Positions 1 to 64,000 of a stretch of 64,000 nucleotides of DNA are shown one piece after another; position 1 is the stretch's first letter; each line of letters begins with the position of its first letter. The stretch is from a virus. A program made the translations under genes and the position numbers. Under the pieces are notes generated by a model. That model did no database searches and was not told the origin of the DNA. It saw only the letters and a list, made by a program, of their open reading frames with translations. Where the stretch lies: positions 1 to 64,000 of IMG/VR virus record IMGVR_UViG_3300036766_000670. One strand, given 5' to 3'.

Positions 1-1577
1 CATCCTCATTTGCTACGTCTGCATCTTACATTACCGCATCTAATATTGCTGGAACTATAACCAGTGCTTCATATGCCATTTCTGCTTCTTATGCACCACA
101 AATTCCATTCCCTAATACTATTGCTTCGGCATCTTGGGCATCTAGCTCGATCTCCAGTTCACAAGCTAATACAGCATCTTTTATCACTGCATCTAACGTG
201 GTTGGAACCATAACTTCTGCTTCATTTGCGATAAGCGCATCGTATGCTCCGTTTAGTGATAATCCAAATGCCATATCTGCCTCTTGGGCTTCTTCAAGCA
301 TTTCTTCAAGTTATGCTGATACTGCTTCTTATGCCTTAAATGCTGGTAATGCCTATGCAATCAACTTTATTCCAGCAGTAGCCACGAGTGCTTCTTGGGT
401 ATCTGCTAGTGTCAAGATCACAACAGCAGATACGGCCTCATATGTCACCGGATCAAATGTAAATGGAGAAGTATTAAGTGCTGGAACGGCGACGACAGCA
501 ACCAGTTCTTCGTTCGCTTCGGAATCAATATCAGCAAGTTATTCAACAAATGCGGAAACGGCATATGCGATTAATTTCATTCCAGTAGTGGCCACAAGTG
601 CATCGTGGGTTTCGGCTTCTGTTAAAATTACAACTGCCGATACAGCATCCTATATCAATGCATCCAATGTTATAGGGATAGTTGCCAGTGCTTCTTATGC
701 GGCAACATCATCTTATATGGTGATAACAATGGTTGCTTCTGCATCATGGGCATCAAGTTCGATTTCTAGTTCGCAAGCTGCTACGGCTTCATTATTGATT
801 GAAAATGGAGTAATATCCAATATGTTTCCATACTGGAATAATAATATTCTCACTACTTCGAGTATTCTCCAATTTACTTCTTCCACTCTCAATGGAAATC
901 AACTTAAAGTGGGGCCAGAAGTAACTTATGGAGATTATTTGCTTATAGGAGGAAAAGCCAATTTTACTCAAGAAGGTCAAAGAATATCAGCAGATGTGGG
1001 AAATCTTTTCATTGATACAAGTGGTTCGGCAAACAAAGTTTATTTGAACTTTTATGGTGGTGGAGATGTAATTACAAATGTAAATGGAGGAAAATTAGGA
1101 GTAAATACCTCTGCCCCAAATGCTCAACTTGATGTTAATGGTAATATCCATGCTAATAGCATTACAAGTTCTCTAGATGGAACCGCTAGTTGGGCAAACA
1201 ATGTTGTTAGTGGACGTTCTATTATGTTATGTTCAGCTTACACCCCACTAATCTCAGGCCCAGATATAGGTGAAGTTCCAGTGCCTTATTCGCCGTTAGA
1301 CGGTACAACATCATTAATTTATACAGTTAGACGATTAGTTTTCAGGGTACAAACTTCCGCCAATGATACGTCTATAATTGCAATTGAGAAATCAACCGGC
1401 ACTGGTGGATTTTCGGCTACAACCATTGGCTCTGTAACATTATCCTCTGGTAGTTATGAGGCATATAATACGGGTTCTTTGGGTACGATAAACAGTGGGG
1501 ATAAGTTAAGGTTTAATATAACAACACTCGGAAGTGCCCAAAACTGGATCACAATTTGCGAAATCTCGTCGCCTTGA
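1..1577 (+). CDS. Tail fibre/virion surface protein with Ser/Ala-rich repeats (5' partial)
   Basis: Frame is open from position 3, upstream of the track start at 198. Repeated ASWASSSISSS/ADTASY motifs, and a tail-fibre-type KLGVNTSAPNAQLDVNG motif. Confidence 0.75.
   Translation, partial: SSFATSASYITASNIAGTITSASYAISASYAPQIPFPNTIASASWASSSISSSQANTASFITASNVVGTITSASFAISASYAPFSDNPNAISASWASSSISSSYADTASYALNAGNAYAINFIPAVATSASWVSASVKITTADTASYVTGSNVNGEVLSAGTATTATSSSFASESISASYSTNAETAYAINFIPVVATSASWVSASVKITTADTASYINASNVIGIVASASYAATSSYMVITMVASASWASSSISSSQAATASLLIENGVISNMFPYWNNNILTTSSILQFTSSTLNGNQLKVGPEVTYGDYLLIGGKANFTQEGQRISADVGNLFIDTSGSANKVYLNFYGGGDVITNVNGGKLGVNTSAPNAQLDVNGNIHANSITSSLDGTASWANNVVSGRSIMLCSAYTPLISGPDIGEVPVPYSPLDGTTSLIYTVRRLVFRVQTSANDTSIIAIEKSTGTGGFSATTIGSVTLSSGSYEAYNTGSLGTINSGDKLRFNITTLGSAQNWITICEISSP
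351..653 (+). repeat. Two 31-codon intragenic repeats (351-443, 561-653)
   Basis: AYAINFIP(A/V)VATSASWVSASVKITTADTASY occurs twice, with many synonymous differences. Confidence 0.9.
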
Positions 1578-1589
1578 TATTTATAGCAT

Positions 1590-2525
1590 ATGCCGACATC
1601 ACATTTTACTATTTTTCGTAATTCAGATACCAATGCGCCAGCATTAAATGGTCAATCCGGTAGTTTGGTTTCAATATTGGATTATGTATTAGTAACTGGT
1701 TCTGGTTGGATAAAATCTTTTAGCGGCACTAATAGTGCGGTTTATCATATGCCGACTGGTTCTGGATTTTATTTGAATGTCCAAGACACCGCAATAACAA
1801 CTTCTAAGGAAGCTCAAATATGGGGTTATGAAGTGGCAACTGCTCAGAATATTGGAACCAATCAGTTTCCTTCTATGAGCCAAGGAATAAATAATAACGG
1901 ATATCTTCCTGTAAGAAAAAGCTCAACGGCGGATTCGACTTCCAGAACATGGATTGTCTTTGCTGATTCAATGAGTTTTTATTTCTACAATATTACCGGG
2001 GATAGCAGCGCCACTACTACATACTTAGGATGGCAATTTGGAGATTTTTATTCATTCAAATCAAACGATCCATATAGATGTATAATACAGGGAAGAACGT
2101 CAGAAAATGCTATTGCTACCAATGCTAATGCCTTGGAAATTTTATCTTTGCTAAATACAACAGTGACAAGCGTATATGTTGCCCGGTCCTATCTTGCTGG
2201 CCCGAATAGTAATAGTTTGGCGGTTGGAAAACACGGCGATGGTGCTAAAGGTTCAACCACAATAATGAATGGGACTACCCAATATCCCAACCTCCCAGAT
2301 AATGCTTTGTATATGAGTCCAGTATGGATTACCGAGCCTAGTACTAATACACTAAGAGGTCAAATGAGAGGATTTTATCAAATACTCCACGCTCAAGGAC
2401 GTTTTTCAGACGGAGAACAATTTACTGGTTCCAATTCTTTCGTAAGTAAATCGTTTTATATATTACCCGGAACCAATACAGGACTTTATTGCATGGAAAC
2501 CAGTAATACAATTTTAACAAACTAA
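1590..2525 (+). CDS. Tail-fibre-associated virion protein, paralog 1
   Basis: APALNGQSGSLV..LD N-terminus; collinear with the next ORF along its whole length; follows the fibre gene. Confidence 0.6.
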   Translation: MPTSHFTIFRNSDTNAPALNGQSGSLVSILDYVLVTGSGWIKSFSGTNSAVYHMPTGSGFYLNVQDTAITTSKEAQIWGYEVATAQNIGTNQFPSMSQGINNNGYLPVRKSSTADSTSRTWIVFADSMSFYFYNITGDSSATTTYLGWQFGDFYSFKSNDPYRCIIQGRTSENAIATNANALEILSLLNTTVTSVYVARSYLAGPNSNSLAVGKHGDGAKGSTTIMNGTTQYPNLPDNALYMSPVWITEPSTNTLRGQMRGFYQILHAQGRFSDGEQFTGSNSFVSKSFYILPGTNTGLYCMETSNTILTN

Positions 2526-2526
2526 T

Positions 2527-3471
2527 ATGTCATATCAATTCACAATCATAAAATCAACTAATGTAGGCGCTCCAACACTTAACGGTCAATCGGGAAGTCT
2601 TGTCGCAGTTTTGGATTTTTGTTTAACCGGCTCAGTAACCGGATGGACAAGAACATTTACAAGTTCAAGTTCAGGAACAGTAACAAGAGCACAATACCAA
2701 ATGCCATCTGGCTCAAGAATGTCCATCAATATTCAAGATGATGCCATTGGAACGGGTGGAGCGAAGGAAGCAAGAATATTTGCTTTTGAAAGTGGTTCTG
2801 CAATTGATGCCGGTTCTGGTCAGTTTCCATTAGCAGGGCAGGGTGTTGCAGGCACGGGTGGATATTTAATAGCAAGAAAGAGCACAAGTGCTGATACAAC
2901 GGCAAGAGTATGGCAATGTTTTGCTGATAGTTCTACCTTCTACTTTTTTGCACAAACCGGAGACCAGGCTAGTACCTATGAAGCATTTATGTTTGGAGAT
3001 ATTTATTCTTTAAAATCTAATGACCTATATAGATGCATAATCATCGGTAGAGCATCTGAAAACACCACAGCAACCGAAACTACGGACACTTTAGCAGCAA
3101 TAAATACTGCGGTAGCTGGACATTATATGTCAAGAACATATGGCGGTGGAGGAGTTTCAACTGCTGTAGGGAAACATGGCGATGCAGTCAAAGGTTCTAC
3201 TACAGCGTTAAACGGAACAGTTCAATATCCTAATGGTCCCGATGGAACAATGTATATCTCGCCAGTGTGGGTTCATGAAAATGCTTCGTCGACAGTCAGA
3301 GGCAGATTGCGAGGATCTTATCAAATATGTCATGCAATTGCTAATTTTAGTGATGGTGATACTTTTAACGGAAGTTCAACGTTGGTAGGTAAAACTTTTC
3401 AAATTCTAAAAAGTAGTTGTAATCTTGGTGTATATTGCATAGAAACTTCTGCAACTCTGGAGACAAATTAA
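2527..3471 (+). CDS. Tail-fibre-associated virion protein, paralog 2
   Basis: Shares LNGQSGSL, RKS.TAD, FGD.YS.KSND.YRCII.GR, VGKHGD..KGSTT and QYPN.PD with the previous ORF. Confidence 0.6.
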   Translation: MSYQFTIIKSTNVGAPTLNGQSGSLVAVLDFCLTGSVTGWTRTFTSSSSGTVTRAQYQMPSGSRMSINIQDDAIGTGGAKEARIFAFESGSAIDAGSGQFPLAGQGVAGTGGYLIARKSTSADTTARVWQCFADSSTFYFFAQTGDQASTYEAFMFGDIYSLKSNDLYRCIIIGRASENTTATETTDTLAAINTAVAGHYMSRTYGGGGVSTAVGKHGDAVKGSTTALNGTVQYPNGPDGTMYISPVWVHENASSTVRGRLRGSYQICHAIANFSDGDTFNGSSTLVGKTFQILKSSCNLGVYCIETSATLETN

Positions 3472-3477
3472 CATAAC

Positions 3478-3942
3478 ATGAGTGCTTTAGCTTATAGTGG
3501 TTCAAATGGATGTTTAGCCGATGCGGGTAAAATAGGTGTTCTAAAAGCACTTAATCTCGGTGGTCAAATCGCTTATATAAATGGTATAACCGAATATTTC
3601 ACTGATGGTTCTCCTGCGGCACCGTGTATGCAAATTGCTATTCCTAATAGTTTTCGTTTTCGTTGGGTCATTCATACAGGTGTAAATACAATACAGGTAA
3701 ATGCCAAACAAGTTGTTAATCAAAATCCAAGACCTAGTATAACCGTAAGAGCAAATTCATCAATAGGCATACCGAATGATATTATTGCTTATGCTCCGAG
3801 TGGAAATGGATGGACAACTACTAATACTATTACTATAAATAATACATCAGGAAATAAAGGAGCGGTGTATGTTGATTTAGCAAATAACTACGGTGGACAA
3901 TCTAATACACCAGCCTATTTTGACCATATTGTAACCAGCTAG
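3478..3942 (+). CDS. Hypothetical beta-rich virion protein
   Basis: 154-aa ORF tightly coupled to the fibre cluster. Confidence 0.5.
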   Translation: MSALAYSGSNGCLADAGKIGVLKALNLGGQIAYINGITEYFTDGSPAAPCMQIAIPNSFRFRWVIHTGVNTIQVNAKQVVNQNPRPSITVRANSSIGIPNDIIAYAPSGNGWTTTNTITINNTSGNKGAVYVDLANNYGGQSNTPAYFDHIVTS

Positions 3943-3989
3943 TATAATAACTTGAAAAGAGACATAAAATGAAGTACAATATTGTCAAT

Positions 3990-4479
3990 ATGAAGGAAAT
4001 CCAATTAGCAAATAATAAAGGTGTTGTTTTTATTGATAATAAAGATTACGATTTAGTATTACAATATAAATGGTGTTTGCCTACTCGTGATAAATATCCA
4101 ACAATCTCAATTCATGCTGGATATTATAAACAAAAATAAATCAAAATGCATCATCTAATCCTTCCACTTACAAAAGATGTGGAAATAGACCATATCAATC
4201 ATAATGGCTTAGATAATAGACGTTGTAATTTGAGATTAGTAACACATCAACAAAATATTCAAAATACATCAGTTCGTAAACAGAAAAAAAACTTCTAAAT
4301 ACAAAGGTGTATCTTGGTTTAAGAGAGATAGCACTTGGAGAGCATATATAGGAAAAGATTGTAGTGGGAAACAGACGCATCTTGGATATTTTAACACAGA
4401 GATAGAAGCAGCAAGGGCATACAATGAAGCTGCAACAAAATACTTTGGTAAATATGCTTGTTTAAACGAAGGATTATAA
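3990..4479 (+). pseudogene. HNH-AP2 homing endonuclease, disrupted
   Basis: Manual translation: MKEIQLANNKG...YKQK, in-frame TAA at 4137-4139, then IDHINHNGLDNRRCNLR (HNH). After a +1 shift at A8 (4284-4291): TSKYKGVSW...WRAYI...HLGYFNTEIEAARAYNEAA.KYFG (AP2). Missed by the ORF track. Confidence 0.85.
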
Positions 4480-4480
4480 T

Positions 4481-4639
4481 ATGACGGTTAACGAAATCGA
4501 TGTTTGGATGAATAATGTGCCCGTGATTGAACAGGCTGGCGATTATGACTTTGCTACCTGGCTTGATGGTGTTCCTGTATTGGAACAAGGTGGACAGGGT
4601 GGCTCTGGATTGGAAAGACGCAGAGCAGAAATATTCTAA
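4481..4639 (+). CDS. 52-aa protein with an internal repeat
   Basis: MTVNEIDVWMNNVPVIEQAGDYDFATWLDGVPVLEQGGQGGSGLERRRAEIF; below the ORF-track cutoff. Confidence 0.65.
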   Translation: MTVNEIDVWMNNVPVIEQAGDYDFATWLDGVPVLEQGGQGGSGLERRRAEIF

Positions 4640-4687
4640 TCCATAAACTTTATTAACCCTCAACAATATGTATAAAAAGTAAATCAT

Positions 4688-4996
4688 ATGTCACAGTCAA
4701 TCAAAATTACAGAGTCGGAATTTGCGGAGATTAAAATGCTTCAAAACAAATTTCAGGAAAGTATTCAACGACTTGGTTTGTTAGGTGTTGAAAAAATGGA
4801 ATTAGATCGCCTAGTAACTGAGTTTGTCGAGAAAGAAAAAAAGTTGAAAGATGAGTGGATTAGCCTTCAAAAATTGGAACAAGGACTTCTCGATAAGATC
4901 ATAGCCAAATACGGAGAAGGAAATCTTTCTATGTCAGATGGAACTTTTATCCCATCAATTATAGCACAAGCTCCGTTGGTCAAAGGAACGGTATAA
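4688..4996 (+). CDS. Small coiled-coil protein
   Basis: Heptad-rich 102-aa ORF ending KYGEGNLSM.DGTF; TATGTATA upstream. Confidence 0.6.
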   Translation: MSQSIKITESEFAEIKMLQNKFQESIQRLGLLGVEKMELDRLVTEFVEKEKKLKDEWISLQKLEQGLLDKIIAKYGEGNLSMSDGTFIPSIIAQAPLVKGTV

Positions 4997-5088
4997 ATAT
5001 TTGCATCTTCATGTTTTTGGCAGATATTTATAACTGAATAACAACTTTCTTTAGAGACCAACAATCGTATTGAAAGAAGGACAAATAT

Positions 5089-8000
5089 ATGCCAATCACA
5101 GAAGGTGGACAATGGAGTCCAGATAGAAAAATAATAAGCCCCGGTGTATTCACTCGGGAGATAGACCAGTCTGGTATCGCACAAGGCGTAGCGGATATTG
5201 GAGCAGTCGTAGTTGCACCATTTGCTAAGGGGCCAGGATTTTCGCCAACACTTTGTTCAGATATGACAACTCTGCAACAAGCGTTCGGGGTTCCTGATGG
5301 TAATTTATATGGCCCATATACTGCTCAACAGTATTTACAGGAAAAAGGATTTGTAACGGTTTGCCGTGTTGGTGCTCTTACTGGATATCATCAAAAGTAT
5401 CCGTGGGTCATTTGGGCAGAAGAAGGAAATTGGCTTCGTTATCCTGACGCTGGATGGTTGGATTATACCATCTCCTCAATATCTTCGACTGGTCTTTATT
5501 TCATATCCGCTTCCTCAAATGGAATTACAGCCAATTCGGCTGGATACACAGGTTCTATCACCTTTACCGCTCAACCAGTAACTCTTACATTAATTAATGG
5601 AGTAGCAACAGCTAATCCACTTGGAAGCAATACTGGTTCAATGCTTCTTCATCAACCATATCCTGCAAGTGGTAGCACACTGTACACCGGACAAACAGTT
5701 GCTGGACACATCAATGGTATATTTTCATTTACTGGCTCATTGAATGTTTCCACTGCTTCGGCAACATCTGCTTCGCTAATAAGTCAACTTTTTACTCAAG
5801 GTCTATTCAGTGGAAATATCTATGGTGTCCAATTTACAAGTAGTCAAGTTCCATTTAATACGGCCAATTTCTATGGTAACACTCTTCAAATCAGCCAGTC
5901 TTACGGAATTTGTAATTTACTGGTGTTAAATATTGCTGGATGTCTTACTGGAAGTCTTGGAAAGTATGGACTCGGATTTCTCGCTGGAAGTAATAATACT
6001 TTTGATCCATGCACAGGAATATGGACTGCCAGCGGATCGGCAATTAAAGTGTTGGCAGTTCTTGCCGATACTCAAAATGCCGAGATTGATAGCACTTTGC
6101 ACGCCCCAGGCTTTTTAGGTTCTACTCAAAGCTATAATCCTCTTGTCAGCGGTTCGACCAATATTGGATTAGATTTTGATATCCAGTTGAGCCAATCATT
6201 AAATGGTGCTTATGGTACATATCATTTCTCTCTCAATCCAGAAAGTCCAAAATACATTACTAATGTATTTGGTGAAGATTCGAGAGCGGGCAATCCATCA
6301 ACATACGTTCAAGGCACTAAAATTGAGGCCGCTTATCTCTATAAACTTTTCGAAGATGATATTGCCGTTGTTGCCACAGATCCAACTAAATGGCAAGTTC
6401 ATGGAGATGAAATGCCATCTGGTTCATGGACCGGCGAACCTTTGAATTTCACTGATCAATGGTCTTTGAATTTGCTAAATGGTGATTCTGCATATAGTTT
6501 AACTAATGCTTATACTCCGTGGATTCTTTCTCAACAAATATCTGCTTGGAATGGCGGAAAAGCAACTCGCTTTCCATTGTTCCAGCTTGCAACTTTGTCA
6601 GACGGTACTTACACCAATACTTCCTTCAAAATTGAAATCTCTAATGTAAAATTAGCGGGTACAGTCGCCGGAAGTGATTGGGGTTCATTTACCTTAACGG
6701 TTCGTGCTTATAGTGATACGGATAAAAGACCTCAAATCCTTGAACAATTTAATAACTTATCTCTTGACCCAACTTCTGCAAACTTCATTGCTCGCAGAAT
6801 TGGTGATCGCTATAATTACATCCGTTTTGATGGTAAAATCATTGAATTTGGAACATACACTAATAATAGCAAGAATATTCGTGTTGTAATGTCGCCAAAT
6901 CCATATCCAACAACCGCTGTTCCTTATGGATTTCAAGCTCTCTCTAGCCCAGTTAATGGAGCAATTGGAAATTGGTGCAATCCAATGGCATATACCAAAG
7001 CATCAATTTATAGTTTATTCCCTGGCAAATATACCTCAGGTATTGACTTTGTTGGCGTTCCTCCAGGGGCGGATGCAGAACTTACATCTTTGTATCCAAC
7101 ATCGTCAGTTGGTGAAGGGCACTGGAAAGATAATCTTCAATACTTCGCTCCGTTGCCAGCAGGATCAACGATTGGCAGTAATACGGAATTTGCTCTTGAT
7201 GATGTTATCACTGTAAATGGTGTTGGAACTGGTTCTTTCCTTGATCCATCGTTGAGTGGAAGCATTCCATCAACCTACGACGCAGCTAACGAAACCACCT
7301 ACGTCAAGATGCGTAAGTTCGTCTTTGGATTCCAAGGTGGATTTGATGGACAATCTCCAGCTATTCCTGAAAATGTTGGTGAAGATCTTGAGCCGGGTAA
7401 TACTCAGGGTTTGGATTGTACTAATAGTACAACAGCAGGATCGATTGCCTATAATCAGTGTATCGGTGCTCTTGGAAATGCCGATGAATTTGATATTAAC
7501 TTGATCGTTGTTCCCGGTATTATCTATTCCTTACACTCTTACGTTACTACCCTTGTAGTTGAGATGTGTGAGAATCGTGGAGATTGTTTCTTTATTCTTG
7601 ACATGTATAAAGACAGCGGTAATCCAACCACGGGTCAAATTGATGAAGTAGTCAATCTTGCCAAAGAATTTGATACTAACTATGCAGGTACTTATTATCC
7701 TTGGGTCAAGATATTAGATACGAATATAAATCAAATCGTAACTGTTCCACCATCAGTAGTGCTTCTAGCCGTATATGCTGCTAACGATAAAGTTGCGGCA
7801 GAATGGTATGCGGTAGCCGGTCTCAATCGTGGTGGAATCACTCAGGCAGTACAATTGACTGATCGCACTACTCATACCGAACGTGATACTCTGTATGAAG
7901 GAAAAGTCAATCCTATCTGCACATTCCCAGGACAAGGTATTGTAGTTTGGGGTCAAAAAACTTTACAGAATAAGGATTCTGCAACCAATAGAATCAATGT

Positions 8001-8307
8001 TCGTCGTTTGCTTATTGCGGTTAAAAAGTTCTTCGCCTCGACGGCAAGATACTTGGTGTTCGAACAGAATACAGCAGAAACTCGCAACAAATTCTTGGCG
8101 ATTGTTAATCCATATCTTGAAAGTGTACAGCAACGCAGTGGTTTGTATGCCTTCCAAGTCAAGATGGACGCCAGCAACAATACCCCAGATTTGATTGACC
8201 AGAATATTCTGTACGGCCAAATCTACTTACAGCCAACTAGAACTGCGGAGTTCATTCTCTTGGACTTTTATATCCTCCCGAGTGGGGCGAGTTTTCCTAC
8301 AGCGTAA
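5089..8307 (+). CDS. Contractile tail sheath protein (T4 gp18-like) with large insertion
   Basis: N-terminal SPGVFTREID; C-terminal YYPWV, AGLNRG, NPI, WGQKT, RINVRRL, FEQN and LQPTRTAEFI motifs. Confidence 0.95.
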   Translation: MPITEGGQWSPDRKIISPGVFTREIDQSGIAQGVADIGAVVVAPFAKGPGFSPTLCSDMTTLQQAFGVPDGNLYGPYTAQQYLQEKGFVTVCRVGALTGYHQKYPWVIWAEEGNWLRYPDAGWLDYTISSISSTGLYFISASSNGITANSAGYTGSITFTAQPVTLTLINGVATANPLGSNTGSMLLHQPYPASGSTLYTGQTVAGHINGIFSFTGSLNVSTASATSASLISQLFTQGLFSGNIYGVQFTSSQVPFNTANFYGNTLQISQSYGICNLLVLNIAGCLTGSLGKYGLGFLAGSNNTFDPCTGIWTASGSAIKVLAVLADTQNAEIDSTLHAPGFLGSTQSYNPLVSGSTNIGLDFDIQLSQSLNGAYGTYHFSLNPESPKYITNVFGEDSRAGNPSTYVQGTKIEAAYLYKLFEDDIAVVATDPTKWQVHGDEMPSGSWTGEPLNFTDQWSLNLLNGDSAYSLTNAYTPWILSQQISAWNGGKATRFPLFQLATLSDGTYTNTSFKIEISNVKLAGTVAGSDWGSFTLTVRAYSDTDKRPQILEQFNNLSLDPTSANFIARRIGDRYNYIRFDGKIIEFGTYTNNSKNIRVVMSPNPYPTTAVPYGFQALSSPVNGAIGNWCNPMAYTKASIYSLFPGKYTSGIDFVGVPPGADAELTSLYPTSSVGEGHWKDNLQYFAPLPAGSTIGSNTEFALDDVITVNGVGTGSFLDPSLSGSIPSTYDAANETTYVKMRKFVFGFQGGFDGQSPAIPENVGEDLEPGNTQGLDCTNSTTAGSIAYNQCIGALGNADEFDINLIVVPGIIYSLHSYVTTLVVEMCENRGDCFFILDMYKDSGNPTTGQIDEVVNLAKEFDTNYAGTYYPWVKILDTNINQIVTVPPSVVLLAVYAANDKVAAEWYAVAGLNRGGITQAVQLTDRTTHTERDTLYEGKVNPICTFPGQGIVVWGQKTLQNKDSATNRINVRRLLIAVKKFFASTARYLVFEQNTAETRNKFLAIVNPYLESVQQRSGLYAFQVKMDASNNTPDLIDQNILYGQIYLQPTRTAEFILLDFYILPSGASFPTA

Positions 8308-8344
8308 ATGATTGGAAATGAAATAGTTGGATAAAAACTTATTC

Positions 8345-8376
8345 AAAGAAAATCCTCATGTTGGGGATTTTCTTTT
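8345..8376 (+). terminator. Intrinsic terminator after the sheath gene
   Basis: AAAGAAAATCCTCA-tgt-TGGGGATTTTCTTT hairpin ending in a T-run. Confidence 0.7.
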
Positions 8377-8419
8377 ATATGTATAGGACAACAATATTTG
8401 GCCAACAGGATAGAACATT

Positions 8420-9202
8420 ATGACATTGTACGGAAATCCAGAAAAAATAAAGAAGATATGTGAATGGACAGGGAAAGAGTTTATGGTCGATTGGAAACAT
8501 AGAAATCAACGATTTATAAATATCCGTGCTATGCGTAACTGGAGAATGGCTCAATGTAGAGAAATAGTTAAATGTCTAACTTGTGGGAAATCTTTTGAAC
8601 GATACAAGAATATACTTCATCTGGATACAGGACTTCCTACTCAATATTGCTCTAATGATTGTAATAGAAAATCTATACATAAGAAAGAGTGTCTTAAAAA
8701 ATGGATAAAAAATCATAATCCAATGGATAACCTTTTATCAAGAGAAAAAATAAAACAATCTAAACTTGAACGATATGGAAACTCAACATATAACAACATT
8801 AAAAAATGTAGAAAAACTATGATGGACAAATATGGAGTCCATTGTGTTTTTTACCTTCCTTCTTGTAAGTCTAATGGAAGGAGAATATCAAAGTTTCAGA
8901 AACGAATATATGAAGATCTTCTTCAACAACATCCAGACGCAGAACTTGAAAAGTATCTCCCAGATGTAAAAAAAGCAGTAGATATTTATATTCCTTCTAC
9001 GAAAAAAGTCATAGAATGCTACGGAGATTATTGGCATTGTAATCCCCAAAAATGTTCTCCTACTTATTACAACTATCTCGTCCATCTTACAGCACAAGAG
9101 ATTTGGGAAAAAGATAGACAAAAAGTTGAGTTACTCAAAAGTGGTGGTTATGATGTGGAAATAATATGGGAGAACAGTAAAAAGAGGTTTATAGAATATT
9201 GA
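8420..9202 (+). CDS. Free-standing PD-(D/E)XK (Vsr/DUF559-like) endonuclease, homing-type
   Basis: Zn-finger-like CxxC motifs, KxTxxxKYG repeats, and VDIY...VIECYGDYWH...IIWE. Confidence 0.75.
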   Translation: MTLYGNPEKIKKICEWTGKEFMVDWKHRNQRFINIRAMRNWRMAQCREIVKCLTCGKSFERYKNILHLDTGLPTQYCSNDCNRKSIHKKECLKKWIKNHNPMDNLLSREKIKQSKLERYGNSTYNNIKKCRKTMMDKYGVHCVFYLPSCKSNGRRISKFQKRIYEDLLQQHPDAELEKYLPDVKKAVDIYIPSTKKVIECYGDYWHCNPQKCSPTYYNYLVHLTAQEIWEKDRQKVELLKSGGYDVEIIWENSKKRFIEY

Positions 9203-9239
9203 CGGGGAGCGTTGTTTCTGCTATATTTATACTTGTATT

Positions 9240-11723
9240 ATGGATAAGGAATATCTACAACATATAGCCGGTTCCCTTTACACTAAGGGTCTCGAAGAAC
9301 AAATTGGCGCAAGAGTGAGATCGGGTATGAAAAATATCGGCGCTATGACTGGCAGTCCAATGGAAAGTAGAGAATATACCTATATTCGTTATTCGTTTGA
9401 AAAATTTCTTAAGGGAATAACGCCTGTATTGGATGATTTTGCAGAGAATGTGGATCGACTTCGAAGATTTAAACCATCTCTTACCCCTAATCAAAATAAA
9501 GTGGTGGATTCCATTGTGGATCTCCACAACGTAATTAAGCCACGATACTATGGAGTTACCGTGAATCCACCAGGAAGAGTACAAGATTATCCTCCGGGAA
9601 GATATCCATATATAAAGGGAATTCAAAAACCATTAACTCCTCTTAAAGGAAAACAGCCTACCAAAATAGCTGAAATAATAGATGAAGGAATGCTTGGTCG
9701 ATCTGTAATTATTAATAAAGCCTGGACAAGCCGAAATGCTGGAAAAATCATTGCTGCTTATATAAAAAACATTTACGATAAACAAGTCGCCTTTTATGCA
9801 GAGGTCAAGAAATTAACTGGAAGAACCCCCAACAGAATTCAAACAGTGTTAAGAGATATAAATCGTAAGTGGTCGAATATTTTTGGAAAAGTAAGTGCGA
9901 CGATAAGTACATGGCAGACACAGGCCGAACCTACTGGAAAAACATTCGTTTCTCCTATAGGGGCAAAACCCGAGGGAAAGCCTATTAGTCCAGATCTAAC
10001 TCTTCCGCCAGAAACACCACCAGAAACATCAACCACTCCACCCGCTGTTGCCGCTGTGCTTACTCCAGATAATGGCAAACCCGCTGCCACGGTTCCTGCT
10101 GTTGGTGATGAAATTCCTCCTCCTGCAAGGGGTGATGATTTTGCTTACATAGTAGAAAATGTAGTAAAAATTATTATAGACACTGTTCGAACGGATACTG
10201 AAAGATCAAAAGATTATTTTGAGGCAGAAAGATTACCGAGAACGTGGGAAGAACCTTCTATACATGCTAAAGAAAGAGAGAAAAAAATTCCTACAACAAT
10301 AAAAACGCCTTCTGGCATTACTATTCCTTCAACTGTTCCTATCACCACAACTGCATCAATAATTCCAGATACCATTAAAGAACAGGAAGATGAACCAGAA
10401 AGTAAACCGGAAAAACCAACTGGAAAATTTTTGTACGATTTCAGAAGTGCTTATAGAAAATCAAGAAACTTTGCAATTGAAATGGGGGATCAAAAATCAA
10501 TAACTCTTTCAAGTGGAAAAACAAAAAATATTCGTGTAATTTGGGTTAATAAAGATCAGAAAAATGAAATTCATGTCAAATATCAAGATGCCGCCGAAGC
10601 TGTTGGAGATCAAAAACATGTGTGGAAAGAAATCATATTATTGAATTTCTACGATTATGAAGCCGATAGCAGAAGTGAAGAATGGCAAAAGGATGAAGGA
10701 AACAGATTATTTACTTATATTCATAATGCAAATCCATATGACAATCCATTAGAAGGAGCGAGTAAAGAACGATTGGCAAGACTTCAAAACAAATCTCTAA
10801 TGGACAAATTCAATCGAGCACTTTATGTAGTGATTGATAGGAAAGCAATGGAATTTAGTGCTATGGGGTTAAATATTGGTATTCTTGATGATGAATTGGC
10901 GACTATTTTCCGGTATGACCGTAGTGGAAAAAAACCTCCAATTAATGTTGAAGAACTTTTGAAGTATATTCGTTCTCCAAATGTAGAAACAAGAACTATG
11001 TGGATTGAAAAATTAAAGGATTTAGGATGGTTTGCTCGTAAAGGTTATCCAATTCCAGATCCTAAACAAGATCCTTCTACCTATGAAGGATTGCCAATTC
11101 CGGGTGAGGAAGAACCAATAACCACTCCCGCTCCAGGAACTACAGCCATTCCCACGGGAACTTTGCCAATACCCGATATCGATAAAATTCCCGCCGCAAT
11201 GGAGGCCAGAAGCACTTTACTTAATAAGGGATGGAAGGGAGTTTTTAATGCTATAGGACAAGCAGCTAAAAATCTTGGAGATCGAGCTAAGACAGCTTCT
11301 CCGGATGAATATGTAAAACTTGCCACCGATATATTAAAAGCTTCCAAAGCCGAAAGAGATCCAAAGTATGTATTGGGAATTGAAAATACTAATAATGCAG
11401 TAATGGCTTTGGAAAAATTGGGGTTTAATAAAGTAGTTGCAATAAAAGCTGTAGCAGAAATAGCTAATACAGAGGGAGAAAATCTTACAGATTCCGAATA
11501 TACTGAAAAGGCTCTTAAATTGCTCAAACCCGACAAAAAAACGCTCCCAAGCACATCAGTAGGGGGTCCACCGCCTACATCACCAGTATCTGGAGAACCG
11601 AGTAAATCCGCTGGAGGAGAACCCTCAAAATCACCCGTATCAAAACCGGCAAGCAAAAAAGCTAAAAAGGGAAAGTTGAAAGAAGGTTTCATTAATCCAT
11701 TTCAAGAAACCAACTTTCTCTAA
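9240..11723 (+). CDS. Large Pro/Thr-linker protein with two RuvA C-terminal-like domains; putative head-internal protein
   Basis: NAVMALEKLGFNKVVAIKAVAEI...LTDSEYTEKALKLL plus a preceding weaker copy; TATTTATA upstream. Confidence 0.55.
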   Translation: MDKEYLQHIAGSLYTKGLEEQIGARVRSGMKNIGAMTGSPMESREYTYIRYSFEKFLKGITPVLDDFAENVDRLRRFKPSLTPNQNKVVDSIVDLHNVIKPRYYGVTVNPPGRVQDYPPGRYPYIKGIQKPLTPLKGKQPTKIAEIIDEGMLGRSVIINKAWTSRNAGKIIAAYIKNIYDKQVAFYAEVKKLTGRTPNRIQTVLRDINRKWSNIFGKVSATISTWQTQAEPTGKTFVSPIGAKPEGKPISPDLTLPPETPPETSTTPPAVAAVLTPDNGKPAATVPAVGDEIPPPARGDDFAYIVENVVKIIIDTVRTDTERSKDYFEAERLPRTWEEPSIHAKEREKKIPTTIKTPSGITIPSTVPITTTASIIPDTIKEQEDEPESKPEKPTGKFLYDFRSAYRKSRNFAIEMGDQKSITLSSGKTKNIRVIWVNKDQKNEIHVKYQDAAEAVGDQKHVWKEIILLNFYDYEADSRSEEWQKDEGNRLFTYIHNANPYDNPLEGASKERLARLQNKSLMDKFNRALYVVIDRKAMEFSAMGLNIGILDDELATIFRYDRSGKKPPINVEELLKYIRSPNVETRTMWIEKLKDLGWFARKGYPIPDPKQDPSTYEGLPIPGEEEPITTPAPGTTAIPTGTLPIPDIDKIPAAMEARSTLLNKGWKGVFNAIGQAAKNLGDRAKTASPDEYVKLATDILKASKAERDPKYVLGIENTNNAVMALEKLGFNKVVAIKAVAEIANTEGENLTDSEYTEKALKLLKPDKKTLPSTSVGGPPPTSPVSGEPSKSAGGEPSKSPVSKPASKKAKKGKLKEGFINPFQETNFL

Positions 11724-11814
11724 AATAGTACTTTATACTTCCATTCTTAGTACTTATTATCTCGTAATGAAGTACATTGTACACTAGGATTTTGAGTTGT
11801 CAAGTTTTTATAGC

Positions 11815-12375
11815 ATGAAAAATACAGAATACATTTTATATCTTGATTTAGACGGTGTTCTCGTCAACTTTGAAAGAGGTTTCACAGATCTTTCGGATGG
11901 AATAACCCCCGATGAGATGAAATCCAGATACGGGGAAAAAGTTATGCAAAATCAATACTTAGCCGCCGGATCTTCATTTTGGGCAAACCTTGGATGGATT
12001 GAAGGCGGCGAGGATATTTGGAAAGCTTCAAATGAGTTGTTTGAAAGAGTTTGTATTTTATCTTCTACAGGTACTACTAATCCTATAAAAGGTAAGCCAG
12101 TAATTATGGGTAAAAAACAATGGATAGCTAAAAATATTCCCTCTTTAACCTCGGGTAAAATATTCATAGTATTGGGAAGCCACATGAAAAAAATGCTTGT
12201 CGCTAGAAATAGCATATTAGTTGATGATATGTCGAGCACAGTAGCCGAATGGAATGCGTATGGCGGAATTGGAATACTTCATCATCATAAATACTATCAA
12301 AAAACTATTCAAACATTACAAGATCTCGCTCATCCTCCATCCTTAACTGAACTTGCTAAACGCATTCAGTACTGA
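11815..12375 (+). CDS. HAD-family 5'(3')-nucleotidase-like protein
   Basis: YLDLDGVLVNF motif I, ILSS, GKKQW, ILVDD. ATG at 11815 preferred over TTG at 11797. Confidence 0.85.
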   Translation: MKNTEYILYLDLDGVLVNFERGFTDLSDGITPDEMKSRYGEKVMQNQYLAAGSSFWANLGWIEGGEDIWKASNELFERVCILSSTGTTNPIKGKPVIMGKKQWIAKNIPSLTSGKIFIVLGSHMKKMLVARNSILVDDMSSTVAEWNAYGGIGILHHHKYYQKTIQTLQDLAHPPSLTELAKRIQY

Positions 12376-12393
12376 TTACTGATATTTATAGTC

Positions 12394-15300
12394 ATGAATC
12401 AAGATTTGAAAAAACTCATAAATGAAACCGTAAAAAACTTTTTCGACGAAAATGAAGTGGATGTTTACGGTTCGGGAGAACTTCCTCCGAGCGGAGAAGA
12501 AAAATACGAAAAACAGGAACCCGGAGGTACTATGAGTGCGACAAATTTGACACCGTTGATATACGAAACTAATTTCCGGATTTACAATGAAACGCTTTGT
12601 CCTGATTTATGGGATGCATATGATCATTTAGATGGTCATATAAGAGTAAATCTCTTGCGTATGGCATATGATTTCTATGAAAAGACAGATTTCAAAGCTC
12701 CAATTGTAGATGTCTATTTGATGGGATCTATTGCTAATTATAATTGGACTCCCGAAAGTGATGTTGATATTCATATAATCATTGACCATGATAAACTTCA
12801 AATGCCATCTGATACTATCTTAAGCGCAATCAAAGCTGCATGTTCTTTATGGAATAACGAGCATCATGTAGCGGTTAAGAGGCATAAGGTTGAGATGAAT
12901 ATTCAAAATATGAAAGAAGTTAAACCTCATGTCACCGGCATTTATTCTCTTGTTAAAGATCAATGGGTAAGAAAACCCGTTCTTCAATCTCTTTCTTTTG
13001 ATAAAACCTTTATTCAATCTATGTACAAAGGAATGAAAGAGTATCTCAAGTCTGCTATCAATAGCGGAAATCGACATGCTATGAAGGCGGTAAAAAAATA
13101 TATAGATGCTTTTCGTCAGTATGGACTTGATACCCGTGGTGAATTGAGTGTTGAAAATATCGTATTCAAAATTCTTCGTGCCAAAGGTTTGATTGAAATG
13201 TTGAAAACTGCTATAACAATGACATATGATAAAGAGATGACAGTAAGAGAGGCCGAAAAATTGAATGAAAGTAAAGAACCAGAATCTGCCATTGAAGATT
13301 TGATGGAAGAGCACGGTGTAGTGAGCCGTTGTTTGCTTATTTATGAAGAATTGATTCGTAAATTGGAGACAGAGAAGGAAATGTCTTTTGACATTGTTCA
13401 TGATATAGCCGAAGTAATCCGTCATCACGTAGAAGATCACCACGAAAAAGTAGAGGAGAAGTATGTCTTTGCGCTTTTCAAAGGAAAAGATAAACTGGGA
13501 AAAGTAGTAAAAATTCTTACAGAACAGCACAAAGCGGGCAGGAAATTAACTGGAAAAATACTTAATCTTTCTTCTAAATCGTACTCAAAAGAAACTCAAA
13601 ATCAGTTGTTTCAAGAGTGTAAAAAATTTGTCCATATGTATGGCCCGCATAAAGCATGGGAAGATACGGTAGTATTTCCCGCCGTTCGTAAAGCTTTGAC
13701 GGACAACGAGTTAGAAAAATTCAATGAAAAAATGGAAGAAGCCGAAAAAGAAGGCGATCCGAAAAAATTCATACAGGAAGTTGAAAAAATAGAAAAGAAA
13801 CTCGGTATTTACAAGATATGTTGTTTTACTCCTGAAAAGGACAGAAAGACAATGTTGGAGGTTAGACAACAAGACATTAAATCCCATCTTCCTTCACCAG
13901 AAAACATCAAGCTTATTGATGGTCAAAAGCTGGATCTTAGCCGATTAACCTTAGATCATTTGAAGGCATTACGGGCTAAAGCGGTAAGATTTTGGAAGGC
14001 TGCAAGCAAGAAAAAAGATCATGAAGAAACTCTTTGGGCACTGGCAGAGTTTGAAAGATATAACTTCGAAATAAAAAGGAGAATGAGATACATAAATGCT
14101 CCTCTCATAACCGAAGAATCAAAAAAATTTCCACCTTTTACTCTTGTTTTCGACAGTTCAGATGTAGCAAAAGGTGCTGTAAAGATTATGTTGGGTAATG
14201 AATGGTTTGGTAATATCTATAAACCTCTCGAAGGATGGGGTGAATATACTGGAAAGTGGATTTTCAATGCTGCCAGCAAAGAAGCAATGAAAATGAAGTT
14301 TCCAGCTAAGGGATATAATAGTCCGGGAGAATTGCTTCGAGATTTAAAAAAATGGTATAGTCAACGATTTATAACCGAGAAACAAGAAGTTTTTGACATT
14401 AAAGGTCCGGATGAATTGTCTCCTAGAAATCAAGTTGAGCTTGATCAGTTAGTTCGTAATTCTGAAAACATTATATCCGGTAAAGAGCTTTATTATATTT
14501 ATTTAGTCAATGATCATGTTGCGGGTGCTCTTTATACATCTTATCGTGATCGAGTATATAGTTTTAATGTTGTTGTTAGTAAAGAATATCGTCAGAAAGG
14601 TATTGGAGTAAGAATGATAAGGGATGGATTAGATGAATATTTCAACAATATTCTGGAAACCGATCCGGATGCGAAACTGGAACTTAATATTGTAAATCCT
14701 TCTATAATAGATTATCTTAAACGAATAGGGATGGAAGTGGAAAAGAGTGTTGGAGGACGTGTTATAATGTTTTATTCAAAAGGAAAAGAAAGTTCTATAG
14801 ATGAAAATGGGGGAGGGGGAATAGGATATTTTAGTAAAGAACTTGAAGCAGATATTCAACATCTAATTACAACCAGTGAGGATAGTATAGAGTCTGGTGA
14901 GCCGGTTCTTACTCGTGCTCAAGCAATTCGGTACTTAATGCAGGACATGGATGATCCTGGGCATTATTCACATGAGCATAGAAGGGAACTTCAAAATTTT
15001 GGTGTTAAGATCGGAATTTTTGAACCTTGTACAAGAGAAGAATTGGATAATATTGTAGTTATAGGTGGAAGAGGGCGAAAATATGACTTTAAACGAGGAA
15101 ATTTATACTATAGATTTAATTCTTGGAAACCTTTAATAGGGCACGAAGATCCAGTAGATGAAAATAATGAAGATTTAAAAAGTGATTTTGATTTGGCTGA
15201 ACAAGGAGATACTGTTTCTGTTGTAAGAAGAGCGATAGAGAAGCTGGGAGGAATGGAAAATTTCAAAGCGTGGTTTATGGGATGGATTTCAAAAGAAAAA

Positions 15301-15819
15301 ATTCCATATAGACAAATAGATTCTTCGGGACAATCGCATACTGTAGAATTTTTTGCGAGAAAATATTTAAAAGGCGAGATAGATTTGCGTCGTATTAGTG
15401 AAGGTTATGGAGCGGGTATTCCAGGCACAGATAAGCGTTTAGGTATTCCAGGTGAAAGATGGAGAATTAGAAGCAAAGACGCTCCAAAAACTCCAAAGAT
15501 GCCAAGCGACGAAGAGTTATCAATAACTATAGATCTCGATGAAATTGTTGATAGTACATTGGAATTACTATTCGAATCTCCTAATATGGAAACTCTTAAG
15601 AAAAACAGAAAAACTCTTTCTGATGAAGAAAGAAGAATAGTTATGGATTCGGGAGCGGTATGGCATCATAGTCCAAATGGAAAAGAAACTCCTGGGGTTT
15701 GGAAATCTATAGTCAAAGGAAAAACATGGTACGTTTGTAATACTCACAGAGCTTATCAATGTAAGCCAACTCTAAGGGGAGCCATAAAAGCTTTCGAATT
15801 TATAGAGACAACCTCGTAA
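12394..15819 (+). CDS. Multidomain protein: Pol-beta nucleotidyltransferase + hemerythrin + GNAT + unknown modules
   Basis: GSIANYNWTPESDVDIH (GS..DxD); EEH..HHEKVEE..EQH..HKAWED (hemerythrin); VVVSKEYRQKGIG (GNAT motif A). Confidence 0.85.
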   Translation: MNQDLKKLINETVKNFFDENEVDVYGSGELPPSGEEKYEKQEPGGTMSATNLTPLIYETNFRIYNETLCPDLWDAYDHLDGHIRVNLLRMAYDFYEKTDFKAPIVDVYLMGSIANYNWTPESDVDIHIIIDHDKLQMPSDTILSAIKAACSLWNNEHHVAVKRHKVEMNIQNMKEVKPHVTGIYSLVKDQWVRKPVLQSLSFDKTFIQSMYKGMKEYLKSAINSGNRHAMKAVKKYIDAFRQYGLDTRGELSVENIVFKILRAKGLIEMLKTAITMTYDKEMTVREAEKLNESKEPESAIEDLMEEHGVVSRCLLIYEELIRKLETEKEMSFDIVHDIAEVIRHHVEDHHEKVEEKYVFALFKGKDKLGKVVKILTEQHKAGRKLTGKILNLSSKSYSKETQNQLFQECKKFVHMYGPHKAWEDTVVFPAVRKALTDNELEKFNEKMEEAEKEGDPKKFIQEVEKIEKKLGIYKICCFTPEKDRKTMLEVRQQDIKSHLPSPENIKLIDGQKLDLSRLTLDHLKALRAKAVRFWKAASKKKDHEETLWALAEFERYNFEIKRRMRYINAPLITEESKKFPPFTLVFDSSDVAKGAVKIMLGNEWFGNIYKPLEGWGEYTGKWIFNAASKEAMKMKFPAKGYNSPGELLRDLKKWYSQRFITEKQEVFDIKGPDELSPRNQVELDQLVRNSENIISGKELYYIYLVNDHVAGALYTSYRDRVYSFNVVVSKEYRQKGIGVRMIRDGLDEYFNNILETDPDAKLELNIVNPSIIDYLKRIGMEVEKSVGGRVIMFYSKGKESSIDENGGGGIGYFSKELEADIQHLITTSEDSIESGEPVLTRAQAIRYLMQDMDDPGHYSHEHRRELQNFGVKIGIFEPCTREELDNIVVIGGRGRKYDFKRGNLYYRFNSWKPLIGHEDPVDENNEDLKSDFDLAEQGDTVSVVRRAIEKLGGMENFKAWFMGWISKEKIPYRQIDSSGQSHTVEFFARKYLKGEIDLRRISEGYGAGIPGTDKRLGIPGERWRIRSKDAPKTPKMPSDEELSITIDLDEIVDSTLELLFESPNMETLKKNRKTLSDEERRIVMDSGAVWHHSPNGKETPGVWKSIVKGKTWYVCNTHRAYQCKPTLRGAIKAFEFIETTS

Positions 15820-15832
15820 TCAAAAGAAAAAT

Positions 15833-16679
15833 ATGATTACATTGAAATCATTATTGTGCGAGCAAGTGAAGAAAATATCTCTTCAAAAGGCTGTTGATAA
15901 TAAACTTTTTGGTCCTGTTTATCACGGAACAAACCAAGAAGCCCTTTCTAAAATAGATAAAGAGGGTTTCAAAGTGATTATGGGACTTCATGGTACATCG
16001 GGTATGTCACATGGATATGAATATGAACCATATGGATATTTTACTGATGTTCCTCCCCCAATTCATCATCTTGGGTTCGGCGTGTATTTTACTACTGTCA
16101 AAGCTATTGCTAAAAGATTTGCTGGTGGTACAGCAAAAGGAATGAAAGCATATTTCTTGGATATTCCAAAGAAGGAAACAATAAATTTTGCTTCACCGAG
16201 AAAAATGATGAAATGGTGGATTGAAAATGGATATGATCCGGAATTGGCTAAACGTGGCGAAGGTGGTAGGTACATGGCAACGGCAAAAATGACCGAACAA
16301 TTGAAATCCAAATACGAGGGGGTGTGGTTCAAAGGAAAAGGAATACACAGACTTTTGGATGGTGATCAAGTAGTTGTATTTGATCCTAAAGACATTTATG
16401 AAATAGATTTGTCTTTATCGAAGGAATTTGACCTTGGTGCTAAAGTTAAAGCCAAAATTGACATAAAATATACTGATAAGGAAGGAAATGTATATGGAAG
16501 TGTTGTTCCTATTGGAACAACAGGGATTATAGTTAAAAGATACGATGTCAAAAAAAATGGCGAAAGAATATCCTCTCTATTGGGCAAAAGATGCCGAGCG
16601 ATATGCATTTGATGTAAAGTTCAAAGTTGGTGGTGAAAGACAAGTAAAGGATACTTGGGTGGAACCTTTGAATTTATAA
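15833..16679 (+). CDS. ADP-ribosyltransferase-like protein with SH3-like C-terminus (frameshift at A8, 16550-16557)
   Basis: PVYHGT...GF...LGFGVYFT...A..FA and QVVVFDP. The frame-0 stop is at 16612; the +1 frame continues MAKEYPLYW...FDVKFKVGGERQVKDTWVEPLNL to 16679. Confidence 0.65.
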
Positions 16680-16752
16680 CTTTTTATTTTTCTCGCTTAT
16701 TTCTCCAGGAGGCATATATTTATAATCAGAAGCATAAATAAGGATTCTATCT

Positions 16753-17244
16753 ATGGCAGACTTACTAACAAACAACGAGATGTTCTTCACGATTTGGGAA
16801 CCCAAAACGAAGAATCGTTTCCTCATGTATATTGACGGCGTTCCAACGTACCTCATTCGTAAAACCGACCGTCCAAAATGGACCCAAGATCGTCAAACGA
16901 TTGATTATATCAACTTGCAATGGTTCTACAAGGGTAAGACCAAGTGGCAGGAAATTGATATTGAACTTTACGATCCCGTTGTTCCTTCCGCCGCCCAAAC
17001 AGTTTTTGAATGGTTCCGTTTGTCGCATGAATCTGTGACTGGGCGTGATGGATATCAAGATTTCTATAAAAAGGAAGTTACTATTGATATCCTCGGTCCT
17101 GTCGGTGATAAAGTTGAAGAATGGACTCTGAAAGGTGCTTTTCCAACTTCTTTTGATGGTGGGACAATGGAATGGGTCAATGATGCTGAACCAGTACTAG
17201 TTACTCTTAGGCTATCATACGATTATGCGATCCTCCAATATTGA
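16753..17244 (+). CDS. Tail tube protein (T4 gp19-like)
   Basis: EPKTKNRF, YKGKTKWQ.I.I.LYDP, YKKEVTI.ILGP, EEWTLKGAFP, L.LSYDY. Confidence 0.92.
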   Translation: MADLLTNNEMFFTIWEPKTKNRFLMYIDGVPTYLIRKTDRPKWTQDRQTIDYINLQWFYKGKTKWQEIDIELYDPVVPSAAQTVFEWFRLSHESVTGRDGYQDFYKKEVTIDILGPVGDKVEEWTLKGAFPTSFDGGTMEWVNDAEPVLVTLRLSYDYAILQY

Positions 17245-17359
17245 TGTATGATTATGCTGTATTGATTAGAATCGCATAATCAAAGTGAACTTTTAGAAAT
17301 TTTCTTGTTATATAATAGAGAAATGAACTTTCCGGCGATCTATGTCATACTTATTTAAT

Positions 17360-17447
17360 GTAAGGTGACGCTTATGATCGATTTGAAGCATTGCCCATTG
17401 AGTTTTGGCGTCACCTTACTCAATGGGCTTTTTATTTGAAGGTGACG
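17360..17447 (+). promoter_or_regulatory. Structured RNA leader (terminator/anti-SD switch)
   Basis: 11-bp stem 17393-17403/17418-17428 followed by T5. The loop is complementary to both 17360-17371 and the RBS at 17439-17447. Confidence 0.65.
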
Positions 17448-17448
17448 T

Positions 17449-17901
17449 ATGGCAAGAAGCAAAGAAGAATTAAGAGAATATGGTCGGCAGTATTATTACC
17501 GTAACAAAGAATTACATAATAAACATAACAGAGAATATAATCAAGCAAACAAAGAATGGTTAGATGTTTATAAAAAGAAGTGGAGATTAAGTCAATCCGG
17601 AAGAGTATCTCAATACATTTCACGACAAAAATATAAGTGTCGTAAATATGGAATAACTTTTGATCAATTAAACCAGATGAAGATTGACCAAAAAGGAATG
17701 TGTGCTATTTGTTCTAAGCCTTTTACAGACAGCAAAAAAGTGCATTTTGACCACGATCATATTACAGGAAAAGTTCGTCAGCTATTATGTAATAATTGTA
17801 ATTGTGGAATAGGATATTTTAAAGATAACATAGAGATGTTATTAAATGCAGTTGAGTACTTGAACAAATGGAATAAACGATGTTCTCTTAACTTTGTATG
17901 A
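17449..17901 (+). CDS. Endonuclease VII-family homing endonuclease
   Basis: KYGIT...QKGMCAIC...DHDHITGKVRQLLCNNCN.GIG.FKDN. Confidence 0.9.
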   Translation: MARSKEELREYGRQYYYRNKELHNKHNREYNQANKEWLDVYKKKWRLSQSGRVSQYISRQKYKCRKYGITFDQLNQMKIDQKGMCAICSKPFTDSKKVHFDHDHITGKVRQLLCNNCNCGIGYFKDNIEMLLNAVEYLNKWNKRCSLNFV

Positions 17902-17931
17902 TATTTATAAAGTGAAAAGGATAAATCATAT

Positions 17932-18612
17932 ATGAAGCAAAAACTTTTGGAATATCTCGTTAGGCAATGTGTACGAGAAGTATTGGCCCAAGTGAGAGAG
18001 CAGGATGACGAAACTAAAGGTGCCCCATCACCACCAGCGGCGGGCCTGGGAACTGCCGATACTCCGGCGGTTCCAAAACCGAAAGATACTACGCCAGAAG
18101 AACCATCTGAACCAGAAACTCCACCCACCAGCTTGAAAGGAGCGATATTTGTTAATCCAAGAGATAAATCAAAACTATCTCCAATCGGGCCTCTTCCTTT
18201 TAATATAAGTGATGCCGCTTTGGAAAGAAAACTTTATGATATATCAACAAGTTACATAGGACCGGAGGTAAAAGTTTCTCTTTCTGCATTTCGAATGGTT
18301 AAAGATGCCATTAGAAATCCAGGCTCAACTGTTTACTTATACTTTGGGAAATTTGACCCAGAATCAGAGGAGATATTTTTGATGGCAGATAAAAGTTTGC
18401 AAGCAGCCAAAGATGGTACTGTTCCTCCAGCAGAACTTACTAGAACTCCTGTTTCTACTGCTTCTCCAAGTCAGTTTGATCCAATTACAGCAGAACCGGA
18501 ACAATATGCTCAACAAATGACTAGTGGTGGTATGTCTCCAAGACGTGGGATTGATGAACGAATAGTCAAAGCCATAAAGAAAATAGTCAGAGAAGTATTG
18601 ACACGAAAATAA
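17932..18612 (+). CDS. Hypothetical, putative head-internal protein
   Basis: Leader LLEYLVRQCVREVL...VREQ, with a similar C-terminal IKKIVREVL. Confidence 0.55.
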   Translation: MKQKLLEYLVRQCVREVLAQVREQDDETKGAPSPPAAGLGTADTPAVPKPKDTTPEEPSEPETPPTSLKGAIFVNPRDKSKLSPIGPLPFNISDAALERKLYDISTSYIGPEVKVSLSAFRMVKDAIRNPGSTVYLYFGKFDPESEEIFLMADKSLQAAKDGTVPPAELTRTPVSTASPSQFDPITAEPEQYAQQMTSGGMSPRRGIDERIVKAIKKIVREVLTRK

Positions 18613-18613
18613 G

Positions 18614-18979
18614 ATGAACCAAAAAAATCTTCAAGAACTCATCCGTTGTATAACTCGGGAAATATTGGAGGAGTATATGGATACTCCTACTAAAATTGGT
18701 AGTATTTCTGATAAAAGCGATGAAGATGATAAGGATATTTCTGCCATGACCGCTGTTGAAAAAGCAAAGAAAAGGCGTGAGGAAGAAAAAGCGAGACAGG
18801 ATCAAATTAGAGGGGGTAAGCTGGAATTGAATGCTACAAAAAAACAAACCGATTATTTTGGGCAGCAACTTAAACAGAATAGATTAAAACAGGCTGCTCA
18901 GAGAAAAGTTCTTCAAAATCTTCAAGCAGATAAAGACATTAGTGTTGGTGGTGCAGGTAGTATTGGTGTCAAAATATAA
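18614..18979 (+). CDS. Hypothetical coiled-coil, putative head-internal protein
   Basis: Leader LQELIRCITREILEE. Confidence 0.55.
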   Translation: MNQKNLQELIRCITREILEEYMDTPTKIGSISDKSDEDDKDISAMTAVEKAKKRREEEKARQDQIRGGKLELNATKKQTDYFGQQLKQNRLKQAAQRKVLQNLQADKDISVGGAGSIGVKI

Positions 18980-19045
18980 TAAGTCAAAAAATCTACAGAA
19001 AACATATATATTCTCAGAAGCGTGTAACAATCTGTAGAAAAGTTT

Positions 19046-19882
19046 ATGCCAGATCAAATCATTCCAATTGCAAGATCGAGTAATACTCCATCATCTCCAC
19101 CAGTCCCACCGGGATATCAAAAAATGGAATCCAAGTTTCCAACGGAAATAATCAACCTTCCGTCAAAAGGATGGTTTTATCCTTCCGATAATCCTCTTTC
19201 TTCCGGCACTCTTGAACTTAAGATGATGACTGCAAAAGAAGAGGATATTCTTACATCTCCGAACCTTATTCAAAAGAATATTGTTCTGGATAAACTTCTT
19301 GAGTCGGTAATTGTCAATAAAGCGATTAATGCTGATGAAATGCTTATTTGTGATCGGAATGCGGCATTTTTTGCTATTCGTAGATTGGCTTATGGCGATA
19401 CTTATGAGGCAACGATGACTTGTGGTCGCTGTGGTAGAGAAAACTCCATTTCGATTGATTTAGGAAAAATGGATAATAAACCTTTCGACTTTGACAAGTA
19501 TCCTAAAGGGGAAAATTCTTTCACTTTTCAACTGCCATATTCGAAAGTCACAGTTACTTACAAAATTTTGAGTAAAAAGGATGAAAGCATCATTGATCAA
19601 GAACTCACCGGATTTGCTAAAGTGACCAAAGATTTTGCCCGACAAATTACTACTCGTTTAAGTCATATTATTACCGCAGTTGATGGTAATTCCGAAAAAA
19701 ATCGCATTCGTAAATTTGTCAATGAAGAACTCCTCTCGAAAGATAGTTTAGCATTTCGCAAACATATTCGAGAAAGTATGCCAGATATTGACTCTTCATT
19801 CATGTTTTCCTGTGCTAATTGTGGGCTTGAAAGATTGGAGGAAACGCCGATGGGCGTATCCTTTTTTTGGCCTAACGGATAA
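19046..19882 (+). CDS. T4 gp26-like baseplate hub / tail assembly chaperone
   Basis: LPSKG.FY, MTAKEEDIL, D..A.F.AIRRLAYG, CxxC pairs, C-terminal FFWP. Confidence 0.8.
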   Translation: MPDQIIPIARSSNTPSSPPVPPGYQKMESKFPTEIINLPSKGWFYPSDNPLSSGTLELKMMTAKEEDILTSPNLIQKNIVLDKLLESVIVNKAINADEMLICDRNAAFFAIRRLAYGDTYEATMTCGRCGRENSISIDLGKMDNKPFDFDKYPKGENSFTFQLPYSKVTVTYKILSKKDESIIDQELTGFAKVTKDFARQITTRLSHIITAVDGNSEKNRIRKFVNEELLSKDSLAFRKHIRESMPDIDSSFMFSCANCGLERLEETPMGVSFFWPNG

Positions 19883-20108
19883 ATATAAAATCCAGCTTCA
19901 CGAGTTAATATTCGATTTCTGCTATTATGGCCAGATCGAATATGATGCGGTATACTCCATGCCTGTCCAGTATCGCAATTTCTATGTTCATAAGCTTGTA
20001 AACATGAAGGAAAAAGAAAAACGCCAATATGATATGGTGGCAGGCAAAGCAGAAATGCCTTCTTCAACCCAACAAATTGTGCGAGGACCAGCAATTAACT
20101 GTCACTAA
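19863..20108 (+). CDS. Probable frameshift extension of the chaperone (gp51-like segment)
   Basis: FFGLTDKYKIQLHELIF...VYSMPVQYRNFY begins at the T7 run; the first in-frame ATG after the junction is at 19959. Confidence 0.6.
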   Translation, partial: FFGLTDKYKIQLHELIFDFCYYGQIEYDAVYSMPVQYRNFYVHKLVNMKEKEKRQYDMVAGKAEMPSSTQQIVRGPAINCH

Positions 20109-20144
20109 TCTTTTTATATTATCTCAATGTGAAATCCCTCATGA

Positions 20145-20450
20145 TTACTGTGACCATGCCCACTCCGGATGGACATTCAGCAGAAAAACCGCTGTCCAGG
20201 CGATGATGCAGACAATCCACAGGGCGATTTTGACAAACACCATTTTCCGCCATACATCAGGCATGTCAATCATGTTGATAAAGCAGCCGTTCGGTTTTCG
20301 CATTAATTTGCCCTCGATGATGGTGGCAAAAACGGGGGCAAACAGGCAACCGAAAATTATTGCCACAACGAGAAGTCCGATTGTGTCCCCGGCAATCCCC
20401 TTTACGGAGTTGGAGATCGATCCATTGATGTCAATTTTTTCTCTTTTCAT
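20145..20450 (-). CDS. Small two-TM membrane protein (moron-like insert)
   Basis: Two hydrophobic segments, visibly higher GC, and its own TTGACA-16-TATATT promoter (20484-20457) 6 nt before the ATG at 20450. Confidence 0.65.
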   Translation of the reverse strand: MKREKIDINGSISNSVKGIAGDTIGLLVVAIIFGCLFAPVFATIIEGKLMRKPNGCFINMIDMPDVWRKMVFVKIALWIVCIIAWTAVFLLNVHPEWAWSQ

Positions 20451-20536
20451 GTAGCCAATATACACCCTTTTTTTATTTTGTCAAGGGGAAAAATCGTTTG
20501 CAGGCCATATTTATACTCATGGAAAGCATTTGATTT

Positions 20537-23014
20537 ATGCCACTTCTAACTGACGCAGTCAACCTTATAACCGACACCCTTCCGATGTGGAAGGAATACC
20601 GCAATCTTCAAGATGATCTGGTAGATATCTACAAAAAACAAACCACATCTATTAGAGAAATAGCTGGTGTAAATAAAAGTATTGAAAAGGGGTTATTAGA
20701 GCGTCATAGACGTGAAAAAGAACTGATTCAACTTATTAGAGATAGTAAAGAGAATTTGCTTAATGCCGAAAAAAAGGCCGTAACGGTTCGGGGAAAGGAT
20801 AAAGATGCAGCAATGGCAAATGTAGCGGCTAGAAAGCAAGCACTAATTGCCCTTCAAGCAGAATATGACATGCTTCAAAAGATAAATAAACAAGTTATGA
20901 TTCCGTGGATATACTTCATGGTAAAAACCTGGACATTATTCATGAGAATGGATAAGGCTGCGGAAGCTTTGAGAATGACGATGGGTGTTTTCCGTGGACA
21001 AGTTGCCGATATTCGTTCCCAAGCACAAAAAATGGCAATTCAGTTCATGAATGTCGGTGTTACTATTGATGGAGTGTATAATGCTCTTGTAGCTCTGGGT
21101 AAAGAAATGGGAAGCATTCGTATAGCCAGTACTGCTCTTGTTCAAACTATTGCTCTTTTGAAAGCCCAGTTAGGAGTTGCCGAAGAGGATAGTGCCGGAT
21201 TTTTTAGAAATATGGCGGCTTTGTCTAAGACCACTATGGCGTCTCAGGAAAACATGGCATATTTAGCTCAAGATTTAAGTCAAGCTGCGGGAGTACCTCT
21301 TCCTACAATAATGAGTGATATTGCTCATATGTCAGAAAAGACATTATCTTTAATGTCAAGAGTTCCAAGTCAAATTGTAAAGGCGGCTGTAGAGGCTCGT
21401 AGATTAAATGTTTCCCTGAATGAAATGGCAAGAGGAAATGAACAACTTCTCAATTTTACGGAAAATATACAAGCCGAAATGGAAGCATCGGTATTATTGG
21501 GTAAAGCAATTAACTTACAAAAAGCTCGTGAATTAACTTACCATCGTAATATAATTGAAGCTACCAAGGAAATCGTTGGTATAGCCGAAAAAATAGATTT
21601 CACCAACCTTGATTATTTCCAGCAACAGGCTTTTGCCCGTGCGACCGGAAGAAGTGTAGAAGAACTTTTTAAGATGGTACAGGCACAAAAAGAGTGGAAT
21701 GAAGCAAGACTTTCAAATGATCTAATTGTTAAAAAATCAGTAGCAGAATATGATAGACTTCTTCGAATGAATAAGGAAGAAACATCAGATAGAGCACAAC
21801 ATATAAAACAGATGGTTATACAGCAGGCTAACCAACAGCGAATAATAACAATTCAAAATAAATGGAATAAAATTGTTGCTCAATTAGGAGAGATATTCCT
21901 TCCGATAATAGATAAATTGCTTTCAGCAGTAACTTATGTGATTGACATAGGAACAGGGGTTGCAAGATTTGCCATCAACCTTTATGGAGCATTTTACGCA
22001 ATTGAAAAAATATTCAAGTATTCTGGAAATATATCTGTAATATTTCACAATCTTGGACTAAAAATAAAGCTCCTGAATTTCATATTTAAGCCGTTAAAAA
22101 GTCTTTTTGGATACATTATGGTTGCAACGGATAAGATTTTACCTACGCTTATTAGAATAGTAGGAGTAGGATCGAAATTTCCTAAAATTTTCGGAATAAT
22201 AGCTCCACTTCTCAAAACATTTGGTAAGTTTACTGGAATCATTAACATATTACTTGCTGTATGGAATGTTGTAAAATCTATATTTCATGGCATAATAGAT
22301 ATAATAGATGGCATAAAAATAATGTTCAACGGAAATGTATGGGGAGGAATATTGAAAGTGTTCCACGGATTGTTCAAGGCGACTATAGGAGCAATTTTGG
22401 GAGCTATTGAAGGAGTATTTGGATTTATCATAGATATTCCTATATTGATATTGAAGGGATTGGGAGCTATGGGGGTGGGTTGGGCTAAGGCTGCGGGAGA
22501 ATGGGCGAATAGCATGTGGACAGCATTGAAGGATTGGTTTGGATTCTCCCCGTCTAAAATTGCGCTGTTAATTCTCAAAGGAATAACATCAATCGGGACA
22601 ATGATGTTTGATGCTTTGACATATCCATTTCGTCATGCATTTGCATGGATATTGGATAAAATTCCGGGAATGGGAAAATTTGCTGGAAAACTTCGTGAAG
22701 GAATGGGCGGGGTTCTTGCTGAACCAGTAGAAAAGAAAGCAACCGCTGCTTATATTCCTGCTGTTACAGTAACTCCCACTGGAACTAGAATTGCTACTCC
22801 GGAACCGGCAAAAACCGCTGTTACTGCTGAAACTAAAGCAGAAAGTACTTCAGATAGTAAAACCTTGGGAGAAATTCTAGCGGCACTTACTACATTGAAT
22901 AAAAACCTGGAAGCTGGAAAGATTGGATTCTATGTAGATGGACAGTTATTAAGTGCAACTTTAGCAAGACAAACTGAATTTCGTAAAGGATATGGAGTGA
23001 ATAGCATCGCTTAA
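20537..23014 (+). CDS. Tape measure protein
   Basis: 825-aa helical Ala/Leu-rich protein with hydrophobic repeats; sits between chaperone and baseplate genes. Confidence 0.85.
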   Translation: MPLLTDAVNLITDTLPMWKEYRNLQDDLVDIYKKQTTSIREIAGVNKSIEKGLLERHRREKELIQLIRDSKENLLNAEKKAVTVRGKDKDAAMANVAARKQALIALQAEYDMLQKINKQVMIPWIYFMVKTWTLFMRMDKAAEALRMTMGVFRGQVADIRSQAQKMAIQFMNVGVTIDGVYNALVALGKEMGSIRIASTALVQTIALLKAQLGVAEEDSAGFFRNMAALSKTTMASQENMAYLAQDLSQAAGVPLPTIMSDIAHMSEKTLSLMSRVPSQIVKAAVEARRLNVSLNEMARGNEQLLNFTENIQAEMEASVLLGKAINLQKARELTYHRNIIEATKEIVGIAEKIDFTNLDYFQQQAFARATGRSVEELFKMVQAQKEWNEARLSNDLIVKKSVAEYDRLLRMNKEETSDRAQHIKQMVIQQANQQRIITIQNKWNKIVAQLGEIFLPIIDKLLSAVTYVIDIGTGVARFAINLYGAFYAIEKIFKYSGNISVIFHNLGLKIKLLNFIFKPLKSLFGYIMVATDKILPTLIRIVGVGSKFPKIFGIIAPLLKTFGKFTGIINILLAVWNVVKSIFHGIIDIIDGIKIMFNGNVWGGILKVFHGLFKATIGAILGAIEGVFGFIIDIPILILKGLGAMGVGWAKAAGEWANSMWTALKDWFGFSPSKIALLILKGITSIGTMMFDALTYPFRHAFAWILDKIPGMGKFAGKLREGMGGVLAEPVEKKATAAYIPAVTVTPTGTRIATPEPAKTAVTAETKAESTSDSKTLGEILAALTTLNKNLEAGKIGFYVDGQLLSATLARQTEFRKGYGVNSIA

Positions 23015-23027
23015 GATATTTATAAAT

Positions 23028-25322
23028 ATGGCAACAGATTTTGAACCAATTCCCTCAGTAGTACTAACTATTCCTCGGAATTATCCAACATTCCCCGTGC
23101 CCGGAAAATTGGAGATTTTATGGGATACCAACTATCACAAGTTGTATCATAAACTGTCTCCATATACTTCTGTCGGCCCTGGAGTGCTTTCCTGGGGAAA
23201 TCAACCATTTTATTACGTCTTTGCCGATCAAAATAATAGTGGGTTGAATGCATTGAAAAAATATGAATCCAGATTATTTCCCGCTGGTTCCGGACCTATT
23301 GATGTAATACGTGTGACGAAGTTTCTGGTTTCAGGAGCAGGGGTGACATTTTTGAGCAAGCAATTTTTACTTCAAACCGGAAATGCATATAATGAAACTC
23401 GCATTTATAATCCAACGTCACCTATTGTAACCGCTGGTATGCCATTGGTAATGGGAAGTGTTAGACCGATGAGGTTTATTGATTTATATGGGGGCCTTGG
23501 TGGCATTGCTCAAAGTTTAATCGGTAGTATTGGATCATTATTTGGAAGTTCTGCTATAAATCCTCCTCCTGGCACAGCCGGGAGAGGAGCTTTGCCAGAT
23601 GTCAATGTAAGTACTGATGGGAAAGGACTTCTTCGTGCTGGAACTGCGAATAGAGGGCTTTCTAATTTGCAATCAAGATGGGCTTCTTCTCAAGGCGGTG
23701 CCAGTAATGGATTTTTTTCGGCGGTCGCTAAGGCAGTCACTTCTTTATTTTCCAATTTTATTCCCGCAAGTCAACTGAATATAACATATAGAAGCGATGA
23801 GGGGGCATATGGGTTGATGATTGGAGGAGGGGACTCAAAATTTAAATACACTGGGCAAGACTACAGAGAGTATGGATTCGGACAAATGTGGATTGGAGGA
23901 GGAACAATAAGTAGAAAAAAGAATGAGTATCCAGTCAAACCATATCGCTTATTTGTTACATATAACTCTCAGGGAATGCGAACGACAGATATTCATTTAA
24001 CGACTGGCGGAATTTTTACTTCTATACCAGAAGTAGGTAATGTTGGGTATTCTCCTGTACAAAGTACTGATACGAATAAACCAGGATATCGTTATGAAGA
24101 TTCTGTTGGGGTAAGTGCAGGAGAAGTAGGCCAAGGATATGATGCATCTGATGTAATGTATCAGTATAAAGACTATGCCGATCCCTCCCAACAGTTTCTT
24201 ACTAAAAATCCGGATTTCAACAAGGATGATACGGACACACTTAATAATACGTTGAAAGAAGTTATTAAAAAACTAAAGGCTACAAGTGGAGGAATTTACA
24301 GTGTAAATATTACAAATGTAGATTCGAAAGTTATAGGAACTGGAAATGCAACTATTCAAGGTTATAATCGTTTATTTGCCACAAAGAATAAAATGGATAA
24401 TAGATCTGGTCTCAATTATCCTCTCGGTGTTCTTAAAGAATACGATGAGACGGTTGTGGTAGATAATACTCTTACTATTGATCCCGTATTCAATTCAATG
24501 AAACTATCAACTGCTGGACATTTTGATGCGCTTAACACATTAAATGTATTAAGTGGAAGCAGAGCCATAGTTAATTCTAAATTGAAAGGTTGGAATGCAT
24601 GGAACCCGTATTTGGATGATCAGATTGCCCTTTATTTTTATGATGTAGTAAATGATAAATATATTCCGTTTCGTGCCGCAGTCAAAGGTATAGCAGAATC
24701 TAGTAATGCGTCGTGGGAAGAATTGCCATTTATAGGTCGTGCAGACAAAATATATTCATATGGAGGATTCAATAGAAGTTTATCTCTAAGTATTCATATC
24801 GTAATCAGTAGCATTGCCGAGCTTGCTCCAACATGGCAAAGAATCAATTATTTGGCAACGCTTGTCAAACCATCAAATTATACTACGGCTACTTATCAAG
24901 GTGTTATGAATAGGTTTATGATTCCTCCAATGGTAATGTTGACTCTTGGAGATATGTATAATAGTCAGCCGGTGCTTATTCAATCTCTTACTACAACTAT
25001 TCCGGAGGAAGCAATATGGGAAACCATAAATGAGGATAATTCCGGGCAGTGGGAATATCTTTCTACTTACATAACGGCTCCCGGACTTCTTTATGGACAA
25101 TTGCCTCGGGAAGTAGAACTTGGACTAGGGCTTATTTTACTTGAAAAGGAACGTGCTATTGTTGGCGGAGCGAACTTCGGAAATGCTCCACGAAATGAAG
25201 ATTGGTCCGCCCCGAATTACAATGCCATTTCTAATAGAGGAGCAAAACAAAACGAACTTGATCAATCGTTGATTGTAGATATTGTTAATCGTTCTAAACC
25301 ATCCTCAACTACTACTCTATAA
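23028..25322 (+). CDS. Baseplate/tube-initiator-like virion protein
   Basis: YIPFRA.V.GI.E...ASW....IGRADKIY.YGGFNRSLS, PPMVMLTLGD; gene position. Confidence 0.65.
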   Translation: MATDFEPIPSVVLTIPRNYPTFPVPGKLEILWDTNYHKLYHKLSPYTSVGPGVLSWGNQPFYYVFADQNNSGLNALKKYESRLFPAGSGPIDVIRVTKFLVSGAGVTFLSKQFLLQTGNAYNETRIYNPTSPIVTAGMPLVMGSVRPMRFIDLYGGLGGIAQSLIGSIGSLFGSSAINPPPGTAGRGALPDVNVSTDGKGLLRAGTANRGLSNLQSRWASSQGGASNGFFSAVAKAVTSLFSNFIPASQLNITYRSDEGAYGLMIGGGDSKFKYTGQDYREYGFGQMWIGGGTISRKKNEYPVKPYRLFVTYNSQGMRTTDIHLTTGGIFTSIPEVGNVGYSPVQSTDTNKPGYRYEDSVGVSAGEVGQGYDASDVMYQYKDYADPSQQFLTKNPDFNKDDTDTLNNTLKEVIKKLKATSGGIYSVNITNVDSKVIGTGNATIQGYNRLFATKNKMDNRSGLNYPLGVLKEYDETVVVDNTLTIDPVFNSMKLSTAGHFDALNTLNVLSGSRAIVNSKLKGWNAWNPYLDDQIALYFYDVVNDKYIPFRAAVKGIAESSNASWEELPFIGRADKIYSYGGFNRSLSLSIHIVISSIAELAPTWQRINYLATLVKPSNYTTATYQGVMNRFMIPPMVMLTLGDMYNSQPVLIQSLTTTIPEEAIWETINEDNSGQWEYLSTYITAPGLLYGQLPREVELGLGLILLEKERAIVGGANFGNAPRNEDWSAPNYNAISNRGAKQNELDQSLIVDIVNRSKPSSTTTL

Positions 25323-25325
25323 ACT

Positions 25326-25622
25326 ATGCTAAGATATAATAACATTCCAATAACAACGAGATATGATGGAAAAAGAGTTTATCTATCCACATTCTATCCT
25401 TCGGTTTCTCCGTCCTCCACAGATCTTTTAATAGTATCCCAAGAGGGAAATTGCTTGGATACCTTGGCATACAAGTATTATGGAGATCCTACTTTATATT
25501 GGATTATAGCCAATGTTAATAATATAGGAAGGGGAAGAATGAGTATTCAATCTGGACTAATATTGAGAATTCCAACAGATATTAATTCTGTCATAGATAA
25601 GTTTAATACCGCAAATTCGTAA
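25326..25622 (+). CDS. LysM-domain baseplate protein
   Basis: LDTLAYKYYGDPTLYWIIANVN...G..LRIP. Confidence 0.85.
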   Translation: MLRYNNIPITTRYDGKRVYLSTFYPSVSPSSTDLLIVSQEGNCLDTLAYKYYGDPTLYWIIANVNNIGRGRMSIQSGLILRIPTDINSVIDKFNTANS

Positions 25623-25626
25623 AGTT

Positions 25627-28179
25627 ATGGCAGGCATAGCACCAGTGATCCCGTGGGAACCATGTAATATCCCAAGCGCAATTCAAGATGAACTTAACCG
25701 CCGTAAGGTTAATAGAAGTTTCGTATACATAGATGCTAATAAGGGCGGTTGGAGCGAAACGGGGGAAAATGCTGGAGATTGGAGAAAATATCGTGGCCCA
25801 ACAAGTCCTTGGGTGAGATTTTGCTCAAATGGAATGGGACGGGAATTTGAAACAAATGCTGATGGAAGTTTCAGATTGAAGAATGGAAAACGCATTCCAC
25901 TCAGTAAAATAAAACCCGGATTTGTTTTATTCGGAGGGAAAACATTCTACAGTGGATATGGTTTTAACAATGTTAATTCAAGTCCTGATAGTATCATAGG
26001 ATATTTGCCAGACGGAATCCATACTCACACTATTTCAAATGATCTTCAAACCAGTAATTATCCGATTCACGTTCCTCCTCCTGAGATTGAAAAAATAAAT
26101 GTAATCATTCAAAAGGAGTTATATCGTAAAGCCACGGTGGATTGGATTTGTTTTTCCAAGGCACAATTGGAATATATGACTCCATATTTTCTTGTTCCCG
26201 GAATTTCTTGTATTTTGGAATGGGGATGGAACAACTTTGATTCAAATGCTCTGCTTAATTTGGATAATCCAGATGAACTAAAGGTATATAATAACAATCC
26301 TTATCCCTTGTATAATGATCATATTATCAAGGCAAAGGGAAATTATGATGTTATTTTTGGAAGAGTGACAAATTTTGAATGGGCTATCGAAGGAACTAGG
26401 ATTAGATGCAAAACTGAGATTACATCTCAAGACCGTATTTATTCTGGTGTAGTGGTAGATTCTACGTCTGTTACTTTGATTGATGATGCTAAAAAGGAAG
26501 AAGTAGGAATCAAGCCCGAAAATAATTTACAACAGTTTATTGAGAAGTATCTGCCTTCATTTAAAACCGTTGGAACTAAGAGTGGTTCTGATATATTCAC
26601 TATACACGAAATATACGATGTTCTTAAATATATAAGTGCCAATCATCCGAATAACTGGAGAGAGTATGCATATGGAGTGTTTTATGGACGTGATAAGCAA
26701 GATATAAAACATGTAGCGGCAGATACAGATCGAAATCTTAAAGAGGACTTCGATCATGATGGAGATATGAAGGAACTTTGGATAAATTTTGGATTGGTGG
26801 TTGAAATCGTAAACTATCATGTCTCAAAAATGAAAAGTTTCAAAAAAGCAGAAATATTTCGCATAGACATTGATGATGTTGTTATTACTGGTCATCCAAA
26901 TTTAATTTCTGGTGATGGTAAAGTATTGCTTATTCCAAATGCCGAAGCCCCGAAATATTTCAAGGGAAGGTTTAGTAAATTCGATCCAACCGCTAAAGGA
27001 AACATAGATTATAAGGTGATGAGCACTGCTACAAATCCTCTCATATCTCTTACTAACCGAGACGATGCCAAAGCAAGTAAAACTATTGCCGATTATAGAT
27101 TGGCTGTGGTGTGTGGGCAGGGTCTTAATGCTTATCGTGATGATTTGAATATTCTTATAAATCGAATCCGCATCGAAAAATGTGGGTCTAATAGTTCTAC
27201 AAGTTTATCGTATCCGTTTGAGTTTCCGTTTCTTTTTGATAGAAATCCGGAGATAGAAGGATCGAATGGAAAAAAATATCCCGCAAGATACTCTGGATAC
27301 CTTAAAAATCTATACGTCAATATTGGTTTTCTACAGGAGACAGTAAAAGATTCTAAAACTTACATTCAGTTTATTGAAAAAATTTTGAATGGAATCAGTA
27401 GTGCGGCGGGAGGATTTTGGGATTTTCGTATAGTCGGAGGAACTGGAAAAGCAGGGCAGTCAAAAAATAAACCAGCAACTCTCAAGATTGTAGATTACAA
27501 ATTTGTAAATACATTAAATTCTGGTGCCCCATTCACATTCGACTACTTTGATGCAGATAGCTTGTTGCTCGGGCTTAATTTCAAACCTACGTTGAGCAAT
27601 GCCCAGGCAATTCGTACAATATATGCCCAGACTAACAACCCAGATTCAAAAACAGTTATTACTAATGGAGATAATGAACTTTTGGATTATCATTTTAGAG
27701 ATCGTTTAATTAAAGATGATAATATAAAAGAAAATGAAAATTCTCCGTCTCCAAAAGCTCCAAATAACGAATTTCTTGAAACTATGCGTGAATTACAGCA
27801 ACTTTCTGGTACGGACGCTATGTATCAGATGACAAATAGGTTTGAAGGTAAAATTATTATTCGGCGTTTGGTACTTCCTGCATCCAATGTCTTAAGTCTT
27901 TTGCTTGATGATGGAGATGAAGAAAACAATCCAAAATATAGCGGGATTATGCCTGGTATTCAAGCAACTTTTACTATTCAGGGTATTGGTGGGTTAAGAA
28001 CATTTATGATGTTTCTTGTTCGTAATTTGCCGGAGCCATATTCTGAGAAAAACATCGTATTCCGTATCGTAGATGTTCAAGAGGCCATTGAATCTGGAAA
28101 ATGGATTACAACCATCACAGCGGGTCTTGTTCCTCTTCGAGGATATATTAAAGAGCGACTAGGTATTCCCAACATTTAA
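25627..28179 (+). CDS. Baseplate hub-like virion protein
   Basis: PGISCILEWGW, G.VTNFEW, FTIQGIGG...F.V.NLP..Y, WITTI; follows the LysM gene. Confidence 0.6.
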   Translation: MAGIAPVIPWEPCNIPSAIQDELNRRKVNRSFVYIDANKGGWSETGENAGDWRKYRGPTSPWVRFCSNGMGREFETNADGSFRLKNGKRIPLSKIKPGFVLFGGKTFYSGYGFNNVNSSPDSIIGYLPDGIHTHTISNDLQTSNYPIHVPPPEIEKINVIIQKELYRKATVDWICFSKAQLEYMTPYFLVPGISCILEWGWNNFDSNALLNLDNPDELKVYNNNPYPLYNDHIIKAKGNYDVIFGRVTNFEWAIEGTRIRCKTEITSQDRIYSGVVVDSTSVTLIDDAKKEEVGIKPENNLQQFIEKYLPSFKTVGTKSGSDIFTIHEIYDVLKYISANHPNNWREYAYGVFYGRDKQDIKHVAADTDRNLKEDFDHDGDMKELWINFGLVVEIVNYHVSKMKSFKKAEIFRIDIDDVVITGHPNLISGDGKVLLIPNAEAPKYFKGRFSKFDPTAKGNIDYKVMSTATNPLISLTNRDDAKASKTIADYRLAVVCGQGLNAYRDDLNILINRIRIEKCGSNSSTSLSYPFEFPFLFDRNPEIEGSNGKKYPARYSGYLKNLYVNIGFLQETVKDSKTYIQFIEKILNGISSAAGGFWDFRIVGGTGKAGQSKNKPATLKIVDYKFVNTLNSGAPFTFDYFDADSLLLGLNFKPTLSNAQAIRTIYAQTNNPDSKTVITNGDNELLDYHFRDRLIKDDNIKENENSPSPKAPNNEFLETMRELQQLSGTDAMYQMTNRFEGKIIIRRLVLPASNVLSLLLDDGDEENNPKYSGIMPGIQATFTIQGIGGLRTFMMFLVRNLPEPYSEKNIVFRIVDVQEAIESGKWITTITAGLVPLRGYIKERLGIPNI

Positions 28180-28185
28180 AACAAA

Positions 28186-28214
28186 TTGACTTCTGATCTA
28201 AATGCTGGTATTGT
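28186..28214 (+). promoter_or_regulatory. Sigma70-like promoter of the polymerase gene
   Basis: TTGACT-17-TATTGT. Confidence 0.55.
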
Positions 28215-28223
28215 GATCGGCTG

Positions 28224-29573
28224 ATGATTGAGACAGAATCAGACTTAAACCGATTCAAGCTGGAAAATCTTGAATGTGAATGGATTGTACATATAATTCC
28301 TGTTGAGGAAGGTGTACATCCTGTGATCAATAAACCGTGCATTCTTTTTATCCGAAATACTTCTACTGGAAAAACTTACTACTATTCATTTAATCATCCC
28401 GATTCTATTTCTCAGGTGACAGATTCTTATTTTATTAAAGAATGTCTCCTGAATATGGATGATGTGAAGTGGGTGCTTGATATGAAGTCATTTTCTCAGA
28501 TACTCCGCCTTTCAAACATGTTCGATATTAATCTCTGTAATTTTTTTAAGCACGGTGAAACTATAGATTTTATGGAGTTTGAAACGCCTGCTCATAATCT
28601 TGTTCGTAGAAATTGTGGTAGTATCAAACAAATCAATAAAGCAATTTCTTTGATGAAACATAAAGAAGCTTTTGATGATATGTGTGAATATGTTGAAAAG
28701 TTGATTGAAGGATTCCCGGCAAATGACTCATTTATAAAGGTTAATGATATTATCATTGGAACTCTTAGGGATATTGAATCAAATGGTATCCATGTTGATC
28801 GAAAGAAATTCATTCAATATTTTAAGGTTGACCCCGGTCCTTCTGAAATGGTTTATAGTCAGTACAATATCTATACAGCTACAGGAAGGCCAAGTAATCA
28901 CTTTGGCGGGGTGAATTATGCTGCACTGAATCATACTGATGGTTCCCGTTCCGCCTTTGTTTCAAGATATGGCAAAGATGGTAGAATGGTCGTGGTAGAT
29001 TATACGACATTTCATCCTCGTATTGTTTCTAAACTGACAAACTATGATATTCCCATAGAAATTGATATTTACGAGTATCTCGCCAAGTTATATTTTCAGA
29101 AAAAAGAAGTTGATGAGACGGATATAAAAAACGCCAAACAACTCACGTTCAGGCAATTCTATGGCGGTGTTGAAAAAGAATATGAACACATTAAATATCT
29201 TGCCAACCTGAAATCTTATATTGATAAACAATGGAAATTTTTCCAAGAAAAAGGGTATGTCTTGACTCCATTTTTCAAGAGGGCAATTTCTCATATTCCC
29301 GACCCCAATCCTCCCAAAGTGTTTAATTATATCCTTCAAGCTGCCGAAGGTGAAATTGCTATACCAAGAATTCAAACAGTATTGAGATATTTGGAAGGTA
29401 AGAAAACCAAGATAATACTTTATACTTATGATGCAGTACTGCTTGATTTTCACAGGGATGATGGATTTCCGGTTTTGAATACAATTCGTCAAATAATGAG
29501 TTTCAATAATGTCTTTCCAGTGAAAACTTACCTTGGGAATTCATATCACGATGTAAAACTTATCGATATCTAA
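28224..29573 (+). CDS. Short, divergent family A DNA polymerase
   Basis: IESNGI.VD, TATGRPS, motif A DYTTFHPR, motif B AKQLTFRQFYG, NYILQA, motif C YTYDAV. Confidence 0.8.
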   Translation: MIETESDLNRFKLENLECEWIVHIIPVEEGVHPVINKPCILFIRNTSTGKTYYYSFNHPDSISQVTDSYFIKECLLNMDDVKWVLDMKSFSQILRLSNMFDINLCNFFKHGETIDFMEFETPAHNLVRRNCGSIKQINKAISLMKHKEAFDDMCEYVEKLIEGFPANDSFIKVNDIIIGTLRDIESNGIHVDRKKFIQYFKVDPGPSEMVYSQYNIYTATGRPSNHFGGVNYAALNHTDGSRSAFVSRYGKDGRMVVVDYTTFHPRIVSKLTNYDIPIEIDIYEYLAKLYFQKKEVDETDIKNAKQLTFRQFYGGVEKEYEHIKYLANLKSYIDKQWKFFQEKGYVLTPFFKRAISHIPDPNPPKVFNYILQAAEGEIAIPRIQTVLRYLEGKKTKIILYTYDAVLLDFHRDDGFPVLNTIRQIMSFNNVFPVKTYLGNSYHDVKLIDI

Positions 29574-29619
29574 AATATTGTGTTTTGATTATCCTTTAGA
29601 TATTTATAATCCAAAGGAT

Positions 29620-30369
29620 ATGAGTAACGTTGTTGACCGAGTATTTGCCGAAGTCTGCCTAGACGAAAGAGTTTCAGACGGCATATTCCAAATGGAAAAT
29701 GAAGAGCATATGAATGCTCTTCGTGACTATTTTGTTAAAAAAGGCATTCCTCAGGAAGCCGCCATCCAGGTGACTAATCGCATGGTTGAAGGCAAGTATC
29801 CAGAACGACAAGCTTATCGAACGGAAGATGGTATTTTAGTAACATGGCCTTCTCCACAACATAAGAAAAGGGCTATGGCTGAACATCCAGGTAAGTATGT
29901 TGAAGAAAACCCATTCCCCAAAAGACCATCGGAAAAAGAGCCTGAGAAAAGGGAACCTATCAGACGTGAACCGCCTCCTAAAGAAGAACCGAAAGATAAA
30001 GATAAAGATGAGGATGATAAATCTTTGCCAAGATCTGGTGGTAGCGTATTTGGTGGTGAAAAAATAACTCAAGGTGATAAAAAACTGGAAATAGAACCGC
30101 CTCGGGGCGAGGAAAAGCCAGAACCACCAGCCTCGGCTCCTCCAGTACCCACTATTGCACCAAGAACTCCAGAAAGAATTGCGGCAGAAAAAGAGGTTGT
30201 AAAGCAAATTCTCGGTACTGATAACAACGCACTCGCAAATATTACTGGCCCGCTGAAAGAAGAAAATAAAGAATTACTGCGTTATCAATTAAACGAATTA
30301 TATAAAAAAGCGGACGCATTGGGGTTTAAGGAAGCTGTCACATTTTTGACTCCTTATGTAAAGCCTTAA
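29620..30369 (+). CDS. Hypothetical Pro/charged protein
   Basis: TATTTATA at 29601 and AAAGGA before the ATG at 29620. Confidence 0.6.
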   Translation: MSNVVDRVFAEVCLDERVSDGIFQMENEEHMNALRDYFVKKGIPQEAAIQVTNRMVEGKYPERQAYRTEDGILVTWPSPQHKKRAMAEHPGKYVEENPFPKRPSEKEPEKREPIRREPPPKEEPKDKDKDEDDKSLPRSGGSVFGGEKITQGDKKLEIEPPRGEEKPEPPASAPPVPTIAPRTPERIAAEKEVVKQILGTDNNALANITGPLKEENKELLRYQLNELYKKADALGFKEAVTFLTPYVKP

Positions 30370-30398
30370 AATTTGTTATACCATTTTGTTTCAAACTT

Positions 30399-30797
30399 AT
30401 GCAAGACCTAGACAACCGCCAATTGCTGTGTACTTTCTCAAACAATAAAGATTTTCAAACAATCGCCGAGGAAATCAAAAAGTTTTATGAAGTATACAGC
30501 AATCGAATTTTCGCATTTTCCAATATTAAGAACCCCAGAGAAGTTTATTTGACTTATAATGTTCTTAATATGAAAAAAGATACCCCCAAGTTTTCAAATA
30601 CCATTCTTATTCATCGTAAAAAACAAACCAATACGCTTTATACTTTAAATGCAATGAATCGTCTTATCGAAGAAGAAAATGGAAAAGCAGACAATACTTA
30701 CATTGTGAATTGGTCACTCTATTCCAACTCTTTAATCATCACGGGGGGCGTTTCAATTCGCATAATTCCTCTGAAAATTTTAAGTATTTTGGACTGA
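30399..30797 (+). CDS. Hypothetical phage protein
   Basis: QLLCTFS, TYNV, TILIHRKKQTNTLYTLNAMN. Confidence 0.6.
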   Translation: MQDLDNRQLLCTFSNNKDFQTIAEEIKKFYEVYSNRIFAFSNIKNPREVYLTYNVLNMKKDTPKFSNTILIHRKKQTNTLYTLNAMNRLIEEENGKADNTYIVNWSLYSNSLIITGGVSIRIIPLKILSILD

Positions 30798-30870
30798 AAA
30801 CAAAAAGTAATAAAAAAAATATTTTTTGTTTTTTTCGTTACTATGTATAGTGGAAGAAAGATTATATATT

Positions 30871-31335
30871 ATGAAAAAAGCAAAAAATGAAAAGCGGGTC
30901 ATCAATATTCCCAAGGGACAATTTGATGAAATTAAGGATTACTGTGATAGAAATTCTTTGGACATGGTAAAGTGGATAGTAAAAAATTCTTTGGAAAAAA
31001 CAACTAAAAAAATTCCAGAGGGTATGCTTACTGTCAAGGAATTGGAAATTATAAGAAAAACTGCTACCTTTAGTTGTCCCGATAACTGGTTGGAAATGGT
31101 ATTGAAGGAGATAGGCAGCAGATTAGTAGATAGTGTCTCGGCAAATTCAAATCAAAGAGAAATTAACTGGGGGCCAGTTATAGACGTTGTAAATACATAT
31201 GGAAGATGGGTACAATTGATTTTAACAGAAGAACAAGTAAAAACTGTTGCGAGAGAGTTGAAATCCCGTGGATTTAATTTATCTGTAAATCCAGACGGAT
31301 ATACAGTTCCGCATAAGTATAAAATAGTTTGGTAA
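30871..31335 (+). CDS. Hypothetical, possible ribbon-helix-helix-like N-terminus
   Basis: VINIPKGQFDEIKDYCDRN; TATGTATA at 30842. Confidence 0.45.
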   Translation: MKKAKNEKRVINIPKGQFDEIKDYCDRNSLDMVKWIVKNSLEKTTKKIPEGMLTVKELEIIRKTATFSCPDNWLEMVLKEIGSRLVDSVSANSNQREINWGPVIDVVNTYGRWVQLILTEEQVKTVARELKSRGFNLSVNPDGYTVPHKYKIVW

Positions 31336-31505
31336 AAAAATTCTTAAAGGTCGACTTAAAATAACACTTTTTTTATCTAAAATAAGTTGCAGAGTGACTT
31401 TTTGTAGTGTAGAATGCTATTTATTGAGGTAATAAAGTTCAAGACTTGATCCACCGATTAACGATTGAATTGATTACCTAGTTAACACTTAACCAATTAA
31501 ATAAT

Positions 31506-32357
31506 ATGGCAATAAATGTACAAAAACTCGCCGCCCGACTTAAGGAATTTGAGGATGGGCAGAAAGCTTCCGAATTCGCAAAACTTCTATGGAAACCCAA
31601 AGAAGGTATGCAAACAGTCAGGATTGTTCCTTACAAATTCAATCCGGATTCACCTTTTGTAGAACTTAAATTTTATTACAATTTAGGTGGAAAACATTAT
31701 CTCGCTCCATGTACCTTTGGCAAGCCAGATCCAATCCTTGAAGTGATTGAAACGTTGCGTGCCAGTGGCAGCAACGAGGAAAAAGAAATCGCCGCAAAGT
31801 TGGCTCCAACTTCTCGCACCTACGCACCAGTCATTGTTCGTAAGGAAGAAGAACTAGGGGTAAGATTTTGGGGCTTTGGTATTCAAGTTTATAAGCAGCT
31901 ATTAAAGCTGATTACAAATCCCAAATATGGTGATATTACTTCTTGGACAGAAGGAAGAGACATTGATGTAGAGTTTCACAAAGTAAGCAATAAAAAGAAT
32001 GTGAAAACTGGTCAATCTTTCCCTGAAACTACCATCATCTGTGATCCTAATATCACTCCTGTAGTCGATCCAACCCGTCATGACTTAATAGAAAAATTGA
32101 AGGATCAAACCGATATCCTCAAGATTTTCCCATTGAAGTCTTATGATGAACTCAAGGAAGCCGTTGATAAATGGCTTCATCCAGAAGAGACCGCCGAAGA
32201 GGTCGAAACAGCCGCCGAATCTGTTGCTTCCGCAGCCGTGTCTGTAACAGAAACACCCGCTGCTGCAACTCTGCCCACAACGACATCGGCCACAGTACCA
32301 GCAGGAGAAGCTCTTGCCAATGAATTTGACAAATTCTTTGAAACTACTAAACAATAA
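31506..32357 (+). CDS. Single-stranded DNA-binding protein (T4 gp32-like)
   Basis: WKPKEG..TVRIVP, PF.EL.FYY, GVRFWGFG..VY, YGDIT...GRD, acidic tail EFDKFF. Confidence 0.85.
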   Translation: MAINVQKLAARLKEFEDGQKASEFAKLLWKPKEGMQTVRIVPYKFNPDSPFVELKFYYNLGGKHYLAPCTFGKPDPILEVIETLRASGSNEEKEIAAKLAPTSRTYAPVIVRKEEELGVRFWGFGIQVYKQLLKLITNPKYGDITSWTEGRDIDVEFHKVSNKKNVKTGQSFPETTIICDPNITPVVDPTRHDLIEKLKDQTDILKIFPLKSYDELKEAVDKWLHPEETAEEVETAAESVASAAVSVTETPAAATLPTTTSATVPAGEALANEFDKFFETTKQ

Positions 32358-32378
32358 ACTGATAGCGGATAGTTAAAA

Positions 32379-32421
32379 TAACTTGAGGATGGTAGTGTTT
32401 TATATTATCATCCTCAAGTTA
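32379..32421 (+). terminator. Long hairpin between the SSB gene and uvsX
   Basis: TAACTTGAGGATGGTAGTG / TATTATCATCCTCAAGTTA; no clear U-tail. Confidence 0.5.
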
Positions 32422-32447
32422 CATAATTCAGCGGGAAGGATAATTCT

Positions 32448-33626
32448 ATGGCCCCAGCAAAAAAGGTGTCAAGCAAGCATGTTGAGTCAGATGCTAATGT
32501 CGAACGTGATGAATTAGCTCTATTTTTACAGAAAGAACTTAACAAATCTAATAAAGATGGAAGCAAAGTTTCGTATTTTCTGGATGAAAATGATAATCCA
32601 TCACAAATTACAGAATGGGTATCAACTGGATCAACACTATTAGATTTGGCGGTTTCTAATATACCCCACGGAGGGTTGCCTGTCGGTCGAATGGTTGAAT
32701 TAAGTGGCTTGGAGAGCACGGGTAAATCACTCATTTGTGCCCAAATTATTGCGGAGACGCAGCGTCAAGGCGGTCTATCAGTTTTCTTCGACTCAGAGTT
32801 TTCGGTGGATAAAAATTTTTGGGTCGCTCTCGGTATTAATGTCAAAAATGTTAATTATGTTCCATTTACTACTCTCGAAGAGTTTTTTAATAAATTTGAA
32901 TTATGTATTGGAGCATTTCGCAAAAAATGTCCTGATAGACTTCTTACAATTTTAGTTGATTCGGTGACTCAAGCATCCGTTGAAAAAGAAATGGAAAGTG
33001 AACACGGAATTGATGGATATAATACTGGCAGAGCGATTGTTATTAGTAAGGCCATGCGTAAATGCACTGGTCTGATTGCCCGACAAAGAATTCTTCCAGT
33101 ATTTACAAATCAAGTCCGTTATAATATGAATGCTGGCCCATTTGGTGATAAATGGATTGTTCCTGGCGGTAAAGCTTTGCCGTTCGCTTGTTCAATTCGT
33201 ATTCGTTTTGCCAATCTTGGAAAACTTACTAAGAATGATGAAGTTATTGGAATGAAGTGCCAAGCCCAAGTCATCAAAAATCGTTGCGGCCCGTGTTATA
33301 GAACAGCGGCATTTGAAGTTCATTATGATAGCGGTATTCAAGATCTTACAAGTTGGCTTCAATTCATGAAGAAATATGGCATTATCACGGGTGATGGTCA
33401 TGGTTATGAATATAAACTCCCCTCAGGAGAAAAACTTGAATTCAACACTCCAAAGTTTGTTGAACTTATGAATACAGATGCGGCTTTGAAGGAAGAAATC
33501 TATATGGCTATTTGCGATAAATATATTATGCAATATCGTAACCCAAATAGTAAAATTGTTGAGGATGTTGTAGAAACAAACACGGAAAACGATGACATTA
33601 CAAAAAATGCAGTAAAAGAGGAATAA
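32448..33626 (+). CDS. uvsX: RecA/UvsX recombinase
   Basis: STGSTLLD, GGLPVGR, GLESTGKS (Walker A), VDSV, FTNQVR, PGGKALPF, KNR. Confidence 0.93.
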   Translation: MAPAKKVSSKHVESDANVERDELALFLQKELNKSNKDGSKVSYFLDENDNPSQITEWVSTGSTLLDLAVSNIPHGGLPVGRMVELSGLESTGKSLICAQIIAETQRQGGLSVFFDSEFSVDKNFWVALGINVKNVNYVPFTTLEEFFNKFELCIGAFRKKCPDRLLTILVDSVTQASVEKEMESEHGIDGYNTGRAIVISKAMRKCTGLIARQRILPVFTNQVRYNMNAGPFGDKWIVPGGKALPFACSIRIRFANLGKLTKNDEVIGMKCQAQVIKNRCGPCYRTAAFEVHYDSGIQDLTSWLQFMKKYGIITGDGHGYEYKLPSGEKLEFNTPKFVELMNTDAALKEEIYMAICDKYIMQYRNPNSKIVEDVVETNTENDDITKNAVKEE

Positions 33627-33630
33627 AATT

Positions 33631-33813
33631 ATGAAAAGAGTTTACAAACCAAAAGTTTGTATAGACAATGATTACGTTTCATTACCTATTGTAAATACTG
33701 ATAATGCTACAATAAAACTTTGGAATGTTGAAAAAGATAATTTTGTTACTATCACATTCGAAGTCGTTGAAGCACTGTATAAATTAATTCAGAAAAAGAA
33801 AGATAAATTGTGA
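33631..33813 (+). CDS. Hypothetical protein
   Basis: 60-aa ORF coupled to its neighbours. Confidence 0.5.
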   Translation: MKRVYKPKVCIDNDYVSLPIVNTDNATIKLWNVEKDNFVTITFEVVEALYKLIQKKKDKL

Positions 33814-34070
33814 AAAAAGTAAATTTAACACAAATAATTGATGCTCAAATATGGGCCAAAGAATGGCTTAAAATAATCAAAAAGCATCCAAATATTCCGA
33901 CAGACGAAGGTACAATGATTAGTTGGTTTGCCAACGCAATCATGGCGGGGTATGATGAAGCAAATAAAAGATGCAAATGTGATCCATATGCAAAAGAATG
34001 TTGTGATATTTGTACAGGATATACTAACGCAAAAGTACATGGGAAACTAAAAGATAAAGTTGGAGCATGA
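33810..34070 (+). CDS. Hypothetical protein
   Basis: DAQIWAKEW...DEGTMISWFANAIMAGYD; overlapping start/stop codons. Confidence 0.6.
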   Translation: MKKVNLTQIIDAQIWAKEWLKIIKKHPNIPTDEGTMISWFANAIMAGYDEANKRCKCDPYAKECCDICTGYTNAKVHGKLKDKVGA

Positions 34071-35149
34071 ATCTAACGCCTAAAGAAAAATCTAAACTTG
34101 TCAATATTTTCAAGAACCGTGAATCCCAGATCCAGGAGATTCATGATAATTGGAAAAGAACTACCGACTCTGACGTTCTCTTAGTTGATGGTACTAATAC
34201 TTTTATTCGTTGCTGGTCGGCAAATCCGGCAATGGACGAAAATGGAAATCATACGGGTGGTATTGTGGGATTTTTGAAGTCAATTGGTTATGCTATCAAA
34301 CTTCTTGCATCTACACGATGTATTATTGTGTTTGATGGGGTTGGCGGGTCTTTCAAAAGGAGACAACTTTTTCCAGAATATAAAGAACACCGCAAAGGAC
34401 GCATTAGACTCAACCGTTCTTATGAAGAAATGTCTGATGCACCTACAGAAGAAGAAAGTTGCCGAAAGCAATACCAACGAATGGTCAATTATCTGCAAAT
34501 TTTACCAGTAAATCTTCTTTCCATCGATCATGTTGAGGCAGACGATGTTATAGCTTTTCTTGCTACAGAATATTTTAGGGCGTCAAGAAAAGTATATATT
34601 ATGTCGTCTGATAAGGATTTTCTCCAATTATGTACAGGTAATATCAATGTTTACTCACCTACTAAAAAACGTATTTATGGCACCCCTCAAATTCTTGAAG
34701 ATTACCAAATTCACCCCAATAATTTTGTCTTATACCGTGCTTTAGATGGCGATGCTTCTGATAACGTTAATGGTATCGAAGGCGCAGGTCCAAAGACTAT
34801 CGTAAAACATTTCCCGTGGCTCAATGAAGATGTCAAACATACTATTGATGAAGTAATTTCTCATGCAATTAATTTGAGAAACAAGTATAAAGTCTGCGAA
34901 AATATTGCCGAAGGCCGTCTAATTTTGGAAAGAAATATGGCACTTATGCAGTTGAGAGAAACCGCCCTTACGACCGCTGCACAACTTCATTGTATTGGGT
35001 GTCTGGATACCAAGAAAATACCCAAACTTGATAGGAATGCGTTTTACAAACTGGTTCGGGATGATTTATTGGAAAATGTTCTTCCCAATCATGTGACTTG
35101 GGTAAGTGAAGTTTTTGATCCATTAGATAGAGTAACCAGAAGTGAATAA
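34067..35149 (+). CDS. 5'-3' exonuclease / flap endonuclease (T4 RNase H-like)
   Basis: VDGTN, VFDG, YKEHR, EADDVI, SSDKDF.QL, GDASDNV.GI.G.G.KT. Confidence 0.93.
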   Translation: MNLTPKEKSKLVNIFKNRESQIQEIHDNWKRTTDSDVLLVDGTNTFIRCWSANPAMDENGNHTGGIVGFLKSIGYAIKLLASTRCIIVFDGVGGSFKRRQLFPEYKEHRKGRIRLNRSYEEMSDAPTEEESCRKQYQRMVNYLQILPVNLLSIDHVEADDVIAFLATEYFRASRKVYIMSSDKDFLQLCTGNINVYSPTKKRIYGTPQILEDYQIHPNNFVLYRALDGDASDNVNGIEGAGPKTIVKHFPWLNEDVKHTIDEVISHAINLRNKYKVCENIAEGRLILERNMALMQLRETALTTAAQLHCIGCLDTKKIPKLDRNAFYKLVRDDLLENVLPNHVTWVSEVFDPLDRVTRSE

Positions 35150-35196
35150 AATGAACTCAAAAAATCGAAGAATAGAAAATAGATTGAAGAGACATA

Positions 35197-35571
35197 TTGA
35201 TAAATGACGATTGGAAGAAGAATATGAGAGGATTATTGAAAGAAACAGAAATAAGGACATGCTCTCACAACGAGAGGAGAGGATGCGTCGTTTCATACGA
35301 GACGATTTATGAGAAAAAGTTGGAAGTAGATAGTAAGATCCTGTTACCAACAGTAGTTGGTCGTTTTGTTTTTACGGTAATAAAAATAGAAGGCGACATG
35401 GCAACACTTGAATCTGGTTCTGAAATGGCCCGAATGGAGAGGATCGGGAAGAACCGATGGAGGTACAACAATATCACTATGAATAAAAATATGAAAGTTA
35501 GAGTAACCGTAGTAGATGAACTACCACCAAAACCGGCGACGAATATAGGGTTTTCAAAGACGTATAAATAA
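35197..35571 (+). CDS. Hypothetical protein (start uncertain)
   Basis: The 3' part looks coding; the 5' part overlaps an alternative frame. Confidence 0.4.
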   Translation: MINDDWKKNMRGLLKETEIRTCSHNERRGCVVSYETIYEKKLEVDSKILLPTVVGRFVFTVIKIEGDMATLESGSEMARMERIGKNRWRYNNITMNKNMKVRVTVVDELPPKPATNIGFSKTYK

Positions 35572-35582
35572 AGAATTATATT

Positions 35583-36407
35583 ATGAAAATTAGATCATAT
35601 TTGATAAATGAAAATAAGTTTGGGAAGAGTGTTGTTGGTTCAGCATTTTGGGATGCCCGATGGTTTTTATATTTTGGATATAAAAGAACTCTCAATGTGG
35701 AGTGGCAACTATTTCATCGAGCCAGAAGTCATTTTTCATGTACAACAGAACTGGGACATGGAGATGGAGATGATGGATTGATGTTGCATATGGCAATCCC
35801 GTGGATTTTTTCAGTATTCATATCTTTTGACGGAATATTTGGAACGCTATTTCATCATCCAAATGAGCCTCGGGAGGTCGGCATTTCTATATTTGATGGG
35901 GCAATATGGTTTTATCCATTTTCCAAAGTCAATTCGTGGAATAGTAAAGATCCGTGGTATTCTCAATCTCATTGTTTTCGCCTAATAGAGTTTTTGTTTG
36001 GTAGATGGAAATATACAGAAGAAAATGTCGATCCTTGGAAACCCATCGTAGTTGCTATGCCCGAAGGGAAATATAAAGGAAAGTTACGATTATATGATGG
36101 AGTATGGAAAAATCGTATTAGAACAAAACGCATTCGCCGTGGAGAAATAGAAATGGAAGAAGGTATTCCGGTTCCTGGAAAAGGAGAAAATTCATGGGAT
36201 TGTGGCGAAGATGCCTTCCACGGAACAACTTGTCCTGCCATTACTCCAGAAGAAGCGATCTGCTCTTTAATCGAAGGTGTTATGCGTGACAGAAGAAAAT
36301 ATGGAAATTACAATAGCATGTTTGATTATGTTCCAGAGCAAAAGCATGTTAGATATAAGGAAATTCCTAATGGCAAAAATTATAAAGCATCTGTAGAAAG
36401 TAGTTAA
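35583..36407 (+). CDS. Hypothetical phage protein
   Basis: 274-aa ORF with GIPVPGKGENSWDCGEDA. Confidence 0.65.
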   Translation: MKIRSYLINENKFGKSVVGSAFWDARWFLYFGYKRTLNVEWQLFHRARSHFSCTTELGHGDGDDGLMLHMAIPWIFSVFISFDGIFGTLFHHPNEPREVGISIFDGAIWFYPFSKVNSWNSKDPWYSQSHCFRLIEFLFGRWKYTEENVDPWKPIVVAMPEGKYKGKLRLYDGVWKNRIRTKRIRRGEIEMEEGIPVPGKGENSWDCGEDAFHGTTCPAITPEEAICSLIEGVMRDRRKYGNYNSMFDYVPEQKHVRYKEIPNGKNYKASVESS

Positions 36408-36420
36408 AAGTGGATATTTT

Positions 36421-37218
36421 ATGACTACTATTGATATAAGACATGGAGATTTCTTGGTGAGAGAAAAAGATATACTTGATAATTCGATAGACCTTATTGT
36501 AACAAGTCCTCCTTATAATGCGAAACAATTTTATACAAACTATAATGATAACCAGGAATTCACAATGTATTATGCTTGGTTAAAGGCGGTATGCAAGGGA
36601 ATGTATAGAATAATCAAACCAAATTCAAGTATTTTCATAAATATCTGTGACATAGGAATATCTAATGGTGAAGCAAGCGGAATTCATAAGATTGGCAACC
36701 GAGGAAATTTTTATGTGGAGCCGACACATATTGTGATTATTGGAGAGATGATATCGCTCGGTGCTCAATATTTACATCCGATTTTTTGGAAGAAACCGAG
36801 CAATCATAATAGTCAGTTTGGAGCAAATGCTCGTTTTTGTGGAACATATCCATATCCTAAAAATTGCCATGTTCCATCAGAAATAGAATACATTCTTCAT
36901 TTTAGGAAAAATGGCATTTACAAAAAAGTGGATAGAGATAAGAAATTGAAGTCTAAAGTTTCAAAAGAGAGATGGTTACAATTATCATCTCAAGTGTGGG
37001 AATTCAATGGGGTTCAGAGAAAAGATCACCCGGCACCATTTCCATTAGAACTTCCTCTTCGATGTATTGAGGGATGGTCTTTTATAGAAGATTTGGTGCT
37101 TGATCCATTTGTGGGAATAGGAACTACAGCATTGGCTTGCAAGAAACTTAACAGAAACTTTATCGGATTTGACATCTCTGATGAGTACTGTCGTATCGCT
37201 CGGCAAAGTATAGAATAA
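36421..37218 (+). CDS. DNA methyltransferase, N4C/N6A beta class
   Basis: IVTSPPYN, HPAPFP.ELP, VLDPFVGIGTT, FIGFD. Confidence 0.92.
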   Translation: MTTIDIRHGDFLVREKDILDNSIDLIVTSPPYNAKQFYTNYNDNQEFTMYYAWLKAVCKGMYRIIKPNSSIFINICDIGISNGEASGIHKIGNRGNFYVEPTHIVIIGEMISLGAQYLHPIFWKKPSNHNSQFGANARFCGTYPYPKNCHVPSEIEYILHFRKNGIYKKVDRDKKLKSKVSKERWLQLSSQVWEFNGVQRKDHPAPFPLELPLRCIEGWSFIEDLVLDPFVGIGTTALACKKLNRNFIGFDISDEYCRIARQSIE

Positions 37219-37235
37219 ATTAGCTATCAAATAGT

Positions 37236-37279
37236 AAAGTTCCTTGCCAGAATTTATGATGCTACCGGCAAGGAACTTT
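37236..37279. terminator. Hairpin between convergent genes
   Basis: AAAGTTCCTTGCC / GGCAAGGAACTTT, a 13-bp inverted repeat. Confidence 0.65.
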
Positions 37280-37298
37280 CTGTAATTTCTAAGAAATA

Positions 37299-38327
37299 CT
37301 AACTTTTCCACCCTCTTGGGGGAATTGCGTATTTGCTATCTTTGAATGGTTCGGGAAAACTGACTTGTTTTTCATTTCCCATTGGAACACCCATTTCAAT
37401 CAAAGATTGTCGACTGGCATAATAGATATTTGTAGTAAATGTAAGTATGCCTTTTTCGAATTCAACTTCAATAACTCTACTCTCCTTTGCTTCACCAAAG
37501 CGGGTTCCCATGTCGAATCCCCTGGGTTCAACAGTGGAGCAGAAGTTAACGGTAACAGGAGTTGCCGAAGTCTGTTCGATGCATCCAAGGGTTTGACTAC
37601 TATTGAGGGATTGACCTTTAACAGCACTAGTTCCGGTAGAGGACAATTTATTGAAACTTGTTGCATTACGAGAACGAAGAGGAGCACTTACGCCCCCTCT
37701 TGCTCCGATTTTGCTAGAATGATAATTATTTGTTCTACTATCGGCAAGAGAATTCATTGTGTATGTATCGGAACTTCCCATTCCAGCGGTTCCACTATAA
37801 GTATTACTACACCAAATAGTCGGAGGAGGAGTGTATGAAGTAGTCCAAGGAGACTTCCAGGGCCAATATGGACGATCCCACCAATAATCCCAATCATTGT
37901 AACGATTGTGGTGATGATGATGTTCTTCTCTAATTATAATCGGTTGTGGTTTTTCCTTTTCTTGAAAAATACGAACGCCGATTACCCCGACATTTCTCTC
38001 AGAGCCATCCTCTTTGGAGGCGGCATAAGAGCGATTTTTGTAATCAAAAACGAATTTAGCAACAGTTTCATTGGAAACACGAAACCCATCGAGCTTCAAC
38101 GAACCATATCCGTTTATGACGTACCCATTTCCGTTTTCTGTTGCTGCTTTTCCGTTGAGGGCATCCAATCCATCAACAGATGTAACGGCAAGAATACGTT
38201 GCCAGGTGTTGTTTTTGATTTCGATACTGTACTCAGAGCCATGTTTGGCTTCTACGAACAGTTGACCATTGTGATTATATTGACGGCAACGATTGCCGTT
38301 GACAAGTATATTAACTTCGTAAGACAT
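37299..38327 (-). CDS. Hypothetical protein
   Basis: 342 aa with SVDGLD, GFR, GVIGVRIFQE, MGTRFG; GAAAGGA RBS and TTGACA-17-TATATA promoter (38431-38403). Confidence 0.75.
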   Translation of the reverse strand: MSYEVNILVNGNRCRQYNHNGQLFVEAKHGSEYSIEIKNNTWQRILAVTSVDGLDALNGKAATENGNGYVINGYGSLKLDGFRVSNETVAKFVFDYKNRSYAASKEDGSERNVGVIGVRIFQEKEKPQPIIIREEHHHHHNRYNDWDYWWDRPYWPWKSPWTTSYTPPPTIWCSNTYSGTAGMGSSDTYTMNSLADSRTNNYHSSKIGARGGVSAPLRSRNATSFNKLSSTGTSAVKGQSLNSSQTLGCIEQTSATPVTVNFCSTVEPRGFDMGTRFGEAKESRVIEVEFEKGILTFTTNIYYASRQSLIEMGVPMGNEKQVSFPEPFKDSKYAIPPRGWKS

Positions 38328-38532
38328 ACGATTTTCCTTTCTTTAGTTGAGGTTCTAAAGCTTTGGCCGCTCATACTGCGGATTTCAGCTTTGTTACGCC
38401 AATATATAACAGACCACAACGAAAATGTCAAGCTTTTTCCGGATAAAAATAACCAATCTTGAAAGTTACGATTTATTATAAGTTTACATTGGGATGATAG
38501 TCGGGTAGAATGCAAGACACAATAAAAGAAGT

Positions 38533-39018
38533 ATGGCATTGTTCAATAATAAATTTGCGTCTATTAGACAAGATTGGAATACGCCAAGACCGTTGTTTGA
38601 CAAATTGAATAAGGAATTTAACTTTGAATGGGATCTGGCGGCAACCAAAGAAAATGCTTTATGCAACAAATTCTATTCTAAAGAAAATGATGGACTGAAA
38701 CAGAAATGGAGTGGAAATTGCTGGTGCAATCCTCCATATGGAGATAGAAATAGTAAAATGGTAGATTGGATTAAGAAATCTTACAATGATACACAATCCA
38801 ATCTCAATTTAACAGTTGTTATGTTAATTCCCAATAGATCTAATACTAATTGGTTTGTTAATTATATTGCTAAATCGCATGAAGTTAGATTTATTACCGG
38901 GAGGCCCAGATTTGGAAATACCATACATGGTTTACCACAACCTCTTTTAATTGTGATTTTTAAGAAATCCGAAACGCCTACAAAATGGTGTTGTTGGAAA
39001 TATGAGGAAAAAATATAA
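38533..39018 (+). CDS. Phage N6-adenine DNA methyltransferase
   Basis: WNTP..LF..L..EF.F..DLAA, WCNPPY, VMLIP.R, EVRFI.GR; TTTACA-17-TAGAAT promoter (38483-38511). Confidence 0.88.
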   Translation: MALFNNKFASIRQDWNTPRPLFDKLNKEFNFEWDLAATKENALCNKFYSKENDGLKQKWSGNCWCNPPYGDRNSKMVDWIKKSYNDTQSNLNLTVVMLIPNRSNTNWFVNYIAKSHEVRFITGRPRFGNTIHGLPQPLLIVIFKKSETPTKWCCWKYEEKI

Positions 39019-39071
39019 ATTTTCTTGGAGTTTTTTGCTTGGAGTAATATATTTATAGAAAGGAGTATATT

Positions 39072-39227
39072 ATGGGGCGAAAATTAAAATACAAAACAAA
39101 TGATGAACAACTTGAAGCACAACGAAGATGGAGACGAGAATGGTATTACCGAAATAAATTCCAAGTCAATAAAGAGCGAATGCGAAAATACTATGTTGAT
39201 AAAAATATGGACAAGAAATTGCCCTGA
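39072..39227 (+). CDS. 51-aa basic protein preceding an endonuclease gene
   Basis: MGRKLKYKTNDEQLEAQRRWRREWYYRNK...; AAGGAG RBS and TATTTATA upstream; not in the ORF track. Confidence 0.6.
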   Translation: MGRKLKYKTNDEQLEAQRRWRREWYYRNKFQVNKERMRKYYVDKNMDKKLP

Positions 39228-39810
39228 ATGTGGAAAAGAAATATTTCATTCTAGAAGAGACCATCGGAATTATTTTCAGAAAATAAATGCTAGATGTAAA
39301 TCTTGTTCTAAAAAGTCAGAAAATAATCCCCAATATGGAAAACTGTTGACTGATGTATGTCGTAAGAAAATAAGTAATAGGTTAAAGGGGAAAGTCCCAC
39401 GAAATATTGAACTTATACTGTGGAGAAATCATCATAAAATTTTTACCAATGACACTCGGTATAAAATGAGACTGTCTCGTATAAAATATTTACAGTCATG
39501 TTTAGGTCAAATTTTTCCAACATATAACAAAGTTGCTTGTAATTATTTTTCTCTACTCGATAAACAGCGGGGATGGAATGGACAGTATGCTACGAACGGT
39601 GGTGAGTATTTTATAAGAGACCTTGGATATTGGGTAGATTATTATGAACCAATGTTAAATATAGTAATTGAATATGATGAACCTAAACATTATAGGAATG
39701 GGAAGTTATTAGAACGGGATATTCGCCGAATGAAAGAAATACAGAATTTTCTAAAATGTGATTTTTATAGATATAAAGAAGAAACGAAAGAATTGAAAAA
39801 ATATGAATGA
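39193..39810 (+). CDS. Homing-type PD-(D/E)XK endonuclease with Zn-finger/NUMOD-like N-terminus
   Basis: RNCPECGK, CKSC, ENNPQYGK...KKIS..LKG, YWVDYY...IVIEYDE..H. Confidence 0.7.
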   Translation: MLIKIWTRNCPECGKEIFHSRRDHRNYFQKINARCKSCSKKSENNPQYGKLLTDVCRKKISNRLKGKVPRNIELILWRNHHKIFTNDTRYKMRLSRIKYLQSCLGQIFPTYNKVACNYFSLLDKQRGWNGQYATNGGEYFIRDLGYWVDYYEPMLNIVIEYDEPKHYRNGKLLERDIRRMKEIQNFLKCDFYRYKEETKELKKYE

Positions 39811-41200
39811 AAATGAAACTAATACCTTTGTAAAATTTGGAAAAATTTTCCAGAATAAATGCCTTGCTGCGTTGATATCTGACCGTGCGTTTTTAGAAAG
39901 AATACTGGATATTTTATCACCAGATTTTTTTGAGACGGACGCTCAACGTTGGCTTGTCAAATTCATTATGGATTATTTCCCGAAATATCGTGAAATACCC
40001 ACAGCAGAAGTATTTGCCATCGAAATTCAAAGATTACCCGATACGGATGGTATAATGAGAGAGGCAATGAAAGAGCAAGTTAAATCAGCATATCGTCAAA
40101 TGGCTGCGGCAGATATTGTATATGTCAAAGAAGAGTTTCTTGAATTCTGCAAGAATCAAAAATTGAAATCGGCGCTTTACGAAGCAACCCGGTTACTTAA
40201 AATAGCCGATTATGCTGGCATTTGGAATATTATCAATGAAGCCAGCAAAGCTGGTATGGAAAGAAACATTGGCCACGAGTATTTGAAAGAAACTGATGGT
40301 CGTTTAAGTGAAGAAGCAAGAGAAGTCATCAAAACGAATTGGGATACTATTGATATTCATCTTGACGGCGGGTTGGGTAAAGGTGAACTTGGATTTGTTG
40401 TAGCACCAGCGGGAAGCGGAAAGACGTGGTTTCTTACTCATATAGGAGCGGAAGCAATGCGTCAGGGCAAAACTGTTCTACATTTTACAATGGAACTTAA
40501 TGAGAAGTATGTTGGACGCAGGTATGATGCATACTTTTCGGGCTATGCTTTTCAGGAAGTTCGGAATCATCCGGATAAAGTCAAAGAGACATTGAAAGAT
40601 ATCACGGGAAAACTGTTCATTAAATACTTCCCGATGAATACCGCCACGGCATTGACTTTGAAGATGCATGTGGAACGTCTCCAACTTATAACAGGAGTCA
40701 AGATTGATCTGGTCATTGTGGATTATGCAGATTTGCTTCGTCCTTCGGTGATTTACAAGCACCCAAGTCTATATGAAGAGGGTGGCAGTATTTATGGCGA
40801 GCTTCGAGGAGTTGCTGGCGAGTTACAACTTCCTGTCTGGTCTGCATCACAGGCGAATCGAGGAGCACACGAAGAGGAATTGGTCAGCGCACTCAATGTT
40901 GCTGATAGTTACAAGAAAATCATGATTGGTGATTTCATTATGTCTCTGGGACGAACGACTGAACATAAACTTGCTGGAACCGGAACTGTTGCTATAATTA
41001 AAAGTCGATTTGGTTCTGATGGTCCGGTATATGCTTGTTCGTTCGATGCTTCTATGGGAGCCATTAAAATTTACGATACGAAGTCGGTAGAAGGAATGGA
41101 AATTTTAAATAGGACGAAGAGTGCCCAAGAAAGCATTAAAGATATTCTTCGTAAACGTTGGAAAGAAACGCATGATAATAACAACGGTACGTCGGACTAA
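39803..41200 (+). CDS. DnaB-like replicative helicase (T4 gp41-like)
   Basis: GGLGKGEL..VVAPAGSGKT, TMEL, IVDYADLL, WSASQANR, KSRFG. Confidence 0.93.
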   Translation: MNENETNTFVKFGKIFQNKCLAALISDRAFLERILDILSPDFFETDAQRWLVKFIMDYFPKYREIPTAEVFAIEIQRLPDTDGIMREAMKEQVKSAYRQMAAADIVYVKEEFLEFCKNQKLKSALYEATRLLKIADYAGIWNIINEASKAGMERNIGHEYLKETDGRLSEEAREVIKTNWDTIDIHLDGGLGKGELGFVVAPAGSGKTWFLTHIGAEAMRQGKTVLHFTMELNEKYVGRRYDAYFSGYAFQEVRNHPDKVKETLKDITGKLFIKYFPMNTATALTLKMHVERLQLITGVKIDLVIVDYADLLRPSVIYKHPSLYEEGGSIYGELRGVAGELQLPVWSASQANRGAHEEELVSALNVADSYKKIMIGDFIMSLGRTTEHKLAGTGTVAIIKSRFGSDGPVYACSFDASMGAIKIYDTKSVEGMEILNRTKSAQESIKDILRKRWKETHDNNNGTSD

Positions 41201-41314
41201 ATATCATTCCAAATTTTCATAATGCAATTGGAAAGAAAATATTTTGGTTGCGTTACGAATTAGAAATATCTACTTATACTTTGCTAACCAAAAAAGAATT
41301 TCAATAGAGTCAAT

Positions 41315-43939
41315 ATGGATACACCTATTATTAAGTTTGAAGATGTAAAAAAGTTATCTACAGAAGAATATTTTCAGAATAATCAATTTAGTATAGATGC
41401 ATTCAAAGAGAAATATGCTCTAGTGCCGGACGAGACATACGTATATGCGGTAAAACGTGTTTGTGATTTCGTTGCTTCGGTTGAAAGGACAGAAGAATTA
41501 AGACAGTGTTGGAGTGCCCGTTGGTTTGATGAGATTTACAAAGATTGGTGGCACCCCGCCGGTTCTATTATGCAAGGTGCGGGGTCGGGAAGAAAGATTT
41601 CGCTTGCTAACTGCACAACTATATCTCTTGGAGTAAAACGAGACGATGAAGAATGGGATAGTCTCGAAGCAATCATTAAAAATGCCGCTTACACGATTGC
41701 AAAATGTGCTGCCTATCGTCAAGGCTTAGGCATAGATTTCTCTTGTCTCAGGCCAAATGGTACAAAAGTATTAAACTCTGCGAATCAATCTACAGGAGCC
41801 GTACACTGGATGGAGTTTGAGGATAAGATCGGTTATTTTGTAGGGCAAAAGGGGCGGATTCCCGCTATGTTATTTAGTATTTCCTGTGATCACCCCGATG
41901 TCGAGGAATTTATTCAAATCAAAAGTGATTATACTAAGATTCAAAATGCTAATATCAGCGTACAATGTACTGAAAAGTTCTATAAAGCAGTAGATAATGA
42001 TGAAGATTGGGAATTGAAATTTGAAATTCCTGCTGTAAAACGTGGAGATAAAGTGTATATTGATGTTCATAGTATTGATATGAATAGTACTCGTGAAAAG
42101 GACACTGGCCGCTTTTATAAAATCGTCACACATGATCGCAAGCGTGAGGTATTCACAAAAACAGTTAAAGCTCGCAAATTGATGGAGCTAATTGCCAAAA
42201 ATATGCACGCTAATGCAGAACCTGGTATTCAAAATATTGACATTGCTCGAAAATACAGCAATAGTGATGCTCTCTACGATCCCACCAACGAATATGATTC
42301 TCGTATTCTATCTACAAATGCCTGTTCAGAACAATATCTATCCCGAGAATCTTTGTGTGTTTTAGCATCAATTAACTGTGGGAAATTTTCCACAAAACGA
42401 GAGATTTACATGGGGCAATTGGAAAAGATTTCCAAATCAATCAACCGATTTTTAGATAATGTTAATGAATGTGAATTAGTTCACCAAACTTATGCCACTC
42501 CCCATCAAGAATTGGCAATTCGCAAACTTCGTCGAAACGGCTCTGGCATAACTAATATCGCCGCATGGTTATTCAAACGAGGAGTCATTTATGGAACCGA
42601 AGAAGGCAATAATGCTGTTGAAGAATTCATGAAATGGTATAACTATTGGTTGTACGTTTCAACAGAGGAACTCGGAAAAGAAAAGGGAAATTTTGGGTTA
42701 TTTAACAAAGATAAGTGGCAAAATGCTCCTTTCATTGTTCGGATGATGAAAGAATCGGAGAAACTCAACGCCGAGTTTAAGACGCCTCTTATCAAAGGAA
42801 CTCATGCTCGCAATGTTACAGTAAGTTCTATTGCTCCTACGGGCACCCTGTCTCTAATGTTCCGTGACTTTGTACTAAGTTATGGAATAGAACCTGCCTT
42901 TTTTATGTATTTCTGGAAAAGGACTCGTATGAATGGAAATTACGAGTACTATTTCTGTGTTCCACGAGTAGTACGTGATATGTTTGTAGAGGCGGGGTGC
43001 TCTATACCTATGGAATCTGATTGTATCAAGGATGATTGGAATGGTTCCAAGGGAAAGGCGATTGCGGCATTTGTTGAAGAACATAGACATAAGTTCAAGT
43101 TCAAGGAATCTATTGAAATTGATCCTATGAATAAACTTGAACTTATGTCTCGGGTGATGAAATGGGTAGATAGTTCGATTTCGGTTACTTATATGCTTCC
43201 TATTGGTTCTACATGGAAAGATGTTTATAACTTCATTCTCGAAGCTCATAAAAAAGAAGTCAAAAGTATTGCCGCTTTTCCTGACAAAAAAATGTATGGT
43301 ATTGTGTCAAGTTTTCCATTTAGAGATTTGGCATTTAAACTCAAAGATGAGGGGGTTATCATGCACCATCAAAATTTTTCAGATGAAGAATTGAAAGAGT
43401 TGAATCTTTCTCGTGAGACTATTCAATCAGGAGCTATGACTCGCCCAAAGCGTCTCCAGACATTAGATGCCGATATTTATATGGTAAGTGTTAAGGGAGG
43501 AAAATATTGTGTGGTGGTAGGACTCCAGAATGATCAACCTTATGAAATTTTTGGCGGGCATCTTAACGGTCTGGGGTTGAAATCAAACTATAAAAAAGGA
43601 AAAATTACTAAAGTTAAGCGAGGTCAATACGCCCTTGAGTTTGACGATATTTTCATTGAGGATTTTTCGAAACAATTCACTCCTACAGAACAAATATTAT
43701 TTAGGATGGCATCACTTCAAATGAGACATGGTATTCCTATTCGTTTCATTGTTGAACAATTACAAAAAGCGACCGATGATATGACAAGTATGGCATCTGC
43801 CGCAGCAAGGGTTCTCAAGAAGTATATTGAAGATGGAGAAACAGTAAGTGGTCAAAAGTGTCCATCATGTAATTCAGATGAATTAACTTATATAGATGGA
43901 TGTGTTTCTTGCTCCTGTGGATGGTCAAAATGCAATTAG
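41315..43939 (+). CDS. nrdJ: Ribonucleotide reductase, probably class II (B12-dependent), with C-terminal TSCPD/Zn-ribbon region
   Basis: SLANC, HPDVEEFI.IK, NANISV, AEPGI, TNACSEQ, CVLASIN, IAPTGTLS, GIEP, terminal CPSC...GCVSC.CGWSKC. No ATP cone, and no beta subunit nearby. Confidence 0.85.
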   Translation: MDTPIIKFEDVKKLSTEEYFQNNQFSIDAFKEKYALVPDETYVYAVKRVCDFVASVERTEELRQCWSARWFDEIYKDWWHPAGSIMQGAGSGRKISLANCTTISLGVKRDDEEWDSLEAIIKNAAYTIAKCAAYRQGLGIDFSCLRPNGTKVLNSANQSTGAVHWMEFEDKIGYFVGQKGRIPAMLFSISCDHPDVEEFIQIKSDYTKIQNANISVQCTEKFYKAVDNDEDWELKFEIPAVKRGDKVYIDVHSIDMNSTREKDTGRFYKIVTHDRKREVFTKTVKARKLMELIAKNMHANAEPGIQNIDIARKYSNSDALYDPTNEYDSRILSTNACSEQYLSRESLCVLASINCGKFSTKREIYMGQLEKISKSINRFLDNVNECELVHQTYATPHQELAIRKLRRNGSGITNIAAWLFKRGVIYGTEEGNNAVEEFMKWYNYWLYVSTEELGKEKGNFGLFNKDKWQNAPFIVRMMKESEKLNAEFKTPLIKGTHARNVTVSSIAPTGTLSLMFRDFVLSYGIEPAFFMYFWKRTRMNGNYEYYFCVPRVVRDMFVEAGCSIPMESDCIKDDWNGSKGKAIAAFVEEHRHKFKFKESIEIDPMNKLELMSRVMKWVDSSISVTYMLPIGSTWKDVYNFILEAHKKEVKSIAAFPDKKMYGIVSSFPFRDLAFKLKDEGVIMHHQNFSDEELKELNLSRETIQSGAMTRPKRLQTLDADIYMVSVKGGKYCVVVGLQNDQPYEIFGGHLNGLGLKSNYKKGKITKVKRGQYALEFDDIFIEDFSKQFTPTEQILFRMASLQMRHGIPIRFIVEQLQKATDDMTSMASAAARVLKKYIEDGETVSGQKCPSCNSDELTYIDGCVSCSCGWSKCN

Positions 43940-43975
43940 ATCGGGGTTTGGAAATAAATAACTATATTTATAGGC

Positions 43976-44230
43976 ATGATTAAATCTCTGCTTCTATTTC
44001 ACATCGACAAACCTATATTTGGCAACGGAACGTTTTTTGGATCTTATGGTGTAATAGCCGCCAGTTGGTTTCATTTGATTCCGTCTTTTTTCGGCATCGT
44101 AGGAGCAATAACTGGGGGAATAACGGGTATTATAATTCTCACCGCTCAAATTTACAATAATGGGGGATTCAGGGGGGTATGGTATAAAATAAAACATTTG
44201 TGGGAAGGAGATAGTCCCAAATCGTTGTAA
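43976..44230 (+). CDS. Small membrane protein, holin-like
   Basis: Hydrophobic 84-aa ORF; TATTTATA upstream. Confidence 0.4.
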   Translation: MIKSLLLFHIDKPIFGNGTFFGSYGVIAASWFHLIPSFFGIVGAITGGITGIIILTAQIYNNGGFRGVWYKIKHLWEGDSPKSL

Positions 44231-44311
44231 AATGTGAAGAAAATTTCATTTGACAAAATAGAGCGGCTTTTCTAGGCGGGGAGATATATTTATAAGAGGC
44301 GATCTATTCAT

Positions 44312-45046
44312 ATGAAACCAGAGACATTTAGACAACTTATCCGAAGAGTCCTCAACGAGGAAGTTGAAAAAACCAGCGTTACCGGCAAGACTACATTTAA
44401 CCGTGTGCCAGAAATTGTACATGGTGAGGATTACAAAGAGATCATGCCTAATAAGCGTGCTGATATGAGCAAGGATAATTTACTCGCTGATATGGACAAA
44501 GTAGTTAAGGCAATTGATCCCGAGTACATAGTTGTATGGGACGATCACGATGATATTTCAATTTCTGCAAGAGATTTATTCCGTATTCGAATCATTCCTA
44601 AATGGGAAGGTAATTTTTGCATTGAAGCAATGACACGCAATGAAGATCGCATTTATATCACTGGCCAGACATGGGAACAAGTTAAACAGTTTGTAAAAGT
44701 TAATCTAAAAGACTCTAAAACCAAGGTTGATGTGGCTTATGATAAATCAAAGAAGAATGTAACGGCTGATGAAACTTCGGCTCCAGACAAAGGGATGCCT
44801 CAGAAGGATAAGCCAAATATTTTGCCACTTACTAATGAACCTCCGAAAGAAACCAAAAACAAAGAGAGAGATTACACCGAAAAACAAGTTAAGAAGGAGA
44901 AAGATTTACCAGAAAAACCAATGAAAGAGGTTGAAGATTTCGAGAGACAAAAAGAACATAGAGTAATGAGTCCGCTTAAAATTCGTAGAGAAAGAACCAA
45001 ATATCCGGTCAAAAAGCCGAATACTACTTTAACAGTTAAGTTGTAA
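44312..45046 (+). CDS. Hypothetical, putative head-internal protein
   Basis: Leader FRQLIRRVLNEE; TATTTATA upstream. Confidence 0.55.
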   Translation: MKPETFRQLIRRVLNEEVEKTSVTGKTTFNRVPEIVHGEDYKEIMPNKRADMSKDNLLADMDKVVKAIDPEYIVVWDDHDDISISARDLFRIRIIPKWEGNFCIEAMTRNEDRIYITGQTWEQVKQFVKVNLKDSKTKVDVAYDKSKKNVTADETSAPDKGMPQKDKPNILPLTNEPPKETKNKERDYTEKQVKKEKDLPEKPMKEVEDFERQKEHRVMSPLKIRRERTKYPVKKPNTTLTVKL

Positions 45047-45072
45047 TTTGTTTGTTCGATGATTAGGGGAAG

Positions 45073-45101
45073 GGAGGGAGCAAGTCGCTTGCTCCCTTCT
45101 T
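45073..45101 (+). terminator. Hairpin/terminator
   Basis: AGGGAGCAAG-tcg-CTTGCTCCCT followed by a pyrimidine tract. Confidence 0.6.
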
Positions 45102-45130
45102 CATGTACCGAGATAAAACACCCTTTTTTC

Positions 45131-45158
45131 TTGACATCTAACCGGAATATGATATACT
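45131..45158 (+). promoter_or_regulatory. Sigma70-like promoter, likely giving a leaderless mRNA
   Basis: TTGACA-16-TATACT with extended TG; ATG 7 nt downstream. Confidence 0.7.
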
Positions 45159-45165
45159 ACCATCA

Positions 45166-46098
45166 ATGAATGAGGTAGAAATTGAGGATGTTCTGCGTAC
45201 TTGTGTTGCGCTTAAACCCAAGGAATTAATAATCAGTGACTTAAAATGGAAGTACCTTGTACGTGCAGTTTTGCGTGCAAAAAATATTATGATTATCGGC
45301 CCCTCTGGATGCGCTAAAACAATGGCGGCAAGGTGTGTTGCTACGGCTTTAAAGCGTCCGTTTGAAAAATTCAATATTGGAAGCACTCAGGATGCTCGTG
45401 CAACTCTTATTGGAAATACCACCTACAAAAAAGAAACGGGTACTATATTTCACAAGTCGGCTTTTGTTAAGGCAATAAGCACTCCTAAAACAGTCGTTCT
45501 TTTAGATGAATTCACCCGTGGCACTCACGATGCCTGGAATATTTTAATGACCGTGACAGATCCTACTCAACGATGCTTGCGGTTAGATGAGGATGAGGAA
45601 AGTTCTGTTATCAATGTGGCCGAAGATGTTAGTTTTATTGCCACAGCGAATATTGGAAATGAATATACAGCCACCAAAGTTCTTGACAAAGCAAGTGCAA
45701 GACGTTTTCCCATAAAACTGGAAATGTCTCCTCTCAAGGGGAAAGAATTGAGGCATTTATTTAGCATTTTGTTTCCAAAACGAACTGTTGCCCAAGAAGA
45801 ATTGATGAAAACTCTCACGAAGATTTCTGATGATTTGATTGCCCAATGTAAAATCGAGGATGCCTCAATTTCTACTTTTATTGCTCCCGCAAATATGGTA
45901 GAGATGGGAGAATTAGTTATGGATGGATTTGGCCTTGAAGAAATTGCCGAAGCTGCTATTTATCCGGAATACCCCGATGATGGTGGGGCCGATTCTGAAC
46001 GGACATTTACTAAAAGTGTGCTTCAAAAGTACTTCCCAAGTGACGCCAAGAGTCCAATCAACGATCCTCTGGCGGGGAAGCGAGTCGAAGAGTTCTAA
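45166..46098 (+). CDS. MoxR/CbbQ/CobS-like AAA+ ATPase
   Basis: GPSGCAKT, VVLLDEFTR, FIATANIG, LDKA..RRF. Confidence 0.9.
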   Translation: MNEVEIEDVLRTCVALKPKELIISDLKWKYLVRAVLRAKNIMIIGPSGCAKTMAARCVATALKRPFEKFNIGSTQDARATLIGNTTYKKETGTIFHKSAFVKAISTPKTVVLLDEFTRGTHDAWNILMTVTDPTQRCLRLDEDEESSVINVAEDVSFIATANIGNEYTATKVLDKASARRFPIKLEMSPLKGKELRHLFSILFPKRTVAQEELMKTLTKISDDLIAQCKIEDASISTFIAPANMVEMGELVMDGFGLEEIAEAAIYPEYPDDGGADSERTFTKSVLQKYFPSDAKSPINDPLAGKRVEEF

Positions 46099-46412
46099 TG
46101 AAAAAAGTTATAGTAAAATGTTTGGGTAAAACGGATGAGTTTAAAATTGATCCGAAGGTTTTCGATGACATTTATTATGAAGCTGCTATTCGCTTTCTTA
46201 AAAAAGGAAAGGATCAAGCGTCATTTAGAGTTTCTGCTGTAATAGAGTGTTTTGATAAAAATTTTTTGAAAATTGACAGAAAACATTTTTATTATAACAC
46301 ATATCACGTACTAATTGGTGCTGGAATGTGTGGAAAAGCTGAAATGCTTCGTAGTAAATTTCTCAAGGAATTTGGAATCGATCTTCAAAAAGAAAAATTG
46401 AGAGATAAATAA
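46098..46412 (+). CDS. Hypothetical protein
   Basis: TAATG-coupled 104-aa ORF. Confidence 0.6.
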   Translation: MKKVIVKCLGKTDEFKIDPKVFDDIYYEAAIRFLKKGKDQASFRVSAVIECFDKNFLKIDRKHFYYNTYHVLIGAGMCGKAEMLRSKFLKEFGIDLQKEKLRDK

Positions 46413-47083
46413 TGTTTTCATACTACGGAAGGAAGTCTAAGGTTGTTAGGTATTATCCCAGTTCGTTGTATAATACTATAATAGAACCATTTGCTGGCAC
46501 CGCTGTTTATAGTTTATTTCGTGACAACTGGAAGAAAAATGTAGTATTGATTGACAAATATAATGTGGTAGTAAGAATATGGAAATATCTACAATCTGCT
46601 ACACCCGATGATATTCTAAAACTTCCAGATGTTAATAATGGGGAAGAACTTGTAAAAGTAAACGGCTTTAGCCAACTATTACAGGAAGAGAAGTGGTTAA
46701 TAGGATTTTCGGTTAATAACGGAAGTGGAATGCCGAAAAATGTTGCGGGCAGAATGAATTTCAATTCATGGTTTCGGGATAAAAAAAGAATTGCCAGAGA
46801 TTTGTATAAGATAAAACATTGGCAAATAAAATGTGATGATTATACGAATGTGGAAAATGTAATAGCAACCTGGTTTATAGATCCGCCATATCAGTTTGGT
46901 GGGGAATATTATAAGCATAGAGATATTGATTATAACACTTTATCAGAATGGTGTAAATCAAGAAAAGGACAAGTAATAGTTTGTGAAAATTCCAAGGCAA
47001 ATTGGTTGCCGTTTGTTCCACTAAAAAAGATGAGTGGACAGTTGCATATAACGACCGAAGCAATGTACTATCAGGAAACTTAA
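46412..47083 (+). CDS. DNA adenine methyltransferase (D12/alpha class-like)
   Basis: FSYYGRKS, IEPFAG, FIDPPY. Confidence 0.85.
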   Translation: MFSYYGRKSKVVRYYPSSLYNTIIEPFAGTAVYSLFRDNWKKNVVLIDKYNVVVRIWKYLQSATPDDILKLPDVNNGEELVKVNGFSQLLQEEKWLIGFSVNNGSGMPKNVAGRMNFNSWFRDKKRIARDLYKIKHWQIKCDDYTNVENVIATWFIDPPYQFGGEYYKHRDIDYNTLSEWCKSRKGQVIVCENSKANWLPFVPLKKMSGQLHITTEAMYYQET

Positions 47084-47084
47084 A

Positions 47085-47387
47085 ATGTATAGAAGTAGAA
47101 GAGTGGAAAATTTTCCTCATAATTCCTTTTATATGGAAATAGAAGAGGGTGTTAGGCAATGGGTATATTTATTGAGAAATGTGGGAATAAATACTGAGTG
47201 TTCCTGTCATCACAAAGGTTATATTCAATGTCAAACATTAGATCCAACAACCGAAATTTTTAGAATAAAAAGTGTACTTTTGGAAAATGGAATAGAAGAT
47301 TTTGATATATCTATTATTCATAAAGGAACTAAGTGTAGTTCTTTGGAAATTCATTCTCCATCTTTTGTGAAAAATTGTAATGTATAG
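47085..47387 (+). CDS. Hypothetical protein
   Basis: IEEGVRQWVYLLRNVGINTECSCHH. Confidence 0.55.
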   Translation: MYRSRRVENFPHNSFYMEIEEGVRQWVYLLRNVGINTECSCHHKGYIQCQTLDPTTEIFRIKSVLLENGIEDFDISIIHKGTKCSSLEIHSPSFVKNCNV

Positions 47388-49689
47388 AGGAAAAGTTATA
47401 TCACCTGCCGAAGTTGATTTCTGGCTGGATTTTGATAAGTATGTAAATTACTTTTCAAGCACTTCGGGAAATGTAAATGATGTCGGTATTTTCACTATTG
47501 ACATGGTACGTCTATCCTCTATCCGGAAAGCGGTTTCCAATTTTGTTCGTATTTTAACTCGCAGCCCCATTCCTGTCTATTTTAATGATGTCGAGGCTAA
47601 TTTCAATCTCGGAGGTAAAGTCATTTATATTTCTGCGACAATTAACTCCAAGCAGGATTTTGATGTCGCCGTGGGTCAAGCTCTTCATGAAGGCGCACAC
47701 ACGGTTAAGACTAACTTTGATGTTGTTAAAAATGCCTGGGCAAATATCCCATCTAAAATTCTCAAATTATCTGACTCAAAAAATATTCGCCGGGCATCTT
47801 TGGAAAAGTTTATTCATAATATATGGAATGTCATTGAAGATAGATATATTGATAATTACGTATTCAATGAAGCCCCGGGTTATCGTGGATATTATGTTGC
47901 TTTGTACAATAGGTTTTGGAATAATCCCGAAGTTGATGAACTATTGCTCAGTGATAAATTTCGATATCCAAGCCTGGATTCTTACAGTTTTCGTATCACC
48001 AACTTTACTAATGTGAATACAGATCTTCTTGCTTTGCCTCGTCTTTCGGATATTGCTTATACTATTGACATTTCTCATATTGACCGTTTGAAGAAAACCA
48101 AGGATAGAATTGAAAAAGCATTTGAAGTAACGGAAATTGCATTGGATTGTTTAGATGGGACTCCTCAATGTTTTGGTCTTAGTTTATTAGGTAAAAAAGT
48201 AGTAATAAAACAATCAAAAGATAATCTTGCCGATCCCAGAGATTATTTCGATTTTGATGACGAATCTGACAAAAAATCAAAAGGCGAAGATAAAAAGGAT
48301 AAGGAAAAAAAGAATAGTGATAGCGAAAAAGAAGATGTTGATGTCGGAAAAAAGATGGTTGATGAAATTTCTGATGTTTTGACTGGGAAGGATCAAGAAC
48401 CCGAGAAACTGAAAGAAAATAGTGATGTGGTAAATAGGATTTCCGAGGAAGATAATATTGAGAGAGAAGTTAAAAAGAAGATTAAGGATGTTGTCGAGTC
48501 TCAGCGTCAATTCCTGGCAGGAGAAATTCCTAAGACTATTGTGACAGAACAACAGAAATCTCTACTTGATTTGGTAGAAAAGCATGGTATTGTCATTGTA
48601 CAAGTTGATGTTCCCAATATTTTATCGGGCGATGATAAAAATCTTAAGGTAGATTGTATTGTGGTTCAGAAAATGACCAAAGAACTTGTTTTTTCGGGTC
48701 GGGAAGTATTCCCGCTATCAAGTGTTATGAAGATCGGGGATCAAATTCCCAAACCAGAGAAAGAAATGGTGGAAGCGGTAAGAAAAGGAGTACAACTTGG
48801 CATTAAACTTGGTCGAAAATTGCAAATTCGTGCCGAGGTTCATCCTATCAAAATAGTCCGCAAGAAATGGGGGAAAATTAACAAGCGTCAAATACACGAA
48901 GCAGCGTTTGATGCTGAGGATTTATTCTATAAAATTAAAATTGACGATCATCATCGTGCCAATTTGCATATTACCGTGGATGCTAGTAGCTCTATGACCG
49001 GAAACAAGTGGCTAAGAACAATGACAGCCGTTGTCGCCATTTGTAAAGCTGCTTCGATGATCGATAATGTTCACATCACAGTGTCATTCAGATCCACACA
49101 AGCATCGGGAATAATGGCATTGCCTTATATCGTGTTTGCTTACGACTCAAAAAAGGATAAATTCTCTAAAATTCGTACTCTATTTCCATATCTATTGCCG
49201 AATGGGTGTACTCCAGAAGGATTAGCATTCGGTGCAATTATGAATTTGTTTGAAGGAATCACACCAGACGAAGAAGATCGCTACTTTCTCAATTTATCGG
49301 ATGGAGAACCGTATTATTTATTGAGCGTTCCCAACTCTGGTCTTGCTCTTTCATATTCAGGAGAAGTAGGGGCAACCCATACAAAGGCACAAGTAGATAA
49401 GATCCGTCGCCACGGAGTTGAAATATTGAGTTATTTTATTGAAGAGGACTATAGCTGGCGATTTCAGACAGCAGCGGGGCAAAATCTAAAAAAGAAGCCC
49501 GAAGAAATGACTAAAGAAGAACTTGAGGAAGAGAAACGATTACAGCTAGAGAAAGAACAAAGTCCTCTTCGTAAAAACTTCCGAAGGATGTATGGACCTT
49601 CGGCAAAATTTATTGAAGTTAATGATATCGTTCCTTTAGCAAAAACAATGAATGATTTATTTTTGAGTAAAAACAGAAATTGTTCTTGA
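47380..49689 (+). CDS. HExxH + vWA domain protein (CobT-like partner of the AAA ATPase)
   Basis: LHEGAH, NVIEDRYID, acidic linker, VDASSSM (MIDAS), TPEG, NLSDGEP. Confidence 0.85.
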   Translation: MYRGKVISPAEVDFWLDFDKYVNYFSSTSGNVNDVGIFTIDMVRLSSIRKAVSNFVRILTRSPIPVYFNDVEANFNLGGKVIYISATINSKQDFDVAVGQALHEGAHTVKTNFDVVKNAWANIPSKILKLSDSKNIRRASLEKFIHNIWNVIEDRYIDNYVFNEAPGYRGYYVALYNRFWNNPEVDELLLSDKFRYPSLDSYSFRITNFTNVNTDLLALPRLSDIAYTIDISHIDRLKKTKDRIEKAFEVTEIALDCLDGTPQCFGLSLLGKKVVIKQSKDNLADPRDYFDFDDESDKKSKGEDKKDKEKKNSDSEKEDVDVGKKMVDEISDVLTGKDQEPEKLKENSDVVNRISEEDNIEREVKKKIKDVVESQRQFLAGEIPKTIVTEQQKSLLDLVEKHGIVIVQVDVPNILSGDDKNLKVDCIVVQKMTKELVFSGREVFPLSSVMKIGDQIPKPEKEMVEAVRKGVQLGIKLGRKLQIRAEVHPIKIVRKKWGKINKRQIHEAAFDAEDLFYKIKIDDHHRANLHITVDASSSMTGNKWLRTMTAVVAICKAASMIDNVHITVSFRSTQASGIMALPYIVFAYDSKKDKFSKIRTLFPYLLPNGCTPEGLAFGAIMNLFEGITPDEEDRYFLNLSDGEPYYLLSVPNSGLALSYSGEVGATHTKAQVDKIRRHGVEILSYFIEEDYSWRFQTAAGQNLKKKPEEMTKEELEEEKRLQLEKEQSPLRKNFRRMYGPSAKFIEVNDIVPLAKTMNDLFLSKNRNCS

Positions 49690-49964
49690 CATTTCATACA
49701 TTTTCGGGTATGATAAAACGCCATTAAGGAATAAATATGAGAATAGATGTAGTTTCAGAATACAATGATCACTATGTTCGAGCAATATTCAAATTTGAGA
49801 AGACCATCGTTGATAGTGGATTATTAAATGAGAAAGATTGTTTAGTATTAGCAGAACATCTTAGAATGGGTGCTGATAGTCTTGAACATTATTCAAGAGT
49901 TATTGCTGATACTAAAAAACAAAAAGAAAGTTCTTGACATTTTATACATTTTGAGGTATTATAA
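49683..49964 (+). repeat. Duplicated promoter-containing repeat (49683-49716, 49931-49964)
   Basis: TTCTTGACATTT(C/T)ATACATTTT..GGTAT(G/T)ATAA; each copy is TTGACA-17-TAT(G/T)AT. Confidence 0.85.
49737..49937 (+). CDS. Hypothetical early protein
   Basis: TAAGGA RBS; lies between the promoter repeats. Confidence 0.65.
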   Translation: MRIDVVSEYNDHYVRAIFKFEKTIVDSGLLNEKDCLVLAEHLRMGADSLEHYSRVIADTKKQKESS

Positions 49965-50011
49965 TGTCCTACTAAGGAGTGTGTAAGCAAACACTGATCT
50001 AGTTAAATTTT

Positions 50012-50389
50012 ATGAAGAAAAATACACGAAAAAACAAAACAAATCAAACATTAAATATGCCCAAGAAGGCATATTATACATTGAAAGAGTTATTTGCCAT
50101 TAACAAACATTTCAATGCAGAAATCACAGTTAGGGTTCGACATACCAATGTTATTGAAGATGGCAGGGTTGCCGAAATTGGCGCAGTTCCTGGAGGAAAA
50201 GGTCGCCCTCAGAAGGTATATGCCTTGACTCCCGTTACCAAAACTTTGCTTGAAAAGGTCAGAGCAGACGGTATTAGTCTTGTTGATAATGCTGAAAAAC
50301 TAATCAATATTATTAACGTGGCTCCAAATACATCACCAACAACTCCGGTTGTTTCACTCGTAGGATCAAAATCAGTTGCAACGAGTTAA
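50012..50389 (+). CDS. Putative winged-helix DNA-binding protein
   Basis: YTLKEL...ITVRVR...GGKGRPQKVYALT wing motif. Confidence 0.55.
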   Translation: MKKNTRKNKTNQTLNMPKKAYYTLKELFAINKHFNAEITVRVRHTNVIEDGRVAEIGAVPGGKGRPQKVYALTPVTKTLLEKVRADGISLVDNAEKLINIINVAPNTSPTTPVVSLVGSKSVATS

Positions 50390-50416
50390 TAGAACGAATG
50401 CTGTATATCCGATTAT

Positions 50417-50602
50417 ATGACCAAAGATAAAAGGATGGTAAAGGTCAAGCCGAAAAGATATCGGATATATGGCATTTTTAATTTTAAGACGAGAAAACTG
50501 GTATATGTTAGCCTGAGTCTGGATTTAGTAGAATTCGAATTTGGGCTTGGTGAATATGGGGAAAATTGTGGTACAGTTTCGACTGACATTATCTTATATT
50601 AG
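50417..50602 (+). CDS. Hypothetical protein
   Basis: 61-aa ORF. Confidence 0.45.
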   Translation: MTKDKRMVKVKPKRYRIYGIFNFKTRKLVYVSLSLDLVEFEFGLGEYGENCGTVSTDIILY

Positions 50603-50907
50603 TAACGTCTAATATATTTTCCGATGGTTTCTATTGGTCCATGATAAATGTCAATTCTACGATAACCTTCGGAGGTCATAATGTACGAATAAATCCAGAC
50701 TTTGGAATTCGGTTTGACGTTCATTTCTCTGTCAATACCCTTGAGTGTGGTCATAACGACGTTTTTAGAACCAAAAATTATGGGTTCGATAAAGTCATTA
50801 TCGAATAAAAAAGAGGTATTAAGGTCGGGATAAAATAAATGAAATACATTGCCTATTATTTTATTTCTTTTATTTGGATTTACAACATTTTTCGGTATCA
50901 TATCCAT
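50599..50907 (-). CDS. Hypothetical protein
   Basis: Start moved to MDMIPKN to avoid overlap with the divergent ORF. Confidence 0.5.
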   Translation of the reverse strand: MDMIPKNVVNPNKRNKIIGNVFHLFYPDLNTSFLFDNDFIEPIIFGSKNVVMTTLKGIDREMNVKPNSKVWIYSYIMTSEGYRRIDIYHGPIETIGKYIRRY

Positions 50908-50963
50908 AAATAGCGTTAAAATAACTTGAATGCTCTCTGGAAATATGGTATTCTCTGAAAAAT

Positions 50964-51269
50964 ATGAAAGAAATAGTTTATTTGAATCATACGTGTGCTC
51001 GTCTTCCGGAAGGAAAAGAAAAAGGCCGATGGAATTTTTCTGATATAGTAGCGTCACCACTTCCAATTAAATGTAAAGTTACAATAAATAAAAATATAGT
51101 AATAGATAATGTTTACGTTTACCATAAAGATAATGGCCCATATATTCTCTATAAAGATTATGAAATATATCCGGTGAGAATGGATTATGATTCATATTAT
51201 CAACTTATTGGAAAAGAAATGGTACTAGAGTTCAAGTCTGACGATTTTGTAATACAATCATGTGAATAG
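50964..51269 (+). CDS. Hypothetical protein
   Basis: 101-aa ORF. Confidence 0.5.
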   Translation: MKEIVYLNHTCARLPEGKEKGRWNFSDIVASPLPIKCKVTINKNIVIDNVYVYHKDNGPYILYKDYEIYPVRMDYDSYYQLIGKEMVLEFKSDDFVIQSCE

Positions 51270-51277
51270 ATATTGAT

Positions 51278-51442
51278 ATGGGTAAAACATATAGAAAAGA
51301 TAACAAATTCCGATTAAAGAAAAATGGTCGTGTATTTGTAAAAGATCAACCGTGGAAGAAAAATAAACATAAAAATAATTCGCCTCCGGAAGAGAAACCT
51401 CTTCCAGAACCGGCGGATTATCTCAACCAATTTCTTAACTGA
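51278..51442 (+). CDS. 54-aa basic protein
   Basis: MGKTYRKDNKFRLKK...YLNQFLN; fills the intergenic gap. Confidence 0.5.
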   Translation: MGKTYRKDNKFRLKKNGRVFVKDQPWKKNKHKNNSPPEEKPLPEPADYLNQFLN

Positions 51443-51444
51443 CT

Positions 51445-51663
51445 ATGACAACATTTTTCATGCTAATAGCGTACATCCTATTGATAGGATTGGGAATGTT
51501 ATTTTACTTATTGCATAACCGAGTGGAAAATTTGGCAACAAAACTTAACCAGTCGGTGCAATGGCAGATTATTCTAAGAGACAATCAAGACGTTCTCCAA
51601 AATGATTTCAAGAGACTTTTCAATGAGTTCCAAAATATCAAAAAAGAAGTCAATCAAAAATGA
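51445..51663 (+). CDS. Small membrane-anchored coiled-coil protein
   Basis: N-terminal TM helix followed by heptads. Confidence 0.55.
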   Translation: MTTFFMLIAYILLIGLGMLFYLLHNRVENLATKLNQSVQWQIILRDNQDVLQNDFKRLFNEFQNIKKEVNQK

Positions 51664-52072
51664 GGAGCCGAAAAGATGTCAGAGAAAAATAGTTTTCCGA
51701 AGGAAAAATTACTTAAACAAAAAAAGGAATTATATGGAAGCGGGTGAAATGGATTGTAAAATAGCAGAAGCAATTGGTTGGACACTTATACAACGATGTG
51801 AAGAACTAGATGATCTCTATGCCCTTATATATGGATTGCCGCCTGGAGTAATAATACAATCAGAAAAAGAATATGACTCCAAATGTCAAATAGTACCCCG
51901 CTTTGTCCGCTTTCCACCAGATATAAAAGCAAGGTGTGATGCTAAACAAACACTTACACAAGAAGAATTAAAACGTTATGACGTAGAATTGGAAAATATG
52001 TCCTCAAAATTAAAACAAAGATATCAATGTGGTGAAACTTTCTTACGTATAAAAAATCTGTGGAAAGAATAA
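51602..52072 (+). CDS. Hypothetical protein (start uncertain)
   Basis: KIAEAIGW motif. Confidence 0.45.
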   Translation: MISRDFSMSSKISKKKSIKNEEPKRCQRKIVFRRKNYLNKKRNYMEAGEMDCKIAEAIGWTLIQRCEELDDLYALIYGLPPGVIIQSEKEYDSKCQIVPRFVRFPPDIKARCDAKQTLTQEELKRYDVELENMSSKLKQRYQCGETFLRIKNLWKE

Positions 52073-52105
52073 TTTGAAATAAAAAAGCAAACTACAGGAG
52101 ACGAG

Positions 52106-52591
52106 ATGAAAAGGATTAATGACAATCTTCCAAAGAAGAAGTCATTATTTGATCACGTAAAGCATATTCGGCAAGTTCAAGACCCGAATTATTACATTAA
52201 TCTTTCCGAAGATGATCGGAAAAGTTTTAATCACTTCATGATTCTTCGAGCATTGGCAATGGATGAAAGTCTTGTTGAGGATATATCTCAATTATTTCAA
52301 ATATTTGACAAAATACCTTCTCCACAGTTTTACCAATTTCTCATCGCTTTAGTTCCTAGAAACAATAGGTTCTGTCCGTGGGTAAAGTCAAAAGTAATGA
52401 AACACAAACCGGCCTTGCTTGGTTATGTTGCTAAACGATTCCAAGTTTCCAAATATCAGGCTAATGACTATGTAAATCTTTTGTTGCGAACTGAAAAGGG
52501 ACAGGAAGAACTTGTGGCTATTTGTAAAACTTTTGGCCTTGAGGATAAGGAAGTTGAGGATTTGTTTGAAGAGAGAAAGTATGATGAATGA
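52106..52591 (+). CDS. Clamp loader small subunit-like (T4 gp62-like)
   Basis: SLFDHVKHI...KSFNHFMI.RAL.M...YQFLIALVP....F.PWVK...VAKRFQVS..QA.DY. Confidence 0.65.
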   Translation: MKRINDNLPKKKSLFDHVKHIRQVQDPNYYINLSEDDRKSFNHFMILRALAMDESLVEDISQLFQIFDKIPSPQFYQFLIALVPRNNRFCPWVKSKVMKHKPALLGYVAKRFQVSKYQANDYVNLLLRTEKGQEELVAICKTFGLEDKEVEDLFEERKYDE

Positions 52592-52716
52592 TATGAAAAC
52601 AAAACCGACATTTGAAGATGTAAGAAAAGTGGAAACCGAACTACTACATTGCCGACCGAGGCAACGCCTGCCCAGGATGAACGTGGAAATAGAACTTACG
52701 ATGCAGGATAAACATT

Positions 52717-53061
52717 ATGGCAAACAAAAAACTATCAGATCTTCCCCGAGTAACTGCCGATGATCTTATTAAGGCGGGGATGGACAATGATACATTGGTA
52801 TTTATATCAATCCCTAACGAATCATCATACGCAATAAAAGTTTCTGAATTGCGGAAATTGACATCGTTATGGAGACATTGGTTAAAATTCAGGAGGATAT
52901 TTATAAATGAAAGTAGTCGGAATAGCAGGATATGCGAGATGCGGGAAGGATACATTCGTGGGGATAGCGAAGAACATTTTAATGAAGAACGGCTATCTCC
53001 CCTTCCGTGTGGCATTTGCGGACCAGTTGAAGAAAGAAGCTCAATCAATGCTGGAGGCTAA
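52717..53061 (+). CDS. Hypothetical protein
   Basis: MANKKLSDLP start; the 3' end overlaps the next gene. Confidence 0.35.
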   Translation: MANKKLSDLPRVTADDLIKAGMDNDTLVFISIPNESSYAIKVSELRKLTSLWRHWLKFRRIFINESSRNSRICEMREGYIRGDSEEHFNEERLSPLPCGICGPVEERSSINAGG

Positions 53062-53605
53062 TGCCTTTAAGGCATCGGTTTATACCGATGTCAGTGAAGA
53101 AAAAACCTTGATCCGTCCTCTTCTCGTATGGTGGGGATGTCAGCGAAGATATGAAAGCCCCGAGGGGTTATATTGGGTAAATATTGCCGATGAAATAATC
53201 CACAATTACATGGCGATGACCCATCATACTATGGATACTGATGAAAATAAGCTTATAACTTTTGTATCTGACGTTCGATTTCCGAATGAAGCCAAATGGA
53301 TTCATGAAAAGTGGGACGGAACAGTTATTCATTTGAAACGATATAGTATGAACTGGCGAAAGGGAGGTCAAGATGGAAGCGACCTATATCATGTGAAAGA
53401 GTACGACCCCGCTCCAAACGAGGAAGAAGAGAAACAAGATCCTATCGTTCAGAAAATGGCGGATCACTGTATCGAGTGGCAAAACAAGAAAAAAATGACA
53501 AGTGCCGAAGCGATAGAAGATTTAGAACTTCAAAAAATAGTTTTGGAAGCCCTCAACTCAACGAAATTTTTCAAACATCCAACTATCGGGATATTATCCC
53601 AATAA
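52907..53605 (+). CDS. Deoxynucleoside monophosphate kinase (T4 gp1-like)
   Basis: GIAGYARCGKDT, AFADQLK, RPLLV.WG, SDVRFPNEA. Confidence 0.85.
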   Translation: MKVVGIAGYARCGKDTFVGIAKNILMKNGYLPFRVAFADQLKKEAQSMLEANAFKASVYTDVSEEKTLIRPLLVWWGCQRRYESPEGLYWVNIADEIIHNYMAMTHHTMDTDENKLITFVSDVRFPNEAKWIHEKWDGTVIHLKRYSMNWRKGGQDGSDLYHVKEYDPAPNEEEEKQDPIVQKMADHCIEWQNKKKMTSAEAIEDLELQKIVLEALNSTKFFKHPTIGILSQ

Positions 53606-53876
53606 GTTGTCCGTTGTCGTTATAGAAAGAAATTTGTCGTTCCGAAATTTTTGAGAGGAACTCGTGCTTTAATCTTGGAATTACGTTTCGTACTGCATTA
53701 TGATAAACACCATTACACATATTATAGATCTTCACCTTGTCCTCCCGCTTATAGCAACTACATGCTGCTGTGTAATTTTGAATACATTGTATCACTTGTA
53801 AAAAAGATGAATCCATCCTTGTTATACCATTTCCTTCGAGAAAGTTAACGAACTGTGTAACATTTCGTATATCCAT
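53583..53876 (-). CDS. Hypothetical Cys-containing protein
   Basis: 97-aa ORF with CSC. Confidence 0.55.
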   Translation of the reverse strand: MDIRNVTQFVNFLEGNGITRMDSSFLQVIQCIQNYTAACSCYKREDKVKIYNMCNGVYHNAVRNVIPRLKHEFLSKISERQISFYNDNGQLIGIISR

Positions 53877-53882
53877 AGGTTC

Positions 53883-54221
53883 TTATCCAAGTAGTTTATC
53901 AATGACGGTGAATAGTAATAACCCACCAACGATGTAACCCGGAGTTAACCACATTGCAGTAATTACTCCGAAGAATATTCCCATCCATACTGCAAGGCAA
54001 ACCGGACAAGTAATCAATCTTATTACAAAGCAGTTGTGGTATAATCTAAGATAATGTAAATATTCTAATGATACATCTTCCTTGTGTTTAGTATCAAAGT
54101 CCTTATAGAACGATAAGAAGTTTAACCGAAAAAGACGAGTATATTCAAGCCAGGCATCGGTACGAAACCATATCAAAAGATTCAAGGCGATAAGACATGT
54201 GAAAACGAATAGTGATGTCAT
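53883..54221 (-). CDS. Membrane protein with CPxC motif
   Basis: LITCPVCLAVW between TM helices; TATTTATA upstream on the minus strand. Confidence 0.6.
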   Translation of the reverse strand: MTSLFVFTCLIALNLLIWFRTDAWLEYTRLFRLNFLSFYKDFDTKHKEDVSLEYLHYLRLYHNCFVIRLITCPVCLAVWMGIFFGVITAMWLTPGYIVGGLLLFTVIDKLLG

Positions 54222-54226
54222 TATGC

Positions 54227-55519
54227 TTATAAATATATCAACTCTACACTATCAAGAGAAGGATTTTTGACTGCTACATTTTCCTGTATTCGGTTCGGTA
54301 TTGGAAAAGTATTTATTGTGAGATAGCCCTTTCCCCATTGGTATGTTCCAGGACCATCTTGATTACTTTGTTGGTGTAAAATATCGTTAAGATTGAGAAG
54401 TACATTATCTGAGAACACATTCATACTTTGATAGTCTATATCCATGATAACATCTTCGGTTTCCAAGGGCTTATTTACAAAAATATCTTTTCCTTCCCAT
54501 GTTCGATAGTACTTTTTGTATATCTCCCATAATGGTGGTGTAATGTCAAGAAGATTATTGGCAGGAATATGCAATTTGTCATATTCTTTAATTAAGTTGT
54601 TTCTCACCACTTCATTGTCAATGTATATCTTGTCAAATCTATAATAGTTTTGGAATATGACAACTCCATCAAGAGGAGTAACATTCTTGAAATTGATACT
54701 AGCGTGATATTTGTATTCTTTTAGAGGATCAAAAGTCGTTGTATGCTTAAATGTTGGCCATTTGCGAAGAAATCTTTGCATTTCAATTATATCGGCTATA
54801 GATTGGAGCCGGGTTCTTGCTTGGAATTTTTCAGTCCACCATTCAATTCCTCGGGACGAAATGCAGGTGAAATGATATACTAAAGCATTCCAAATTTGCT
54901 TAATTTTCAATCCTTTCATCGAAAAACGATATAATAAGTCAGAATCTTCCCGAGAACGACGAAAAAGGGTATCATGTCCTCCAATTTCAACCCAATTTTT
55001 CTTATAAAGAGTGAAGGGAGCGAACCAGAAGTCGGTCTGATGAAGGCTTTTATTTGCCTCGGCAAATGTTGTGAAATCATCCAGGATAAATGTTTTGGGG
55101 TCTAACCCAAAGTCATAGGTAATTTTTTCCGGAGATGGTGGGTGAAGTGGTGGCTCGATTCTGGTAGCTGATATGATAGTATCGGGAGTTAGATATTTCA
55201 ATATTTCATCATCATAATCTTTACAGATGATCATATCGCTCTGTAAGTAACTTACAACATCAGTTTGAGCCATTTCAAACATTAAGTTTATATTTCTAGA
55301 ATATCCCAAAGGTATTGGTAATGGATTTTTTATAATTCTGAGATTGGGGAAGTGTTGTTTTTGAGTTACGAGGAAGCTCGTGGTGTCCTGATTATCATTT
55401 TCCACATAAACGAGAATGTCGTGGTCTTTGCGGGAAAGATTTTTGGCAAGAGAACGGAAAAGTAACTCAAGATGCTGTCGCTCGTTTTTAGCAGTATTGA
55501 TGCAGAAAGTTATTTTCAT
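54227..55519 (-). CDS. GT2-family glycosyltransferase
   Basis: ITFCIN..., YLQSDMI, IGGHD.LF....EDSDL..RF, LVYHF. Confidence 0.85.
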   Translation of the reverse strand: MKITFCINTAKNERQHLELLFRSLAKNLSRKDHDILVYVENDNQDTTSFLVTQKQHFPNLRIIKNPLPIPLGYSRNINLMFEMAQTDVVSYLQSDMIICKDYDDEILKYLTPDTIISATRIEPPLHPPSPEKITYDFGLDPKTFILDDFTTFAEANKSLHQTDFWFAPFTLYKKNWVEIGGHDTLFRRSREDSDLLYRFSMKGLKIKQIWNALVYHFTCISSRGIEWWTEKFQARTRLQSIADIIEMQRFLRKWPTFKHTTTFDPLKEYKYHASINFKNVTPLDGVVIFQNYYRFDKIYIDNEVVRNNLIKEYDKLHIPANNLLDITPPLWEIYKKYYRTWEGKDIFVNKPLETEDVIMDIDYQSMNVFSDNVLLNLNDILHQQSNQDGPGTYQWGKGYLTINTFPIPNRIQENVAVKNPSLDSVELIYL

Positions 55520-56370
55520 AGAACTTTTTCTATAGTACGACACAATCCTTCATCAAATCCAATCAATTTATCGACTATAGGCAATTCATAAAGATTTTTA
55601 TAATCACCTGTATAACTTCCATACCCAAATGGTTCTATTTCTTTGATTGCAGGTCCATGTATTTTGGTATGTTTATGTATAAGATTTGCTATTTTCAACA
55701 AATCCATTTTTTTGTCATAAACTAGGTTGAGATTTCGTTGCCAAGTTGGATTATGGAAAATATAATCCATCACTATGAAAATGTCATCCATGTAAAAAAA
55801 ATCCATCTCCATATTCCGATGGATTTCTATTGGCAATCCTTTTTTAAGATTGAGAATAGAACGTTTTATAAAGCGGGTATCCTCTTCATTATAATTGAAA
55901 CATCCAAAAATGCGAAGCACCCACATATTCTCGAAATCCGAAAGTGCTCTTCGTGCAATAATATTTTTTGATAAGCCATAAGGATCGGTGGGCCACCTGG
56001 AGAAAAGGTACTCTTCACGACATAATTGTATTGGATATCTTCTATCAAACTCTGCTCCCGAACCTATAAGAATTGTTGGAGGAAAATCATGATAGTTTTG
56101 AAGTATAGCACGATATAGATTTTCAAACATTCTGATATTTGGAATATATACTTCATCAAATGTATCCTTTTTGGTGCGTTTCCCTCCCTTTGTAGCAGCA
56201 TGGATAATAGCATCTGGATGATTTTGTTTTAGATATTCAACCAAAGATTCAAAATTGAAAAGATCCAGTTCTGTTCGTGAAGGAGCAAGAACATCATACC
56301 CCGCCCGTTCAAATAGAGGTTTGAGATTTCTTGCTATATAGCCGCTTCCACCTGTGATTAGGAGTTTCAT
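55516..56370 (-). CDS. NAD-dependent sugar epimerase/reductase (extended SDR)
   Basis: ITGGSGYI, GSGAEF, YGLSK. Confidence 0.9.
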   Translation of the reverse strand: MKLLITGGSGYIARNLKPLFERAGYDVLAPSRTELDLFNFESLVEYLKQNHPDAIIHAATKGGKRTKKDTFDEVYIPNIRMFENLYRAILQNYHDFPPTILIGSGAEFDRRYPIQLCREEYLFSRWPTDPYGLSKNIIARRALSDFENMWVLRIFGCFNYNEEDTRFIKRSILNLKKGLPIEIHRNMEMDFFYMDDIFIVMDYIFHNPTWQRNLNLVYDKKMDLLKIANLIHKHTKIHGPAIKEIEPFGYGSYTGDYKNLYELPIVDKLIGFDEGLCRTIEKVL

Positions 56371-56855
56371 TTAATTAGATTTATGTAATGAGGTTTTTCA
56401 TCATGTAAAAAAAGTAGAAATTCGTTTGTTAGATCTAATACCGTTGGCGGTTTTGATGAAATGATGCTTTTGAATTGTTTCATAATTGCCATATCTTCTT
56501 CGGCCCAGTGCGTAAAACCTAAATATCCATAATCTTTATCTCTTCCTCCACCAACCAGTTTTATAGGAAGTTTTTCATATTCCATAAAATTTCTTATGAA
56601 CTCGAATGGACGATAAAGCAGAAAAGATGTAATGGAATAGCAGATAGGGGTCTTTCCTTCCATTGCTAAACCAGCGGCAACTCCAATCATAAATTGTTCA
56701 GCCGAACCCACATTGAAAAATCTATCAAAAAATTCTTTACGAATATCGTCCCATAGACCATATCCCATATCAGCGGTTATAAGGATGATGTTTTTTCCAC
56801 GATCCTTACGCATTTCTGTTAAAAGCATTTTGGCAAAATCTCGTCTCATTTGCAT
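56367..56855 (-). CDS. Transketolase-like, pyrimidine-binding subunit
   Basis: ITADMGY, FFNVGSAEQ..IGVAAGLA.EG, RPFEFIR, GFTH. Confidence 0.88.
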   Translation of the reverse strand: MQMRRDFAKMLLTEMRKDRGKNIILITADMGYGLWDDIRKEFFDRFFNVGSAEQFMIGVAAGLAMEGKTPICYSITSFLLYRPFEFIRNFMEYEKLPIKLVGGGRDKDYGYLGFTHWAEEDMAIMKQFKSIISSKPPTVLDLTNEFLLFLHDEKPHYINLIK

Positions 56856-57481
56856 ATCTCCATTGCTATATCATAATCTTCTTTGGACATTATTTTATAA
56901 TGGGCGTTCAAATCATGAAGGAAGGGGAAGTGTTCGGAAGTGCAGTTTATAATTGAAACTTGAGCTTTTTGAGTAAATCCCGATATTTGACGATATAATT
57001 TATATGGTGGAATTGGATCATAAGCACCATAGCCATTAGACATAATATACACTTGAATGTTGGGAACATCATTCATGTCTAAAAATCGTAATGCTTCCCA
57101 AAATACACCCTCGGCTGTTTCTCCATCACTAACCATTACGTGAATTCGACGATTTTTATTAGTCAATGCTCGGCCAACGGCGGCAGCTATTCCCATTCCT
57201 AAACTGCCAGTAGAGCAGTAAATGTGATTTTCCTCGTCTAAGTGAGGATGTCCACCATGCTTTTTGAAAAGTTCCTCGGCATCATGACCATAGTATTTTT
57301 CAAGTACAACATATAAAGCGAGGGCAGCATGTCCATTAGAAAGAATGAAAATGTCATCGAGTTTCTTTTTCTTAAAAATCCAATCAATCGTATCTACACA
57401 TGAAAAATAGCTTCCCAGATGAGCAAGTTTATGTTTATAAGCAATCTCAATTATTCGTTTCTTCAAGTCTTTATTTACCAT
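56846..57481 (-). CDS. Transketolase-like, N-terminal TPP-binding subunit
   Basis: AHLGS, FILSNGHA, GHP, TGSLGMG, SDGE..EG..WEA...N. Confidence 0.9.
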   Translation of the reverse strand: MVNKDLKKRIIEIAYKHKLAHLGSYFSCVDTIDWIFKKKKLDDIFILSNGHAALALYVVLEKYYGHDAEELFKKHGGHPHLDEENHIYCSTGSLGMGIAAAVGRALTNKNRRIHVMVSDGETAEGVFWEALRFLDMNDVPNIQVYIMSNGYGAYDPIPPYKLYRQISGFTQKAQVSIINCTSEHFPFLHDLNAHYKIMSKEDYDIAMEICK

Positions 57482-58446
57482 ATAAAATTGTCCTGGTAAT
57501 ATTTTACCACAGTCGGCAATTCTTTGTCAAATTCACAGAGATTTTTCCACCCGAGTTTTCGTAATTTACTATCATCAAGACTATAGCGTAAATCTTGACC
57601 ATCACGAGAATATGAAAAATCACAATAATCTTTTGCTTTTCCAGTTAAATTCACATCTGAACTCATAATAAGTTTAGTTATTTTTTTGACTACCTCTATA
57701 TTAGAAAGTTCACAATCTCCCGAGATGTTATATATCTCATTGAGTGGCGCTCCTTCATCATTGGCATAGATTATAGTTACAACGGCATATGCTGTGTCTT
57801 TAGCATGTAACCATACTCGTTTTGGAAGCCCAAAATTATGAAGAGGAATTTTTTTCCCGAGTTGAATAAATTTGCATGTCTTGGGAATGAGTTTTTCTAC
57901 GTACTGTCCAATCCCATAGTTATTCGTAGGTCTAACAATAATGTATGGAACCTTGAACGTTCTTCCCCAAGCTGTGATAAGCATATCTGCCGCTGCTTTA
58001 GTTGCTGAATATGGATTGCTTGGTTTGAGTAAATCTTTTTCCGTATATGAACCTTCTTTGATGTTTCCATATACTTCGTCGGTGCTAAAATGTAAAAATA
58101 TTGGCATCTTGTACCTATCCTTTTGACGAATGAGTTCCAATAGATGTTTTACTCCTTTGATATTAGAATGAATGAACTCATCACTATTTACGATAGAATT
58201 GTCCACATGTGTTTCAGCAGCAATATTGATTACATAATCGCAATCGTATAATGAAGTCAGATCATTTATATCGGCGTGGATAAACTTGAATTCTTTCCAT
58301 TGAAGAAACTCTTTCAATGCCTCTGGTTGAGCGGCATAGGTCATTTTATCTACTCCGATGACATACCATCCTTCATCTAAACATTCTCTGGTAACATATG
58401 CTCCAATAAATCCAAGGCAACCTGTAATATATACTATTTTTTTCAT
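57475..58446 (-). CDS. rmlB: NDP-glucose 4,6-dehydratase (RmlB-like)
   Basis: ITGCLGFIG, DKMTYAA, AAETHVDNSI, STDEVYG, PYSATKA, NNYG..Q..EKLIP. Confidence 0.88.
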   Translation of the reverse strand: MKKIVYITGCLGFIGAYVTRECLDEGWYVIGVDKMTYAAQPEALKEFLQWKEFKFIHADINDLTSLYDCDYVINIAAETHVDNSIVNSDEFIHSNIKGVKHLLELIRQKDRYKMPIFLHFSTDEVYGNIKEGSYTEKDLLKPSNPYSATKAAADMLITAWGRTFKVPYIIVRPTNNYGIGQYVEKLIPKTCKFIQLGKKIPLHNFGLPKRVWLHAKDTAYAVVTIIYANDEGAPLNEIYNISGDCELSNIEVVKKITKLIMSSDVNLTGKAKDYCDFSYSRDGQDLRYSLDDSKLRKLGWKNLCEFDKELPTVVKYYQDNFIW

Positions 58447-59141
58447 AACATTTTCTTGAATTGAAAGTAAAAATTCCAACTCTGTATTAGTTCATCCGGC
58501 ATTGTTTCCTCACTATTCAGTTTTGGGTAATGCGGAGTTTGTAGCGGTGACGGATAGACCGCAACAGACTCAAGTTTATGTATGTACATAAAATACAAAA
58601 AATTGTCGTAATCCCATAATCCTCTATATAAAAACTGGTGGGCCATTCTCCAATTTGGAATGCTTATCATTAAAATAGAGTTCTTGTGCATCAAACTGTA
58701 TATTTTTTTCATTACATTTGACGGAGCTATCAAGTGTTCGAGGGTATCATTACAAATAATAAGATCATAGACAGGAAAAAGTCCACTTACATCCATATCC
58801 ATAGAAATATCTTTCACAAAAAAGGTTCCTTTGAACTTTTTATTATCAAAATATTTTTTGGCAAATGGTTTATCTACTAAATGATAATTCACTGGATACG
58901 AAAGTTTGGTTTGTATTTTTTGACTTAGAATACCCGGGCCAGACCCAACTTCCAGTATGGTCTTGACCTGAATTGAAGAGACAATTTCAACAGTAAGAGA
59001 TGCTTCGTATTCATATCGGTTATCCCACCCGTTTTCGTCTAATCGTCCGACAGTATCCCATTCATTTGGATCGAGAGTATCTACTTTGTTGGCAGTAAAA
59101 CTTCGTTCAAAATCGTTATGTGTAACTCGGAACATTGCCAT
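58443..59141 (-). CDS. Class I SAM-dependent methyltransferase
   Basis: ILEVGSGPG, YDLIICNDTLEHL, ISIPN. Confidence 0.85.
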   Translation of the reverse strand: MAMFRVTHNDFERSFTANKVDTLDPNEWDTVGRLDENGWDNRYEYEASLTVEIVSSIQVKTILEVGSGPGILSQKIQTKLSYPVNYHLVDKPFAKKYFDNKKFKGTFFVKDISMDMDVSGLFPVYDLIICNDTLEHLIAPSNVMKKIYSLMHKNSILMISIPNWRMAHQFLYRGLWDYDNFLYFMYIHKLESVAVYPSPLQTPHYPKLNSEETMPDELIQSWNFYFQFKKML

Positions 59142-59142
59142 A

Positions 59143-59805
59143 TTAGGTAATTTGTTTCATTTGAAGATTGGTCAGGTCATATTTATATTTTATGGACGAT
59201 TTTTTCAAAAATACTTGCCAGGCGTGGTCAAGCATTTGAAAATTTCCCTGATAAGCATTTAAAAAGGCATCAATTCCTAGTTTTGGTTTTTGTTTTTCGT
59301 CAGTGGTATGAATACCCCATCCATAATTGTTGAAAATAAGAATTCCTCCATCTTTGAGGAGATTCCATGACAGAACAGCATCACTTAATACATCAATTGC
59401 CAAATTAGAACCATCAACATAAACATAATCCACAGTTTCAGATATGAATACACTTGGATCACGAAGTATGTCATACGATTTTCCTTTCATAAACCGAATG
59501 TTTTTGTAAGGAACAATGTTATTTGTGAGATATTCAGTCTCGGTGATGTCAATAGTGTAATGGAGACTATTTTCTCCATTTGTAATTCTATCGGCGCAGA
59601 ACACAGCGCAATCTCCATTATACGCTCCTATTTCTATCCCAAGTACATTTGGTTTATTTGAAAAATGCCCTAAATAAGTTTGCCATTTTGGAATCCACTT
59701 CTCAAAAAAATTTGATCCCATAAATCCTTCGGGTCTTTTCATGTGAAATGGATAAGTGTAGGTTGTAATATCTTTTGTTAATGTATATTCCGCTTTATCA
59801 CTCAT
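59143..59805 (-). CDS. Class I SAM-dependent methyltransferase (Methyltransf_24-like)
   Basis: IEIGAYNG, DYVYVDGS, LLKDGGILIF; canonical DGxH and DDY appear here as DGSN and NNY. Confidence 0.75.
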   Translation of the reverse strand: MSDKAEYTLTKDITTYTYPFHMKRPEGFMGSNFFEKWIPKWQTYLGHFSNKPNVLGIEIGAYNGDCAVFCADRITNGENSLHYTIDITETEYLTNNIVPYKNIRFMKGKSYDILRDPSVFISETVDYVYVDGSNLAIDVLSDAVLSWNLLKDGGILIFNNYGWGIHTTDEKQKPKLGIDAFLNAYQGNFQMLDHAWQVFLKKSSIKYKYDLTNLQMKQIT

Positions 59806-61160
59806 ATGTTTTTAAAAAATTCCTTTACTATTTGTTCTACATAATCCAGTTGTGGTGATGTAATTACTGGACTGGTTCCTAAAAAGAAAGTGTTGGTTGT
59901 TACTAAAGTTGCCACCGGAAAAAGTTTTCTCGCCCACTCAGCGTTCATTCCTATTGCTTGTCGTAATATTCCATAATCATTATGCCACCACCCTATGTCT
60001 GCATATGCAGGTTGAAGAAGAAGATTGCCGCCGAAATAATTTCGGGTTTGAATCTTGTATTCTTCCAAATAACTTGTAAGTTTAGATCGTGTAAATGGGC
60101 CACATTGTTTTACTGTAAGAGGAAATGCAAACCAAGAAGGATCTGAATTCGGCGTAGCTTCATGAATATATAGAAATTCTTCATAGGGTTTGAATATATC
60201 ATATAACCGCTTATAGTTTGCCTTCCGTATTTCGTGGATTTTTGGTAATTTTTTCATCTGAGCAAGTCCAATAGAACATTGAAGTTCTATGGGTTTCAGA
60301 TTATACCCGATATTATCATATACATATTTGTGATCAAATATTTCTTCTGGAAGCGAAGGCAACCAGTTTTTGAATCGGCATCCACAGGTGCCCTTGGGTG
60401 AAAGATTTGCCTTCTTTCCAACACAATAGCATCCACGTCCCCACTCTCTAAAGCTACGGGCGATTTTCTTTTGTTCTTCATTTTCACAAGCAAGAAATCC
60501 ACCTTCGCCCATTGTCATATGATGAGCGGGGTAAAATGAGCATGTAGATAATTTTCCATAACTTCCCAGAGGCTTGTTTCTGTAAGTTGAGCCGAGGGCA
60601 TCACAACAATCTTCCAAAAATATCATGCCATATCTATCCATAATGTCGATCAATTCATCCATATTGGGAGGATTGCCTAACACATGAGCAAATATAATAA
60701 CTGCGGCACCATTTTTGGCAGCTATTTTTACTTGATACAAATCCGGACCAAGATTCCACGGATCAATATCAATAAATACAGGTTCAAATCCGGCTTGAAT
60801 GATTGGATTGACTGTCGTTGGAAATCCTGCTACAGGAACAATGACCTTGGTTCTGTTTTTGAGTTTGAAGTACTTCTTGGCAGTGACCATCATTAAAAGA
60901 TTGGCACTGGAACCACTATTGGTGATTATGCCATAGTATTTTCCAAGCAGGGATGGAAACGTCTTTTCAAATTCCACCGCATCTTGTCCAAGAATAAGCC
61001 ATTCATCGAGCAATGTGTTTATCGCTTTGGAATACTCCTCACCATCAAAGTAAGGACCAGAATATTGAACCCAATCTTTACCTGGAGTCCATATTTTGGC
61101 CGCTTGTTTTTCGGCCATATATTCTTCGATGAGGTTTAATATTTCTTGTTTTGTAACCAT
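59802..61160 (-). CDS. rfbH: NDP-4-keto-6-deoxyglucose 3-dehydrase (RfbH/DdhC-like, DegT family)
   Basis: NSGSSANL, GFPTT.NP, AHVLGNP, EDCCDALG, SFYPAHHMTMGEGG (His at the PLP-Lys position), WGRGCYC...CGCRF. Promoter TTGCCA-17-TATACT at 61197-61169. Confidence 0.9.
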   Translation of the reverse strand: MVTKQEILNLIEEYMAEKQAAKIWTPGKDWVQYSGPYFDGEEYSKAINTLLDEWLILGQDAVEFEKTFPSLLGKYYGIITNSGSSANLLMMVTAKKYFKLKNRTKVIVPVAGFPTTVNPIIQAGFEPVFIDIDPWNLGPDLYQVKIAAKNGAAVIIFAHVLGNPPNMDELIDIMDRYGMIFLEDCCDALGSTYRNKPLGSYGKLSTCSFYPAHHMTMGEGGFLACENEEQKKIARSFREWGRGCYCVGKKANLSPKGTCGCRFKNWLPSLPEEIFDHKYVYDNIGYNLKPIELQCSIGLAQMKKLPKIHEIRKANYKRLYDIFKPYEEFLYIHEATPNSDPSWFAFPLTVKQCGPFTRSKLTSYLEEYKIQTRNYFGGNLLLQPAYADIGWWHNDYGILRQAIGMNAEWARKLFPVATLVTTNTFFLGTSPVITSPQLDYVEQIVKEFFKNI

Positions 61161-61211
61161 ATTTTTGTAGTATATCACCTTTGTTACTACCTGGCAACTT
61201 ATTTTATGTTC

Positions 61212-62141
61212 TTAACCAGTATATATATCTTTTAGATGATCAAATATTTCAAATTGGAGATTTGGATTGAATGTAAGAATTCCAAATGTAACATTGCTCG
61301 GTGATCCAATAAAATAATGACATCGTGACAGGTTTATTGTATCAGTAAGAACATAAACATATTCATCCAAAAGAGATTCGGTTTTAATCCAACCTTTTCT
61401 AAATCCTCCATCTGTAATTGAAGATATACTACTTCCATCCAAATATGATGAGGTTTTTCGTGTCCAATCTTCGAGACCAAAAGTTCTTTGATGGTTGACA
61501 TAAATTAACTTATCCTGAAACTTGATTTTGCAAAGTTCCAAAAACCCATGTTGATCACAACCTAAATATATCTGTTCAAATCCCCCACTTTCAAATGTTC
61601 GTTCTATTTGGTTAAGACACATTTCATGATATTGTTCATTCGAAAGTCGGACAGAAAGCGGTAAGTTTAATTCGGAGTTCTGGAAATAATGAAGAATAAA
61701 TCTATACTGAACCCCAAGAGTTTTCTTTGAGAAATCGGCAAAGGATATTATATTCGGTTTAAGAGTTAAATACTTCGCATAAGCATTGTAAAGAACGGCT
61801 CTCAATTTTCCAAACTTGGGGTTTAAATATATTTTTCCACCGCAATAGAACCATCCCTTATATTCGTCATACATGTCTCCAACAATTTGTTGTCTCAACT
61901 GGTCAACTCTATTTATCCTAAATGATGAACCTTGATAATATCCATCATTGTTTTTGTCAGAAGGTTCAAATTTGTATTTTTGATTAAATAACTCCTCAAA
62001 TATGTTTATACCATCTCTGTCCCATCCGTTCCACAGAATATAAATCGGTTCTCCGCTGAGTTCGGAATACCAGCACCAATCAATAACAGCGTTGAAATTA
62101 CTGAAAAATCCTGCCAGAGGTCTGTTTTTGATGATAATCAT
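61212..62141 (-). CDS. NodZ/GT23-like fucosyltransferase-fold protein
   Basis: AGFFSNF, LGVQYR, IYLGCD, D.INLSRC.YFIGSPSNVT. Confidence 0.6.
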   Translation of the reverse strand: MIIIKNRPLAGFFSNFNAVIDWCWYSELSGEPIYILWNGWDRDGINIFEELFNQKYKFEPSDKNNDGYYQGSSFRINRVDQLRQQIVGDMYDEYKGWFYCGGKIYLNPKFGKLRAVLYNAYAKYLTLKPNIISFADFSKKTLGVQYRFILHYFQNSELNLPLSVRLSNEQYHEMCLNQIERTFESGGFEQIYLGCDQHGFLELCKIKFQDKLIYVNHQRTFGLEDWTRKTSSYLDGSSISSITDGGFRKGWIKTESLLDEYVYVLTDTINLSRCHYFIGSPSNVTFGILTFNPNLQFEIFDHLKDIYTG

Positions 62142-62947
62142 ACTTTTATTGAAATCCAGTCTGAGGGGAACCACGATCCATTTATAAAGTCAAATTCTCC
62201 TGGCCCAACATACTGATATGGACATACTACTATTTTGTCAGGATTAGGATTGAGATATGCTCCCCACCAGCCGAATGTACTATTTGCTATGATATTATGA
62301 TTACACATGGACATTATACACATGTCAACATAGTTAGAGTTATTTTCACTATAAACAACATTATCTCCTGTTATGTTTTCTTTACACCACGGGATGTCAT
62401 CCGAGAAAACTATAATAGTAAATTGTGGAACCTTCGTTTGAATAATGTTAAATGCATCTTGATAATAATTCAAATCAAGATTGAGAGAAGATACTTGTAA
62501 ATAATCTGTGCGTCTGAAATGCATAGATACGAATGGAGGCTTGATGGATTGTAAAAAAGAGGAGGCTTTCTCTACTATTTCTTTTTTGAACCGATATTCT
62601 TTACATATGTCTGATCTATATTCATCCCAATATTTGTACACATGGAAACACCCCATAATATCCCAGTTGAGAGACGGATCTATGGAATAAACATCTAAAT
62701 CTACTACTTGATTTTTCAAATAATATCTGCAAAACTGGACTCCTTGTAGTTCTGACAAGGATACCAACTTTCCGGTTAAGTTAAATGGCTCGAATATTTT
62801 TATCCCACGATGGACATTCATCAATTCTCGAAAAAACACGATATCATGCCCCATTTTTTTGGATAATGCATAGAGACCGGCATATTGACTCATTTGCGAA
62901 CCCATTTGTGGTCCCATAGACAAATCAGTTTTGGTTAGAAAGCTCAT
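62138..62947 (-). CDS. GT11 alpha-1,2-fucosyltransferase-like
   Basis: MGSQMSQYA, MHFRRTDY, VFSDDIPWC, DM.IMSMCNHNIIANSTFGWWGAYL. Confidence 0.9.
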   Translation of the reverse strand: MSFLTKTDLSMGPQMGSQMSQYAGLYALSKKMGHDIVFFRELMNVHRGIKIFEPFNLTGKLVSLSELQGVQFCRYYLKNQVVDLDVYSIDPSLNWDIMGCFHVYKYWDEYRSDICKEYRFKKEIVEKASSFLQSIKPPFVSMHFRRTDYLQVSSLNLDLNYYQDAFNIIQTKVPQFTIIVFSDDIPWCKENITGDNVVYSENNSNYVDMCIMSMCNHNIIANSTFGWWGAYLNPNPDKIVVCPYQYVGPGEFDFINGSWFPSDWISIKV

Positions 62948-62948
62948 C

Positions 62949-63119
62949 TTATTTCCACTTGTTTAAATAATCTACCGCTTTTAGAATTGTAGAAATATTT
63001 TCTCCAAATAAACCAATCGCTTGATTACATTTTTGGCATAATAACTGTTTTACTTTTCTTGTCGTATGGTTGTGATCATCCATATATCTTTTTTGTTGTT
63101 CTTTATCTTTGTATGCCAT
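62949..63119 (-). pseudogene. Internally deleted EndoVII homing endonuclease remnant (56 aa)
   Basis: MAYKDKEQQKRYMDDHNHTTRKVKQLLCQKCNQAIGLFGENISTILKAVDYLNKWK; matches the C-terminus of 17449-17901 but lacks the first CxxC. Confidence 0.8.
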
Positions 63120-63125
63120 ATTATT

Positions 63126-64000
63126 TTATAAAAGATCTTCCAAATAGCGACTGAAAAACTTGTCGTTATCCATCCATAAATCGTCAGCAAGTTTGTAGTT
63201 TTTTTCGATGACTCCAATTCTTTTAGTATAATCATCGGGAGTAAGTGTAGTAACAATATTTAGTAACTCTTCTGGAGTATTGAATGTGATGATTCCATCC
63301 ATATCAAAGAAATCAGAAATATTCGGGCATCCCCAATAAATCGGAATGGTTCCCGTCAAAAAGCAGTCAAGGATTTTTTCACTATAGTAATTCGGATATA
63401 TTCCATTTTCCATTGAAACTGAAAATCGGTATTCTTTCAATGCTTCAATTTTTCCTGCTATCTCACGAATACCAACCCCAAACAAATCTATGTGAGCGCC
63501 TTTGGAGAGGAGATATTCCACACATTTTAGACGAAATTGGTGTCCTTCCGAGAAAGTTTTGGCAGAAGTGATGAAAGATATGTTCTTCGATTTAGGATAC
63601 ACCTTCATCAAAGAGTTATCTTGTAAAATAGGATATGTTTGCTTGTGGATATTCTTGTTTAGAACCACTTCGTAAGCACTATTACGATGTACAGCATTTG
63701 GTAGATGTAATAAATCTTTGCTGCAAGTTATTATCCTATCAAATTTGTCGGCGGAAGTTAGTACTCTTTGATATACTTTACTCTGTTCGAAGAGATAAGG
63801 AGGTTCATGAACATCTGCTACAATTTTTCCGTGTGGAATCTTGTAAGTTCCGTCTAAATACTTCAAAATTTCATCGTCTTGAAACAATGTAATATCGAAT
63901 TCTCCCCAGGTTCTCTTATAAACGAAAGAAAATTTGGTGGGAATGCTATTTCTTTCTTTATAATCCCCGAACATATTGATTTGAGGCAATTTTACACCAC
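63126..64000 (-). CDS. GT10-like glycosyltransferase (5' partial)
   Basis: K..ALKEYRFSVSMEN....NYYSEKILDCFLTGTIPIYWG; frame open to the window edge. Confidence 0.8.
   Translation of the reverse strand, partial: GVKLPQINMFGDYKERNSIPTKFSFVYKRTWGEFDITLFQDDEILKYLDGTYKIPHGKIVADVHEPPYLFEQSKVYQRVLTSADKFDRIITCSKDLLHLPNAVHRNSAYEVVLNKNIHKQTYPILQDNSLMKVYPKSKNISFITSAKTFSEGHQFRLKCVEYLLSKGAHIDLFGVGIREIAGKIEALKEYRFSVSMENGIYPNYYSEKILDCFLTGTIPIYWGCPNISDFFDMDGIITFNTPEELLNIVTTLTPDDYTKRIGVIEKNYKLADDLWMDNDKFFSRYLEDLL

Follow-up and report, generated by a model that had tools for sequence, protein, structure and literature searches.

What kind of protein is encoded where one viral gene strings together an NTase, a hemerythrin and an acetyltransferase? 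The gene lies within the window, a 64,000-nucleotide stretch of viral DNA (positions 1 to 64,000 of IMG/VR record IMGVR_UViG_3300036766_000670). Judging from sequence comparison, we propose with moderate confidence that it encodes a head-packaged, protease-cut and injected polyprotein of an uncultured T4-like jumbo phage. The open reading frame (ORF 12394-15819) is open throughout, and its 1141-aa product can be divided as follows.

12394..15819, + strand: whole ORF, 1141 aa plus stop; NTase-headed polyvalent protein.
12394..12426, + strand: leader MNQDLKKLINE, residues 1-11; ends I-N-E; candidate capsid-targeting propeptide.
12427..12567, + strand: acidic N0 segment, residues 12-58; ends LIYE.
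12568..13251, + strand: Pol-beta fold NTase with C-terminal four-helix bundle, residues 59-286; ends TVRE.
13252..13269, + strand: spacer AEKLNE with a second site, residues 287-292; read from sequence.
13270..13860, + strand: hemerythrin-like HHE di-iron module plus linker KDRKTMLE, residues 293-489.
13861..14115, + strand: module C, basic and helical, residues 490-574; ends LITE.
14116..14379, + strand: module D, basic, residues 575-662; ends FITE.
14380..14805, + strand: GNAT acetyltransferase, residues 663-804; ends SIDE.
14806..15162, + strand: orphan module F with a Gly-rich linker at its start, residues 805-923; ends PVDE.
15163..15402, + strand: module G, residues 924-1003; ends RISE.
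15403..15576, + strand: module H, residues 1004-1061; starts GYGAGIPG, then a basic stretch; ends LLFE.
15577..15816, + strand: C-terminal module I (SP-x-M-x-TLK ... WHH ... NTHR), residues 1062-1141.

The polyprotein comprises approximately nine modules. Three of these, which the first-pass annotation had recognized within the one ORF, score above their curated Pfam cut-offs: NTP_transf_2 (residues 99-156), Hemerythrin/HHE (residues 299-430) and GNAT Acetyltransf_1 (residues 678-752; 21.8 bits against a cut-off of 20.7, with the acetyl-CoA motif R-Q-K-G-I-G present). A match to PHROG 36119 spans residues 64-282. The six other modules are bounded by homology. Unrelated effector-type domains (NTase, hemerythrin and GNAT) are joined in a single chain, which is what defines a polyvalent protein.

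The exact 1141-aa sequence is also found on a second contig of 147 kb and, in a search of sequencing runs, in two sediment metagenome runs, with no RNA run listed. The gene had no Megablast match among 50,697 phage records, and tblastn against known phages matched the NTase part alone, at 28-36% identity. A pattern scan of viral contigs with the single protein found no relative; the relatives among viral contigs were recovered by an alignment-based scan. Domain borders could not be placed on an AlphaFold2 model of the whole polyprotein, built without an alignment, because its mean pLDDT was only 36.

The modules differ widely in their distribution among relatives. Modules C and H occur in 105 and 106 of 210 family proteins, respectively, module D in 27 homologs, and module I in 39 proteins, where it is C-terminal in most; module I is also encoded alone, in small proteins of 163 and 196 aa. 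The N0 segment is present in 24 homologs and is a separate upstream ORF in two loci (L003 and L001). Module G is found in two homologs (P0093 and P0021), flanked there by V-I-E / I-T-E and V-S-E / V-D-E. No search recovered a homolog of module F (residues 805-923) or shorter homologs of residues 805-1003, and the borders of F are supported from their outer sides alone, by homologs of the neighboring GNAT and G modules. PDB sequence searches with modules C-G and H-I gave nothing meaningful, module I had no match in Pfam or PDB, and an ESM Atlas search with modules H-I gave no usable match.

The NTase is the best-defined module structurally. An AlphaFold2 model built on 41 sequences reached a pLDDT of 93 and confirmed the Pol-beta fold; across these 41 sequences, no variation is seen at the G-S, the D-x-D or a later Glu. 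The nearest solved structures are MNT/HI0073, TENT5, AadA and CdnD, at Z 6-7 over the core only. Foldseek TM-scores were below 0.31, and the best hit of a PDB profile search had E = 0.004.

Module junctions carry a conserved hydrophobic-x-Glu triplet. The first-pass annotation had listed nine such sites, and each ends precisely at its nucleotide: E286 (TVRE), E292 (KLNE, 13269), E489 (TMLE, 13860), E574 (LITE, 14115), E662 (FITE, 14379), E804 (SIDE, 14805), E923 (PVDE, 15162), E1003 (RISE, 15402) and E1061 (LLFE, 15576). Within the polyprotein as a whole, [ILV]-x-E is not enriched (23 observed, 23.7 +/- 4.1 in shuffles), and [IL]-x-E was seen 20 times, compared with 17.1 in shuffles. The annotation had also proposed comparing junctions with background. 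Run family-wide, on more than 200 homologs, that comparison places the triplets clearly above background in flanks, in alignment breakpoints and in a contrast with terminal NTases. Glu occupies P1 before module H in 86 of 88 unique flanks, irrespective of the upstream module, before module C in 48/50, before module I in 32/37 (as L-x-E) and before the NTase start in 59/68; it follows the NTase in 162/183 and module D in 12/13. The background is 2.06% per position, and the homolog counts include kindred sequences that are not independent events. P3 is V, I, L, M or F, most often Val, while P2, P4 and P5 vary across homologs. The proposed triplet at each junction holds as a near-invariant P1 Glu with a hydrophobic P3, with the borders of module F half supported. 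Module C terminates in IN-x-P-hydrophobic-x-E in 78 of 99 cases, and the GNAT module ends in V-D-E in P0091 and I-K-E in P0182.

Two further results tie the triplet to the junctions themselves. Of 427 BLAST alignment breakpoints, which were defined independently of the motif, 53% fall within three residues of a hydrophobic-x-Glu bond, compared with 18% +/- 9% expected for random sites. Furthermore, Glu stands at the NTase end in 168 of 195 proteins with a following module, compared with 17 of 48 in which the NTase is terminal (Fisher p = 7e-12). Being rarer where the NTase is terminal, this Glu is a feature of the junction and not of the NTase fold.

An uncut polyvalent protein, packaged or not, in which the joined modules work and the triplet is a linker or domain-end convention with no protease role, is an unlikely alternative on these data. 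It would account for the lack of enrichment across the whole chain, and it has a precedent in the N4 virion RNA polymerase, a polyvalent protein that is packaged uncut (PMC5512222). Asp also stands in place of Glu at 14 of 183 NTase ends (e.g., in L004), and this replacement stops cutting at the T4 site (PMC9026906). However, a common terminal triplet is not expected of unrelated folds. P1 and P3 are conserved with P2, P4 and P5 left free, and the NTase-end Glu is lost where no module follows. The same triplet also marks the propeptide border of the relatives' capsid proteins, as described below.

The junction triplet resembles the signal of a known head protease. In T4, gp21 cleaves after L/I-X-E, the leaders of internal proteins end at such a site (PMC9026906), and core proteins are cleaved at several sites (PMC9026906; PMC3012670). 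The record from which the window is taken (78.6 kb, 27% complete) yielded no head genes and no protease, including in a PF03420 search. Since this partial record contains neither a protease nor a capsid gene, we infer the gp21-type protease from relatives. Both 100%-complete relatives (369 and 296 kb) encode an S77 (gp21-type) protease, as does one that is 74% complete. The 369-kb relative has this island too, where the NTase polyprotein is 1133 aa long, and is 72% identical to the window in its tail tube and 60% in its baseplate hub. The gp23-type capsid proteins of the relatives have L-I-D-E, L-L-N-E or L-I-E-E at residues 58-61, directly before the conserved mature region, that is, at the propeptide border. 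The gp21-type link drawn by the first-pass annotation thus agrees with both the published L/I-X-E rule (PMC9026906) and the S77 proteases of complete relatives. Because the module borders in relatives carry the head protease's signal, capsid loading, cutting and injection are probable.

The N-terminus of the polyprotein resembles a T4 capsid-targeting sequence. These sequences are 10-19 residues long and end in a gp21 site (PMC9026906). Residues 1-11, ending I-N-E, fit the propeptide rule of approximately 7-19 residues with an L/I-X-E end, and close homologs keep the leader as MDKDLKKLI-x-E. Among 97 unique extended N-termini, 65 have a hydrophobic-x-Glu that ends at residue 6-14; many family members start at the NTase itself, without a leader. 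A protein in scaffold position, adjoining the protease of one relative, begins MIRLKNLIKIQE, a start that resembles the leaders of the polyprotein and of the ADP-ribosyltransferase (ART) genes. Chance can also produce such starts, as in a sugar-operon gene that begins MVNKDLKKRIIE. The triplet alone cannot flag packaged proteins, because 20 of the 90 ORFs in the window's record have it at residues 7-14, near expectation.

The gene has a late, structural context. Its nearest features are the following.

11797..12375, + strand: 5'-3' deoxyribonucleotidase (HAD family), upstream neighbor; PHROG 2643.
12383..12390, + strand: TATTTATA motif, candidate late promoter, 3 nt before the polyprotein ATG.
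15833..16612, + strand: probable ADP-ribosyltransferase with leader MITLKSLLCE, downstream neighbor.

Together with its reverse complement, TATAAATA occurs 23 times in the window, compared with 7.7 expected, and none of 100 shuffles reached 23. On the + strand, the TATTTATA motif stands ahead of tail genes, other structural genes and the polyprotein gene, but of no replication gene. No promoter motif precedes the downstream ART gene, which begins after a gap of 13 nt and is likely co-transcribed with the polyprotein gene. The Pfam ART-PolyVal score of this ART gene (29.4 bits) is below the 31.2 cut-off, as is that of a candidate ART-PolyVal domain inside the NTase polyprotein of L003/P0020 (28.8 bits).

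The gene lies between those for tail sheath and tail tube, and this position is kept in five loci. Such a conserved location could point to a tail component or tail cargo, similar to the effectors that contractile injection systems load into their tube, instead of a head protein. We regard this as highly improbable. The lumen of a phage tube is normally filled by the tape measure protein, and the junction triplet is the signal of the head protease. Furthermore, T4-like Alt is encoded near baseplate genes yet is located in the head (PMC5512222).

Neighboring and fused enzymes suggest another possibility, that a different Glu-specific protease cuts the polyprotein in the infected cell to yield an unpackaged, cytoplasmic set of nucleotide-related enzymes. 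The 5'-3' deoxyribonucleotidase, which adjoins the NTase here, is fused to it via G-[IV]-K-E in approximately 25 viral contigs, and a NUDIX domain is fused to the NTase in P0084 and adjoins it in Maribacter phage Molly. Stand-alone NTase homologs in Molly and in Synechococcus phage S-CRM01 sit among early or nucleotide-metabolism genes, not structural ones, and the absence of the leader from many family members would be in keeping with a cytoplasmic role. Nevertheless, this explanation is improbable. It conflicts with the structural-gene position and late-type motif, and no peptidase domain was found in the polyprotein or its neighbor genes; within the polyprotein, there was no HExxH zincin motif by eye and no Pfam peptidase domain. 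Of the proteases known in such phages, only the prohead protease has this specificity, and it works within proheads (PMC9026906).

Returning to the head-packaged polyprotein, the leader would direct the precursor into the prohead scaffolding core, where the prohead protease would cut after Glu 11, 58, 286/292, 489, 574, 662, 804, 923, 1003 and 1061. Cutting at these sites would yield a 27-kDa NTase, a 23-kDa hemerythrin, a 16-kDa GNAT and six further pieces of 6-14 kDa. Pieces retained in the head would enter the host along with the DNA and act before phage gene expression; by analogy with T4 core peptides, small fragments might exit the head after cutting. New cargo would be gained by insertion between two sites; the hemerythrin, for example, would be the mature part of a periplasmic bacterial protein.

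The hemerythrin is a candidate for such a gain. It scores 33.3 bits against PF01814 (cut-off 25.3), covers profile positions 2-126 of 127, and retains candidate ligands at H307, H350-x3-E354, H379 and H419-x3-E423. It is 42-44% identical to bacterial proteins of approximately 230 aa with Tat-type signal peptides, and the segment aligns with their mature part alone. Homology stops at about residue 481, followed by an added 8-residue linker whose last three residues are the M-L-E of the junction. As judged from this alignment, the homology borders fit a cassette set between two sites. The first-pass annotation had proposed that domains are captured as cassettes and had suggested comparing homologous NTase genes for swapped modules. 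Cassette capture is supported by 78 different module orders among 159 long homologs, by the hemerythrin's mature part and M-L-E linker and by modules that occur as separate, adjoining genes in related phages.

Not all modules appear exchangeable. Across most of the family, modules C, D, H and I are found again in one and the same order, and inserts are exchanged around a constant backbone (NTase ... C ... D ... H ... I). Because of this fixed order, these four modules may serve as a backbone for packaging instead of being effectors. The earlier count of about eight effectors was therefore overstated, given these recurrent modules, while its premise of several modules in one late-context gene stands. 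More generally, prohead-protease sites could be universal cassette borders in T4-like jumbo phages, with a fixed backbone (leader, NTase, C, D, H and I) taking the chain into the prohead and any captured coding segment, once set between two hydrophobic-x-Glu sites, freed there as a separate protein and injected. Such an arrangement would amount to a natural plug-in system for protein delivery. We offer this tentatively, as an idea that is plausible but short of probable. It would explain why more than half of family residues are lineage-specific inserts unknown to Pfam, and how a periplasmic hemerythrin could have been acquired from bacteria.

Should the junctions be cut, the host would receive several ready-made enzymes from a single gene as infection begins. 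Because 55% of its residues are in inserts without a known family, this family would represent a large and mostly unexplored source of phage proteins that act early. Cutting would also mean that the three-residue signal of a trans-acting head protease doubles as the border of exchangeable cassettes, and laboratory systems could exploit the junction rule to bring chosen proteins into phage heads. As the cargo of a sediment phage, a di-iron hemerythrin is unusual, and it hints at oxygen, nitric oxide or iron chemistry at an early stage of infection.

We found no published description of such a polyprotein. Among known systems, T4 gp22, gp67 and gp68 share several L/I-X-E sites per chain for gp21 (PMC9026906), but these are scaffold proteins whose fragments mostly exit the head, and they are not strings of enzymes. 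A further parallel to the proposed processing comes from the giant phages phiKZ, 201phi2-1 and SPN3US, whose many head-internal proteins (ejection and inner-body proteins) are cut behind the Glu of a three-residue motif by the gp21-like proteases gp175 and gp245, distantly related to gp21, with several cuts in the long propeptides (PMC10052503, PMC9026906). In contrast, the SPN3US motif is A-X-E, and it is almost exclusively N-terminal propeptides that are removed from single proteins; unlike the processing proposed here, such cutting does not split apart unrelated enzyme modules.

The T4 internal proteins IPI, IPII, IPIII and Alt have, like the polyprotein, a short leader ending in hydrophobic-x-Glu, which gp21 removes in T4 (PMC9026906). 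They also share the L/I-X-E protease rule, which the polyprotein is predicted to follow, and a gene location among tail genes (PMC9026906, PMC3012670, PMC5512222), and both comprise diverse, fast-changing cargo, putatively anti-host in the polyprotein, with a targeting signal alone in common and an ADP-ribosyltransferase partner, a probable one here. However, T4 encodes every cargo as its own small gene with a single leader, and Alt is processed at its two ends only, whereas approximately nine modules with a site per border occupy one ORF here. Our family also has mostly Val at P3 (Leu or Ile in T4) and many members without a leader.

Polyvalent proteins (Iyer, Burroughs, Anand, de Souza, Aravind 2017, PMC5512222) similarly combine conflict-type domains such as NTase, GNAT and ART, and are late-gene products with extensive domain shuffling that are predicted to travel with the DNA (PMC5512222). 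Their release is predicted to occur via embedded peptidases, either zincin-like or C-terminal assemblin-like, their Pol-beta NTases are a firmicute, ArdC-linked group, and the paper reports no conserved inter-domain cleavage sites (PMC5512222). Our family lacks an embedded peptidase, MuF and ArdC, and adds a hemerythrin, which is unmentioned in PMC5512222; Pfam detected no MuF, zincin-like peptidase, ArdC-N, DdrB-ParB or ART-PolyVal inside ORF 12394-15819. The polyprotein is an extension of two known kinds, the T4 internal proteins and the polyvalent proteins.

Hydrophobic-x-Glu triplets mark the module borders in the family of the target protein. The open reading frame at 12394-15819 is real, and every triplet named in the first-pass annotation ends exactly at the nucleotide given for it. 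The motif is enriched at borders across the family but not within the target protein alone, where 23 [ILV]-x-E sites are seen vs 23.7 expected. Sites in the target occur once per 35-50 residues; any border therefore has one nearby, and a single sequence cannot decide. We gathered the family with two protein searches, the first returning 88 proteins of 630-1750 aa and the second, in which every protein of a 1.8-billion-protein library was read, 4,996 representative clusters (E <= 0.001). Family proteins share 40-70% identity over the NTase head (residues 59-286), and their remainder is shuffled. Local alignments end repeatedly at query positions 286/287, 486/489, 571/574, 653/662, 1001 and 1057/1062. 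We find that 53% of 427 alignment breakpoints lie no more than 3 residues from a hydrophobic-x-Glu bond; with sites placed at random the figure is 18% +/- 9%. For border counts, the query was cut at the previously annotated sites, module ends were projected onto homologs, and only unique flanks were counted.

Glu at P1, the residue before the predicted cut, at module borders (unique flanks)
Before module H: 86/88
Before module C: 48/50
Before module I: 32/37
Before NTase, where something precedes: 59/68
After NTase: 162/183, with Asp in 14 more
After module D: 12/13
End of module C: 78/99

At these borders, the hydrophobic residue P3 is mostly V, I, L, M or F, and P2, P4 and P5 are free to vary; the module upstream is frequently unrelated. 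Across family proteins the triplet has a background rate of 2.06% per position. The P1 counts and the breakpoint test together show that triplets at junctions exceed background. The same triplet occurs at GNAT and module G borders in the few homologs carrying those modules, and module F had no homologs in our searches, which included shorter relatives of residues 805-1003. When the NTase is followed by 30 or more residues, a triplet comes after it in 168/195 unique cases, vs 17/48 when the NTase is the last domain, many such proteins ending before that position (Fisher p = 7e-12, inflated by relatedness, the groups being partly different subfamilies). The direction is clear from these sequences: the Glu appears to go with the junction rather than with the NTase domain.

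The target lies in a variable island between tail sheath and tail tube genes.

5089-8307 (+), tail sheath, upstream of the target
8420-9202 (+), homing- or HNH-type endonuclease, directly after the tail sheath gene
9240-11723 (+), 827-aa protein, between sheath and deoxyribonucleotidase
11797-12375 (+), 5'-3' deoxyribonucleotidase, immediate upstream neighbour of the target
12394-15819 (+), target, 1141 aa
15833-16612 (+), probable ART-PolyVal-type ADP-ribosyltransferase (ART), score just under the Pfam cut-off
16753-17244 (+), gp19-type tail tube, downstream of the ART
After the tail tube (+), endonuclease VII, then T4-type baseplate hub

The endonuclease gene at 8420-9202 marks the upstream edge of the island. 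The 827-aa protein contains a RuvA_C-like (UBA-type) stretch and long linkers rich in Pro, Thr and Ser; its position is kept in relatives, with 27-28% identity in L002 and L003, two of the viral loci with NTase relatives. Farther along the window are UvsX, a gp32-like SSB, DnaB helicase and ribonucleotide reductase, and the window belongs to a T4-like phage. No head genes were found within the 64 kb. A second contig, 147 kb long, encodes an identical target protein. The viral record containing the window, which comes from sediment metagenomes, is 78.6 kb long and judged 27% complete; the whole phage is therefore probably a jumbo phage of roughly 290 kb.

Family members exchange modules and gene boundaries. 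We detected 78 module orders in the 159 family members that are 450 aa or longer; the succession NTase ... C ... (D) ... H ... I is retained. Of the residues in these proteins, 55% match no query module, and Pfam names almost none of such segments. Within the family set, the hemerythrin occurs in the target protein only. Its closest relatives, 42-44% identical, are bacterial proteins of ~230 aa with twin-arginine-type signal peptides, one of them annotated in a deltaproteobacterial genome. The similarity is limited to their mature part and ends at residue ~481; the phage-specific KDRKTMLE follows, and then module C. The HHE four-position ligand pattern is intact. Other pieces occur as separate genes: the leader-bearing N0 segment in L003 and L001, the ART in the window and L001, and the C-to-H piece in L002. 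At L002:9653-11633, the NTase ORF stops within module C and the next ORF runs from module C through H; this break may reflect a genuine division of the gene, a frameshift or misassembly. The deoxyribonucleotidase has its own gene in the window, and in about 25 contigs it is joined to the NTase via G-[IV]-K-E. Cutting at such a seam would yield identical products from fused and split gene forms. The fusion is 387 aa long (L018, L013, L029, L032, L035, L036 and about 20 more loci), is common among viral contigs about 100-134 kb long, and has a C-terminal NTase whose tail lacks Glu.

Three domains of the target, NTP_transf_2, Hemerythrin and GNAT, each exceed the curated Pfam cut-off, and the GNAT module carries the acetyl-CoA motif. 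Pfam and PDB sequence searches gave no known fold or family for modules C, D, F, G, H and I. Three modules are basic (C, D and I) and five acidic (N0, GNAT, F, G and H). The high-confidence NTase model (pLDDT 93, built on 41 sequences) shows a four-helix bundle attached to a minimal Pol-beta core, and the catalytic G-S, D-x-D and later Glu are invariant in its alignment. Its solved relatives are distant: MNT/HI0073-type, TENT5, AadA and CdnD match at Z 6-7 over the core only, Foldseek TM-scores are < 0.31, and the best PDB profile match has E = 0.004. We therefore assign it no subfamily or substrate. Its recurrent linkage to deoxyribonucleotidase and NUDIX points to nucleotide chemistry.

Short N-terminal leaders also end in the triplet. 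The target begins MNQDLKKLINE and its close homologs MDKDLKKLI-x-E; other NTase subfamilies have different leaders, likewise ending in a triplet. The NTase is preceded by an extension in 97 unique N-termini, and in 65 of these a triplet ends at residue 6-14 (~17% expected by chance). Many family members have no leader. The downstream ART gene begins MITLKSLLCE, and its L003 counterpart MIKLKTILNE. In the same style, a scaffold-position protein adjoining one relative's protease begins MIRLKNLIKIQE. A sugar-biosynthesis operon gene at 56846-57481 (-) begins MVNKDLKKRIIE, a close look-alike of the target leader that is most likely a chance match and cautions against identifying packaged proteins by their leader alone. 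Window proteins at 17932-18612, 18614-18979, 44312-45046 and 29620-30369 have amphipathic leaders containing hydrophobic-x-Glu (MKQKLLEYLVRQCVRE, MNQKNLQELIRCITREILEE, MKPETFRQLIRRVLNE and MSNVVDRVFAE), resembling the longer type of leader seen in another NTase subfamily. Relatives' prohead proteases end in a similar way (..LIRDILGEIK), and all of these may be core-binding helices.

A gp21-type protease is encoded by relatives of the window. An alignment-based scan found the NTase in 586 viral-contig loci, and we searched five relatives' records for the protease. Peptidase_S77 is present in both 100%-complete records (369 kb with terminal repeats; 296 kb) and in one 74%-complete record; it was not found in two fragmentary relatives (28% and 49% complete), and the window's own 78.6-kb record, a fragment, has no prohead protease match. 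The island of the 369-kb relative reads 827-aa-like protein, deoxyribonucleotidase, a 1133-aa NTase polyprotein containing modules C and H, and tail tube; its tail tube and hub are 72% and 60% identical to those of the window. The sheath-island-tube order also occurs in L001-L003 and L010. In the three protease-bearing relatives, gp23-type capsid proteins have L-I-D-E, L-L-N-E or L-I-E-E at residues 58-61, directly preceding the conserved mature region. T4 gp23 loses a propeptide of 65 residues (PMC9026906), and by our own reading the relatives' site would match this border. The S77 protease gene of the 369-kb relative (L083:784-1860) encodes 359 aa vs about 205 aa in others. Its insertion of ~150 residues falls right after ELDHPDS, has Cys as its first residue and runs to ..GN, with Ser next; it matches Pfam Intein_splicing at E = 1.4e-5, below the cut-off, and is probably a mini-intein.

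A candidate late-promoter motif precedes the target. The motif TATTTATA is the T4 late -10 element in reverse complement, and the window is enriched in it (23 matches, both strands counted, vs 7.7 expected, range 1578-54235; examples at 1578-1585, 9224-9231, 12383-12390, 16717-16724, 17902-17909, 20508-20515 and 23017-23024). Copies on the + strand sit 3-40 nt upstream of the starts of the tail assembly, 827-aa, target, tube and several other structural-region genes, and precede none of the window's replication genes. The ART gene has no such motif of its own and probably shares the target's transcript. In three genes the motif ends just 3-4 nt before ATG; if it acts as a promoter there, the mRNAs would be almost leaderless.

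We moderately favor the reading, drawn from sequence comparison, that the target is a head-packaged polyprotein cut by a gp21-type protease; the interpretation in the first-pass annotation is partly supported. In the cultured phages Molly and S-CRM01, a stand-alone NTase sits among early or nucleotide-metabolism genes; this reading is therefore limited to the island subfamily. In T4, gp21 cuts after L/I-X-E, internal proteins carry 10-19-residue capsid-targeting sequences removed at a gp21 site, Alt is trimmed at both ends, and core proteins have several cut sites (PMC9026906; PMC3012670). T-even internal proteins are a diverse anti-defence set with the leader as the only common feature (PMC9026906; PMC3012670). 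The target is proposed to work like these internal proteins and Alt, with a further likeness to T4 core proteins and giant-phage ejection proteins, which are cut at multiple sites. Recombinant gp175 of phiKZ and gp245 of SPN3US, the gp21-like proteases of such giant phages, are active in vitro. The commonest P3 residue at family borders is Val, not Leu or Ile. Asp in the last site position prevents cutting, not targeting, in T4 (PMC9026906; PMC3012670), and junctions with Asp instead of Glu, such as the 14/183 after the NTase, would not be cut there. The target also fits the definition of polyvalent proteins, whose release is predicted via embedded peptidases; the paper describing them mentions neither conserved inter-domain sites, linkers nor hemerythrin (PMC5512222). 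Our literature searches found no description of a polyprotein with protease sites at module borders. The target differs from the T4, giant-phage and polyvalent systems in having a predicted site for a trans-acting protease at each module border of one ORF.
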